Below, piece by piece: positions 1-64,000 of a stretch of DNA of 64,000 bases. Made by a program: the position numbers and the translations under genes. Each line of letters starts with the position of its first letter. The stretch's first letter is position 1. The stretch is from Candidatus Stammera capleta. GTDB lineage: Bacteria > Pseudomonadota > Gammaproteobacteria > Enterobacterales > Enterobacteriaceae. Below the pieces are notes generated by a model that saw only the letters and a program-made list of their open reading frames with translations, made no database searches and was not told where the DNA came from. The stretch is from contig CP144856.1 of the NCBI GenBank assembly GCA_036689555.1, positions 234,804-298,803 on the forward strand, given 5' to 3'.

Positions 1-180
1 TTAAGTAAAAAAATTAAAAAAATTAAAGAATTTATTAATCTTAAAAAAAAAAAAAATATTAAAATAAGTAAATTAAAATATACATCAATAATTACTTATT
101 TAAGTAATAAAAATAATTTAAAACAAATTAAAATACTTTATAATATAATAAAAGATATTAATAACTCAGTAACTTTTTAA
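1..180 (+). CDS. 3' end of an unidentified CDS entering from upstream of the window
   Basis: Frame +1 is open from base 1 to TAA 178-180 (59 sense codons), which is unusual in DNA this AT-rich. The Lys/Ile/Asn-rich tail has no motif I recognise. It would overlap the gltX 3' end convergently by about 23 nt. Confidence 0.25.
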   Translation, partial: LSKKIKKIKEFINLKKKKNIKISKLKYTSIITYLSNKNNLKQIKILYNIIKDINNSVTF

Positions 181-1564
181 TAGAATAATTTATTCTAAAT
201 TTAACTTTATTTTTTTTTAATAAAAAAATTATTATAGATATATTTGGAGTAATCATTCTTCCAGTTAGAAAAAATCTTAAAGATTCATAAATTTTTTTTT
301 TATCTAAAAAATAAAATTTTTTAAACAATTTTAAAATAATTTTATTTATATTACTTATATTTCATAAAGAGACCGCAATTATTTTTTTCTTTAAAAAAAT
401 TAATACTTTAACAAAAATATTTTTATTAAATTTCAATAAATAATTTTTATTTAATATAAAATAATTATTATCAAATATTAAACAAAAATCAGATATATCC
501 CTTAATAAATAACTTCTATAACATATATAAGATATTATTTCAGGAAAATTATTTACATTAGATATATTTATATTATTAAATATAAAAAAATTTTTTAAAT
601 AAAAATATATTTTATTATACGATAATTTAGAAATATAATATTTATTAATTCAAAGTAATTTTTTAAAATTCAATATACATGAAGATTTTTTTATACTATT
701 TAAATCAAATAAATATTTCATTTCATGAATATGAAATATCTCATTATTTTTATAAGATCATCCTAAACGTAATAAAGAATTTAATATTGCTTCAGGTAAA
801 AAACCATATTTTAAATATTTTCTGATATCAGAAGATAAATTTCTTTTAGATAATTTTTTACCTTTTTCATTTAATATTATAGGTAAATGAACATAATTAG
901 GAATATTAAAATTTAAACATTTCATTAAATTAATTTGTTTTGGAGTATTACTAATATGATCTTCTCCTCTAATTATATGAGTAACATTCATATAATAATC
1001 ATCTACAACAACACAAAAATTATATGTTGGTAAACCATTAGATCTTAAAATAACAAAATCATTTAATTCATCATTATTAAATTTAATTTTATTAAAAACT
1101 AAATCTTTAAATAAAACACTACCATTTAATGGACTTTTAAATCTTACAACATAAGATTTATTTTTTATATTTAAATTTCTATCTCTACAATAATTGTCAT
1201 AACGTGGTTTTATATTATTCAATAAACAATCTTTAATTATTTTTTGTAATCTTTTAGTATTACAATAACATTTATATGCTAAACCTTTATTTAACATATC
1301 TAATATAATTTCTTTATATAAATTTATTCTATCAGATTGATAGATAGGTCTATCATCTCAATATAAACCTAACCATTCTAAAATATAAAAAATATAATCT
1401 ATATATTTTTTATTACTTCTTTTAAAATCAGTATCTTCTATTCTCAAAAAAAATTTACCATTATGTTTTCTAGCATATAATCAAGAATATAAAGCAGCAC
1501 GAATATTACCTATATGTAAATAACCAGTTGGACTAGGAGCAAATCTAGTAATAATATTATTCAT
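158..1564 (-). CDS. gltX: glutamyl-tRNA synthetase
   Basis: ATG at 1564. N-terminus [28 protein letters not shown](TGA 1481-1483)[18 protein letters not shown] is the GltX HIGH region. I traced the frame codon by codon through several in-frame TGA to TAA 158-160. 468 aa versus about 471 in E. coli. Confidence 0.95.
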
Positions 1565-1656
1565 AATTAACATATAACTTTAAATAAATTTAAATATGAT
1601 ATTTTAATTATATAATTATATAATAATATTATTAATAATTTAATAAATTTATTTAA

Positions 1657-3444
1657 ATGCAAAAATATATAAGAAATTTTTCTATTATTGCACATATAGA
1701 TCATGGTAAATCTACCTTATCAGATAGAATAATAGAAATATGTACAGGTAAAAAAATTAAAAAAGATCAACAAAGAATATTAGATTCAATGGAACTAGAA
1801 AAAGAAAAAGGTATAACTATAAAATCACAAAGTGTTAAATTAACATACAAATATAAAAATAATATTTATACATTTAACTTAATAGATACACCTGGACATA
1901 CAGATTTTACATTTGAAGTATCTAGATCTTTATATATATGTGAAGGAGCATTATTAATTATAGATGCTACTCAAGGTATACAAGCTCAAACAATAGCAAA
2001 TTATAATATTGCTAAAAAATTAAATATTAAAATAATACCAATAATTAATAAAATAGATTTAGTAAATAAAAATATTGAAAAAATTAAAAATCAGATAAAA
2101 AATTTATTAAATATAAAATCAAAAAAAATAATTTTATGTTCAGCAAAAAAAAATATAGGTATTAATAAAATTATCCATAATATAATTAAAAAAATACCTT
2201 TTCCTAAAGGAAATAAAAATTATCCATTACAAGCATTAATTATAGATTCATATTTTAATAATTATTTAGGAGCATTTTATTTAATTAAAATTCAAAATGG
2301 ATATTTAAGAAAAAATGAAAAAATTAAATTAATTAACCAAAATAAAAAATATAAAATAGAAAATATATATATTAATATACCAGAAAAAAAAAACTGTGAA
2401 AAATTAAAATGTGGTGAAGTAGGTTGAATATCTTGCAATATAAAAAAAATTAATTATATTAAAATAGGAGATACAATTACAAAATATAATAATCCTTCTA
2501 AAAAAATATTAACAAAATTTAAAAATATTAATCCTAAAATATATGCTGGATTATATCCAAATGAAAATAAAAATTTTATAAAATTTAAAAAATCATTAGA
2601 AAAATTAAGTTTAAATGATTCATCTTTAAAATTTAAACAAGAAAATTCATCTATATTTGGATTTGGATTTAGATGTGGTTTTTTAGGTAAACTACACTTA
2701 GAAATTATCAAAGAAAGATTAGAAAGAGAATATAATTTAAATATTATAATAACATTACCTACAGTAAATTATCAAATAATAAATAAAAAAAAAAAAAAAA
2801 TTTATATAAATAATCCAATACATTTACCTAAAAAAAATGAAATAAATAAAATTAAAGAACCTATATCTAAATGTCATATTATCAGTCCTATAAAATATTT
2901 AGGTAAAATAATTCAATTATGTATAAATAAAAGAGGTGTACAAAAAAAAATATCTTTTATTAACAAAAATGTTTCTTTAATATTTAATATTCCAACATCA
3001 GAAATAATAACTAATTTTAGTAATAAACTAAAATCTATATCTAAAGGATATGCATCATTTGAATATTCGTTTAAAAAATATAAAGAATCTGATATAGTTT
3101 TATCTGAAATAATGATAAATAAAAATAAAATAGATAGTTTTTCTATATTAATTCACAGAAATAATATTTTAAAATATAGTAAAAAAATTGTAGAAATTAT
3201 TAAAAATAATATACAAAAAAAACAATATGAAATTAATATACAAGCTCTGTGTAATAATAAAATAATAACAAAATGTAGTCTAAAAGCATTAAGAAAAAAT
3301 GTTACCTCTAAATGTTATGGAGGAGACATTTCAAGAAAAAAAAAATTACTTCAAAAACAAAAAGAAGGTAAAAAAAGAATGAAAAAAATAGGTAATGTTT
3401 ATATATCACAAAAAATATTTTTAAAAATTTTTAAAATAATATAA
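1657..3444 (+). CDS. lepA: elongation factor 4 (LepA)
   Basis: GTPase motifs AHIDHGKST, DTPGH, NKID. ORFs 1657-2427 and 3112-3444 are in the same frame, joined across TGA 2425-2427. 595 aa versus about 599 in E. coli. lepA-lepB-rnc-era order as in E. coli. Confidence 0.95.
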
Positions 3445-3448
3445 AAAA

Positions 3449-4333
3449 ATGATTATACTTAACATAATATTATTTATATTAATAATTTTAATTACAATAT
3501 TATATTTAATTAAAAAAAAAAGTAATAAAATAAATAATATTAATTTTATTAATAAATTAATAGATCTATTACCTACATTAATATTTACATTTATACTTAG
3601 ATCATTTATTATTGAACCATTTCAAATACCTTCAGCATCTATGATGCCAACATTATTAATAGGAGATTTAATATTAGTAAATAAATTATCATATAATATA
3701 AAAAATCCTCTAAATAATAAAACTATTATTAATATAGGTAAACCAAAATATGGAGATGTAGTAGTTTTTCAATATCCTAAAAATAAAAAAATAAATTATA
3801 TTAAAAGAATAATTGGTTTACCTAAAGATAAAATAATATATAATGAAAAAAAAAAAATTATTAAAATATATAAATGAAATAACATTAAAAAAAAATATAT
3901 TAATACTAACATAGTTATATATAAAAATAAAAAAAAAAGTTTTTATATAGAAGAAATAAATTTTTCTAATAATAAAATAAAAGAATATTTTTGAAATTAT
4001 TATAAAAAAAAAAACATTAATAAAAAATCAGAAATATTTTTTTTAATAGAAAAAACAGAAAATATTAAAAATAATAAACATAAAATTTTATTATTATCTA
4101 AAAATAATAATTTATCACCAAATAAACAAAAAATTAAATCATGAATAATACCTCAAAATATGTATTTTGTTATGGGAGATTATAGAGATAATAGTGAAGA
4201 TAGTAGATATTGAGGATTTGTACATCAAAATTTAATTATAGGAAAAGCTAAATATATATGAATGAGTTTTAAAAAACAACAATATTATTGACCAACAGGT
4301 ATTAGATTGAAAAGAATAGGTAAAATTATTTAA
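3449..4333 (+). CDS. lepB: signal peptidase I
   Basis: N-terminal TM segment, catalytic-Ser box IPSASMMPTL and box GDYRDNSEDSRYW(TGA)GFV, all in the frame of ATG 3449. Several in-frame TGA. TAA 4331-4333. Confidence 0.92.
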
Positions 4334-4343
4334 ATAAAATATA

Positions 4344-5033
4344 ATGAAAATTTTTTACTTAGAAAAAAAAATTAAATATAAATTTATAAATAAAAAAATA
4401 CTTTTTTTATCACTTACACATCGTAGTTACAGTAATATACATAATGAAAGATTAGAATTTTTAGGAGATTCAATATTAAATTTTATAATTACTAAAAAAA
4501 TATATCACCAATTTTCAAATAAAAAAGAAGGTTTTATGACTAGAATAAGAGCTAATTTAGTAAATAAAAATAATTTATGTAAAATAGCTCAAAAAATAAA
4601 ATTAAATAAATATATTTTACTAGGACAAGGAGAAATAAAAATGTTAGGACAATATAAAATATCTATATTAGCTAATACTTTAGAAGCTATAATAGGAGGT
4701 ATATTTATAGACAGTAAAAATATTAAAATAGTAGAAAAAATTATAAAAAAATTGTTTTTTAATTATAAAAATAATGAAAAAATATTAAATATAAAAAATA
4801 ATCATAAAGATTATAAAACTATTTTACAAGAATATTTACAAAAAATTAAATTACCTTTACCTAAATATTATATATCAGAAAAAAAAGGTAAAGAACATAA
4901 ACAAATATTTGTAGTTAAATGTAAAACAAAAATAATAAATAAAATTACTAAAGGTATAGGTTATAGTAAAAAAGAAGCAGAACAAAAATCTGCTAAACAA
5001 ACTTTAATTAAAATAGGATTAATTAAAAAATAA
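4344..5033 (+). CDS. rnc: ribonuclease III
   Basis: Single ORF of 229 aa. RNase III signature ERLEFLGDSILNF. C-terminal dsRBD-like KEAEQKSAKQTL. Confidence 0.95.
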   Translation: MKIFYLEKKIKYKFINKKILFLSLTHRSYSNIHNERLEFLGDSILNFIITKKIYHQFSNKKEGFMTRIRANLVNKNNLCKIAQKIKLNKYILLGQGEIKMLGQYKISILANTLEAIIGGIFIDSKNIKIVEKIIKKLFFNYKNNEKILNIKNNHKDYKTILQEYLQKIKLPLPKYYISEKKGKEHKQIFVVKCKTKIINKITKGIGYSKKEAEQKSAKQTLIKIGLIKK

Positions 5034-5902
5034 TGCTAAAAAATAATAAAGTTAAAAAAATATGTGTTACTTTAATAGTAGGTAAACCTAATGTAGGTAA
5101 ATCAACTTTATTTAATAAATTAATAAATAAAAAAATTTCTATTACATCCAAAAAAAAATATACTACTCAAAAAAATATTTTAGGAATAAACCATGAAAAT
5201 AAAAATCAATATATATATATAGATACACCAGGATTTAAATTTATAAAAGACATAAAAAAACATATCAATAATACATTAAATATTTTAAAGGAAAATAAAA
5301 TTAATAAAAAAATAAACTTAATTTTATTAATAATTAAAATAGAAAAATTTTTTGAAGAATTAAGAATAATTAATATAATTAATTTATATAAAATACCTTA
5401 TATAATAATAATAAACAAAATAGATAAATTAAAAAATAAAAACATATTATTACCTTATATTAATAAAATTAAATCATATATTAAAACAAATATAATAATA
5501 CCTATATCTGCAAAAAAAAAAAAAAATATTTTATTAATAAAAAAAGTAATTAATAAATATTTAATTAAGTCAAATTTATATTTAAATAAAAACATCCAAA
5601 ATATATATAAAAAAAAAGATATATTTAAAGAAATAATTAGAGAAAAAATATTCAGACTTACTGGAGACGAAATACCATATTTAATAAAATTTAAAATTAA
5701 AAATATGTTAGAAAAAAAAAAATATTTTTATATAGAAAGTATAATATATGTTAATAAAAAACAACATATTCCTATATTAATAGGAAAATTTGGAAAAAAA
5801 ATTAAAAAAATAATATATTTATCTAAAAATAGTATAGAAAAATATTTAAATTTTAAAAAAAAAATTATTTTATATATAAATATAAAAAAATATAAATGAT
5901 AA
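5033..5902 (+). CDS. era: GTPase Era
   Basis: P-loop GKPNVGKSTLFNKL, DTPG, NKID. ATG overlaps the rnc stop (TAATG). The track ORF stops at TGA 5897-5899, but the next codon is TAA 5900-5902, which is the real stop. Confidence 0.9.
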
Positions 5903-6549
5903 ACTGAAAAAAAATTTTTAAAAAAGAAAAAAAAAAAAAATATTTTATAAATATAATTAATTTTTTAAAAAAAGAATATAAAAAAAAAAAAATAATTTAT
6001 CCTGATAAAAAAAATATTTTTCAAATATTTAAATTAATAAAATTTAACAAAATTAAAGTAGTAATATTGGGTCAAGATCCATATTTAAATAAAAATCAAG
6101 CACATGGATTAGCCTTTTCAATATTACCTAATAATAAATTACCTAAATCTATTATAAATATATATAAAGAACTAAAATATGAATTTAAAAATTTTAAAAC
6201 ACCTAAAAATGGATATTTAATAAATTGAGTAAAACAAGGTGTTTTTTTATTTAATACAATACTCACAGTAGAAGAAAAAAAATCATGTTCTCATAAAAAT
6301 ATAGGGTGAGAAATTTTTTCAAGTAATATTATTAAATATATAAATATTTATTTAAAAAATATAGTTTTTATATTATGAGGTAAATATGCACAAAAAAAAA
6401 AACATATCATTAATAATAAAAAACATTTAATATTAACATCATCACATCCTTCACCATTATCAGCCAAAAAAGGTTTTTTTGGATGTAATCATTTTAAAAA
6501 AACAAATATTTATTTAAAAAAAAATAATAAAACACCTATTATATGATAA
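5896..6549 (+). CDS. ung: uracil-DNA glycosylase
   Basis: Not in the ORF track because of in-frame TGA. Motifs [26 protein letters not shown]...GFFGCNHF. Tracing the frame back reaches ATG 5896 (MINW...), overlapping the era end by 7 nt. Ends TGA-TAA at 6544-6549. Confidence 0.88.
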
Positions 6550-6552
6550 TAA

Positions 6553-7542
6553 TTAAATATCAAAAAATAATTTTTTAATAAAAAACATATTCTTTCTAGC
6601 TTCTTTTTTAGCTTTTATTTTACCTTCTAATAAAATTTTTTTTAAGAAATTTTTTTTTTTACGAAAAAAAAAAAATTTTTCCTGTAATAAATTTAAAAAA
6701 TTTACTAATTTATTAATAACTATTTTTTTAAAATCTTTATATGAATAACTAATAAATTTTTTTTCTAATTCTAAAATAGATATATTACTAATATTAGATA
6801 AAATATTTAATAAATTAGATATTCCAGGTTTATTTATTATATCAAAAATAATTTTTGGAGGTATATCGTTATCAGTAAAAGCATGATTAATTTTAAAAGA
6901 AATTAAATTAGGATCATCTAATAAATAAATAACATTATATTTATTATTATCAGATTTAGACATTTTTTTATAAGGATTTAATAAAGACATAACTTTAGAA
7001 CAAGAAGAAAGAATATATTCAGGTGAATAAAATATTTGATTATTTAATAATTTATTAATTCTTTTAACAATATTACATGTAAATTCTAAATGTTGAATTT
7101 GATCTTGACCAATAACTACATAATTAGAATTATATAATAATATATCAGCAGCCATTAAAATAGGATAAGTAAATAAACCACAATTAATAAATTTATCATT
7201 TTTAATTTTCGATTTTTCTTTAAATTGTGTCATACGTTTTAATTCACCTATATAAGAACAACAACTTAATAATCAATATAATTGAGTATGTTCATAAATA
7301 TGTGATTGTAAAAAAATAACATTTCTTTTATAATCTATATTTAAAGCTAATAATATTGATAATATATCTCATATATATTTTTTTTTTTCTTTAAAATTAT
7401 CAGTATAAGAATGTAAATCTGCTATACAATAAAAACAATTATATTTTTTTTGGATTAAAAATCATTTTTTTAAAACACCTATATAATGACCTATAGTAAT
7501 ACCACCATTAGGTTGAATAGCACTAAAAACTTTTTTTTTCAT
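6553..7542 (-). CDS. trpS: tryptophanyl-tRNA synthetase
   Basis: ATG 7542. [27 protein letters not shown](TGA). KMSKS present (YKKMSKSD). In frame with ORF 6553-7233. 329 aa versus about 334 in E. coli. Confidence 0.94.
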
Positions 7543-7556
7543 AACTATAAAACCTA

Positions 7557-11771
<4,215 letters not shown>

Positions 11772-11820
11772 AATAATAATAACCTTTAAAATATAAAATA
11801 ATTAAATTAATTATTTAAAA

Positions 11821-15852
<4,032 letters not shown>

Positions 15853-15887
15853 ACTATCTTATATAATTTTTAAAATAACTAATAAAT

Positions 15888-16262
15888 TTATTTAACATCT
15901 ACAATTGCTCCAACATCTTCTAAAGATTTTTTTAAAATATTTAAATTCTTTTTATCCATTTTATCTTTAATAAGAACTGGAGAAGATTCAATTAAATCCT
16001 TTGCTTCTTTTAAACCTAAATTTAAAAAATTACGAACTATCTTAATTACTGCTATTTTATTATTACCTACTGAATTTAAAAATAAATCAAATTCATTTTT
16101 ATCTTCTTTTACTTTAGTATTATCACTACCTTTAGAAGAATTAAACTTATAATCATTAACATTAATACTAAATTTTTTTTCTATAGCATCTATTAACTCA
16201 ACTAAATCAATTAATGACATAGAACATATTTGTTCTAAAATTTTATCTTTATTAATACTCAT
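15888..16262 (-). CDS. rplL: 50S ribosomal protein L7/L12
   Basis: Single ORF of 124 aa. Conserved C-terminal domain (...VRNFLNLGLKEAKDLIESSPVLIK...). Position between rplJ and rpoB. Confidence 0.92.
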   Translation of the reverse strand: MSINKDKILEQICSMSLIDLVELIDAIEKKFSINVNDYKFNSSKGSDNTKVKEDKNEFDLFLNSVGNNKIAVIKIVRNFLNLGLKEAKDLIESSPVLIKDKMDKKNLNILKKSLEDVGAIVDVK

Positions 16263-16287
16263 ATATAACCTAAAATTTAATAATTAA

Positions 16288-16776
16288 TTAAAATTTAACA
16301 TTTTTTAAAAATAATAAAACACGTAATAATCTAAATATAAAAATTTCTTTAAAAATAAAAATTAAATATATTAAACATTTTTTAACAGAAGATAAAAAAG
16401 ATAATTTATAATTTAAATCTAAAGAAACATTTTTTTTATCTATAGATATAGATTTTAAAACTAAATTATCTTTATATTTTTCTAAATATTTAATTAAAAT
16501 TTTTGATAAAGTACTATAATTTTTTGTAGAAAAACATAAAATAATAGGACCATATAAATAATTATTTAAATAACTTAAACTAGATTTACATAAAAAAACT
16601 TTTAATAAACTATTACGTATAACTACCAAATGTGAACCACTATTTTTTACATCACTTCGAAATAAATTTAATTCATTTGCAGATAAATTACTAAAATTTA
16701 ATACCATTATAGATAAAGATTTATCTAATTTTTTTTTTATTTTATATATAAATTTTTTCTTACATAATTTAACCAT
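16288..16776 (-). CDS. rplJ: 50S ribosomal protein L10
   Basis: Single ORF of 162 aa. L10-like core (...VVIRNSLLK...GPIILCFS...). Position rplA-rplJ-rplL. Confidence 0.85.
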   Translation of the reverse strand: MVKLCKKKFIYKIKKKLDKSLSIMVLNFSNLSANELNLFRSDVKNSGSHLVVIRNSLLKVFLCKSSLSYLNNYLYGPIILCFSTKNYSTLSKILIKYLEKYKDNLVLKSISIDKKNVSLDLNYKLSFLSSVKKCLIYLIFIFKEIFIFRLLRVLLFLKNVKF

Positions 16777-16818
16777 TTATAAAAATTCCTCATAAAATAA
16801 TAATAATCTATATTGAGA

Positions 16819-17481
16819 TTAAGTAGTATTAAATTTAACTAAAAAACTTTTTCCCATAGTACTAGAAACATAAATATTTTTTAAAAAAATACTACCTTTA
16901 AAATTATTAGGTTTATTAAATTCTACTGAATTAACAAAACAAATAAAATTATCTAATAATTGATCATTAGTAAAATTAATTTTACCTATTATGCTATGTA
17001 TAATACCAAATCTATCATTCTTATAAGTTATTTGACCTTTAGTAAAATTTAAAATAGTTTTCTCCAAATCATTTGTAATAGTACCTAACTTTAAATTAGG
17101 CATTAACCCTTTAGGACCTAATATTGGACCTAAATTACTTACTAAATTAACAGCTTCTAAACTAGATATAACAACATCATATTCAATAAGATTATTTTTT
17201 ACTTTATCAAATAAGTCATCCATACCTACTAAAAAAGCACCAGAAGAATAAGCAATACTTTCTTTAGATTTAGGAGTAAAAACTATTATTTTTTTTTTTT
17301 TACCAAAATTATGAGGTAACAAAACATTACCTTTAATATTCTGAGTTACATCTTTAGTATCTATAGATAAATTAATTGCTATATCTATAGATTCTATAAA
17401 ATTAATTTTAGATTTATTCTTAATAAAATTAAATATTTTAATTAAATTATCTTTATTAAAATGTAATTGATTAATATTCAT
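16819..17481 (-). CDS. rplA: 50S ribosomal protein L1
   Basis: Single ORF of 220 aa. FIESIDIAINLSID...NIKGNVLLPHNFGKKKKIIVFT matches the L1 core. Confidence 0.9.
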   Translation of the reverse strand: MNINQLHFNKDNLIKIFNFIKNKSKINFIESIDIAINLSIDTKDVTQNIKGNVLLPHNFGKKKKIIVFTPKSKESIAYSSGAFLVGMDDLFDKVKNNLIEYDVVISSLEAVNLVSNLGPILGPKGLMPNLKLGTITNDLEKTILNFTKGQITYKNDRFGIIHSIIGKINFTNDQLLDNFICFVNSVEFNKPNNFKGSIFLKNIYVSSTMGKSFLVKFNTT

Positions 17482-17494
17482 ATAAAAACCTTAA

Positions 17495-17923
17495 CTAATC
17501 TTTTATTAAAATACCCATAGAACGAGCCGTACCAATTACAGAATTAGATATTGATTTTAAACTACAACCATATAAATCAGAAAATTTTATTTTAGCTATA
17601 TTTAATACAGATTTTTTAGTAATATAACCAATAATATCATGTCCAGGTTTTTTAGAACCAGAACTTAAAGAAACTTCCTTTTTAATAAGATAAGAAACAG
17701 GAGGACTTTTAGTAATAAAACTAAAACTACGATCAGAATAAACTGATATTATTACAGGTATTGGAATACCTTTACTTAAAGAACTAGTTTTCTTATTAAA
17801 TAATTTACAAAAATTCATAATATTAATACCTTTTTGTCCTAAAATAGGACCTACAGGAGGACTAGGATTAGCCATACCAGATAAAACTTGTAATTTAATA
17901 TAAAATTGTACTTTTTTAAACAT
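17495..17923 (-). CDS. rplK: 50S ribosomal protein L11
   Basis: MFKKVQFYIKLQVLSGMANPSPPVGPILGQKGINIM matches the L11 N-terminus. I place the start at the internal ATG 17923 (142 aa, same as E. coli), not at the track ORF start 17968, which would overlap nusG. Confidence 0.93.
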   Translation of the reverse strand: MFKKVQFYIKLQVLSGMANPSPPVGPILGQKGINIMNFCKLFNKKTSSLSKGIPIPVIISVYSDRSFSFITKSPPVSYLIKKEVSLSSGSKKPGHDIIGYITKKSVLNIAKIKFSDLYGCSLKSISNSVIGTARSMGILIKD

Positions 17924-17951
17924 TTTATTTTTTTTTAAAAAAATTTTAAAT

Positions 17952-18506
17952 TTAATTATTTTTTTCAACTTGAGAAAAATCTAATTCTACAGGAGTAGAT
18001 CTTCCAAAAATTAGAACAGAAACTTTTAAACGATTTTTATCATAATCAACCTCTTCTACGGTACCATTAAAATCAGAAAAAGGACCACTATTAACTCTAA
18101 CTAATTCACCATATTCAAACAAAACTTTAGGTCTAGGTTTACCATTTTTAATTTTACTCAATTTATTTTTAATAATTTTAATTTCTTTATTACTAATAGG
18201 ACAAGGATTACCTAAATTACCTCCTATAAAACCTATAATTTTTGGAACTTTACGAATTATATATCAATTCCTATCATTCATAACCATATTAATTAAAAAA
18301 TATCCTGGATAAAATTTACGTTCACTTTTTTTACGAATACCATTTTTAATTTCTATAACCTGTTCAGTAGGAATTAGAATATCTCCAAAATCATCTTTTA
18401 CACCATATAATTTAATATAATCTTTTAATGATTTTATAGCTTTTTTTTCAAAACTAGAAAAAACTTGTATCACATACCAATTTTTTTTTTTTTTATTATC
18501 TAACAT
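17952..18506 (-). CDS. nusG: transcription antitermination factor NusG
   Basis: ORFs 18264-18506 and 17952-18161 are in one frame across TGA codons. NW(TGG)[13 protein letters not shown]-terminus and KOW region [22 protein letters not shown]. 184 aa. Confidence 0.92.
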
Positions 18507-18872
18507 TTAGATAAACCTCAAATTAAGAATAATAGAAATTATATATAATAAAAAATTATCTAATATTCATACTATAATAGAAATTAAAACACTTAAAAAA
18601 GTAACTATTAAAACAGTTTTAATAACTTCATACTTTGAAGGTCAATAAATTTTAGAAATTTCTATTTTAGATTTTATAAAATATAAAAAAATTTTTCTTC
18701 CTAGATAAGTTAATTTAAATAAATAAAAACATAAAAAAGAAAAAAATATATTTAATATACAAAGAAACAAAAGAAAAAAATTATAAAAAACAAAATTATT
18801 TATATATATCAAAATAACTACTAATAATATAAAAAAATAATTTCTTTTAGAAGTAAATAAATTAATATTCAT
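18507..18872 (-). CDS. secE: preprotein translocase subunit SecE
   Basis: Hydrophobic 121-aa product traced through TGA 18642-18644 and 18567-18569 to TAA 18507-18509, directly abutting the nusG ATG. secE-nusG order as in E. coli. Sequence similarity itself is weak. Confidence 0.7.
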
Positions 18873-18950
18873 TAATATCTAAAGTTAAATGTTTAAAATA
18901 CTAATTTAGTATTTTAATAAATTAAATTTTAAAAAATTCTTTTTTTTTTA

Positions 18951-19977
18951 CTAAGGAAAAAAAATCAATAATTTTAATTTCAAGCTCCAAAAAAATATTA
19001 AATTTTATAAATATTTTTTTCCTAACATATAAAATTAAAGAATAAATATGTTTAGGTAAAGCATTACCTAAATTAACAATAATTAAAGGTTGTTTATCAT
19101 AAATTTTAGCTCATCCAATAGTATAACCTTTTAAACCACATATATCAATCAATAAAGCTGCAGATACTTTAATTTTATTTTTATTAATACTAAAATTAGT
19201 ATCATCAAAAAAAGGAAAATAAATATTTTTAATATAATTATAATAAAAAATATCAATTATAGGATTTTTAAATATGCTACCAGCATTACCTAATGTTTTT
19301 GTTTTAGGTAATTTATTATTTCTAAAATCTAAAATTTTGAAATAAATATCTTCTATATTTATAGAAGGATTTAAAGGATCAAAAAAATTTAATAAATCTT
19401 TATAAATTAAACAAGGTTTTCATTCTTTTTTAATAATTAAACCAACTTTTATAATTATAAAACGATTATTAATTAAATTTTTTAAAATACTATTTCTATA
19501 AGAAAAATATAAATCTTTTTTTTTTAAAAAAAAAAAATTACCTGTATAAGAATCTAGTATTTTAACATAATAAAAAAATTTTTTTACTTCTAAACCATAA
19601 GCACCTATATTATTTACTACTGCTCCACCTACAGTACCAGGAATAAAAGATAAATTTTCTAAACCATAAATACCATTATAAATAGAAAAATTAACTAAAT
19701 CGGATCATAACTCACCAGAATAAATATTTAAATATCAAAAATCAATATTTTGTTTAATTTTAATACCTTTTATTCTATTAATTATAATACTTCCATAAAA
19801 ATTATTTAAAAAAAGTATATTACTACCACAACCTAAAATTAAAGTATATATTTTTTTTTTAAAATTTATAAAAGTAATTTTTTTTAAATCAGATAAATTA
19901 TCAACTATATAAATAGTATTAGATTTAACACTTAAGTTAAAAGTATTAAAATTTTTTAAAGAATTTAAATTACTCAT
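18951..19977 (-). CDS. murB: UDP-N-acetylenolpyruvoylglucosamine reductase MurB, reading frame broken at an A7 tract near the 3' end
   Basis: MSNLNS...LGCGSNILF, IPGTVGGAVVNNIGAYG, GNAGSIFKNP. The ATG frame runs to ...LILYVR and then hits TAA 18997-18999 after 7 more codons. The conserved MurB C-terminus (KFNIFLELEIKII) is in the adjacent frame, ending TAG 18951-18953. See findings. Confidence 0.85.
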
Positions 19978-20448
19978 AATTTTTATTTGTTAATAAATTT
20001 TCATAAAAATAAATTTTTTTTAATTTAAATAAAAAAAAACATTCTAATGTTCTCATAATTTTAAAACTAGAATATGTATTATGATCAAATCCTAATATAT
20101 GTAATAAACTATGTATTAATAAATAAGAAAAATAAAAAAAGTAATTTATATTTTTTTTAATAGATTTTTCTAAAATTACTAAAGGAGAAATTATAATTTC
20201 TCCTAAAAAATTAAATTTTAAATATTTTATTTTAAAAACAAAAGATAATACATCAGTAGCAAAATTTTTATTTCTAAATTTTTTATTTAATTTTCAAATA
20301 ATTTTTTTATTAACTAAAACTAATGTAACTGTTTTTTTAATATTAAAAAAAATATTTAATTTTCATAATCATTTATAAAAAAAAATTTTTTTAGGTAATA
20401 AAAAACAATCATTACAACAATTTATAATATTTAAAAAATATTTACACA
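19970..20448 (-). CDS. ybeY: endoribonuclease YbeY (rRNA maturation factor), 5' end ambiguous
   Basis: Body frame: LLPKKIFFYKW(TGA)LW(TGA)KLN...ATDVLSFVF...HSLLHILGFDH (zinc-binding H-x-x-x-H-x-x-x-x-x-H). TAA 19970-19972 overlaps the murB ATG by 8 nt. This frame opens only at TTG 20407. ATG 20448 with a YbeY-like N-terminus is in another frame. See findings. Confidence 0.8.
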
Positions 20449-20452
20449 TTAT

Positions 20453-21124
20453 TTATAAATTATTATTATAAGCTTTAACTATATTTGCTACAATTGAAGA
20501 ACGCATAATATCTTCAACACCTAAAAAAGTTATACCTACATCATGTATATTTTTACATACATTAATAGCATGTTTTAAACCAGAAGAATTTTTATTAGGT
20601 AAATCTATTTGAGATATATCACCATTAATAACTACTTTAGAATTAAAACCCAAACGTGTCAAAAACATTTTCATTTGAGAGATAGTAGTATTTTGAGCTT
20701 CATCTAATATAATAAAAGAATCGTTAAATGTTCTACCTCTCATATATGCTAAAGGTACTACTTCAATAATATTATGAGATATATATTTTTCATTAAAATT
20801 TGGACCTAATATTTCAAATAAAATGTCATATATAGGACATAAATAAGGATTAATTTTTTGATTAAAACTACCAGGTAAATAACCTAATCTTTCTCCTGCT
20901 TCAACTATAGGTCTAGCTAATATAATTCTATATATTTTTTTTTTTTTTAGATAATCTATAGCTGCTGCTGTAGCTAAATATGTTTTTCCAGTTCCTGATA
21001 CACCTATACCAAAAGTAACAACTTTAGTTATAATATTATTTATATAACTAAATTGCATTTTAGTTTTAGGTTTTATTAAACTATATCTTGTTTTTAAAAA
21101 AAAATTAAATCTTTTTTTTTTCAT
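20453..21124 (-). CDS. ybeZ: PhoH-like ATPase (YbeZ), core domain only
   Basis: Single ORF of 223 aa. GVSGTGKTYLATAAAIDYL Walker A, ...FIILDEAQNTT..., GDISQIDLP. miaB-ybeZ-ybeY order as in E. coli. About 120 aa shorter at the N-terminus than E. coli YbeZ. Confidence 0.88.
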   Translation of the reverse strand: MKKKRFNFFLKTRYSLIKPKTKMQFSYINNIITKVVTFGIGVSGTGKTYLATAAAIDYLKKKKIYRIILARPIVEAGERLGYLPGSFNQKINPYLCPIYDILFEILGPNFNEKYISHNIIEVVPLAYMRGRTFNDSFIILDEAQNTTISQMKMFLTRLGFNSKVVINGDISQIDLPNKNSSGLKHAINVCKNIHDVGITFLGVEDIMRSSIVANIVKAYNNNL

Positions 21125-21132
21125 TATTAAAT

Positions 21133-22467
21133 TTAAATTAAAATACCATATAAATAATTTTTATATAATTTTAAAATTTTTACTTCAACTAATTTACCTA
21201 AAAATAATTTACTACATTTAAAATAAATTATTTTACTATTCTCAGTATAACCAAAATAAAAATCTGGATTTTTATTAGAAATACCTTCAACTAATACTTT
21301 TTGTATAGAATTAATCATTTTGTTAATTCAATAAATAGAATTTAAATAAAGTAAATCATTAATTTTATATAATCTATTTTTTTTTTTTTTTATACTTATA
21401 TTATCTAAAATATTAAAAGATCTAGTATGTGGTCTAGGTGAATACATAAATACAAAACTATTATCAAATTTAATTTCTGATATTAAATCTAAAGTTAATT
21501 GAAAATCATCATCAGTTTCTGAAGGAAAACCAACTATAAAATCAGAACCAAAAACCATATTTTTTCTAACACATAAAATTTTTTTAATTAATTTTTTATA
21601 ATATTCTACAGTATAACCTCTACGCATCTTTTTTAAAATATTATTTGAACCACTTTGAATAGGTAAATGTAAAAAATTAATTATTTTATCTATTTTACTA
21701 TAAGAATTTATCAATTCATTAGTGAAATTATTAGGATGACTAGTAGTAAATTTTATTCTTTTAATACCATCTATATTAGATACTAATTTTAATAAATCAG
21801 AAAAATTACATTTTTTATTATTTTTAAAAAAACTATTGTAAGCATTAACATTTTGACCTAATAAATTTATTTCAGAAATACCATATAAAGATAATCTACA
21901 TATTTCAGAAATAATATTTTCTGGAGACCTACTAATTTCTTTACCTCTAGTAAAAGGAACTATACAATAAGAACAAAATTTATTACAACCTTCCATAATA
22001 GAAACATAAGATAATGATCTTCTATTAAAATTTAAATTATATTTATTAGAAGTAATAATATTTTTTTCTATACCAGAAAAAGATACATCAATAATTTTTT
22101 TTTTATTTTTTCTAAAATCTAAAATAAAATCATAAATTTTATGTAAAGTCTGCGGACCAAAAATTATATCAACAACATTATTACGTGAAAAAATATTTTC
22201 TTTTTCTTGTACTGAAACACAACCACCTACAGCAACAATTAAATTATTTTTATATTTTTTAATATTCTTAATTCTATCAAGAAAAAAAAATAATTTATCT
22301 TGAGCTTTTTGACGTACTGAACAAGTATTTAATATAATTATATTTGCATCATTTAAACAATAAACCAATAAATATTTCATATAATTACTTAAATATACTT
22401 TAATTTTATTTGAATCATAATGATTCATTTGACAACCTCAAGTTTTTATATATATTTTTTCACACAT
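21133..22467 (-). CDS. miaB: tRNA-i6A37 methylthiotransferase MiaB
   Basis: ATG 22467. MCEKIYIKTW(TGA 22438-22440)GCQMNHYDS. Radical-SAM CNKFCSYCIVP. Three pieces are in one frame across TGA. 444 aa. Confidence 0.93.
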
Positions 22468-22490
22468 AATAATCAAAAATTAAATTTTAA

Positions 22491-22564
22491 TAGCTACGAC
22501 AGGAATTGAACCTGTGACCTCAGCGTTATGAATGCTGTGCTCTAACCAACTAAGCTACGTAGCT
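22491..22564 (-). tRNA. tRNA-Met (CAT), elongator type
   Basis: Reverse complement AGCTACGTAGCTTAGTTGGTTAGAGCACAGCATTCATAACGCTGAGGTCACAGGTTCAATTCCTGTCGTAGCTA is near-identical in layout to E. coli metT. A1-U72 is paired, so it is not an initiator. No encoded CCA. One A/C mismatch closes the anticodon stem. Confidence 0.85.
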
Positions 22565-22568
22565 TTAA

Positions 22569-22639
22569 CTGGGGTACCAGGATTCGAACCTGAGATCTCG
22601 GGATCAAAACCCGATGCCTTACCACTTGGCTATACCCCA
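22569..22639 (-). tRNA. tRNA-Gln (TTG)
   Basis: Reverse complement TGGGGTATAGCCAAGTGGTAAGGCATCGGGTTTTGATCCCGAGATCTCAGGTTCGAATCCTGGTACCCCAG. Anticodon loop TTTTGAT. Close to E. coli tRNA-Gln(UUG). Confidence 0.9.
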
Positions 22640-22644
22640 AAACA

Positions 22645-22725
22645 TACGGAAGACGAGATTTGAACTCGTACACATAAAGTACTAGACCCTAACTCTAGTG
22701 CGTCTACCAATTTCGCCACTTCCGT
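22645..22725 (-). tRNA. tRNA-Leu (TAG)
   Basis: Reverse complement ACGGAAGTGGCGAAATTGGTAGACGCACTAGAGTTAGGGTCTAG...CGAGTTCAAATCTCGTCTTCCGTA. Long variable arm, anticodon TAG. Resembles E. coli leuW. The Met-Gln-Leu cluster beside miaB mirrors the E. coli metT-leuW-glnUW locus. Confidence 0.9.
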
Positions 22726-22768
22726 AATAAATATATAAATTATATATATATTATTATATTATATAAAT

Positions 22769-23653
22769 ATGAAAAATAAATTACTTTTACTAAATTTAAT
22801 TAAATATTGTAATAAATTATTCAAAAAAAATAATATATATTATGGTCATGGAACGTATAATTTTTATACAGAAACGATACATTTAATATATTCAATTTTA
22901 AAAATAAATATAAATAAAAAATATAACAAAATTAAATATTATAAAATAACAAAAAAACAAAAAAAAAAAATATTTAAATTAGCTCAGTTAAGAATAAAAA
23001 AAAGAATTCCTATAGCATATCTTACTAAAAATATATGATTTTGTAATAGAAAATTTTATATAAATTATGGAGCTTTAATACCTAGATCACCTATATCAGA
23101 AATAATAAAAAATAAATTTTATTTCATCAATAAAAATTTTTATCCTAAAAAAATATTGGATTTATGTACTGGAAGTGCATGTATAGCTATATCTTGTGCA
23201 TATATATTTCCTAAATCTAAAATAGATGCTGTGGATATATCTCAAAAAGCACTTAATATAGCTAAAAAAAATATTTTAATTCACAAAAAAAATAAACAAA
23301 TTAAATTAATAAAATCAAATTTATTTAAAAAAATAAAAAATAAATATGATCTTATAATTAGTAATCCCCCATATATAAATAAAAAAGATATAAAATATTT
23401 ACCAAAAGAATATTTATATGAACCTAAAATAGCTCTCGTAAGTAAAAATAAAGGTACTTTTTTAATACAAAAAATAATTCATAAATCATACAAATATTTA
23501 AATAAAAAAGGATATTTAATTTGTGAAACAGGACACCAAAAAAAAAAAATTATAAAAAAAAATAAATTAATTAAAATTAGTTGAATTAAAATAAAAAAAA
23601 AAAAATACCAAATTTTTATTATTAAAAAAAAACAATTAAGAAATTTTAAATAA
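22769..23653 (+). CDS. prmB: ribosomal protein L3 glutamine N5-methyltransferase PrmB
   Basis: YYGHGT..., RIPIAYLTKNIW(TGA)FCNRKFYI, ALIPRSPISE, LDLCTGSACIAI, SNPPY (NPPY motif). Two ORFs in one frame. TAA 23651-23653. 294 aa. Confidence 0.88.
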
Positions 23654-24427
23654 ATTTAAAAAATTATTCATATTGCAATTTAAAACTTCATAAAAACTTA
23701 TTTTTTTAAGTTCAGAAATTTTTTTAAATATAAATATAATTTTAGAAGGACAATTTATAAATTTTTTATAAGGATAAGGAGTTAAATATGGAGAATCAGT
23801 TTCAATTAATAATTTATTTAAAGGAATATATTTTATAATTTTTTGTAATAAAAAATTATTTTTATAAGTTATTAAACCAGAAATAGATATATAAACACCA
23901 CAATTTAAAAATTTAAATAATTCTTTTTTTTTAAAATAACTATAACAATGTATAACAGCACCAAATAAATTTACATTAAATTTTTTAATTATATTTCAAG
24001 TATCATTAAAAGAATTTCTTGTATGTATAATACAAGGTTTTTTGTATTTATCAGCAAGATATAAATGATAAATAAAAATATCTTTTTGTTTTTTTTTATT
24101 TTCTTTACTCATATTAATTTTATAATCTAAACCTGTTTCACCAACAGCAATAATTTTTTTATAAGAAATAAATTTTTCTAAATCTAAAAAATCACTATTA
24201 CTAATATTTTTAACATAATATGGATGTATACCACAAGATAATTTAATCATATCTATATATGAAAATAAACTAAAAATGTGAAAAAAATTTTTCATATTTA
24301 TTGATATAGTTAATAAATATAAAAATTTTTTTTTTTTAAATAAATTTAATAATTTTAAAATATTTATTTTATTATTCTTATTACAAAGTAAAAGATCAAT
24401 ATGACAATGAGAATCAATTAATCACAT
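23636..24427 (-). CDS. ycfH: TatD-family metal-dependent hydrolase (YcfH-like)
   Basis: ATG 24427. MW(TGA)LIDSHCHIDLL N-terminus, ...VGETGLDY..., ...LLIETDSPYLTP. tmk-holB-ycfH order as in E. coli. TAA 23636-23638 overlaps the convergent prmB end by 18 nt. 263 aa. Confidence 0.85.
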
Positions 24428-24440
24428 ATATAAAATACCA

Positions 24441-25403
24441 TTATGGTTTTTTATTAATTAAATAATAAATATTATATGATAAATCATAAATTAAAATATC
24501 TTTATTAATATTTAAATTATTATTAAAATTATTAATACAAATAATTATCTTTTTTAATATTACATTAATATTTTTAAAATAAACCTTACTTCTTATATTT
24601 TTTAATATATCTATAGCATCTAAATTATAAATTTTATTAGTATATTTATAATTTAAAGAATCTAAAAAAATAGTATATAAAATATACAAATTTAATTTAA
24701 TAATAGAACTACTCAATATATTAATTATATTAGTAATATTTAAATAAAAAATATTTTTTACCATATGTAAAATATTTATTCTTAAAAATCATTTTTTCTT
24801 TAAAAAAGAAATAGAATCTAAAGGAGAATTATTATTTAAACGTATAGAAGTTAATATATTAGATTTATTAAAAATAATATTATTTAAATTATTATTTATT
24901 CATTTATATACAAATGATTCTTTTGGAACTAATAAATTATATCTATGACATCTACTTAAAAAAGTAAGAGGTATATTATTAGAATTTAAATAAGAAAATA
25001 TCAATATTAATTTATAATTTGGTTCTTCCATTAATTTTAATAAATAATTAAATACAAAAGAATTAGAAAAATTAAAATTAATAAAATAAATAATTTTAAA
25101 AAAACTAAAATACAAACTTTTATTTAAAAAAATAATAATTTTTTTAATAAAATAAATATTTAAATCTTTATTATTAATAATAATAAAATTTGGATGATTA
25201 TTAAATTTAAATAAATTACAATTTATACAATTATTACAAATTTTATTTTTTTTATTTAAACATAAAATTCATTTAACTAATTTAAATACTAGTAAATCTA
25301 CTCCTAAATTACAAGAATAATTTATTAATAAATTACAATTTTTACATAACATTATTTTAGAATTAATTATTTTTTTATATAAAAAATTTAATCATGGATA
25401 CAT
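24441..25403 (-). CDS. holB: DNA polymerase III delta' subunit
   Basis: ATG 25403. MYPW(TGA)L N-terminus as in E. coli HolB (YPWL), ...LLKLMEEP..., ...LSRCHRY (SRC motif). Pieces are in one frame. 320 aa. Position between tmk and ycfH. Confidence 0.8.
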
Positions 25404-25421
25404 TTTATTTTAAAATTTAAA

Positions 25422-26039
25422 TCAAGATAATATTTTATTTTTTAAATTTAAAAACACTTTTTTTTTACTTAAATTACCATTTAATATAATTACATCATTT
25501 CTATTACGAAAATATTTTCTATAAAAACTTACTATTCTATATAAAAATCCTATACCTTGAGATTCAATAAAATCTAATTTTCTAAAAAATAACAAACGTT
25601 TTATAGCTACTAACGGTGAAATATCTAAGTATATTGTTAAATATGGATAAAAATTCACAAAATTTTTATTTAACATAAAAATTAATTTTTTACTTACATT
25701 TCAACCATAACCTTGATATGCTAATGTACTTAAATGAAATCTATCAGATATAACATAATATCCAGAATTTATAGCAGGAATAATAGTTTTTTCAATTAAT
25801 TGAATACGAGAAGCATACATCATTAATAATATAGATTTTTTAGAAATATTAGAATAATTTATTTTATTTGATAAAACTAAATTACGTATTTTTTCAGAAA
25901 AATTATTACCTCCTGGATCACGTACTAATAAAACTTTTTTAATACCCATACAATTTAATAAATCTACTAAAACATTACATAATGTAGATTTTCCAGAACC
26001 ATCTATACCTTCAACAACAATAAATTTATTAATACACAT
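25422..26039 (-). CDS. tmk: thymidylate kinase
   Basis: FIVVEGIDGSGKST P-loop, ...DRFHLSTLAYQG. ORFs 25701-26039 and 25422-25676 are in one frame across TGA. 205 aa. Confidence 0.92.
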
Positions 26040-26141
26040 AAATTTAAATAAAAATATTTATTAATATAATATTACTAATTACAATTTATAATGATATTAT
26101 TATACATTATAAATATGAATTTTAAATTACTGGAATAAACA

Positions 26142-26738
26142 ATGTTAGTAAATAAAATAGCACCTAATTTTCAAGCAGAACTAGTAGATACAAATAATAA
26201 AATTATTAAAATAGATTTTTGAAAAGAAATAGAAAATAAAAATACAGTACTATTTTTCTGACCATTAGATTTTACATTTGTATGTCCATCAGAAATATTA
26301 GAATTCAACAATCAATTTGAAAATTTCAAAAATAGAAAAATTAAATTACTAGGTATATCTATAGATTCAGTATATACACATATAGCATGAAAAAAAACTT
26401 CAATAAATAAAGGTGGTATAGGAAAATTAAATTTTAAAATAATATCAGATATAAAAAAAACAATACAAAAAAAATACAATGTAGAAGATGAAAATACTGG
26501 TACATCATTAAGAGCAACATTTATAATAGATAAAAATAAAATTATAAGACATCTATCTATTAATGACTTACCATTAGGTAGAAATATAAACGAAATTATT
26601 AGATTAATAGATGCAATAAATTTTAGTACAAAAAATAAAAAAGTTTGCCCAGCTCAATGAAAAAAAGGTGATCAAGGAATTACCCCTAATTATAAAGGAA
26701 TATGTAATTTTTTAAAAAATAAATATTATAAAATATAA
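26142..26738 (+). CDS. typical 2-Cys peroxiredoxin (AhpC/Tsa family)
   Basis: Not in the ORF track (several in-frame TGA). MLVNKIAPNFQAE..., peroxidatic Cys box FFW(TGA)PLDFTFVCPSE, resolving Cys VCPAQW(TGA). TAA 26736-26738. 198 aa. Confidence 0.9.
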
Positions 26739-26743
26739 ATAAC

Positions 26744-27025
26744 ATGGATTGAAAATTTAATTTTTACCTAAATTTAAGTATAATAATATTTTTTACTATA
26801 TTATTTTATATTACAATAATTTATCCGTATAAAAAAAAAAAACAAGAACATAAAAATATAATTAATAATCTTAAAATAAATGACAAAATTTTAACTAAAG
26901 GAGGTATAATAGGAAAAATTAAAAAAATAAAAAATAAAAATTATATTTTATTATCAATAAATAAAAAAAATAAATTACTAATAAATAAAAAATTTATAAT
27001 AGATAAAATTTCTAAAAAAATATAA
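26744..27025 (+). CDS. yajC: preprotein translocase subunit YajC
   Basis: MDW(TGA)KFN..., one TM segment, then KKKKQEHKNIINNLKINDKILTKGGIIGKI matching the YajC core (QKR.KEH..L...GD.V.T.GG..G.V). 93 aa. Confidence 0.8.
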
Positions 27026-27040
27026 AAAATAATTTAAAAA

Positions 27041-27205
27041 CTAAATTTTTATTTCATTATAAATAAAATGTTTTCTAAATATAGGATCATATTTTTTAAG
27101 AGAAATTTTTTTTTTAGAGTTAAATTTATTTTTAGTAGAAGTATAAAAATGTTTACTTCCAGAAGAAGAAATTAACTTAATTTTAATTCTTTTATTTTTT
27201 GCCAT
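27041..27205 (-). CDS. rpmG: 50S ribosomal protein L33
   Basis: [54 protein letters not shown] then TAG 27041-27043. Close to E. coli L33. Missed by the ORF track (under 60 aa). Confidence 0.92.
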
Positions 27206-27428
27206 TTTTTATACCTCTAATATGTAAAAATTTATTTATACCTAATTTATCAATAATTTTTATTCCTTTAGCTGAAACTTTTAATCTAATAAATTTTTTT
27301 TTCTCTTTTACTCAAATACGTTTTTTATGTAAATTAGGAAAAAATTTTTTTTTACTAGAATTCATAGAAAAAGATCTTTTATTACCTGATAAAGTTTTTT
27401 TTTTTGTAACAAAACAAAATTTAGACAT
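27192..27428 (-). CDS. rpmB: 50S ribosomal protein L28
   Basis: [39 protein letters not shown](TGA)[22 protein letters not shown] matches E. coli L28. Overlaps the rpmG start by 14 nt. The plus-strand track ORF 27199-27450 is its antisense shadow. Confidence 0.92.
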
Positions 27429-27429
27429 A

Positions 27430-30400
27430 CTATACCTTTTTATTATATAAAATTATTCTATTTGCTAAAAAAGAAATATTATATTTATTAAATTCAAATT
27501 TTAATAAACCTAATACAATTATAATATTATTAATACTTAATAAAGATGAATATTTATTATATATATCTTTAAATAAAATTAATTCTAAATTACCTGTACC
27601 ATCATCAATATTTAATATACATATACGATTATTATTTTTAGTATATAAAAATTTAATATTTATAATTAAACCAAAAATATAAATGCTTTTTTTAATTTTT
27701 AAAAAATATAAATCTTTTATTCTATAAATATTAGAATATTTTTTTGTTATATTTAAAATATAATTATTTATCGGATGATCAGTTATATATAAACCTAAAA
27801 CTTCTTTTTCTTTATGTAAAAGAAATTCCTTATTCTGTAAAGGTAACATATTTTTAATTTTTTTATATAATAATAACTGATTAATATCTTTATTTTTAAA
27901 TAGAGATAATTGTTTACAAAATAATTCATTACGTTTATATTTAGATAAAATCATTACTTCCTTAATATTTTTTATTAAAACAGAACGATCTATATTAAAT
28001 AGATCAAAAACACCAGAATAAATTAATTTTTCTAATACTAATTTAGAAATTTTACTAGAAAAAGTTAAAATACAAAAACTAATAAAATCTTTAAAATTAC
28101 CATATTTATCACGTAACTTAATAATTAAATTTATAGAACTTTTACCAATACCTTTTATAGCTCCTAATCCATATAATAACTCATTTTTATTATTTATACT
28201 AAAATAGTATAAACTTAAATTAATATTAGGAGGTATAATTTTTATACCCATTTTTTTACTTTCATTAATAATTAATGTAATTTTATTAATATTATCAATA
28301 TCAGCATTCATATAAGAAGCCATATATTCAGAAGTAAAATGAGTTTTTAATCATAAAGTCTGATAAGCTAAAAAAGAATAAGCTACAGAATGAGATTTAT
28401 TAAAACCATAACTAGAAAAATTTTCCATTAAAGAAAAAATCTTCATAGATAAATTAGTATCTATACCTAAAGATACAGAACCATTTTTAAAAATTTTTTT
28501 ATGTAATTTCATTTGACTATAATCTTTTTTACTCATAGACATTCTTAAAGAATCTGCTAAAGCTAAACTATAATTAGCTAAAACTTGAGCAATTTTCATA
28601 ACTTGTTCTTGATATAAAATTATACCATAAGTATATTTTAATATTGGTATTAATAATTTATGTTGTCATTTTTTATCAGGATAATAAATTTTTTCTTTAC
28701 CTCTTTTACGATTAATAAAATTATCAACCATACCAGATTGTAAAGGACCAGGTCTAAATAAAGCTAATAAAGCTATTATTTCATTAAAATTATCAGGCTG
28801 TAAACGCTTTATTAAATCTTTCATACCAATAGATTCTAATTGAAATACAGCAGTAGTTTTAGCTTCTTTTAACAATTTAAAACTTAATTTATCATTAAGT
28901 GGTATATTGTTTATATTAAAATTATTATTTAATTTATTATGAATCATTTTAATTGAATTATTTATTACAGTTAAAGTTCTTAAACCTAATAAATCAAATT
29001 TAATTAAACCTACATATTCAATATCATTTTTATCTAATTGAGTAACTAATCTATTAGATTCTTCATCATAATAAAAAGAGCAATAATTATCTATATTAGA
29101 AGGAGATATTACAATACCACCAGCATGTTTACCTATACCTTTAATTATACCTTCTAAAGAAATAGAAATATCAACTAATTTTTTTACCTCTAAATCAGAA
29201 TTATATATATTTAATAATTTAGGTTCTTGAATAAGTGCTTTATTTAAAGTTATATTAATATCATAAGGTATTAATTTAGCTAAATAATCAATAAAACTAT
29301 AAGGATAACCTAATACTCTACCTACATCTCTTAATACAGATTTAGCTGTTAAAGTATTAAATGTAACTATTTGAGCTACACATTTATAACCATAAGTATT
29401 TTCTATATGAGATATAACTTTATCTCTTTTATTCATACAAAAATCTATATCAAAATCTGGCATTGAAATTCTTTCTAAATTCAAAAATCTTTCAAAAATT
29501 AAATCAAATTTTAAAGGATCAATTTCCGTAATAAACAATAAATAAGCTACTAATGATCCAGCTCCAGAACCTCTTCCTGGACCTACTCATACATCATTTA
29601 ATTTAGACCATTGTACAAATTCCATTACTATTAAAAAATAATCTGAAATATTTAAAGTATTTATTATATTTAATTCTTTTTTAATACGAAATAAATATTT
29701 ACTTAAAATTTTTTTATTTTTACTTAAATTTATTCTTTTATGCAAACCTTTATATACTAATTTTTTTAATAAAATATTAGATTTCTCATTAGAAAAAGGA
29801 TATTTAGGTAAAATAATTTTTTTTTTTTTAAAAATAAAATTACATTTTTTAGCTATTTGAACACTATTATATAAAGCTTCTGGAATATCAGAAAATAAAT
29901 TACACATTTCATACTCACTTTTAAAATACTGTTGATCAGTGTAATTTATAAATAATTTAACTTTATTTAAAGAACAATTATAATATATTGCTGATCTTAT
30001 TTTATGTATATAAAAATCTTTTTTATTAAAAAATATAATTTTATTAGTTGCTACTAAAGGTAAATTATTAGAATTAGCTATATTAATAATAATATTTAAA
30101 TATTTATTTTCATTTAAAGCATTAATTCTAAATATTTGTATATATAATCTATCATTAATATATTTTTTTAAAAGTAATATATATTCTTCTAAAATTAAAA
30201 AATCATAATTAATAAAATTTTTATAATTTATAAAACCATAATTAATATAATACAAAAATATTAAACCATCGTTAAATTTTAATAATAAATTATAATCTAC
30301 AATAAGTTTACCATTATTTCTATATTTATTTTTATAAGATATAGATATTAATTTAATTAAATTATTATAACCTACTTTATTCATTATTAATAAAGTAATA

Positions 30401-30639
30401 TTATATAAATAATTTTTATATAAAACACAAATATCAGAACCTACTATAGGTTTAATACCATAATTATAAGATAATTTAATAAATTTAATTATTGCAGATA
30501 AACTAAAAAAATCAGTTAAAGCTACACAAGGCATATTAAAATCAAAAGATTTTTTTACAATATTATCTATTTTACATAAACTATCTTGTATTGAATAATC
30601 ACTATGAACATTCAAATGTATAAATTTTGGATAAGACAT
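27430..30639 (-). CDS. dnaE: DNA polymerase III alpha subunit
   Basis: Four track ORFs are in one frame joined by TGA. PHP N-terminus [15 protein letters not shown], ...PDFDIDFC..., ...HAGGIVISP..., ...[10 protein letters not shown].... 1069 aa versus about 1160 in E. coli. Confidence 0.95.
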
Positions 30640-30662
30640 AATTTCTTTTTATAAAAAATAAA

Positions 30663-31148
30663 TTAGTTTAATTTATTTATTATATAATTAGTTATATTAA
30701 AAATATTTTTATTATAATAAAAAATAGAATTACTATCAAAAATAATATCATACTTATTTTTTTTAATAAGAATATTAAGAATTTTTTTAATTTTATATAT
30801 AAATAAATTATGTATATTAATATTTTTATCACTAATTTCTTTTTCTAATCTACTTATTTTCAAAAAAATATTTTTCTTTTTAATATTTAAAAAATATTTT
30901 TTTTTATTATTTAAATTAAAATATTTAACTTTAAAAATTCTTTTTTCTTTAATTAAATTATTAATTTCATTATTTAAAAATAAATATTTTTTATAAAAAT
31001 AATAATTCATGTTATTTACAATTCTTTTATATTGTAAAGAATCTTTAAAAATTTTTTCAAAATCTAAAATAGCAAATTTAAAATTATTAAATGCAAATGA
31101 ATTTAAAAAAAAACAAAAATAAAAAAATAAAAATAAAAATTTTTTCAT
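30663..31148 (-). CDS. skp: periplasmic chaperone Skp (OmpH)
   Basis: 161 aa with an N-terminal signal-like MKKFLFLFFYFCFFLNSFA, then a Lys-rich helical body. Same length as E. coli Skp and immediately downstream of bamA. The call rests mostly on synteny. Confidence 0.6.
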   Translation of the reverse strand: MKKFLFLFFYFCFFLNSFAFNNFKFAILDFEKIFKDSLQYKRIVNNMNYYFYKKYLFLNNEINNLIKEKRIFKVKYFNLNNKKKYFLNIKKKNIFLKISRLEKEISDKNINIHNLFIYKIKKILNILIKKNKYDIIFDSNSIFYYNKNIFNITNYIINKLN

Positions 31149-31161
31149 ATATCTCCAAAAA

Positions 31162-33519
31162 TTAAAAAAAATTACCTATATTAAATTGAAAATTACTAAT
31201 TTTATCATTTATATTTCAATATAATGGAAAACCATAAGATAAATTAATAGTACCAAAATAAGTTGTAAATTTTAAAGAAATACCTGTAGATACTTTTAAA
31301 AAATCTTTTAAATATAATTTATTTAATAAATTTGTATTTAAAGAAAAACCACTATCAATAAATCAAGATGCACGAACATTTTTATTTAAAAAATAATTAT
31401 TCAAAAATATAAATTTATTAGGAATAATTAACTCATTAGTTAATAAAAATACTAAATTATTTTTATTACTACTTAAAAAACATTTATTATTACAAAATTT
31501 TTTATTACTTATATAATAATTATTATAACTAATATTTTCATTAAAAACACGTAAAGATTTTTCTTTTAAATGATCTAAATTTTCATAAAAAGGTAAAACA
31601 TTATTTTTAAAACCATTACCATAACCTAAATAATTATGTATAAAAAATATTCATTGATTATTTAAAAAAAAATATTTAGATCAAGAAATGTACATTTTAT
31701 AAAAATTATTATATATATTAGGAAAAGTAAATTTACTATTAAAATTTATATAAAAACCATATTTAGGTAAAATATTATTATCTAATTTATTAATATAAAA
31801 ATTATTTATTATTAAAAAATTTTTAATAATTTTTTTTTTAATATTTAAATAATTATTAATATTAGTAAAAAATTGAAAATAGTTTAAATCATAATTATAT
31901 TTATACTTATAAAAAGTATTATATATATAATTAATACCAAATTTATATTTAAAAAAATCATTTAATTTAAATATAAAATAATTTTTGTAACCATAATTTA
32001 TATTTAAATTATTACTATCTCCTAAATAATTATTAAATATATAATTATAAAATAATTTATGTTTAATATAAAAATTATTCATATAATTAATGGGATTAAT
32101 TAAATTAATTTCACTATAATTTCCAAAATTATTTTTTACACCTTTAATAAATAAATCATTTCCTAAATATAAAAAATTATTTTTCAACAAACTTAACTCA
32201 TAATTTAAATTATTTTTTTTATCATAATTCAAACCAAAATTTAATTTACTATCATATTTTTTTTTTAAAAAATATATAATATCTAATTTGTTAATTGAAT
32301 TTCTATAAATCTTTTTTTTAAAATATATAGAAGAAAAAAAATTAGTTTTTTCTAAATTTAATTTACCTAAATTAATTAAATATTCATTATATAAATTATT
32401 TTTTATTTTAGGAATATTATTTTTAAATAAAAATTTACTTTCATATAAATTAACATTTTTTAAAAAAATATTATTAACATAAAAAATTTTATCTAATTTA
32501 ACATAAAAAAAAACAATAATTTTATTATCATTTAATATTTGATAATCTAAATCAATATCTACATTTAAAAAACCATTTTTTTTAAAAAAAAAATTAATAT
32601 ATGAAATAATATTATTTAATAAATTATGTTTATAATACATATCTTTATAAAAAAAAGTATATTTAATATTATTTAAAATCTTATCAAATTCAATATTTTT
32701 ATTACTATAAATTAATAAATCATGTATTTTATACCTTTTACCTTCAAAAAAACAAATTTTTATATCTATATTTTTTTTACTTAAAAAAATAAATTTTATT
32801 TTTTTAATAGTAAAATTTAAATAACCATAATTAAAATAAAATTCTTTAATTAAATTTAAATGTAAAATAAAATTATTCAAATTAAAATCTATAAAAGAAT
32901 TAAATATTTTAGAAAAAAAATAATTTTTTTTATAAAAAGGATTAAATTTTTTTTTTACTAAAAAATATTTTTTTTTTAATAATATATTTCTAATATTTAG
33001 ATATTGATTTTCATTTAGATTAATTTTTAAAGTACAATATTTTTCTTTCAAAAAATATTTTAAAAAACTAATTTTAATATTATATTTATTTAAATTTCTA
33101 TATTTTTTAAATATAAAATTTTTAGCTTCTAAAATTGAAGAATTACTTAAAAATACATTTTTTTGTATATTAAATTTTTTTAAAAAAAGTAATATATCTA
33201 ATTTAGATAATATTTTATTCCCTGTAACTAAAATATTATTTATAATAGGTTTATAATACAAGTATATATATAAATTATTATTTAATTTATATATTTTAAT
33301 TTTACTAAAATAATCAATTTTATATAAATAATTAATTACATTAATAATGTTTCTATCTTCAATAAAATTACCAAATTTATTAAATAAAAATTTTTTATAT
33401 TTATATATAAAAAATTTATTTTTTATATTTCAAACAATATCTTTTAAATAAAACTTTTGAATACAAAAAGACTTTAAACAAAAAAAACATAAAAAAATAA
33501 ATAAAAAAAATTTTTTCAT
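31162..33519 (-). CDS. bamA: outer membrane protein assembly factor BamA
   Basis: ATG 33519 with a signal peptide MKKFFLFIFLCFFCLKSF. Frame continuous with ORF 31681-33261 and on through TGA to TAA 31162-31164. C-terminal beta-barrel signature ...NFQFNIGNFF (terminal aromatic). 785 aa versus about 810 in E. coli. Confidence 0.88.
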
Positions 33520-33805
33520 TTTAAATAATCTAACCAATTTAAACTAATTTTAAAATTTTATTAAACAATTATTAAGTATTTCAAATACAAAAATTAATAA
33601 AAAATAAAAAAAAAATTATAAAATAATATTTTATATATTTTAAAAAAAATATAAATAAACTATATTTTCAATAAAAAATAATTATTTAAATTATTTACCA
33701 AATAAATATAAAAATTTTTCAAAAATTTAATAAATTTATATTTTTAATATATATTTATTAAAAAATTATAATTTTTTTTCATAAATAATTATGAATTTTA
33801 AAATA

Positions 33806-34516
33806 TTAAGAAGAAATAATTTTACCAAATCTTCTATCTCTTTTAGAAAAATTATTTAAAATTTTTAAAAAATTTTTACAACTAAAATCAGGTCACAATA
33901 TATCTGTAAAAAATAATTCTGAATAAGCAATTTTTCATAAAAAAAAATTACTAATTCTTTTTTCTCCTCCAGTTCTAATCAGTAAATCTATATCTGGTAA
34001 TTTATTTAAACATAAATGACTATTTATAAAATTTTCATTAATATCATTAATATTAATTTTTCTTTTTTTTATTAAATAAAATATTCTTTTTATACAATTT
34101 ATTAAATCCCATTTTCCACTATAATTTAAAGCTATATTTAATATTAAACCTTTATTATCTTTAGTTAAAAATTCTATTTTATTAATATAAAAAATTAAAT
34201 TTTTAGATAATTTTTTTCTACTACCAATAATATTTACACAAACATTTTTTTCATGCAATTCATACATAAAATTTTTAATAGAAAAAGTAAATAATTTCAT
34301 TAATTCTAATACTTCTAAATAAGGCCTAGATCAATTTTCAGTACTAAAAGCATATAAAGTAAGTATATTTAATTTATATTTTATAGAAAAATTAATTATT
34401 TTTTTAAGAGATAAAGCTCCATATCTATGTCCTATAATTCTAGATTTACCTCTTTTTTCAGCTCATCTTCCATTACCATCCATTATTATAGCAATATGAC
34501 AAGGATATTTATTCAT
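33806..34516 (-). CDS. uppS: undecaprenyl diphosphate synthase
   Basis: ATG 34516. HIAIIMDGNGRW(TGA)AEKRG, ...LTLYAFSTENW(TGA)SRP, ...RTGGEKRISNFFLW(TGA), C-terminus RDRRFG. 236 aa. Confidence 0.93.
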
Positions 34517-34521
34517 AAGAA

Positions 34522-35079
34522 TTAATTAGAAAATAATGTATTCTTTTTATTTATTAATATAACTTCCAATTTTTTAATATAAAATTCAGTTATTTTTTGT
34601 AATTTATTATTAAATAATATTTCTTCATCTTTACTAATAATTTTCTTTTTTAATAATAATCTAAATTTATTTTTAAATTCTCTTCTAATATTTCTAATTG
34701 ATATTTTACTTAATTCTATTTCATTTTTAATCAACTTTAAAATTTTTATTTTTCTATCTTTAGTTAATAAAGGTAAATTTACAATTAAATCATCTTTATC
34801 ATCAGTTACATTTAAATCTAATTTAGATAAATAAATACATTTCTTAACAGACTTTTTTACATTTCTATCAAATAAAGAAATTCTTAAAGAATTAAAATTT
34901 TCAATAATTATTCTAGATAATTTATATAAATATACTTTACTACCATGATAATCTATTAATAAATTAGAAATTAATTTAGTATTTATATTATTTATATTAT
35001 ATTTACTAATATTATTTTGACAAATCACAACACATTTATCCATTTTATCTTTTATACAAACTTCATTAAATTTATCCAT
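34522..35079 (-). CDS. frr: ribosome recycling factor
   Basis: Single ORF of 185 aa, same length as E. coli Frr. ...LPLLTKDRKIKILKLIKNEIELSKISIRNIRRE... matches the Frr helical domain. Sits next to uppS. Confidence 0.9.
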   Translation of the reverse strand: MDKFNEVCIKDKMDKCVVICQNNISKYNINNINTKLISNLLIDYHGSKVYLYKLSRIIIENFNSLRISLFDRNVKKSVKKCIYLSKLDLNVTDDKDDLIVNLPLLTKDRKIKILKLIKNEIELSKISIRNIRREFKNKFRLLLKKKIISKDEEILFNNKLQKITEFYIKKLEVILINKKNTLFSN

Positions 35080-35131
35080 ACTAATATTATAAATTAATTT
35101 AAATAATATTTAAATAAGTATTAAATAAATA

Positions 35132-36928
35132 CTAATCATCTAAAAAACTACGTAAAATTTCTGATCTACTAGGATGACGTAATTTACGTAATGCTTTAGC
35201 TTCAATTTGTCTAATTCTTTCCCTAGTAACATCAAATTGTTTACCTACTTCTTCTAAAGTATGATCACTATTCATATCTATACCAAAACGCATTCTTAAA
35301 ACTTTAGCTTCTCTAGGAGTTAAACTAGATAATACACTATTAGTTACCGATTTTAAACTTTCAGAAGTTGCTGACTCTAAAGGTAATTCTATTGAAGAAT
35401 CTTCTATAAAATCACCTAAATGTAAATCTTCATCCTCTCCTATAGGAGTTTCCATAGATATAGGTTCTTTAGCTATTTTTAAAACTTTTCTAATTTTATC
35501 TTCAGAAATCAACATTTTAACAGATAATTCCTCTGGAGTAGGTTCTCTACCTACTTCTTGTAATATTTGTCTAGAAATTCTATTTAATTTATTAATAGTT
35601 TCAATCATATGTACAGGTATTCTTATAGTACGTGCTTGATCAGCTATTGATCTAGTAATAGCTTGTCTAATTCATCATGTAGCATAAGTAGAAAATTTAT
35701 AACCTCTTCTATATTCAAATTTATCTACAGCTTTCATTAAACCTATATTACCTTCTTGTATTAAATCTAAAAATTGTAAACCTCTATTAGTATACTTTTT
35801 TGCTATAGATATTACTAATCTTAAATTAGCTTCTACCATATTTTTTTTAGCTTTATTAGCTTTAAATTCACTTTTTAACAAAAATTTATTAATCTTTTTT
35901 ATCTTAAAAATATTTAAACAAACTTTTTTTTCTATACAATATAAAATATTTAATTTATAAATTAACTTACTTAAATATCTTTTTAATTTTATAGATCATA
36001 ATTTATTTATATTAGTAATTTTAAATAATCATTTTTTATCTGTTCCATAATTTAAAAAAAAATTATAAAAAATATTTTTAGGCATAAAACATTTTTTTAC
36101 ACATAAATTAAAAATATCTTTTTCAATAGAAAAAATTTTTTTTACTATATTTTTATGTTTTAAAATTAAATAATTAAATTGTTTAGGAGATAATTTAAAT
36201 TCCATAAAAATACTAACTAATTTATTTAATTCATATTTAGTATAAGGATGATTAATAGTATATATGCCAATAAATTTTTTTAATAAATTATATTGAAAAT
36301 ATAAAAAATCAAATTTTTTTTTTATAAAATTTTTATATATATAACACAAATTATTTTTTTTCTTTTCTTTATCATGAAATGATAAATGTAAATCTGTTAA
36401 TGATGAAAAATCAATATTATAATTTACAAAACCAACAATTAAATCACATAAACGTAATTTACCTTTTCTAACTAAAAAATATTGATTTAAGAAATAATCA
36501 ATAGATTTTAAAAACTTAGCTAAATAGAATTGTATTTTATTAATATTACTTTCAATATACTTAGCTATATTAATTTCATCTTCTCTAGTAAGTAATTTTA
36601 CAGTACCCATTTCCCTCATATACATCCTTACAGGATCATTAGTTTTACCAATATCAGAATTTACCTTAGATAAAATAATATCAGGAACATCATTTGATGA
36701 TATACTTAAACTATTATTTTCATTAAAAACTAACTCATTAACTTCAGAAATATCTTCTACTATAGGAATACCCAAATTATTAATAATATTTACTACTTCT
36801 TCAAACTGAAATGATTCCAATTTTTTATTAATAAATATACTCTCATTTATTTGAGAAAAAGTTACATAACCTTTTTCCTTTCCTTTATCAATTAATAATT
36901 TTAAGTAAAATTTACTTTTTTTATTCAT
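35132..36928 (-). CDS. rpoD: RNA polymerase sigma-70 factor RpoD
   Basis: Start placed at ATG 36928 ([28 protein letters not shown], cf. E. coli LKLLVTRGKEQGYLTY). Regions 2-4 are highly conserved ([52 protein letters not shown](TGA)W(TGA)IRQAITRS...[30 protein letters not shown]). 598 aa. Confidence 0.95.
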
Positions 36929-36960
36929 ATAAATCCACAAATTAATTTTAAATAAATAAT

Positions 36961-38694
36961 TTATTTTAAAAAATTTTTTAACTTTATTAAATATCATATT
37001 TCTTTTTTATTTTTTAAACTTAAACTATTAAAAATTTCTTTTTTTAAAATTATATTTAATTTTTTATCTATTAAAAATTTTTTTAACTTTTTTAAAAAAT
37101 TTAAAAAATATCATTCATCATTAATATTACTAGAAAAATAATTTTTCAAAAATAAATATTCTAAATAAAAACGTAAAAAATTTTTAGAAAATTTTTCTAA
37201 AATTTTATTAAAATTATAAATTTTATTTAAAATACAAAAACTAACAATATTTAAAAATAAATTAAGATTTGATATCTTACTAAGATAAAAAATATTGTCA
37301 TATATATTAACAAACTTAGATAAAAAAAGATTTTTCAATAATAAACTTATCAAATATCTAATAATTAAAACATAATTATTTTTTTTAAATTTAATTTTTT
37401 TAAATTGTAATTTTTTAAAATTATCTAAATAATTACTTTCTAAACCAATTTTTAAACATAATTTCCTATTTAAAAATCATTTTATAATAGGAGAATTTAC
37501 TCTATTAATCAAAGATAAAATTTTTTTTACATAAAAAATTTTCTCTTCATACATTAAAATATTTTCTTTAAATAAATAAATTTCAAATAAAACTTTTAAA
37601 ATAGATTTAGAATTTTTAATATATTGATTAAATTTTTTAATACCATTTTTTCTTAAAATAGAATCAGGATCTTCTCCTTTAGGTAAAAAAATAAAAAAAG
37701 ATTTTTTTTTTTCATTAATAAAAAATAATAGTAATTTTAAAGTTTTTTTAATTGCATTTATTCCTACATAATCACCATCAAAACAAAAAAATAATATATT
37801 TGTGTAAAAATATAAAATTTTAATTTGTTTAAAATTAATTGAACTACCTAATAAACCTACAGTATTTAAAAAACCAAATTTATGTAAAGTAATAACATCC
37901 ATATAACCTTCAACAACAAATATTTTACTTACTTTACCTTTTTCTTTAATATAATTTAAACCATATAAACAATTTTTTTTAGAAAAAAAAATATTTTTAG
38001 AAGAATTAATATATTTTAAAACGTTATTATTTATAGATCTTCCACCAAAAGCAATTACTCTACCATATAAATCAAATATAGGAAAAATAATTCTATTATA
38101 AAATCTATCATAGATATTACCATTAATATCTTTTAAAAAAATACCAAAATTAATCAAAAAATTTAATTCTTCTTTATTAAAAAATTTTAATAAATATTTA
38201 AATAAATTTAAAGAAGAATAACCAATAAAAAACTTTTTAATCATATCTAAATTTAAATTTCTATACAACAAAAAATTTTTTATCAAATTTACATTAATAT
38301 TACATAATAAAAATTTATGATATACTTTAGTTAAAAGTAACATTAATTTAAAATATTTTTTTTCAATACTATAAAATTTATTTATATTTTTTTTTCTACT
38401 TAAAATTAAATCAATACCATTAAATTTAGAAAGTTCTATAATACTGTCAAAAAAATTAATATTATTAAATTTCATTAAAAAATCTATAGAATTACCATAA
38501 ATTTTACAACCAAAACAATAAAAAAATTTTTTTTCTTCATTAACAATAAATGAAGGATTTTTTTCTTTATGAAAAGGACAACAACATTTATATCTAGTAC
38601 CTATTTTATTAAGTTTAATCTTAGAAGATATTAACTTAACAATATCTGTTTTAAATAATAAATTATCAATAAAAGAACGAGAAATATATTTCAT
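36961..38694 (-). CDS. dnaG: DNA primase
   Basis: Zinc ribbon CCCPFHKEKNPSFIV...YCFGC, TOPRIM VVEGYMDV...FDGD. I traced through TGA codons to TAA 36961-36963. 577 aa versus about 581 in E. coli. rpsU-dnaG-rpoD operon order. Confidence 0.93.
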
Positions 38695-38724
38695 ACTAAA
38701 TTAATTATTAATTTACTAATTTAT

Positions 38725-38949
38725 TTAAAATTTAAATTTATAATTAAATTTTGTATTTTTTTCTCTATATATTTTTTTCATATATCTTTTTATTGCTGAT
38801 GCTTTAGCTCTTTTTTTTCTAGTAGATGGTTTTTCATAAAATTCTCTTTTACGAATTTCAGTTAAAATACCAGATTTTTCACATAATCTTTTAAATCTAC
38901 GTAAAGCAATATCAAAAGGTTCATTGTCTCTAATTTTAATTAACGGCAT
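38725..38949 (-). CDS. rpsU: 30S ribosomal protein S21
   Basis: [52 protein letters not shown] is near-identical to E. coli S21. Start placed at ATG 38949 rather than at the longer track ORF. Confidence 0.95.
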
Positions 38950-39018
38950 AATTTTACCCAATACAAACATCATTGTATAATATACAATATTAACATATTA
39001 ATAAAATAAAAAAAATAT

Positions 39019-40035
39019 ATGATAATATTAGGTATAGAAACATCATGTGATGAAACTAGTATAAGTATATATACAAAAAAAAAAGGTATTATTATTAACA
39101 AAATTTATAGTCAAACTATACATTCTATGTATGGTGGAGTAGTACCAGTATTAGCTTCTAGAAATCATTCTAAAAAAATAATATTTTTAATTAAAAAAGT
39201 AATTCAAAAAACAAAAATAAAATTTAAAAATATAAATGCTATAGCATTTACTGCAGGACCTGGATTACCTAATTCTTTATTAATAGGAACAACTGTAGCT
39301 AAAACATTAGAATTAATATATAAAATACCTTCAATACCTATAAATCATATTGAAGGACATATAATGTCAATTATGTTAGCTAATAAAAAACCTTCTTTTC
39401 CATTTATATCATTAATTACTTCTGGAGCACATACTCTTTTAGTAATCGTTTATAAATATCAAAAATATAAAATTATAGGATATTCTTTAGATGATTCTGC
39501 AGGAGAAACATTTGATAAAATAGGAAATTTAATAGGATTAAAATATCCAGCAGGAAAAAAAATATCTCAATTAGCTAAATATGGAAAAAAAAATTTAAAT
39601 TTTCCAAAACCTATTATTAATAAATATAATTACTGTTTCAGTTTTTCAGGACTTAAAACACATATATATTATTTTATTAAAAAAAATATTAAAAATATTA
39701 ATAAATATCAATTTAAATGTGATATATGTTTTTCCTTAGAAAAAAGCATAACAGAAATATTAGTATATAAATCAAAAAAAGCACTTATTAAATTTAATAT
39801 TAAAAATTTATCAGTAGTAGGAGGAGTAAGTGCTAATAATACATTAAGAAAAAAAATTAAACGAATGACTAAAAAAATAAATAAAAAATGTTTTTTTACT
39901 AAAAAAAAATTATGTACAGATAATGCTGCTATGATAGCTTATACTGGATATTTAAAAATAAAAAAAAAAAAAAAATATAAACAAAATATTAAAATTAAAA
40001 TAAAACCTAAATGAAATATTAATGAAAAATTTTAA
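39019..40035 (+). CDS. tsaD: tRNA t6A37 threonylcarbamoyltransferase TsaD
   Basis: MIILGIETSCDETS..., ...NHIEGH..., ...SGAHT..., ...CTDNAAMIA. Divergent from rpsU as in E. coli. Continues past TGA 40012-40014 to TAA 40033-40035. 338 aa. Confidence 0.93.
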
Positions 40036-41234
40036 TTTTTATTTATTTTTTTTCCTTTTAAAAAAAAATATATCTTTTTAAAGCGTAAATTATATAATTT
40101 TCTACTTATTTCATTTCCTTTAAAACCTAATTTAATAATATATTTATTTTTTATAAAAAAAATTACATTAAAAATATCTAATAAATAGCTATTTAAAAAT
40201 AAAAAAAAATTTTTATTTTTTAAAGGTAATAATTGAAAAATTTTTATTATACTTAAAATATCTTTCAATATTTTTGGTCTACGCCATATATCAACTTTAT
40301 AAAAAATATCTAAAATAGATTTTATGATATTTTTTTTATTTAAAAAATAAATTTTAAATAAAAAATTATATAAAAATTTAAATGATAAAAAATATTTTTT
40401 AGGTATATACAATCTACTACAAAAATTTTTTATTTTAATTAATAAAAAATCTTTATTTAAAAAAAATTTTTTTGATAATATTGTTTCATAAAAAAAAAAA
40501 CATAAAAAAGAAAAATTTAATTTTGTACTACATTTTAAATGTAATAATCTAATAGATAAAAAACTAAAATATATTTTTTTAAGTTTATTTTTAAATAAAT
40601 TAATCATCTCTGGAAAAATTAATTCTAAAGCTTTACATTTATTTAAAATATTAAAATATCAAAAAATATTAAAATTTTTTAAAACTTTTTTTGTTTCTAT
40701 TCAAATTCTTTCTACACTTAATGATAATAATTCACCAGAAGATGAGATTTTATTCATTAAAAATAATGTTTTAGGATGAATAGAAAATTTAAAATTTAAA
40801 AAACGGGAATAAAATTGAGCTACTCTAAAAATTCTTAATGGATCATCGGAAAAAAAATGAGATACATGTCTTATAATACGATTTTTAATATCTTTAATAC
40901 CTTTATAAGGATCATAATAATTACCTTTATTATCTAAAGCTATAGCATTGATAGTTAAATCTCTACGAAATAAATCTTGTTTTAAAGTAACTTTATTAGA
41001 AAAATTACATATAAAACCGTTATAACCTAATCCAATTTTTTTCTCTGTACGAGCTAAGGCATATTCTTCTTTAGTTATAGGATGAATAAAAACAGGAAAA
41101 TGGTTACCAACAGATTTAAAACCTAAATTTACCATTTCTTGATATGAAGAACCTATTACTACTCAATCTCTATCTCTAATATTTATACCTAATAATTTAT
41201 CTCTTACAGCTCCTCCAACAAGATAAAATTTCAT
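40032..41234 (-). CDS. cca: CCA-adding tRNA nucleotidyltransferase
   Basis: ATG 41234. [24 protein letters not shown](TGA)VV..., ...RRDLTINAIA.... Three pieces are in one frame. 400 aa versus about 412 in E. coli. The C-terminal half is poorly conserved. Confidence 0.88.
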
Positions 41235-41250
41235 TTTTTAAAACAAAAAA

Positions 41251-41478
41251 TTAAAATAATATTTTTTTATTAAAAATTATATCTAATATACTTTTATCTA
41301 CTAAACCATCTTCTATTTCTCTTAAAGCTAAAATAGTTGGTTTATCATTTTTAGAATCTTTTAAAAAAGTATTTTTAGAAAAATATTGTATTTGTCTAGC
41401 CCTATATGAAGCTATTAAAACTAAATCAAATCTATTACCTATTTTTTCTACTGATTTTTGAACAGTTAAATAAGTCAT
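41251..41478 (-). CDS. rpoZ: RNA polymerase omega subunit
   Basis: 75 aa. TVQKSVEKIGNRFDLVLIASYRARQIQ...PTILALREIEDGLV matches E. coli RpoZ. Confidence 0.92.
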   Translation of the reverse strand: MTYLTVQKSVEKIGNRFDLVLIASYRARQIQYFSKNTFLKDSKNDKPTILALREIEDGLVDKSILDIIFNKKILF

Positions 41479-41526
41479 ATATTATATTTCCTTTAATATT
41501 ATTAATTAAATATTATTTATAATAAT

Positions 41527-43162
41527 ATTATAATTTTTTAAAATAATCTATAATAGATTTATCTATACGTAAAAATAATTTTTTATATCTTGATATTTTA
41601 TGATTTAAAATAGGAATATGAAAATTTTTAATATTTAATTTTATTTTTAAAAATTTTTGAATTTTAAAAAATAAATTTGGTATTATAGGATATAAATAAA
41701 CGGAAATTATTTTAAAAATATTTATAATAGTAGTAAAAATAGAATGTAATTTTTTAAATTTTTTTTTAGAATGAATTAATAATCAAGGTTGCATATCATT
41801 AATAAATTTATTTAATAAATCAATCATATTATTAATTTCATATAAAACATTTTTATAATTAAAATTTAAATAATAATCACTTATTAAATTAAATTTATTA
41901 ACAAAATAATAATAAAAATTAATATTATATATTTCATTAGATAAAATATTATCAAAATAATTTTCAAGAAATTTACATATTCTAGAAGGTATATTAATAA
42001 ATTTATTTACAATTTCAGAATTAATAGTTTTAATAAAATCATTTAAACATAAATTAATATCATTAATTTTAAAAGACAATTTAGTAGATAAATAATATCT
42101 TAAACTATCAGAATCTAAAATATCTAATCAATCTTTTGCACTAATAAAATTATTTAACGACTTAGACATTTTTTTACCATTAACTAAAATATGTCCATGA
42201 ACTACTAAACCAGTAGGTTTTTTAAAATTTAAAATATCTAAAATTATAGGTCATAATAAACCATGAAAATATAATATATCTTTTCCAATAAAATTATATA
42301 AATAATAATTATTATTGTTTTTTCAAAATTTATTAAAAAAAGAAAAATTGTTAATTTTACAAAAATAATTAAAAGTACTTATATAACATATTAAAGCATC
42401 AAATCAAACATAAAAATATTTTTTTTTAATAAATTTATTAGGAATTTTAAAACCAAAATAAGGTAAATCACGTGAAATATTTCAATCTATTAATTTATTT
42501 TTAAGTAAAAATAATAATTGATTTTTAACTTCATTTTGTAGAAAACATAAAGAAATCCATTTTTCTATTTTTTTTTTAAAAGAATTAATTTTTAAAAATA
42601 AATGTTCAGATTTTTTTAAAATAGGTTTCTCATTAGATAATAGTGATATAGGATTAATTAAATCATAAGAATAATAAATATTATTACATATATTACAATA
42701 ATCACCATACTGATCTTTTGCTTTACATATTGGACAGATACCTTTAATATATCTATCAGGTAAAAAAATATTTTTATTCGAATCATAATATTGCATAATA
42801 TTTTTTTTAATTAATAAATTCTTAGATTTAATTTTATTCATTAACAATAAAGAAAAATAATAATTTTCTTTACTATGAGTAGTAAAATAAATATCATGTA
42901 AAATATTAAATTTTTTAAAAATTTTTTTATGTTCTAATAAATTTTTTTTTATTATTAATAATGGATCTATATTTAATTCAATAGATTTCAACATTATTGC
43001 AGTACCATGAGAATCATCAGCACATATAAAATAAACATTATTACCTAAAAAAAATCTTTGATATTTAACTCATATATCCGCCTGTATATGTTCTAAAACA
43101 TGACCTAAATGTATAGGACCATTAGAATACGGTAAAGCACAAGTAACTAATATATTTTTCAT
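41527..43162 (-). CDS. metG: methionyl-tRNA synthetase (catalytic core only), frame broken at an A7 tract near the 3' end
   Basis: ATG 43162. [31 protein letters not shown](TGA)VKYQR, Zn knuckle [17 protein letters not shown]. The ATG frame ends at TAA 41558-41560. The conserved tail ([13 protein letters not shown]) is in the adjacent frame, ending TAA 41527-41529. See findings. It lacks the roughly 130-aa C-terminal tRNA-binding domain of E. coli MetG. Confidence 0.88.
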
Positions 43163-43179
43163 AAAATTTAAATTATTAA

Positions 43180-43253
43180 TCGGCGAGAGAGGATTTGAAC
43201 CTCCGACCCACTAGTCCCAAACCAGTTGCGCTACCAAGCTGCGCCACTCACCG
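43180..43253 (-). tRNA. tRNA-Pro (TGG)
   Basis: Reverse complement CGGTGAGTGGCGCAGCTTGGTAGCGCAACTGGTTTGGGACTAGTGGGTCGGAGGTTCAAATCCTCTCTCGCCGA is close to E. coli proM. No encoded CCA. Confidence 0.92.
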
Positions 43254-43257
43254 TAAA

Positions 43258-43331
43258 GGTGGTTAATGGGATTCGAACCCATGACTTCCGGAACCACAAT
43301 CCAGAGCTCTACCAACTGAGCTATAACCACC
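43258..43331 (-). tRNA. tRNA-His (GTG) with encoded G-1
   Basis: Reverse complement GGTGGTTATAGCTCAGTTGGTAGAGCTCTGGATTGTGGTTCCGGAAGTCATGGGTTCGAATCCCATTAACCACC. The extra 5' G opposite discriminator C73 is the His identity element. Confidence 0.92.
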
Positions 43332-43379
43332 AATAATATACTTATTATATATTAATAATATAAAAATTTAAAATATATT

Positions 43380-44642
43380 TTAATTACTATTTTTCATCAT
43401 TTTAAAAAAATCACTATTTGTTTTAGTCATAGATAATTTTTTAATTAGAAATTCCATAGCATCTACTTCATTCATTGGTTGTATAATTCTTCTTAAAATT
43501 CATATTTTCTGTAATTCTTCTAATGAAGTTAATAATTCTTCTTTTCTAGTTCCTGATCTATTATAATCTATAGCTGGAAAAATTCTTTTTTCTGCTATCT
43601 TACGAGATAAATGTAACTCCATATTACCAGTACCTTTAAATTCTTCATATATAACTTCATCCATTTTAGAACCTGTATCAATTAATGCAGTAGCAATTAT
43701 TGTTAAACTACCACCTTCTTCAACATTTCTAGCTGCACCAAAAAAACGTTTAGGACGATGCAATGCATTAGCATCTATACCTCCAGTTAACACTTTACCA
43801 GAAGATGGTACAATAGTATTATATGCACGAGCTAATCTTGTAATAGAATCTAATAAAATAATAACATCTTTTTTATGTTCTACTAATCTTTTAGCTTTTT
43901 CAATAACCATTTCAGATACTTGAATATGTCTTAAAGCAGGTTCATCAAAAGTAGATGCTATTACTTCACCTTTAACTAAACGATACATTTCAGTAACTTC
44001 TTCTGGTCTTTCATCAATTAAAAGTACCATTAATACACATTTAGGATAATTAAAACTAATACTCTGAGCAATATTTTGTAATAAAATAGTTTTACCAGCT
44101 TTCGGAGGAGCTACTATTAAACCTCTTTGTCCTCTACCTATAGGAGAAGCTAAATCTAATACACGTGAAGTTATATCATTCTGAGTACCATTTCCAATTT
44201 CCATATATAAACGACAATTAGTATGTAAAGGAGTTAAATTTTCAAAAAGTATTTTATTTTTTGAATTTTCTGGTTTATCATAATTAACTTTATTAATTTT
44301 TAATAAAGCAAAATAACGTTCCGTTTCTTTTGGAGGACGAATTTTACCAGATATAGTATCTCCAGTTCTTAAATTGAATCTACGTATTTGACTTGGAGAA
44401 ACATAAATATCATCTGGTCCTGCTAAATAAGAACTATCGGAAGATCTTAAAAAACCAAAACCATCTTGTAAAATTTCTAATACACCTTGACCAAAAATAT
44501 CTTCACCACTTTTAGAGTGTTGTTTTAAAATAGAAAAAATTATATCTTGTTTACGCATTCTAGCTAAATTTTCTAAACCTATTTTTTTTCCAAGAATAAC
44601 TAACTTAGAAACTGATATATTTTTTAGTTGCGTAAGATTCAT
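43380..44642 (-). CDS. rho: transcription termination factor Rho
   Basis: Highly conserved throughout (FGFLRS...[13 protein letters not shown]..., Walker A APPKAGKT). Continues past TGA 43500-43502 ([38 protein letters not shown]) to TAA 43380-43382. 420 aa. Confidence 0.97.
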
Positions 44643-44687
44643 AATAAATATTGAATTATTAATATTTAAATTGGAGAAGAAATAAAA

Positions 44688-45020
44688 TTAACTTAATTTA
44701 TGAGAATTTAAAAATTTAATTAAGTCAGATTCTTTTAATAAACCTACCTTAGTAGATAAAATAATACCTTTATGAAATAATACTATAGTTGGTATACTTC
44801 TAATATTATATTTATTTTGAATATAACTAGAATTTTCTATATTTATTTTAACAAATTTAACTTTTTTATAAAACTTTTTATAAACATTACTTAAAATTTT
44901 ACTAAATAATTTACAAGGGTTACATCAACTTGCTCAAAAATCAACTAAAACATATCCATTATAATTTAATACTTCATTTTTAAAAGAATCACTATCAACA
45001 TCTAAAATATTTTTATTCAT
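44688..45020 (-). CDS. trxA: thioredoxin (active site WCNPC)
   Basis: Not in the ORF track (two TGA). MNKNILDVDSDSFKNEVLNYNGYVLVDFW(TGA)ASW(TGA)CNPCK...IRSIPTIVLF. 110 aa. trxA-rho adjacency as in E. coli. Confidence 0.9.
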
Positions 45021-45193
45021 ATAAATTCCTCACCAACTAATAATAATTATTATATTACTACATTTTTAAAAAAACATAAATATATTAAATAATTTTATAA
45101 ATAAATTTATAAAACAAATCACTTTTTAAAATATATAAATTTAATAAATCTAATAATATAATAAATATAAATTTATATTATTCAAAAATCTTT

Positions 45194-46153
45194 ATGTTAA
45201 ATATATTTAAATTAAAAAAAAGAAGTTTAATAAAATTAAAAATATATAGAAAAAAAAAACTAATTAAAATTACTAATTATATTTGAGTAGATTTAATAGA
45301 TCCTTCAATAGAAGAAAGAATATATGTCCTAAATATATTAGGACAAAAAATTATACAAAAACCAAAATTATTTAATATAGAATCATCAGCTAGATTTTAT
45401 ATTGATAAAGATGGTTTACATGTTCATTCATTTTTTTTTTATAAAGATTCTAATAATAGAATAAGTAATTCAGCAGTAGCTTTTACAATCCAAAATAATA
45501 AACTCTATTCATTAAGAGAAAAAGAATTACCAGCATTTCGTTTTTACAGAATAAAAACTAAAAAAAAAGTATTAATACACTGTAATCCGTATGAATTATT
45601 ATTAAATTTATTCGAAATAAAAATAGAACAATTAGCTAATGAAATAGAAAATATATATAAAGATTTAGAAAATTTAACTCAAATAATATTAAGAGATCAA
45701 AATAATCAAAAATTTAATAGCTCTATATCTGAATTATCTACAAAAGAAGATACAACTTCAAAAATAAGAATATGTCTATCTGATACTAAAAGAGCACTAA
45801 ATTTCTTAATAAGAAAAAAAGTATTAAAAAAATTACAAATAGAACAAGCTAAAGAAATAATTAGAGATATAGAATCTTTATTTCCACATAATGAATCTAT
45901 ATTTCAAAAAATAAATTTTTTAATTCAATCTTCAATAGAATTTTTAAATATCGAACAAAATCGTATAATAAAAATATTTTCATTAATATCAGTACTATTT
46001 TTACCACCTACATTATTATCATCATCATATGGAATGAATTTTAAATATATTCCAGAATTAAATTGAAAATACGGATATCCTATTACGATAATAGGAATGT
46101 TTACATTAAGTTTTATATCATATATATATTTTAAAATTAAAAAATGATTATAA
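45194..46153 (+). CDS. corA: magnesium/cobalt transporter CorA
   Basis: Not in the ORF track. Strongly E. coli-like: IESSARFYIDKDGLHVHSFFF, RELPAFRFYR, YELLLNLFEIKIEQLANEIENIY, RALNFL, FLPPTLLSSSYGMNF (GMN motif). 319 aa. Confidence 0.95.
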
Positions 46154-46221
46154 ATAGTTTAAAATTAATAATAAAAACAATATAATAAATAAATAAGTTA
46201 TTTTTTTTTAAAAGAGGAAAA

Positions 46222-46542
46222 ATGATAATATTTAGTAAATTTAATATTGGTCAACAAGTAAGACACAAATTATTTGGTTTTCTCGGAGTAATAATAGATA
46301 TAGATTATAAATATAATTATACAGAATTAAACTTAGATAAAAAATTAATAAATAAAACATTTAAAAAATCACCTTGATATCATGTAATAATGGAAGATGA
46401 TAATGGTTATCCAATACATACTTATTTAGCTGAAGATCAATTATCTTGAGAAAATCAAATTGAACATTTTGAAACATCATCATTAGATAAATTATCAAAT
46501 TCAATTAAAAAACAATTTAAAAAACCAAAACTAAGAAATTAA
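46222..46542 (+). CDS. hspQ: heat shock protein HspQ (YccV family)
   Basis: [28 protein letters not shown]...SPW(TGA)[23 protein letters not shown]...[11 protein letters not shown] parallels E. coli HspQ end to end. Good SD (AAGAGGA) 4 nt upstream of the ATG. 106 aa. Confidence 0.88.
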
Positions 46543-46543
46543 T

Positions 46544-46921
46544 ATGAAAATATTAGGATTAGGCATAGATATATTAAATATAAACAGAATTAAAAAAATG
46601 TCATCTAATTTAATTAAAAAATTATCTCAAAGAATTCTAACTAAATTAGAACTTAAAAAATATAAAAAAGAAAAAAATAAAACATTATTTTTAGCTAGAA
46701 GTTTTGCTTCTAAAGAAGCATCATGTAAAGCTTTAGGTACTGGAATACAAAAAGGTATACATTTTAATGATTTTGAAATTATACATAATAAAAATGGAAA
46801 ACCACAAATATATTTTTTAAATAATGCTGCTAAAATTTTAATTAAAAAACATGCTACTAAAATACATATAAGTATAACAGACGAAAAAAAATACGTTGTA
46901 TCTATAGTTATTATAGAATAA
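46544..46921 (+). CDS. acpS: holo-[acyl-carrier-protein] synthase
   Basis: Single ORF of 125 aa. ILGLGIDILNINRI..., FASKEASCKALGTG, ...NGKPQ. 4'-phosphopantetheinyl transferase pattern. Confidence 0.88.
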   Translation: MKILGLGIDILNINRIKKMSSNLIKKLSQRILTKLELKKYKKEKNKTLFLARSFASKEASCKALGTGIQKGIHFNDFEIIHNKNGKPQIYFLNNAAKILIKKHATKIHISITDEKKYVVSIVIIE

Positions 46922-46924
46922 AAA

Positions 46925-47782
46925 TTATAATGAATATAATCATATAATTTCTTTCATTCATAAAGATTTATTTTTAGATTCTAAAATTAATGGAATATTA
47001 TTAAAAAATTTATTCTTCATAATTCAATAAAAAATATTATTACCAATAAAATTATTTATTATAGAATCATGTCTATCTTTTTTACTATTAAAATTATATT
47101 TACTTCCATTTAAATGAATAACTTTTAAATAATTTAATCCTATAAAGTTATGAAAATTTAAAAAAAAAGATTTACATAAAAAAAAATTTCTTAAATCATA
47201 ACCAGAAGAAAATGCATGACATATATCTATACATACCCCAATACGTGATTTATTTTCAATATTAGAAATAATATATTCAATTTGTTTAAAAGAATATCCT
47301 ATGGAAGTACCTTTATTAACAACATTTTCTATTAATAATACAACATCTTTAGTTTTATTTATTATAAAATTTATAGATTTAATAATTACCTGAATACATT
47401 TATATTCAGATATCATATTTAAATGATATCCTAAATGAAAAACAATATATTTAATTTTAAGTAGATTACAAAAATATATTTCTTTAATTAATATAGATAT
47501 ATAAAAATATAATTTTTCTTTTATATAATGACCTAAATTAATAATAAAATTACTGTGTGCTATAAAATAATTATTTAAAATATTATTTTTTTTTAAAAAA
47601 AATAATATTTTACTAATTTTATAAAATAAAAAAACATTTTTTTTACGTAATCAAGGAGGATAAATAAAAAAAGAAAAGGTTTTTATTCCTAAATTTTTAA
47701 TTAAGAAAAATATATTTTTTAATTTATAATTATTAATATATATACCGATTTTTTTTTCTCTTATTTTTAAATTATTTGTCAT
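46925..47782 (-). CDS. nfo: endonuclease IV
   Basis: KSRIGVCIDICHAFSSGYDL, VIHLNGSKYNFNSKKDRHDSI, IPLILES. In frame from ATG 47782 through TGA codons to TAA 46925-46927. 285 aa, same as E. coli Nfo. Confidence 0.9.
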
Positions 47783-47842
47783 AAATACATTATATATTAT
47801 ATTATGTATATAAATATAAAAATAAAATAATATAAATACAAA

Positions 47843-48148
47843 ATGAAAAATATATTAATTCCAGTTAAATATAAAAAAGAAAAAGGATCTAAATATAGTA
47901 AAAAAATAAGAAATAATAATTTTATACCAGGAATAATATATGGTAAAAAAAAAAAAAATATTATGTTTTATTTAAAACATGATACTATCTATAATACAAT
48001 AAAAAAAAATCAATTAAAATATAAAAATATAGAAAATTTAGTTTTTAAATTAAAATTTAAACATAAAATAATTAAATCAAAAATAAAAAAAATACAAAAA
48101 CATCCATTTAAAAATAAAATATTACACATAGATTTTATGTATATATAA
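47843..48148 (+). CDS. rplY: 50S ribosomal protein L25
   Basis: Single ORF of 101 aa. ...KEKGSKYSKKIRNNNFIPGIIYGKKKK... and C-terminal IQKHPFKNKILHIDF match E. coli L25. Confidence 0.88.
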   Translation: MKNILIPVKYKKEKGSKYSKKIRNNNFIPGIIYGKKKKNIMFYLKHDTIYNTIKKNQLKYKNIENLVFKLKFKHKIIKSKIKKIQKHPFKNKILHIDFMYI

Positions 48149-48159
48149 CAAAATTAACT

Positions 48160-48231
48160 TGGGTCGTACAGGATTCGAACCTGTGACCAATTGATTAAAA
48201 GTCAACTGCTCTACCTCTGAGCTAACGACCC
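48160..48231 (-). tRNA. tRNA-Lys (TTT)
   Basis: Reverse complement GGGTCGTTAGCTCAGAGGTAGAGCAGTTGACTTTTAATCAATTGGTCACAGGTTCGAATCCTGTACGACCCA is nearly identical to E. coli tRNA-Lys. Confidence 0.93.
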
Positions 48232-48290
48232 ATTATACTCGTACAAATATAATATTACATATATATTAATATAATTTAATATCAAAAACA

Positions 48291-48737
48291 ATGGAAAAAA
48301 TTAAAATATTTAAAATTCATAAAGATTCTTGAATACCAAAATACATGACTAGTGGATCATCAGGATTAGATATAAAAGCATATTTAAAAAAAAAGATAAT
48401 TCTAAAACCTTTAGAAACTAAACTAATAAAAACTGGAATTAAAATATATATTAAAAAAAAAAATATTACAGGTTTAATAATTCCTAGATCAGGATTAGGT
48501 CATAAAAATGGTATTATATTGAGTAATAATATTGGTGTTATAGATTCTGATTATCAAGGAGAAATTATAATTCCATTATTAAATAGAAGTAATAAAGAGT
48601 TTAAAATTAAAAATAAAGATAGAATAGCTCAAATAATATTTATACCAATATTAAAAATAAAATTTACTATAGTAAAAAAATTTAAAAAAAAAACAAAAAG
48701 AAATAAATATGGTTTCGGTCATACAGGTACAAAATAA
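48291..48737 (+). CDS. dut: dUTP diphosphatase
   Basis: ATG 48291. ...W(TGA)IPKYMTSGSSGLDIKA, IPRSGLGHKNGIILSNNIGVIDSDYQGEI, C-terminal GFGHTG. 148 aa. Confidence 0.93.
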
Positions 48738-48757
48738 TTTTTTTAAAAAAAAATATT

Positions 48758-50065
48758 ATGTCTATAAAAAAAAAAATTAATTTATTAATCAAAAAATACA
48801 AAAATTTCTTAGTTGGATTTAGTGGAGGTGTAGATTCTACTGTATTATTATATGAATTATATAAACAATCATTAAAAAAAAATATATATATTAGAGCTAT
48901 ACATATAAATCATAATATTAACCCATTATCTTATAAATGATCATATCATTGTAAAAAAATATGTAAAAAATTGAATATTAAATTACTTATAGAAAAAGTA
49001 AGTACTAAAATCAAAAAAAATATAGAATGTACTTTAAGAAAAATAAGATATTCAATATATAAAAAAAAAATGTTAAATAATGAAATAATATTAACAGCAC
49101 ATAATAAAAATGATCAATGCGAAACTTTTTTTTTAGCTTTAAAAAGAGGTAGTGGTCCAAAAGGTTTATCTGGTATTAAAAAAAAAATAAAAATTAATAA
49201 AAAAAATTTTATTTATAGACCTTTATTAAAAATTAGTAAAAATAAAATTCAAAAATATGCAATAAAAAATAAATTAAAATGAATTGAAGATGATAGTAAT
49301 AATAATATTAAATTTGAAAGAAATTTTTTAAGATTATTAATAATTAAAAAATTAGTTCAAAAATGACCACATTTTCTATCTTCAGTATATAGAAGTGCTA
49401 AAATATGTTGAGAACAAGAAAAAATATTAAATAATATATTTAAAAAAAAAATAAAAAAAAAATATATATATAAAAATTCTTTAAAATTAAAAAATATATT
49501 TTTATTAACTAAAAATGAACAATTTATAATTACTAGAATATGAATAAAAAAAAATAAAAAAAAAATGATTTCATATAAATTAATGAAAGATATGTGAAAA
49601 AAAATAATAAAATATAAAAAAAAAATATATTTTAAATTTATTTTTAAAAAATTTATAATTAATAAATATAAAAATAATTTATATTTAACTAAAAAATATA
49701 AAGATATAAATAAAACATCATTTTTATGAAAGAATATTAAAAAAAAATTTTATTTACCTAACAAAAATGGATATCTAAAAATAATAAAATCAAAAAAAAA
49801 AAATAAAAATTTAATTAGAAAAATATATAAAAATGAATTTATTTATATAAAATTTAAAATAAAAAATAAAATAAAAATCAAAAACAAAAAATCTAAAAAA
49901 ATCAAAAAAATATGACAGGAAAAAAAAATTTTTCCATGAAAAAGAAAATATATACCTATTATCTTTTATAATGAAAAACCTATTTTATGTCCAAATATTT
50001 TTATTACTAAAGAAGGGGAACCTAAAAAAGAAAAAAAAACATGAGTAATAAAATGAGTAAAATAA
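48758..50065 (+). CDS. tilS: tRNA(Ile)-lysidine synthase
   Basis: PP-loop VGFSGGVDSTVL, TAHNKNDQCETF, YRPLL. C-terminal KKIW(TGA)QEKKIFPW(TGA)KRKYIPIIFYNEKPI parallels the E. coli TilS tail. N- and C-terminal motifs are in the same frame. TAA 50063-50065. 435 aa. Confidence 0.9.
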
Positions 50066-50071
50066 AATAAT

Positions 50072-51769
50072 TTAATTATATTTACTTAATAAATAATCAA
50101 ATATATCATCAATATAAATAAACTTTTTAAATTTATTTAATCTATCTTGAAACTCAACTAATCCAAAAACTAAATTTTTTTCACTTAATATTAATAAATT
50201 AGGAATACCAATTAAATTTAAATCAGTAAACATTTCCCCTATATACAATTCTCTATCATCTAATAAAACATCTACATTATTTTTAATTAAAAAATCATAT
50301 ATTTTAAAAGATATATCATATACTAATTTACATTTATACATATTAATAGGTAGTATACCTAATTTAAAATTAGAAATTAATAAAGGTCATATAATACCAT
50401 TATTATCATGATAATTTTCAACTAAACAAGATATTATTCTTGTAATACCTATACCATAACAACCCATAAAAATATTTTTATTAAAAAAATAATTATTACT
50501 AAAAATAGATGTATAATAATTACCTAATTTAAAAATATGTGCTATTTCAGTAGATTTTACTATTTTTTTTTTTTTAACTTTATTTTTAAATAAAAAAAAA
50601 TTTGTATTTCTACATATATCATAAAAACCACTTACATTAATATTAATAAATCAATTTGCATTAATATAAAAAAAATTTTTTTTATTAGCACCAATAGTAA
50701 AGTTATTAATATTAATTAAAGAATAATCAGAAATAATTTTATAATTTAAAAAAGGTCCTAAAAATATAGATTTAAATTTAAATTTTAAAAAAATTTTATT
50801 TTTACTTCATATAATAATTTTTTTTACAAAAGAATATATTTTATATAATTTTAAAATATCTATTTTTTTATTTAAAGGTATTAATATTAATAAAAAAAAA
50901 GTTTTTTTATTACTAATAAATTCTACTAAATAAGTTTTGATAATTTTTTTAAATATAAAAAAATTATATTTTTCATTAAATTTTTTTAAATTATTTATAT
51001 TAAATAATTCAATTTTTTTATTATATTTACTAAAATGATTAAATTTTCTTTTTTCAAAAAAATATTTAGAATAATTATAATTAATTTTTTTTTTACTAAT
51101 AGTAATTTCGTCTTCACCATTTTTAGAAAATATATGAAATTCATGAGATAAAAAACCTTTAATATTTCCACAATCTTCTTCTTTATAAAAAAAATTTAAA
51201 CCTAATTGATTTAAAATATTTTGATATATATTAAATATTTTATAATATGTTTTATCTAAACATTTTAAAGAATTATGAAAAGAATAAGCATCTTTCATAA
51301 AAAATTCACGTAATCTTATAATACCTAATTTAGGTCTAATTTCATCTCTAAATTTTTTTTGTATTTGATAAAAAATTTTAGGATAAAAATTTAAATTAAA
51401 ATTTTCATCACTTACTAATTTAGTAATAACTTCTTCATGAGTAGGTGATATTATAAATAACTTATTTTTTCTATCATAAAATTTAAATAATTCCTGACCA
51501 TATTCTAATAATCTTCCACTCTTATCTCATATATAAGAAGGTTGAATAATAGGCATATTAATTTCCATAGCATTAATTTTATTAAAATAACTTTTAATTA
51601 AATTAATAATATTATTAATAACTTTAATACCATTAGGTAATCATATATATATTCCAGATGATAACTGACGTATTATACCTCCTTTTATCATCAAACTATA
51701 TATAAAATTATTATTTTTATTTAAAAAAATATCTTTAGAAGTAAATAAAGAATATTGTTTTGTTTTCAT
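50072..51769 (-). CDS. proS: prolyl-tRNA synthetase
   Basis: ATG 51769. MKTKQYSLFTSKD...MIKGGIIRQLSSGIYIW(TGA)LPNG, ...FRDEIRPKLGIIRLREFFMKDAYSFH. All pieces are in one frame. 565 aa versus about 572 in E. coli. Confidence 0.93.
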
Positions 51770-51798
51770 ATACTTATTAAAAATTAAATAATATTTTA

Positions 51799-52146
51799 CT
51801 AACCTACCATATTACCTAAATAATTACCTCCTAATAAATGCATATGTAAATAAAATACTTCTTGACCAGCATGTTTATTACAATTTATTACTATTCTATA
51901 TCCATTTTTACTAATACCTTTTTTTTTAGCTATCTTAGAAATTATAAATAACATTTTACCTAAAATCATAATATGATCTTTTTTAATTTTGTTCATATTT
52001 TTAATATAAATATTAGGTACTATTATTATATGTATTAAAGATTTAGGTTTAATATCATAAAAAGCAGTTACATCTTTATCTTTATAAACAATTTTTGATT
52101 TTATTTTTCCAGATACAATATTCTTAAATATATTTTTATTATTCAT
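51799..52146 (-). CDS. hinT: HIT-family purine nucleoside phosphoramidase (HinT)
   Basis: Single ORF of 115 aa. IF.NIVSGKI..., histidine triad HLHMHLLGG. Confidence 0.88.
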   Translation of the reverse strand: MNNKNIFKNIVSGKIKSKIVYKDKDVTAFYDIKPKSLIHIIIVPNIYIKNMNKIKKDHIMILGKMLFIISKIAKKKGISKNGYRIVINCNKHAGQEVFYLHMHLLGGNYLGNMVG

Positions 52147-52305
52147 AAATTTATTAATTTTAATTAATTACATACTATATTATATCAATTAATTTTAAAT
52201 TAAATAAATTATATAAATATTATAAATAATATAAATAATATAAATATTAATAGTGACTTTAAAATTTAAATTTGTTATACTTTATTTTAAAGATAATATA
52301 TATGC

Positions 52306-52378
52306 AGGTCTATAGCTCAGCGGCAAGAGCACACCCCTGATAAGGGTGAGGTCAGTGGTTCAAATCCGCTTAGACCTA
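52306..52378 (+). tRNA. tRNA-Ile (GAT)
   Basis: AGGTCTATAGCTCAGCGGCAAGAGCACACCCCTGATAAGGGTGAGGTCAGTGGTTCAAATCCGCTTAGACCTA. The anticodon arm is identical to E. coli tRNA-Ile(GAU). Confidence 0.92.
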
Positions 52379-52383
52379 AATTT

Positions 52384-52456
52384 AGGGGTATAGTTTAATC
52401 CGGTAGAATAATGGTCTCCAAAATCATAGGTTAAGGTTCAAATCCTTCTACCCCTG
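52384..52456 (+). tRNA. tRNA-Trp (CCA anticodon)
   Basis: AGGGGTATAGTTTAATCCGGTAGAATAATGGTCTCCAAAATCATAGGTTAAGGTTCAAATCCTTCTACCCCTG. Acceptor AGGGGTA/TACCCCT with discriminator G, anticodon loop CTCCAAA as in E. coli tRNA-Trp. D stem GTTT/GAAT gives T11-A24. Confidence 0.9.
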
Positions 52457-52458
52457 TA

Positions 52459-52506
52459 AATAGGATATTTTTTTAAAAAATATTTTTTTTAAAAAAATAT
52501 CCTATT
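52459..52506. terminator. 48-nt near-perfect palindrome between the convergent tRNA-Ile/Trp unit and ompR (putative bidirectional intrinsic terminator)
   Basis: AATAGGATATTTTTTT (52459-52474) is the exact reverse complement of AAAAAAATATCCTATT (52491-52506). The 16-nt centre AAAAAATATTTTTTTT is itself mostly self-complementary. T-runs flank the stem on both strands. Confidence 0.6.
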
Positions 52507-52534
52507 CAAATAACTTTATTTAATTTAAATAAAT

Positions 52535-53266
52535 TTATTGTATATTATTATTGTTACTATCTGGTACAAATACATAACCTAATCCTCAAACAGTTTGTAT
52601 ATATCTTGGTTTAAAAGAATTATTTTCTATTAAACGACGTAATCTTGATATTTGAACATCTATAGATCTTTCAATAGCATTATATTCTTTACCTCTAGCT
52701 AAAAACATTAATTTTTCTCTAGACAAAGGTTTTTTAGCATTATTTATTAAAACTTTTAATATAGAAAATTCACTACTGGTTAAAAAAATTTTTTTGTTAT
52801 CCTTAAACATTTCTCTAGTAATTAAATTCAATTCACAATTTCCAAATTTTACTATAATATCTTCTTTAAATAAGGAAATACTAGATGTTTCATAATATTG
52901 ACGTCTTAATAAAGATCTTATACGAGCTAATAATTCTCTAGGATTAAAAGGTTTAGAAATATAATCATCAGCACCTATTTCTAAACCAATAACACGGTCT
53001 ATATCATCATTTTTAGCTGTTACTATTATTATAGGAATAAAATTATCTTCACTACGTAATCTTTTACATACTGATAAACCATCTTCACCAGGTAAAACTA
53101 AATCTAATATAATTAAATGAAATATTTCTCTAACTAATAATCTTTGCATTTGTATAGAATTTACAACATTTTTAACATTAAAATTATATTTATTTAAATA
53201 ATTTTTTAAAATAGATATCAATTCTATATCATCATCTACAATTAAAATTTTTTTATTTTCTAACAT
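52535..53266 (-). CDS. ompR: OmpR-family response regulator, OmpR orthologue
   Basis: KILIVDDD, HLIILDLVLPGEDGLSVCKRLRS, IIIVTAK, IGADDYISKPFNPRELLARIR, ERSIDVQISRLRR, PRYIQTVW(TGA 52586-52588)GLGYVFVPD. Near-identical blocks to E. coli OmpR. TAA 52535-52537. 243 aa. Confidence 0.95.
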
Positions 53267-53370
53267 AAAAACTCCAAAAATTTATATTTATTAAATATAT
53301 ATTTAATATTATAAAAAATATAATATAAAAAAAATATGCATATTAATAAAAATAATAATAATAAATCATT

Positions 53371-53943
53371 TTATATATTATTTAAATTATTTACACGAGA
53401 TTGATAAGAAAAATATTTTGTATTCACTTTAATAAAATCCCCTACATTAATAAAATTAGGAACCTTTATTTTAAAACCAGTAATTAACTTTACATATTTT
53501 ATATTTGAAGAAAAATTATTTTTTTTATTAATATCAATTTCTATAACTTTTAATATAACATATTTAGGTAATAAAATATTTATAGGATAATTATTTCAAA
53601 ATACAATTTTATAAAAATTATTTATATATATTAAAAAAACATATTTTTCAACTATTTTTTTAGATAAAAATATTTGATTATAATTATACTTATTTAAAAA
53701 ATATCAATTATCCTTAAAATTATATATATATAAATATTTTTCTATATAGATATTAGCTTTTTTAATATTGTTAAAAAACTTAAATGTTTTAATAATTAAT
53801 TTATTTGTGATTCAATTTCTTATTTTAGTACGTATAAATTTATGACCTTTACCAGGTTTAATAAAATCAACAAATTCTATTTTATAAGGTTCATTAGAAT
53901 AAATAATATTATTACCAATAAAAAAAATTTCTTTTAAATTCAT
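53371..53943 (-). CDS. efp: elongation factor P
   Basis: Not in the ORF track (three TGA). ATG 53943. ...YKIEFVDFIKPGKGHKFIRTKIRNW(TGA)... (KPGKG loop with the modified Lys). TAA 53371-53373. 190 aa. Confidence 0.88.
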
Positions 53944-54043
53944 ATATTTAATAAATAAATTAATAAAAACTTTTAAATTATATTATAATTAATAAATTAT
54001 AATTTTAAAACATAATAAATTAAATAACAAAATTATTAAATAT

Positions 54044-55522
54044 ATGAAATATAAAATACTAAAAAATAATAAAAATTATTACAAAAAAAACGATTGTGCC
54101 ATAATAAATATATATAAAAACAGTAAAATTAAACAAAATATTTTAAAATATAATTTAATATTAAAAGAAATAAAAAAATATAATTTTAAAGGAAAAATTA
54201 ATACATATTTAGTCATAAAAGATATAAATTCTATTAAAAAAGAAGATTGTATTTTAATAGGATGTGGAGAAAAAAAAAAACTAAATAAAAATATATTTAA
54301 AAAAATTATTAATAATTCTTTTAAAATTATAAAAAAACATAACTATAAAAATATAATTTATTTATTAAACAAAATAAAAATAAAAAAAAAAATATTTTGA
54401 AAAATATTTAATATAATTAAAATATTTAAAAAAAAAACTTATTTATTTAATAAATTTAAAAATAAAAAAATTAATAAATATAAAAATATAAAAATAAATT
54501 TTTTAGTAAATAAAAAAAGAGAATATATATTAACAAAACAAGCTATCTATAAATCTTTAATAATATTTAAAGGAATTAAAATATCTAAAAATATATGTAA
54601 TACTCCACCAAATATATGTAATTCTATATATATATATAAAAAAATAAAAAAAAAATTTAATAATTCAAATGTTAGAATTTCATGTTTAAATAAAAAAAAA
54701 ATGTCATCTATTGGTATGAATGCATACTTATCAGTAAATAAAGGTTCTTATAATGAACCATTAATGATTAAAATTCAATATAATAATAATTATAATATGA
54801 AACCTATAATTTTAATAGGTAAAGGTATAACATTTGATTCTGGAGGAATATCATTAAAACCATCAAAAAATATGTATAAAATGAAATATGATATGTCAGG
54901 TGCAGCATCTATATATGGAATTATGTATATAATATCAAAATTAAATATTAAAATTAATTTAATAGGTATACTAGCATGCGCAGAAAACATAATTGATAGT
55001 TACTCAACTAAACCTGGAGATGTTATAAAAACATTATCCAAAAAAACTATCGAAATAATTAATACTGATGCTGAAGGAAGATTAATATTATGTGACGTAT
55101 TAACTTATGTAAAAAAATTTAACCCAAAATTTGTTATTGATATTGCAACACTTACTGGATCATGTGCTATAGCATTAGGTAATAAAATTAATGGTTTATT
55201 ATCAAATAATAAAAAATTATCTTCATGTTTAATAAAATCAAGTTTAGATATAGATGAATATATACATGAACTACCATTATTTAATAAATACAAAAAATAT
55301 TTAAAATCTAATATAGCAGACATTAAAAATTGCTCAAATACACCATATGGTGGAACAATTATAGCAGCATGTTTTTTATCTTATTTTGCTAAAAAATATA
55401 AATGAGCACATATTGATATTGCGGGAACAGCATATAATAATAAAGGATCTACAGGACAACCAATAAATATAATTGTTCAATTTTTAATTAATTATATTAA
55501 AAAAAAAAATGAAAAAAAATAA
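54044..55522 (+). CDS. pepA: leucyl aminopeptidase PepA
   Basis: ORFs 54044-54400 and 54701-55405 are in one frame. [16 protein letters not shown]17 signature [19 protein letters not shown]. Continues past TGA to TAA 55520-55522, overlapping the valS ATG by 14 nt. 492 aa. Confidence 0.93.
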
Positions 55523-58103
55523 TTTAAATAAAAAAAAATATAATTTAATTTATTCATATTGGAAAAAAAATAAATTATTTACACCAAATATAAATAAAAA
55601 TAATAAAAAAAATTTTTCTATAATTATGCCTCCACCTAATATAACTGGATATTTACATATAGGACATGCTTTTCAACAAACTATTATGGATGTAATAATA
55701 AGATATAAAAAAATGTCTAATTATAATACATTATGAATAATGGGTACAGATCATGCTGGAATATCTACACAAATAATAGTAGAAAACTATATAAAAAAAA
55801 AATATAAAATATTTAAAAAAATACCTAAAAAAAAAATTATTAGTGAAATATGAAAATGAAAAAAAAAACATGAAAAAAAAATTTACCAACAAACCAAAAT
55901 TTTAGGTAGTTCTGTAGATTGATCAAGAACATGTTTTTCATTAGATAAAAATTTTACTAAATCTGTACAAAAAATTTTTATATATTTATATAAAAAAAAA
56001 CTAATATATAAAAATAAAAAAGCTATATATTGAGACAAAAAAATTCAATGTGTTCTATCAGATTTAGAAATAAATAAAGAAAAAAAAATACTAAAAAATT
56101 ATTTTATAAAATTAAATTTTTTAAATAATAAAAATTATTTAATAATAGAAACTACCAAACCAGAATTAATATTAGGTATAACAGCATTAGCTGTAAATAA
56201 AAAAAAAAAAACATTAGTAGGAAAAAAATTAATTAATCCAATAACTAAAAATATCATTAAAATAATTTACAGTAAAAAAATTATACACTCAAAAAAAAAA
56301 CAATATATTAAAATTATTCCTGGACATAAAATAAATCATTTAATTTATTGCAAAAAATTTAATTTAAATATAATTAATATTTTAAATTTTAATGGATCAT
56401 TTAAAAAAAAAATTAAAATATTAAATTATAAATGAGAAGAAAAAAAAAAAATTAATATTACTAAAATACTAAATATAAAAAAATTAAATTATAAATATAT
56501 AAAAAAAAAAATCATTAATTTTTTAAAAAAGAAAAAACATATTTTAAAAATTAAAAATAAAAAATCTAAAATATATTTAAGTAACAAAACTAATACTAAA
56601 CCTATTATAATAATTACTAATCAATGATATTTAAAAACTAATCCTTTAGCTAAAAAAGCTATTAATTTAGTAAAAAGAAAAAAAATAATTTTTATTCCTA
56701 CAAAATATAAAAAACTTTTTTTTAAATGAATGGAAAATATACAAGATTGATGTATATCAAGACAAATATATTGAGGACATAAAATACCTATTTGGTATGA
56801 TAAAAATAATAATATATACGTAGGAAAAAATAAAAAAGAAATTTTATCTAAATATAAAATAAAAACTAAATTAAAACAAGATAAAAGCGTTTTAGATACA
56901 TGATTTTCTTCATCAATATGATCATTTACATCATTAGGATGACCTAAAAACAATACACTTCTAAAAAAATTTTATCCTATTAATTTAATTGTAAGTGGTT
57001 TTGATATAATTTTTTTTTGAATATCTAGAATGATTATGATAACTTCATATATATCAAAAAAATATACTTATCTAAAAATCCCATTTAAAAAAATATTTCT
57101 CACAGGATTAATTAGGGATGAAAATGGTAATAAAATGTCTAAATCAATAGGAAATGTAATTGATCCTGTAGATATTATAGAAGGTATAAAATTAAATAAA
57201 TTAATTAAAAAAAGAATTAAAAATGTAATAAAACAACAAATGGTATATAAAATTATTAAAGACACTAAAAAACAATTTCCAAATGGAATAAAACCTTATG
57301 GAGTAGATGTTTTAAGACATACTTTATGTTCTATATCCAATACTAAATTAAAAATTAATTTTGATATAAAAAAATTAACTCATAGTTATAATTATTGTAA
57401 TAAAATATGAAATATATATATATTTATATTTAAATATTTAAATTTAAAAATAAATAAAAAAAAAATTAATAAAAAAAAATTAAATTTAATTGAACATTGA
57501 ACATTAAATAATATTAATTTATTAATTAATAAATTTAAACAAAATATAAAAAAATTTAGATTTGACTTAATTAATCAAATAATGTTTTTTTTTATTAAAA
57601 ATATTTTTTCTGATTGATATATAGAAATAATTAAAATTAAAATTAAAGACAATAATTTTAGTACAAATAACAAATTAGTATTAATTTATATTTTTTTAAC
57701 TATATTAAAATTATCTCATCCTATAACTCCGTTTATCACAGAATATATATGAATTAAAATTAACTATGTAAATAATTCTATATTAAAAACAAAATTTCCT
57801 AAATATAAAAATTTTTTAAATAATAATAAAATAAGTAAAATATTTAATATAATACAAAAAATTATAATTTATATAAGAAAAATTAATAAAAAATTTAAAT
57901 TAAAAATATCTTTTTTAATAATTTTAGATCTGAATTTAGATAAAAAAAATTTTTTTATAAAAAATATATATATATTTAAATTTATTAAAATACAGAAAAT
58001 TATTTTTTCCAGAACAAAAATTTTTAATAAATCAAATTTTAAAAAAAATAAAAAAAAAATTATAAAAAAAAAAATTAGTGGTATTACTATATTAAGTTAC
58101 TAA
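55509..58103 (+). CDS. valS: valyl-tRNA synthetase
   Basis: [13 protein letters not shown] (HIGH), W(TGA)CISRQIYW(TGA)GHKIPIW(TGG)[17 protein letters not shown]...FSDW(TGA)[20 protein letters not shown](TGA). All checked motifs are in the frame of ATG 55509. TAA 58101-58103. 864 aa versus about 951 in E. coli (short C-terminus). Confidence 0.93.
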
Positions 58104-58163
58104 ATTATTTAACTATTAAATTACTAAATTATTTTAACTAAAAAATTATTTTAAAAAAATAAA

Positions 58164-58235
58164 AGCGAGTAACGGGATTTGAACCCGTATCTTTAGCTTG
58201 GAAGGCTAAAATAATAACCATTATAAAATACTCGC
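58164..58235 (-). tRNA. tRNA-Gly (TCC)
   Basis: Reverse complement GCGAGTATTTTATAATGGTTATTATTTTAGCCTTCCAAGCTAAAGATACGGGTTCAAATCCCGTTACTCGCT. Layout of E. coli glyT. Confidence 0.9.
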
Positions 58236-58254
58236 TTATAGTTTTACCTAAAAT

Positions 58255-58336
58255 TGGTGGGAGAAGGATTCGAACCTTCGAAGTCAATGACAACAAATTT
58301 ACAGTCTGTCCCTTTTAACCACTCAGGAATCCCACC
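58255..58336 (-). tRNA. tRNA-Tyr (GTA)
   Basis: Reverse complement GGTGGGATTCCTGAGTGGTTAAAAGGGACAGACTGTAAATTTGTTGTCATTGACTTCGAAGGTTCGAATCCTTCTCCCACCA. Long variable arm. Close to E. coli tyrU. Confidence 0.92.
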
Positions 58337-58346
58337 TTTTAATTTA

Positions 58347-58419
<73 letters not shown>

Positions 58420-58424
58420 TTTTA

Positions 58425-58497
58425 TGGAGTCAAGCGGATTCGAACCGCTTACCTTCTGCTTGCAAAACAGATGCTCTACCAATTGAGCTATAACCCC
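58425..58497 (-). tRNA. tRNA-Ala (TGC)
   Basis: Reverse complement GGGGTTATAGCTCAATTGGTAGAGCATCTGTTTTGCAAGCAGAAGGTAAGCGGTTCGAATCCGCTTGACTCCA. G3:U70 Ala identity pair present. Confidence 0.9.
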
Positions 58498-58553
58498 ATA
58501 TAATATTTAATTATATAATAATAAATATAAATATAAAAGTATTAGTTACTCTA

Positions 58554-58967
58554 CTATCTTTTAATTTTTTTATAAAAATATAAAAAATTATTATAATTAT
58601 TTAATTTAAAATTTAATTTTAAAAATTTATCTAAATTATTTTTATAAATATTTTTCTTTTTAAATAAAGATAAAATTTGATTTTTTTTAAAAGTATATTT
58701 TTTTTTATTTAAAGAATTAAATTTTATTAATTTATTTATTAATAAAATTAATTTATTAGATCTAAATTCTAAAAAACCTTTATTAATATAAAAATAAATA
58801 CACTTATTTTTATATATTTTAATAATTGTCTTTTCTATAAATAATAATAAAGGTGTATGTTTAGAATAAATTTCTAATTTATTATAATAACTAAACAATT
58901 TTACATAACGTATAATATCATTAAAGTACGTTTTATATTGAGACATCATTAAAAAATTAAAATTCAT
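58554..58967 (-). CDS. atpC: ATP synthase F1 epsilon subunit
   Basis: 137 aa directly downstream of atpD. LEIYSKHTPLL parallels E. coli LGIYPGHAPLL. Otherwise divergent. Confidence 0.75.
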   Translation of the reverse strand: MNFNFLMMSQYKTYFNDIIRYVKLFSYYNKLEIYSKHTPLLLFIEKTIIKIYKNKCIYFYINKGFLEFRSNKLILLINKLIKFNSLNKKKYTFKKNQILSLFKKKNIYKNNLDKFLKLNFKLNNYNNFLYFYKKIKR

Positions 58968-58977
58968 ATTTTAAAAA

Positions 58978-60369
<1,392 letters not shown>

Positions 60370-60395
60370 TTATATTTTAAATTAAAAAATTTCAT

Positions 60396-61247
60396 TTAAA
60401 AAATTTCAAAATTAGAAACTAGTTCTACAATTTCTTTTGTAATATTAAATTGACGTATTTTATTATATATTAAATCTAATTTTTTAAACAAATTTTCAGA
60501 ATTTAAAGAAGCACTTTTCATAACTAATATTCTAGAAAAATATTCAGATACTATATTATTTAATAAACAATTATTTATTTTAGAATTAATATACGTAAAT
60601 AATAGATTTTTAAAGAAAATTTCTTGATTACTTTCATATAAATAATTTACTTTATTTACTTTTTTTTTATATGTATTTATAGGTAATAATGTATTAATTT
60701 TAATTAAATATTTATTTTCTTTAAACATATTATTAACTATAAAAATTTCTGAATCAGGATTTTTTTTATAAAAATCTATAATTTTATTTGAAATATTATT
60801 TTTTCAATAATTTTTAATATTATATAAAAAAATATTTTTCTCAAATAAACTGTAATTAATATTACTTTTTTTTAAAATATTTAATAAAAAAAAACTTTTT
60901 TTACCTAATAAAAGAAAAAAAACTTTTTTTTTTCATTTTTTTTTTTGAATATGTAAAATTATTTTTTTATATAAATTTGTATTTATATTACTACATAAAC
61001 CTTGATTGGTAGATATAACAATATATAAAATTTTTTTAATATTTTTTGATTTATTTAGAAAAATATTATTATTAAAATCAATATTATTAATTAATTTTAA
61101 AATATTATAAATATATTTATTACTTAATAAAATTTTTTTACTAAAATATTTATATTTAGATATAGATATCATTTCCATTGATTTAGTTACTTTATAAATA
61201 TATTTAATACTATTTCTTTTATTTCTTAAATTTTTTTTATTTATCAA
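60396..61247 (-). CDS. atpG: ATP synthase F1 gamma subunit
   Basis: ORFs 60933-61247 and 60396-60728 are in one frame across TGA codons. N-terminus ...IKYIYKVTKSMEMISISKY and C-terminus ...ITKEIVELVS are gamma-like. 283 aa. ATG overlaps the atpA end by 11 nt. Confidence 0.85.
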
Positions 61248-62808
61248 GTTTATCCTCTATATTTAAATTAATTTTTTTTTTAAATGAAGAAATTATTTTT
61301 TTAAATTTATATATTAATTTTTTATTTAAAGATTTATATAAATTAACTTTATTTTTAAAATTATAATGATACTTTTTAACATATAAATATAATTCACGTT
61401 CAAATATTAATATTTTATTAACATTAATATCTTCTAAATAATTAAATTTTAAAGAAAAAAATATTAAAATTTGTTTAAATAAAGATAAAGGTTTATATTG
61501 TTTTTGTTTAAGTATCTCTACAATTTTTTTACCTTCTATTAATTGTTTATTAGTATAATCATCAATATCAAATGAAAATTGTGAGAAACCAAGTAATTCA
61601 TAATATTGTGATAAAGAAGTTCTTAATGAACTACATAAATATTTCATTATATTAGTTTGTGCAGCAGAACCTACTCTAGATACAGAAATACCTGGATTTA
61701 TAGCAGGTTTTATACCTGAATTAAATAAATTAGTTTCAAGAAATATTTGTCCATCAGTTATAGAAATAATATTAGTAGGTATAAATGAAGATATATCACC
61801 TTCATATGTTTCAACTATAGGTAAAGCTGTTAAAGATCCGGATGTACTTTTAATAAAGTAATTACTATTATATTTTCTAATAAATTTATAATTTACATAT
61901 GCAGATCTTTCTAATAATCTAGAATGTAAATAAAAAACATCACCTGGATAAGCTTCTCTACCTGGAGAACGATGTAATAATAAAGATATTTGTCTATAAG
62001 ATATAGCATGTTTAGTTAAATCATCATATATAATTAAAACATCTTCTCCATAATTTCTAAAAAATTCTGCTATAGAACAACCCGAATAAGGAGAAATATA
62101 TTGCATTATAGCTTCTTCAGAAGATGAAGCTACTACTATTATAGTATAGTCCATAGCATTATAATATTTTAATTTTTTAACTATATTAAATATAGAAGAT
62201 AATTTTTTTCCTATAGAAACATATACACATTTAACATTTAAATTACGTTGATTAATTATAATATCTATTACTAAACTAGTTTTACCTGTTTTTCTATCAC
62301 CAATTATTAATTCTCTTTGACCTAAACCTATAGGTATCATACTATCTATAGCTTTATAACCAGTACATAAAGGCCTATTTATTGATCTTCTATAAATAAT
62401 AGAAGGAGATTTATATTCTATAGGATATAATTCTTGATATTCTATACTACCTTTATCATCTATAGGTTGACCTAAAGAATTTACTATTCTACCTAATAAT
62501 TTTTTACCTACTGGAACACTTAATTTTTTACCTGTACTTCTTACTTTCATACCTACATTTAGTTTTAAACACGAAGTTAAAGATATAGCATTAACTATAT
62601 ATTTATCTAAATCAAATATCAATGCATAACCAATATTATCAGGAAACTCTATTAATTCATTAATTAATACTTTAGATAAACCAATTATTTTAATTATTCC
62701 ATCAATTATAGAAATTATTACTCCTTCATAATACCTATCTACTGATTTATTTAATTTATTTATTCTTTCTTTAATTAATTCACTAATTCCAGAAATTTTT
62801 TGTAACAT
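61237..62808 (-). CDS. atpA: ATP synthase F1 alpha subunit
   Basis: Single ORF of 523 aa. Walker A GDRKTGKT, ...REAYPGDVFYLHSRLLER.... Confidence 0.96.
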   Translation of the reverse strand: MLQKISGISELIKERINKLNKSVDRYYEGVIISIIDGIIKIIGLSKVLINELIEFPDNIGYALIFDLDKYIVNAISLTSCLKLNVGMKVRSTGKKLSVPVGKKLLGRIVNSLGQPIDDKGSIEYQELYPIEYKSPSIIYRRSINRPLCTGYKAIDSMIPIGLGQRELIIGDRKTGKTSLVIDIIINQRNLNVKCVYVSIGKKLSSIFNIVKKLKYYNAMDYTIIVVASSSEEAIMQYISPYSGCSIAEFFRNYGEDVLIIYDDLTKHAISYRQISLLLHRSPGREAYPGDVFYLHSRLLERSAYVNYKFIRKYNSNYFIKSTSGSLTALPIVETYEGDISSFIPTNIISITDGQIFLETNLFNSGIKPAINPGISVSRVGSAAQTNIMKYLCSSLRTSLSQYYELLGFSQFSFDIDDYTNKQLIEGKKIVEILKQKQYKPLSLFKQILIFFSLKFNYLEDINVNKILIFERELYLYVKKYHYNFKNKVNLYKSLNKKLIYKFKKIISSFKKKINLNIEDKLDK

Positions 62809-62812
62809 TTTT

Positions 62813-63370
62813 TTACTCTTTAAAATTATTAAATCTATGAAAAAAAATATTTTTTTTAATTATATTTAATATACTTCCATCAAAAATTAAATCATTTATA
62901 TAGATTTTAAAACCAGCAATAATTTTTTCTTTTTTTTTAAATCAAAAAAATATTCTTTTATTTATAAAATAACTTTTAATAATTTTTTTAATTTTTTGAA
63001 TATTTGAAATATTTAAATTATTATTTTTTGTGAAAATAACTACATTTAAAATTTTTTTATTTATTTTATATATTTTTTTTAAATATATATATATATAATT
63101 AATATTAAAATACATATTATCTTCAAAAATAATTTTAATAAATATTTTCATATTTTTATCTAAAAAAATTTTTTTACTAATAATAAAATAAATTTCTTTT
63201 AAACATTTTTTCTTATTTATTTTATAGTAAAAATAAAAAAAATTTTCTTTAAATACTAAAACTAATAATTTAATAAAATTATTTCATTTATAAAATTTAA
63301 TATTATTTTCATTTATATTATTTAATATAGCTAAAGAATAAAAATAAGATATATTATGTACATTTAACAT
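62813..63370 (-). CDS. atpH: ATP synthase F1 delta subunit
   Basis: ATG 63370, through TGA codons, in frame with ORF 62942-63151, to TAA 62813-62815. C-terminal IIAGFKIYINDLIFDGSILNIIKK parallels E. coli [25 protein letters not shown]. 185 aa. Confidence 0.75.
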
Positions 63371-63377
63371 ATTTAAT

Positions 63378-63866
63378 TTATTTAGATCTTTTAATTTTAA
63401 ATTTATTTAATACTTTATTAATATATTTATTGTCAATTTTTTTATCAAATGTATTTGAAGTAATACTAATTAAAATTAAATTTATAGTATTGGAAATATC
63501 TTTTAAAAATTTTTCATGCATAATTTTTCTTTGAATAATATTTTTTTCTTTAGCCTTATATAATATATCATTATATTGTTTTTTAGCTTTGATTTTATAT
63601 TTTTTAGTTAATAAAATACTATTATTTTTAGCTTCTGAAATAATTTTAGAAGATAATTTTTTACTATTTAAAATTTTTTTTTTAATTTTATTTTTTAAAA
63701 ATAAAATTTTTTTTTTAATTTTTTCAATTTTTTTATTTTCTGAATATATTTTTTTTTGTCTTTTTTCAATAACCTTATTAACGTAAGGTCAAATATATTT
63801 AATACAAAAAATTATATAAAATGAAAATATTATCATTTGTACTAATATGGTAATATTTATTTCCAT
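63378..63866 (-). CDS. atpF: ATP synthase F0 b subunit
   Basis: ATG 63866. MEINITILVQMIIFSFYIIFCIKYIW(TGA)PYVNKVIEKRQKKI parallels E. coli [40 protein letters not shown]. TAA 63378-63380. 162 aa. The plus-strand track ORF 63589-63786 is its antisense shadow. Confidence 0.88.
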
Positions 63867-63899
63867 TGTTAAATTTACTATTTAATTAATTTTATAATT

Positions 63900-64000
63900 T
63901 TATTTAATTACAGCGAACATAATATATAAACTTAACCCTATAATAACCATAGGTATAGCATCTATTAATCCTATAATAATAAAAAATTGATTACGTAATA
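63900..64000 (-). CDS. atpE: ATP synthase F0 c subunit, 3' part (5' end outside the window)
   Basis: ...[32 protein letters not shown] then TAA 63900-63902. Matches the E. coli c-subunit C-terminal helix ([30 protein letters not shown]). Confidence 0.9.

Follow-up and report, generated by a model that had tools for sequence, protein, structure and literature searches.

The tRNA-Trp(CCA) of the UGA-recoded symbiont Candidatus Stammera capleta carries a U11:A24 pair that is shared with standard-code relatives

Results

The tRNA-Trp gene and its neighbors

The stretch of DNA analyzed here, 64 kb of a Candidatus Stammera capleta genome (hereafter the window), contains a tRNA-Trp gene with the anticodon CCA (C34, C35, A36) at 52384..52456 on the forward strand. 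ARAGORN called this gene as tRNA-Trp(cca) at 52383-52457 (+), and the Rfam family RF00005 matched at 52384-52456 with 62.2 bits (E=4.4e-11; gathering score 29). The sequence itself, the covariation, and a parse of the locus in 17 lineages agree with the assignment, and the tRNA call is certainly beyond chance. The gene is one of the 12 tRNAs that ARAGORN detected in the window, and no tRNA with a UCA anticodon was among these 12. A first-pass annotation made from the letters of the window had described a lone tRNA-Trp with a CCA anticodon, a U11:A24 pair in the D stem, a D loop of 9 nt, and a T/C mismatch at the top of the T stem, and all of these readings were borne out.

Divided by structural elements, the tRNA-Trp gene reads AGGGGTA-TA-GTTT-AATCCGGTA-GAAT-A-ATGGT-CTCCAAA-ATCAT-AGGT-TAAGG-TTCAAAT-CCTTC-TACCCCT-G. 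G10/U25, U11:A24, U12:A23, and U13/G22 make up the D stem around a 9-nt loop, and the variable loop is 4 nt long. The anticodon stem is nominally 5 bp long, including A27:U43 and G30/U40, and it is followed by the anticodon loop CTCCAAA with its A36-A37-A38 motif. A9 is kept, the T stem contains a U49/C65 mismatch, and the discriminator after the acceptor 3' strand is G73. The main identity elements for TrpRS, which are the anticodon CCA and G73, are thus both present, together with the canonical stems and the T loop of a bacterial tRNA-Trp. When we compared nine Stammera sequences (the window and eight relatives), 96.8% of the cells of the cloverleaf were paired and compensatory changes were found at three pairs, whereas slid registers were only 41-60% paired.

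The Y11:R24 pair of tRNAs ordinarily takes one of two forms, of which U11:A24 is one, and its mere presence is therefore not statistically remarkable. For E. coli, the first-pass annotation had given U11:G24 at this place. An E. coli trpT query matched an annotated tRNA-Trp in all 5,426 of 5,426 complete E. coli genomes, with an identity of at least 99% in 5,394 of them, and this query indeed carries U11/G24.

The tRNA-Trp gene is preceded by a tRNA-Ile(GAU) gene (52306..52378, +; ARAGORN), which lies 5 nt upstream on the same strand, and the two tRNAs are probably made on one shared transcript. The Ile-Trp pair is syntenic at every Stammera locus with tRNAs called. Three nucleotides past tRNA-Trp, a perfect 22-nt inverted repeat spans 52459..52506 (52459-52480 and 52485-52506, with a 4-nt spacer). 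It consists almost entirely of A/T and separates the tRNA pair from a convergent gene for an OmpR-like response regulator, a position at which it may serve as a bidirectional terminator or as a processing hairpin. The OmpR-like gene itself (52535-53266) is absent in the related lineages L203, L206, L209, L210, and L211, and an EnvZ-like sensor kinase still adjoins it in L202 and L207; this patchy presence points to ongoing loss of the two-component system across Stammera.

Several genes that bear on the function of tRNA-Trp are encoded in the window. The gene trpS (6553..7542, -; NCBIfam TIGR00233, 272.8 bits against a cutoff of 176.75) has three in-frame TGA codons, and its product, tryptophan--tRNA ligase, would be the enzyme that must charge tRNA-Trp. 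As the tRNA-Trp gene does not encode the 3' CCA (the gene sequence ends ...ACCCCTG-TAA), a CCA-adding enzyme is needed, and a cca gene is present at 40032..41234 (-); it matched NF009813 with E=6e-117 and a score under the curated cutoff (391.1 versus 606 bits). The gene miaB (21133..22467, -; TIGR01574, 473.2 bits against a cutoff of 355.3) encodes the ms2i6A37 methylthiotransferase. Because miaB is present and tRNA-Trp has the A36-A37-A38 motif, the hypermodification of A37, which steadies the reading of codons that start with U, is probably retained. In E. coli, tRNA-Trp carries ms2i6A37 (PMC5699536). Finally, tilS (48758..50065, +; TIGR02432/TIGR02433 above cutoff, NF007942 with E=1e-115) encodes lysidine(34) synthetase, the sole C34-modifying enzyme seen in the window.

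UGA is a tryptophan codon in the window

The genome clearly uses genetic code 4 with UGA as a tryptophan codon, as the first-pass annotation had held. Under translation table 11, ORFs of at least 100 amino acids covered 51.0 kb and the longest had 627 amino acids; under table 4, the coverage rose to 75.0 kb and the longest ORF to 1415 amino acids. The 56 table-4 ORFs contain 145 in-frame TGA and 9 TGG codons, so that UGA makes up 94% of the tryptophan codons, and all 56 end in TAA (51) or TAG (5), with no UGA stops. The tryptophan columns of the window proteins are encoded by TGG in code-11 relatives. An example is valS (55509..58103, +), an essential gene that depends on UGA being read as tryptophan: it has 18 in-frame TGA and 2 TGG codons, and its TGA codons align with TGG/W of the code-11 relatives. 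Another is efp (53371..53943, -) with three in-frame TGA codons; its tryptophan position within FYKIVFWNNYPIN is TGA also in L207, a relative with incipient recoding.

The base after TGA (+4) showed no context bias and no enrichment of A in the 56 table-4 ORFs (chi-square p=0.55), and there is thus no sign of a context-dependent read-through. The G+C content of the window is 14-25%. An ORF for a release factor with the GGQ motif was found neither in the 64-kb window, which is about one fifth of the genome, nor in the first eight relative loci.

The U11:A24 pair in recoded and standard-code lineages

For a comparison within the genus, we used the syntenic tRNA-Trp locus of 17 Stammera lineages, comprising the window and 16 relatives, and called the code of each lineage by projecting the window proteins onto the locus of the relative. 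ProS, which is encoded beside the tRNA, is 51-81% identical to its counterparts in eight Candidatus Stammera capleta chromosomes, and for the neighboring HinT, an identical protein (100%) is encoded on an NCBI contig of 302,130 bp. Thirteen lineages were fully recoded, with 30-57 in-frame TGA and 0-6 TGG codons (the window, L010, L002, L001, L003, L005, L004, L202, L203, L206, L208, L210, and L211). Three lineages use the standard code and have no in-frame TGA and 48-49 TGG codons, namely L006 (CP144774.1), L007 (CP144777.1), and L209 (CP144793.1). In L006 and L007, all orthologues tested are intact under table 11, and genuine TGA stops occur where the homologues end (metG in L006, efp in L007).

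The remaining lineage, L207 (CP144790.1 = GCA_036689315.1), is incipient, with 2 in-frame TGA and 36 TGG codons. Its two TGA codons, at 7027 in efp and at 4739 in valS, both lie at conserved tryptophan positions of essential genes, and none of its orthologues ends in TGA. The L207 tRNA-Trp(CCA), just upstream of hinT, combines A24 with G30/U40 and a U27/U43 mismatch that leaves a 4-bp anticodon stem, and it possibly represents a transitional state of the tRNA.

The CCA anticodon and the U11:A24 pair were found in all 17 of the 17 lineages. As U11:A24 is common to the code-4, code-11, and incipient lineages, A24 is older than the recoding: judged from this distribution, it arose before the code change, and it coexists with UGA stop codons. 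The first-pass annotation had already cautioned that the pair also occurs in standard-code bacteria, which is the case in L006, L007, and L209. It had also proposed comparing positions 11 and 24 with close standard-code relatives, since an identical D stem there, if not accompanied by elevated UGA read-through, would speak against its reading, and the pair shared by these three lineages is largely this unfavorable outcome.

A UCA anticodon was likewise absent. The tRNA-Trp of the window and those of the 16 relatives all have CCA, and no tRNA-Trp(UCA) was found in the approximately 20-kb syntenic Stammera loci with tRNAs called. None of the sampled Stammera lineages shows a transition of C34 to U although the AT pressure favors this change, which hints at a constraint. 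We considered that UCA might have been avoided through loss of the enzymes that modify U34, but this idea is weakened by L206, a 246-kb Stammera genome in which MnmG (GIDA) of the U34 xm5U pathway is retained (312-2183, CP144813.1).

In neighbor-joining trees from 1,527 amino acid columns, the code-4 lineage L202 (CP144853.1) clustered with the code-11 lineages L006 and L007 with 82% bootstrap support, which fell to 55% after Dayhoff recoding. If real, this grouping would mean that UGA was captured more than once in Stammera, but it may be an artefact, and we do not claim single or multiple origins of the recoding from these trees.

Sequences from other bacteria complete the comparison. The 72 non-Stammera proS loci held a single tRNA-Trp sequence type (Deferrimicrobiaceae-like, C11:G24) and are thus uninformative on the frequency of the 11:24 states. 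The hinT locus of the Donacia symbiont, a standard-code outgroup, has an E. coli-like synteny with no tRNA nearby, and the timing of the change of G24 to A outside Stammera therefore rests on E. coli alone. A scan of metagenomes (pattern gap N{14,22}) yielded 117 'tRNA-Trp(CCA)' genes at 120 loci, of which the listed ones are 76-88 nt long. Most of these have long variable arms, and some have Ser/Leu-like D arms. As the gap of the pattern was wider than that of ordinary tRNA-Trp (about N{8,12}), this set does not represent bacterial tRNA-Trp at large and gives no frequency of U11:A24. The combination of a type-II-like tRNA with a CCA anticodon is peculiar, and the genes belong to crowded tRNA arrays (780 tRNAs at the 120 loci), which are probably phage clusters.

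Anticodon stem and D arm of the recoded lineages

In all 14 lineages with in-frame TGA codons, one or more pairs of the tRNA-Trp anticodon stem are not Watson-Crick. In 13 of them these include G30/U40, to which L207 adds its U27/U43 mismatch, and L210 has G27/U43 instead. The three code-11 lineages all have five Watson-Crick pairs. The D arm differed as well: the D loop has 9 nt in 13 of 13 fully recoded lineages, 8 nt in L207, and 7-8 nt in the code-11 lineages, and position 22 is G in 13 of 13 fully recoded lineages and A in L207 and the code-11 lineages. At 27:43, the other Stammera lineages have U:A, A:U, or G/U with compensatory change, and a mismatch occurs only in L207. For the anticodon arm taken alone, the energy was predicted to be -5.4 kcal/mol for E. 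coli, -2.2 for code-11 Stammera, +0.2 for the window, and -3.2 for Zinderia; by this prediction, the arm of the window tRNA would be weaker than the 4-bp arm of Zinderia.

Among nine tRNAs shared between the window and L006/L007, tRNA-Trp was the most diverged, with 12-13 differences. The other eight had 1-8 differences; against a mean of 4.5, the Poisson tail for tRNA-Trp is 0.0024, and inside the window's own clade tRNA-Trp is nearly invariant. As a control for the stem wobbles, we inspected eight other tRNAs, and G/U pairs in the anticodon stem turned out to be common in them; at 30:40 of tRNA-Pro, the distribution is almost the same as in tRNA-Trp (11/14 versus 0/3). As the control tRNAs show a similar G/U pattern, the correlation between recoding and the stem may reflect lineage-wide AT drift, and we downgraded the anticodon-stem wobble as a Trp-specific signal. 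The correlation of stem wobble and D-loop length with recoding is, at the level of sequence comparison, only suggestive.

Discussion

Stammera is known as a code-4 symbiont of tortoise leaf beetles, and code 4, a CCA anticodon only, and the loss of RF2 in most of its members have already been published. The Stammera reference genome has retained trnW(CCA) and has no prfB (PMC10540940, Table 2), and a survey found prfB in 15 of 49 Stammera genomes (PMC13462651, Table 2), with some code-4 members retaining the gene (PMC13462651). Five Stammera genomes that form a basal clade use the standard code and still contain prfB (gTranslate preprint). Fakih et al. (PMC13092985) explained UGA reading in Zinderia by a 4-bp anticodon stem, listed Stammera as 5-bp, and offered no mechanism for it. 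The point about U11:A24 was not found in the literature for Stammera.

As the only tRNA-Trp is the CCA form, UGA would be read either through a C34/A mismatch or by a modified C34. A way around this choice, a second tRNA-Trp(UCA) outside the window that reads UGA, is extremely improbable: the window covers no more than about a fifth of the genome (roughly 302 kb), but two independent surveys found this tRNA in none of 49 Stammera genomes (PMC13462651, Table 2; gTranslate preprint), Manzano-Marin et al. reported none in the reference genome (PMC10540940), and the syntenic loci described above contain none. We also regard it as very unlikely that C34 is modified to a lysidine-like base or edited to U after transcription, so that the mature anticodon would be cognate for UGA without any mismatch. 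An A-reading wobble base would suit the 94% share of UGA among the tryptophan codons, and the C34-modifying enzyme TilS is encoded 2.3 kb away from tRNA-Trp. However, an AUA-rich genome would be expected to have TilS for its tRNA-Ile2 in any case. The E. coli enzyme requires C4:G69 and C5:G68, and the window tRNA-Trp has G4:C69 and G5:C68 instead. Lysidine would, moreover, block the reading of UGG and disturb the TrpRS identity, and 9 TGG codons remain, some of them in essential genes. The editing variant has a precedent in trypanosomatid mitochondria, in which position 34 of tRNA-Trp is reported to undergo C-to-U editing (PMC8677022).

Two further explanations place the decisive change in the body of the tRNA. 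The first-pass annotation had suggested that C34-A decoding is licensed by the D arm, and in its strict form this means that the change of G24 to A, giving U11:A24, was the specific adaptive step that licensed C34/A decoding and the recoding in place of an anticodon mutation. In its favor, position 24 is A in the window and G in E. coli, the suppression of UGA by G24A is proven for E. coli, and the model of McCutcheon lets UGA recoding begin (step 1) with a mutation in a distal part of the tRNA (PMC2704378). Against this stands the invariance of A24 in the 17 lineages, which include three without in-frame TGA (two of them with TGA stops shown) and one that is barely recoded; A24 thus fails to tell recoded from non-recoded genomes. 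Fakih et al. dropped 2,414 of 3,438 genes for 4-bp-stem tRNA-Trp(CCA) because of A9C and/or G24A, and only 70 genomes with a 4-bp-stem tRNA-Trp(CCA) in their dataset use code 4 (PMC13092985), so that such states also occur outside recoded genomes. In Zinderia, the second code-4 symbiont with CCA only, the pair is C11:G24. A24 as the licensing change is therefore improbable and largely refuted, while the part of the first-pass suggestion that UGA is decoded without a change of the anticodon is supported. It is, in turn, doubtful that an anticodon stem with G/U wobbles or mismatches, together with the remodeled D arm, made tRNA-Trp flexible enough for UGA. The distribution of these features, the weak predicted arm, and the divergence of tRNA-Trp fit this idea, and a 4-bp-stem tRNA-Trp(CCA) reads UGA in experiment (PMC13092985). 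The control tRNAs speak against it, the pair 27:43 of the window tRNA-Trp is maintained by covariation, and we found no experimental data on 30:40 wobbles in the literature. In addition, since the neighbor-joining trees leave the deep branching unsettled, no more than one or two events in evolution may underlie the correlation.

With moderate confidence, we thus favor the view that the sole tRNA-Trp(CCA) reads UGA via a C34/A mismatch, that the absence of RF2 is the chief enabler, and that U11:A24 is a pre-adaptation at most. TrpRS would charge tRNA-Trp, the unchanged CCA anticodon would read UGG cognately, and UGA would be accepted with C34 mismatched to the A of its third position. Since most Stammera have, by published accounts, lost RF2, the kinetic rival of such reading would be removed. 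A permissive tRNA body probably helps, by U11:A24, the very weak anticodon and D stems, and probably ms2i6A37. U11:A24 would in this mechanism be a genus-wide ancestral state that may raise the basal reading of UGA and not a recoding-specific change. It is known that wild-type E. coli tRNA-Trp(CCA) reads UGA weakly, that G24A increases this reading approximately 30-fold (PMC4967479; PMC12213064), and that G24A works via the tRNA hinge and bending in the A/T state (PMC11805395; PMC13092985). By analogy with E. coli, A24 may have an effect in Stammera, although the body of the window tRNA is much diverged (A44, 4-nt variable loop, G10/U25). Mismatch reading looks inefficient for a genome in which UGA makes up nearly all tryptophan codons.

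The favored mismatch reading allows a tentative extension. The genus-wide U11:A24 tRNA-Trp may have been a natural Hirsh-type suppressor before the recoding, which made UGA leaky in the presence of RF2, so that the codon could be captured when RF2 decayed. In a second step, G30/U40, a lengthened D loop, and a temporary loss of the 27:43 pair of the kind seen in L207 could have weakened the anticodon stem and hinge and thereby raised the efficiency. If true, code 4 would have been reached in two steps and independently of the anticodon, and extant code-11, incipient, and fully recoded lineages would preserve the series.

The window tRNA-Trp resembles several known systems without coinciding with any of them. 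Like the Hirsh suppressor (E. coli trpT G24A, su9), it has an unchanged CCA anticodon, an A24 that pairs with U11, and a retained A9, and UGA is read as tryptophan. In contrast to the Hirsh suppressor, A24 in Stammera is not a new mutation but a state fixed throughout the genus including its standard-code members, so that it does not separate UGA readers from close non-readers, and the tRNA body differs strongly (G10/U25, U13/G22, A44, the 4-nt variable loop, and an AU-rich anticodon stem). Moreover, UGA is the main tryptophan codon of the window and RF2 is mostly absent in the genus according to the literature, whereas the Hirsh tRNA suppresses partially against RF2. With the 4-bp-stem tRNA-Trp(CCA) of Fakih et al., the window tRNA shares the CCA-only state in a UGA=Trp genome without a UCA tRNA and a destabilized anticodon stem, which has G30/U40 and only one G:C pair. 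The difference is that A27:U43 is formed in the window and maintained by covariation, where that type has an unpaired 27:43 with a 7-nt loop; Fakih et al. therefore class Stammera as 5-bp. Their 'Blastocrithidia-like' definition, which demands the lack of both A9C and G24A, also excludes the window tRNA by its A24, although A9 is retained. The tRNA-Trp of Zinderia, with C11:G24, has A27/C43, and among Stammera only the incipient L207 has an unpinned 27:43.

The tRNA-Trp(UCA) of Mycoplasmatales, Hodgkinia, Nasuia, and mitochondria is likewise the tryptophan decoder of UGA in code-4 genomes, but with the CCA anticodon of the window, the decoding of UGA would be near-cognate. Closer in kind is Candidatus Providencia siddallii PSAC, which has an early-stage code 4, trnW-CCA, and a UGA-interrupted prfB (PMC10540940). 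It is also an enterobacterial symbiont with trnW(CCA) only, and L207 with its 2 TGA and 36 TGG codons is comparably incipient, whereas the window genome is fully recoded with no UGA stops.

It is currently under study how bacteria that lack a UCA anticodon decode UGA as tryptophan. The 4-bp-stem explanation (2026) covers Zinderia and XS4 and leaves Stammera, as a member of the 5-bp class, unexplained, and the obvious candidate, a Hirsh-like A24, predates the code change in Stammera. Decoding without a change of the anticodon is supported in this genus, and A24 as the licensing change is not. As standard-code, incipient, and fully recoded Stammera differ at a handful of tRNA-Trp positions, they offer a natural series for tests of stop-codon capture, which bears on models of the evolution of the genetic code and on the engineering of near-cognate suppressor tRNAs.
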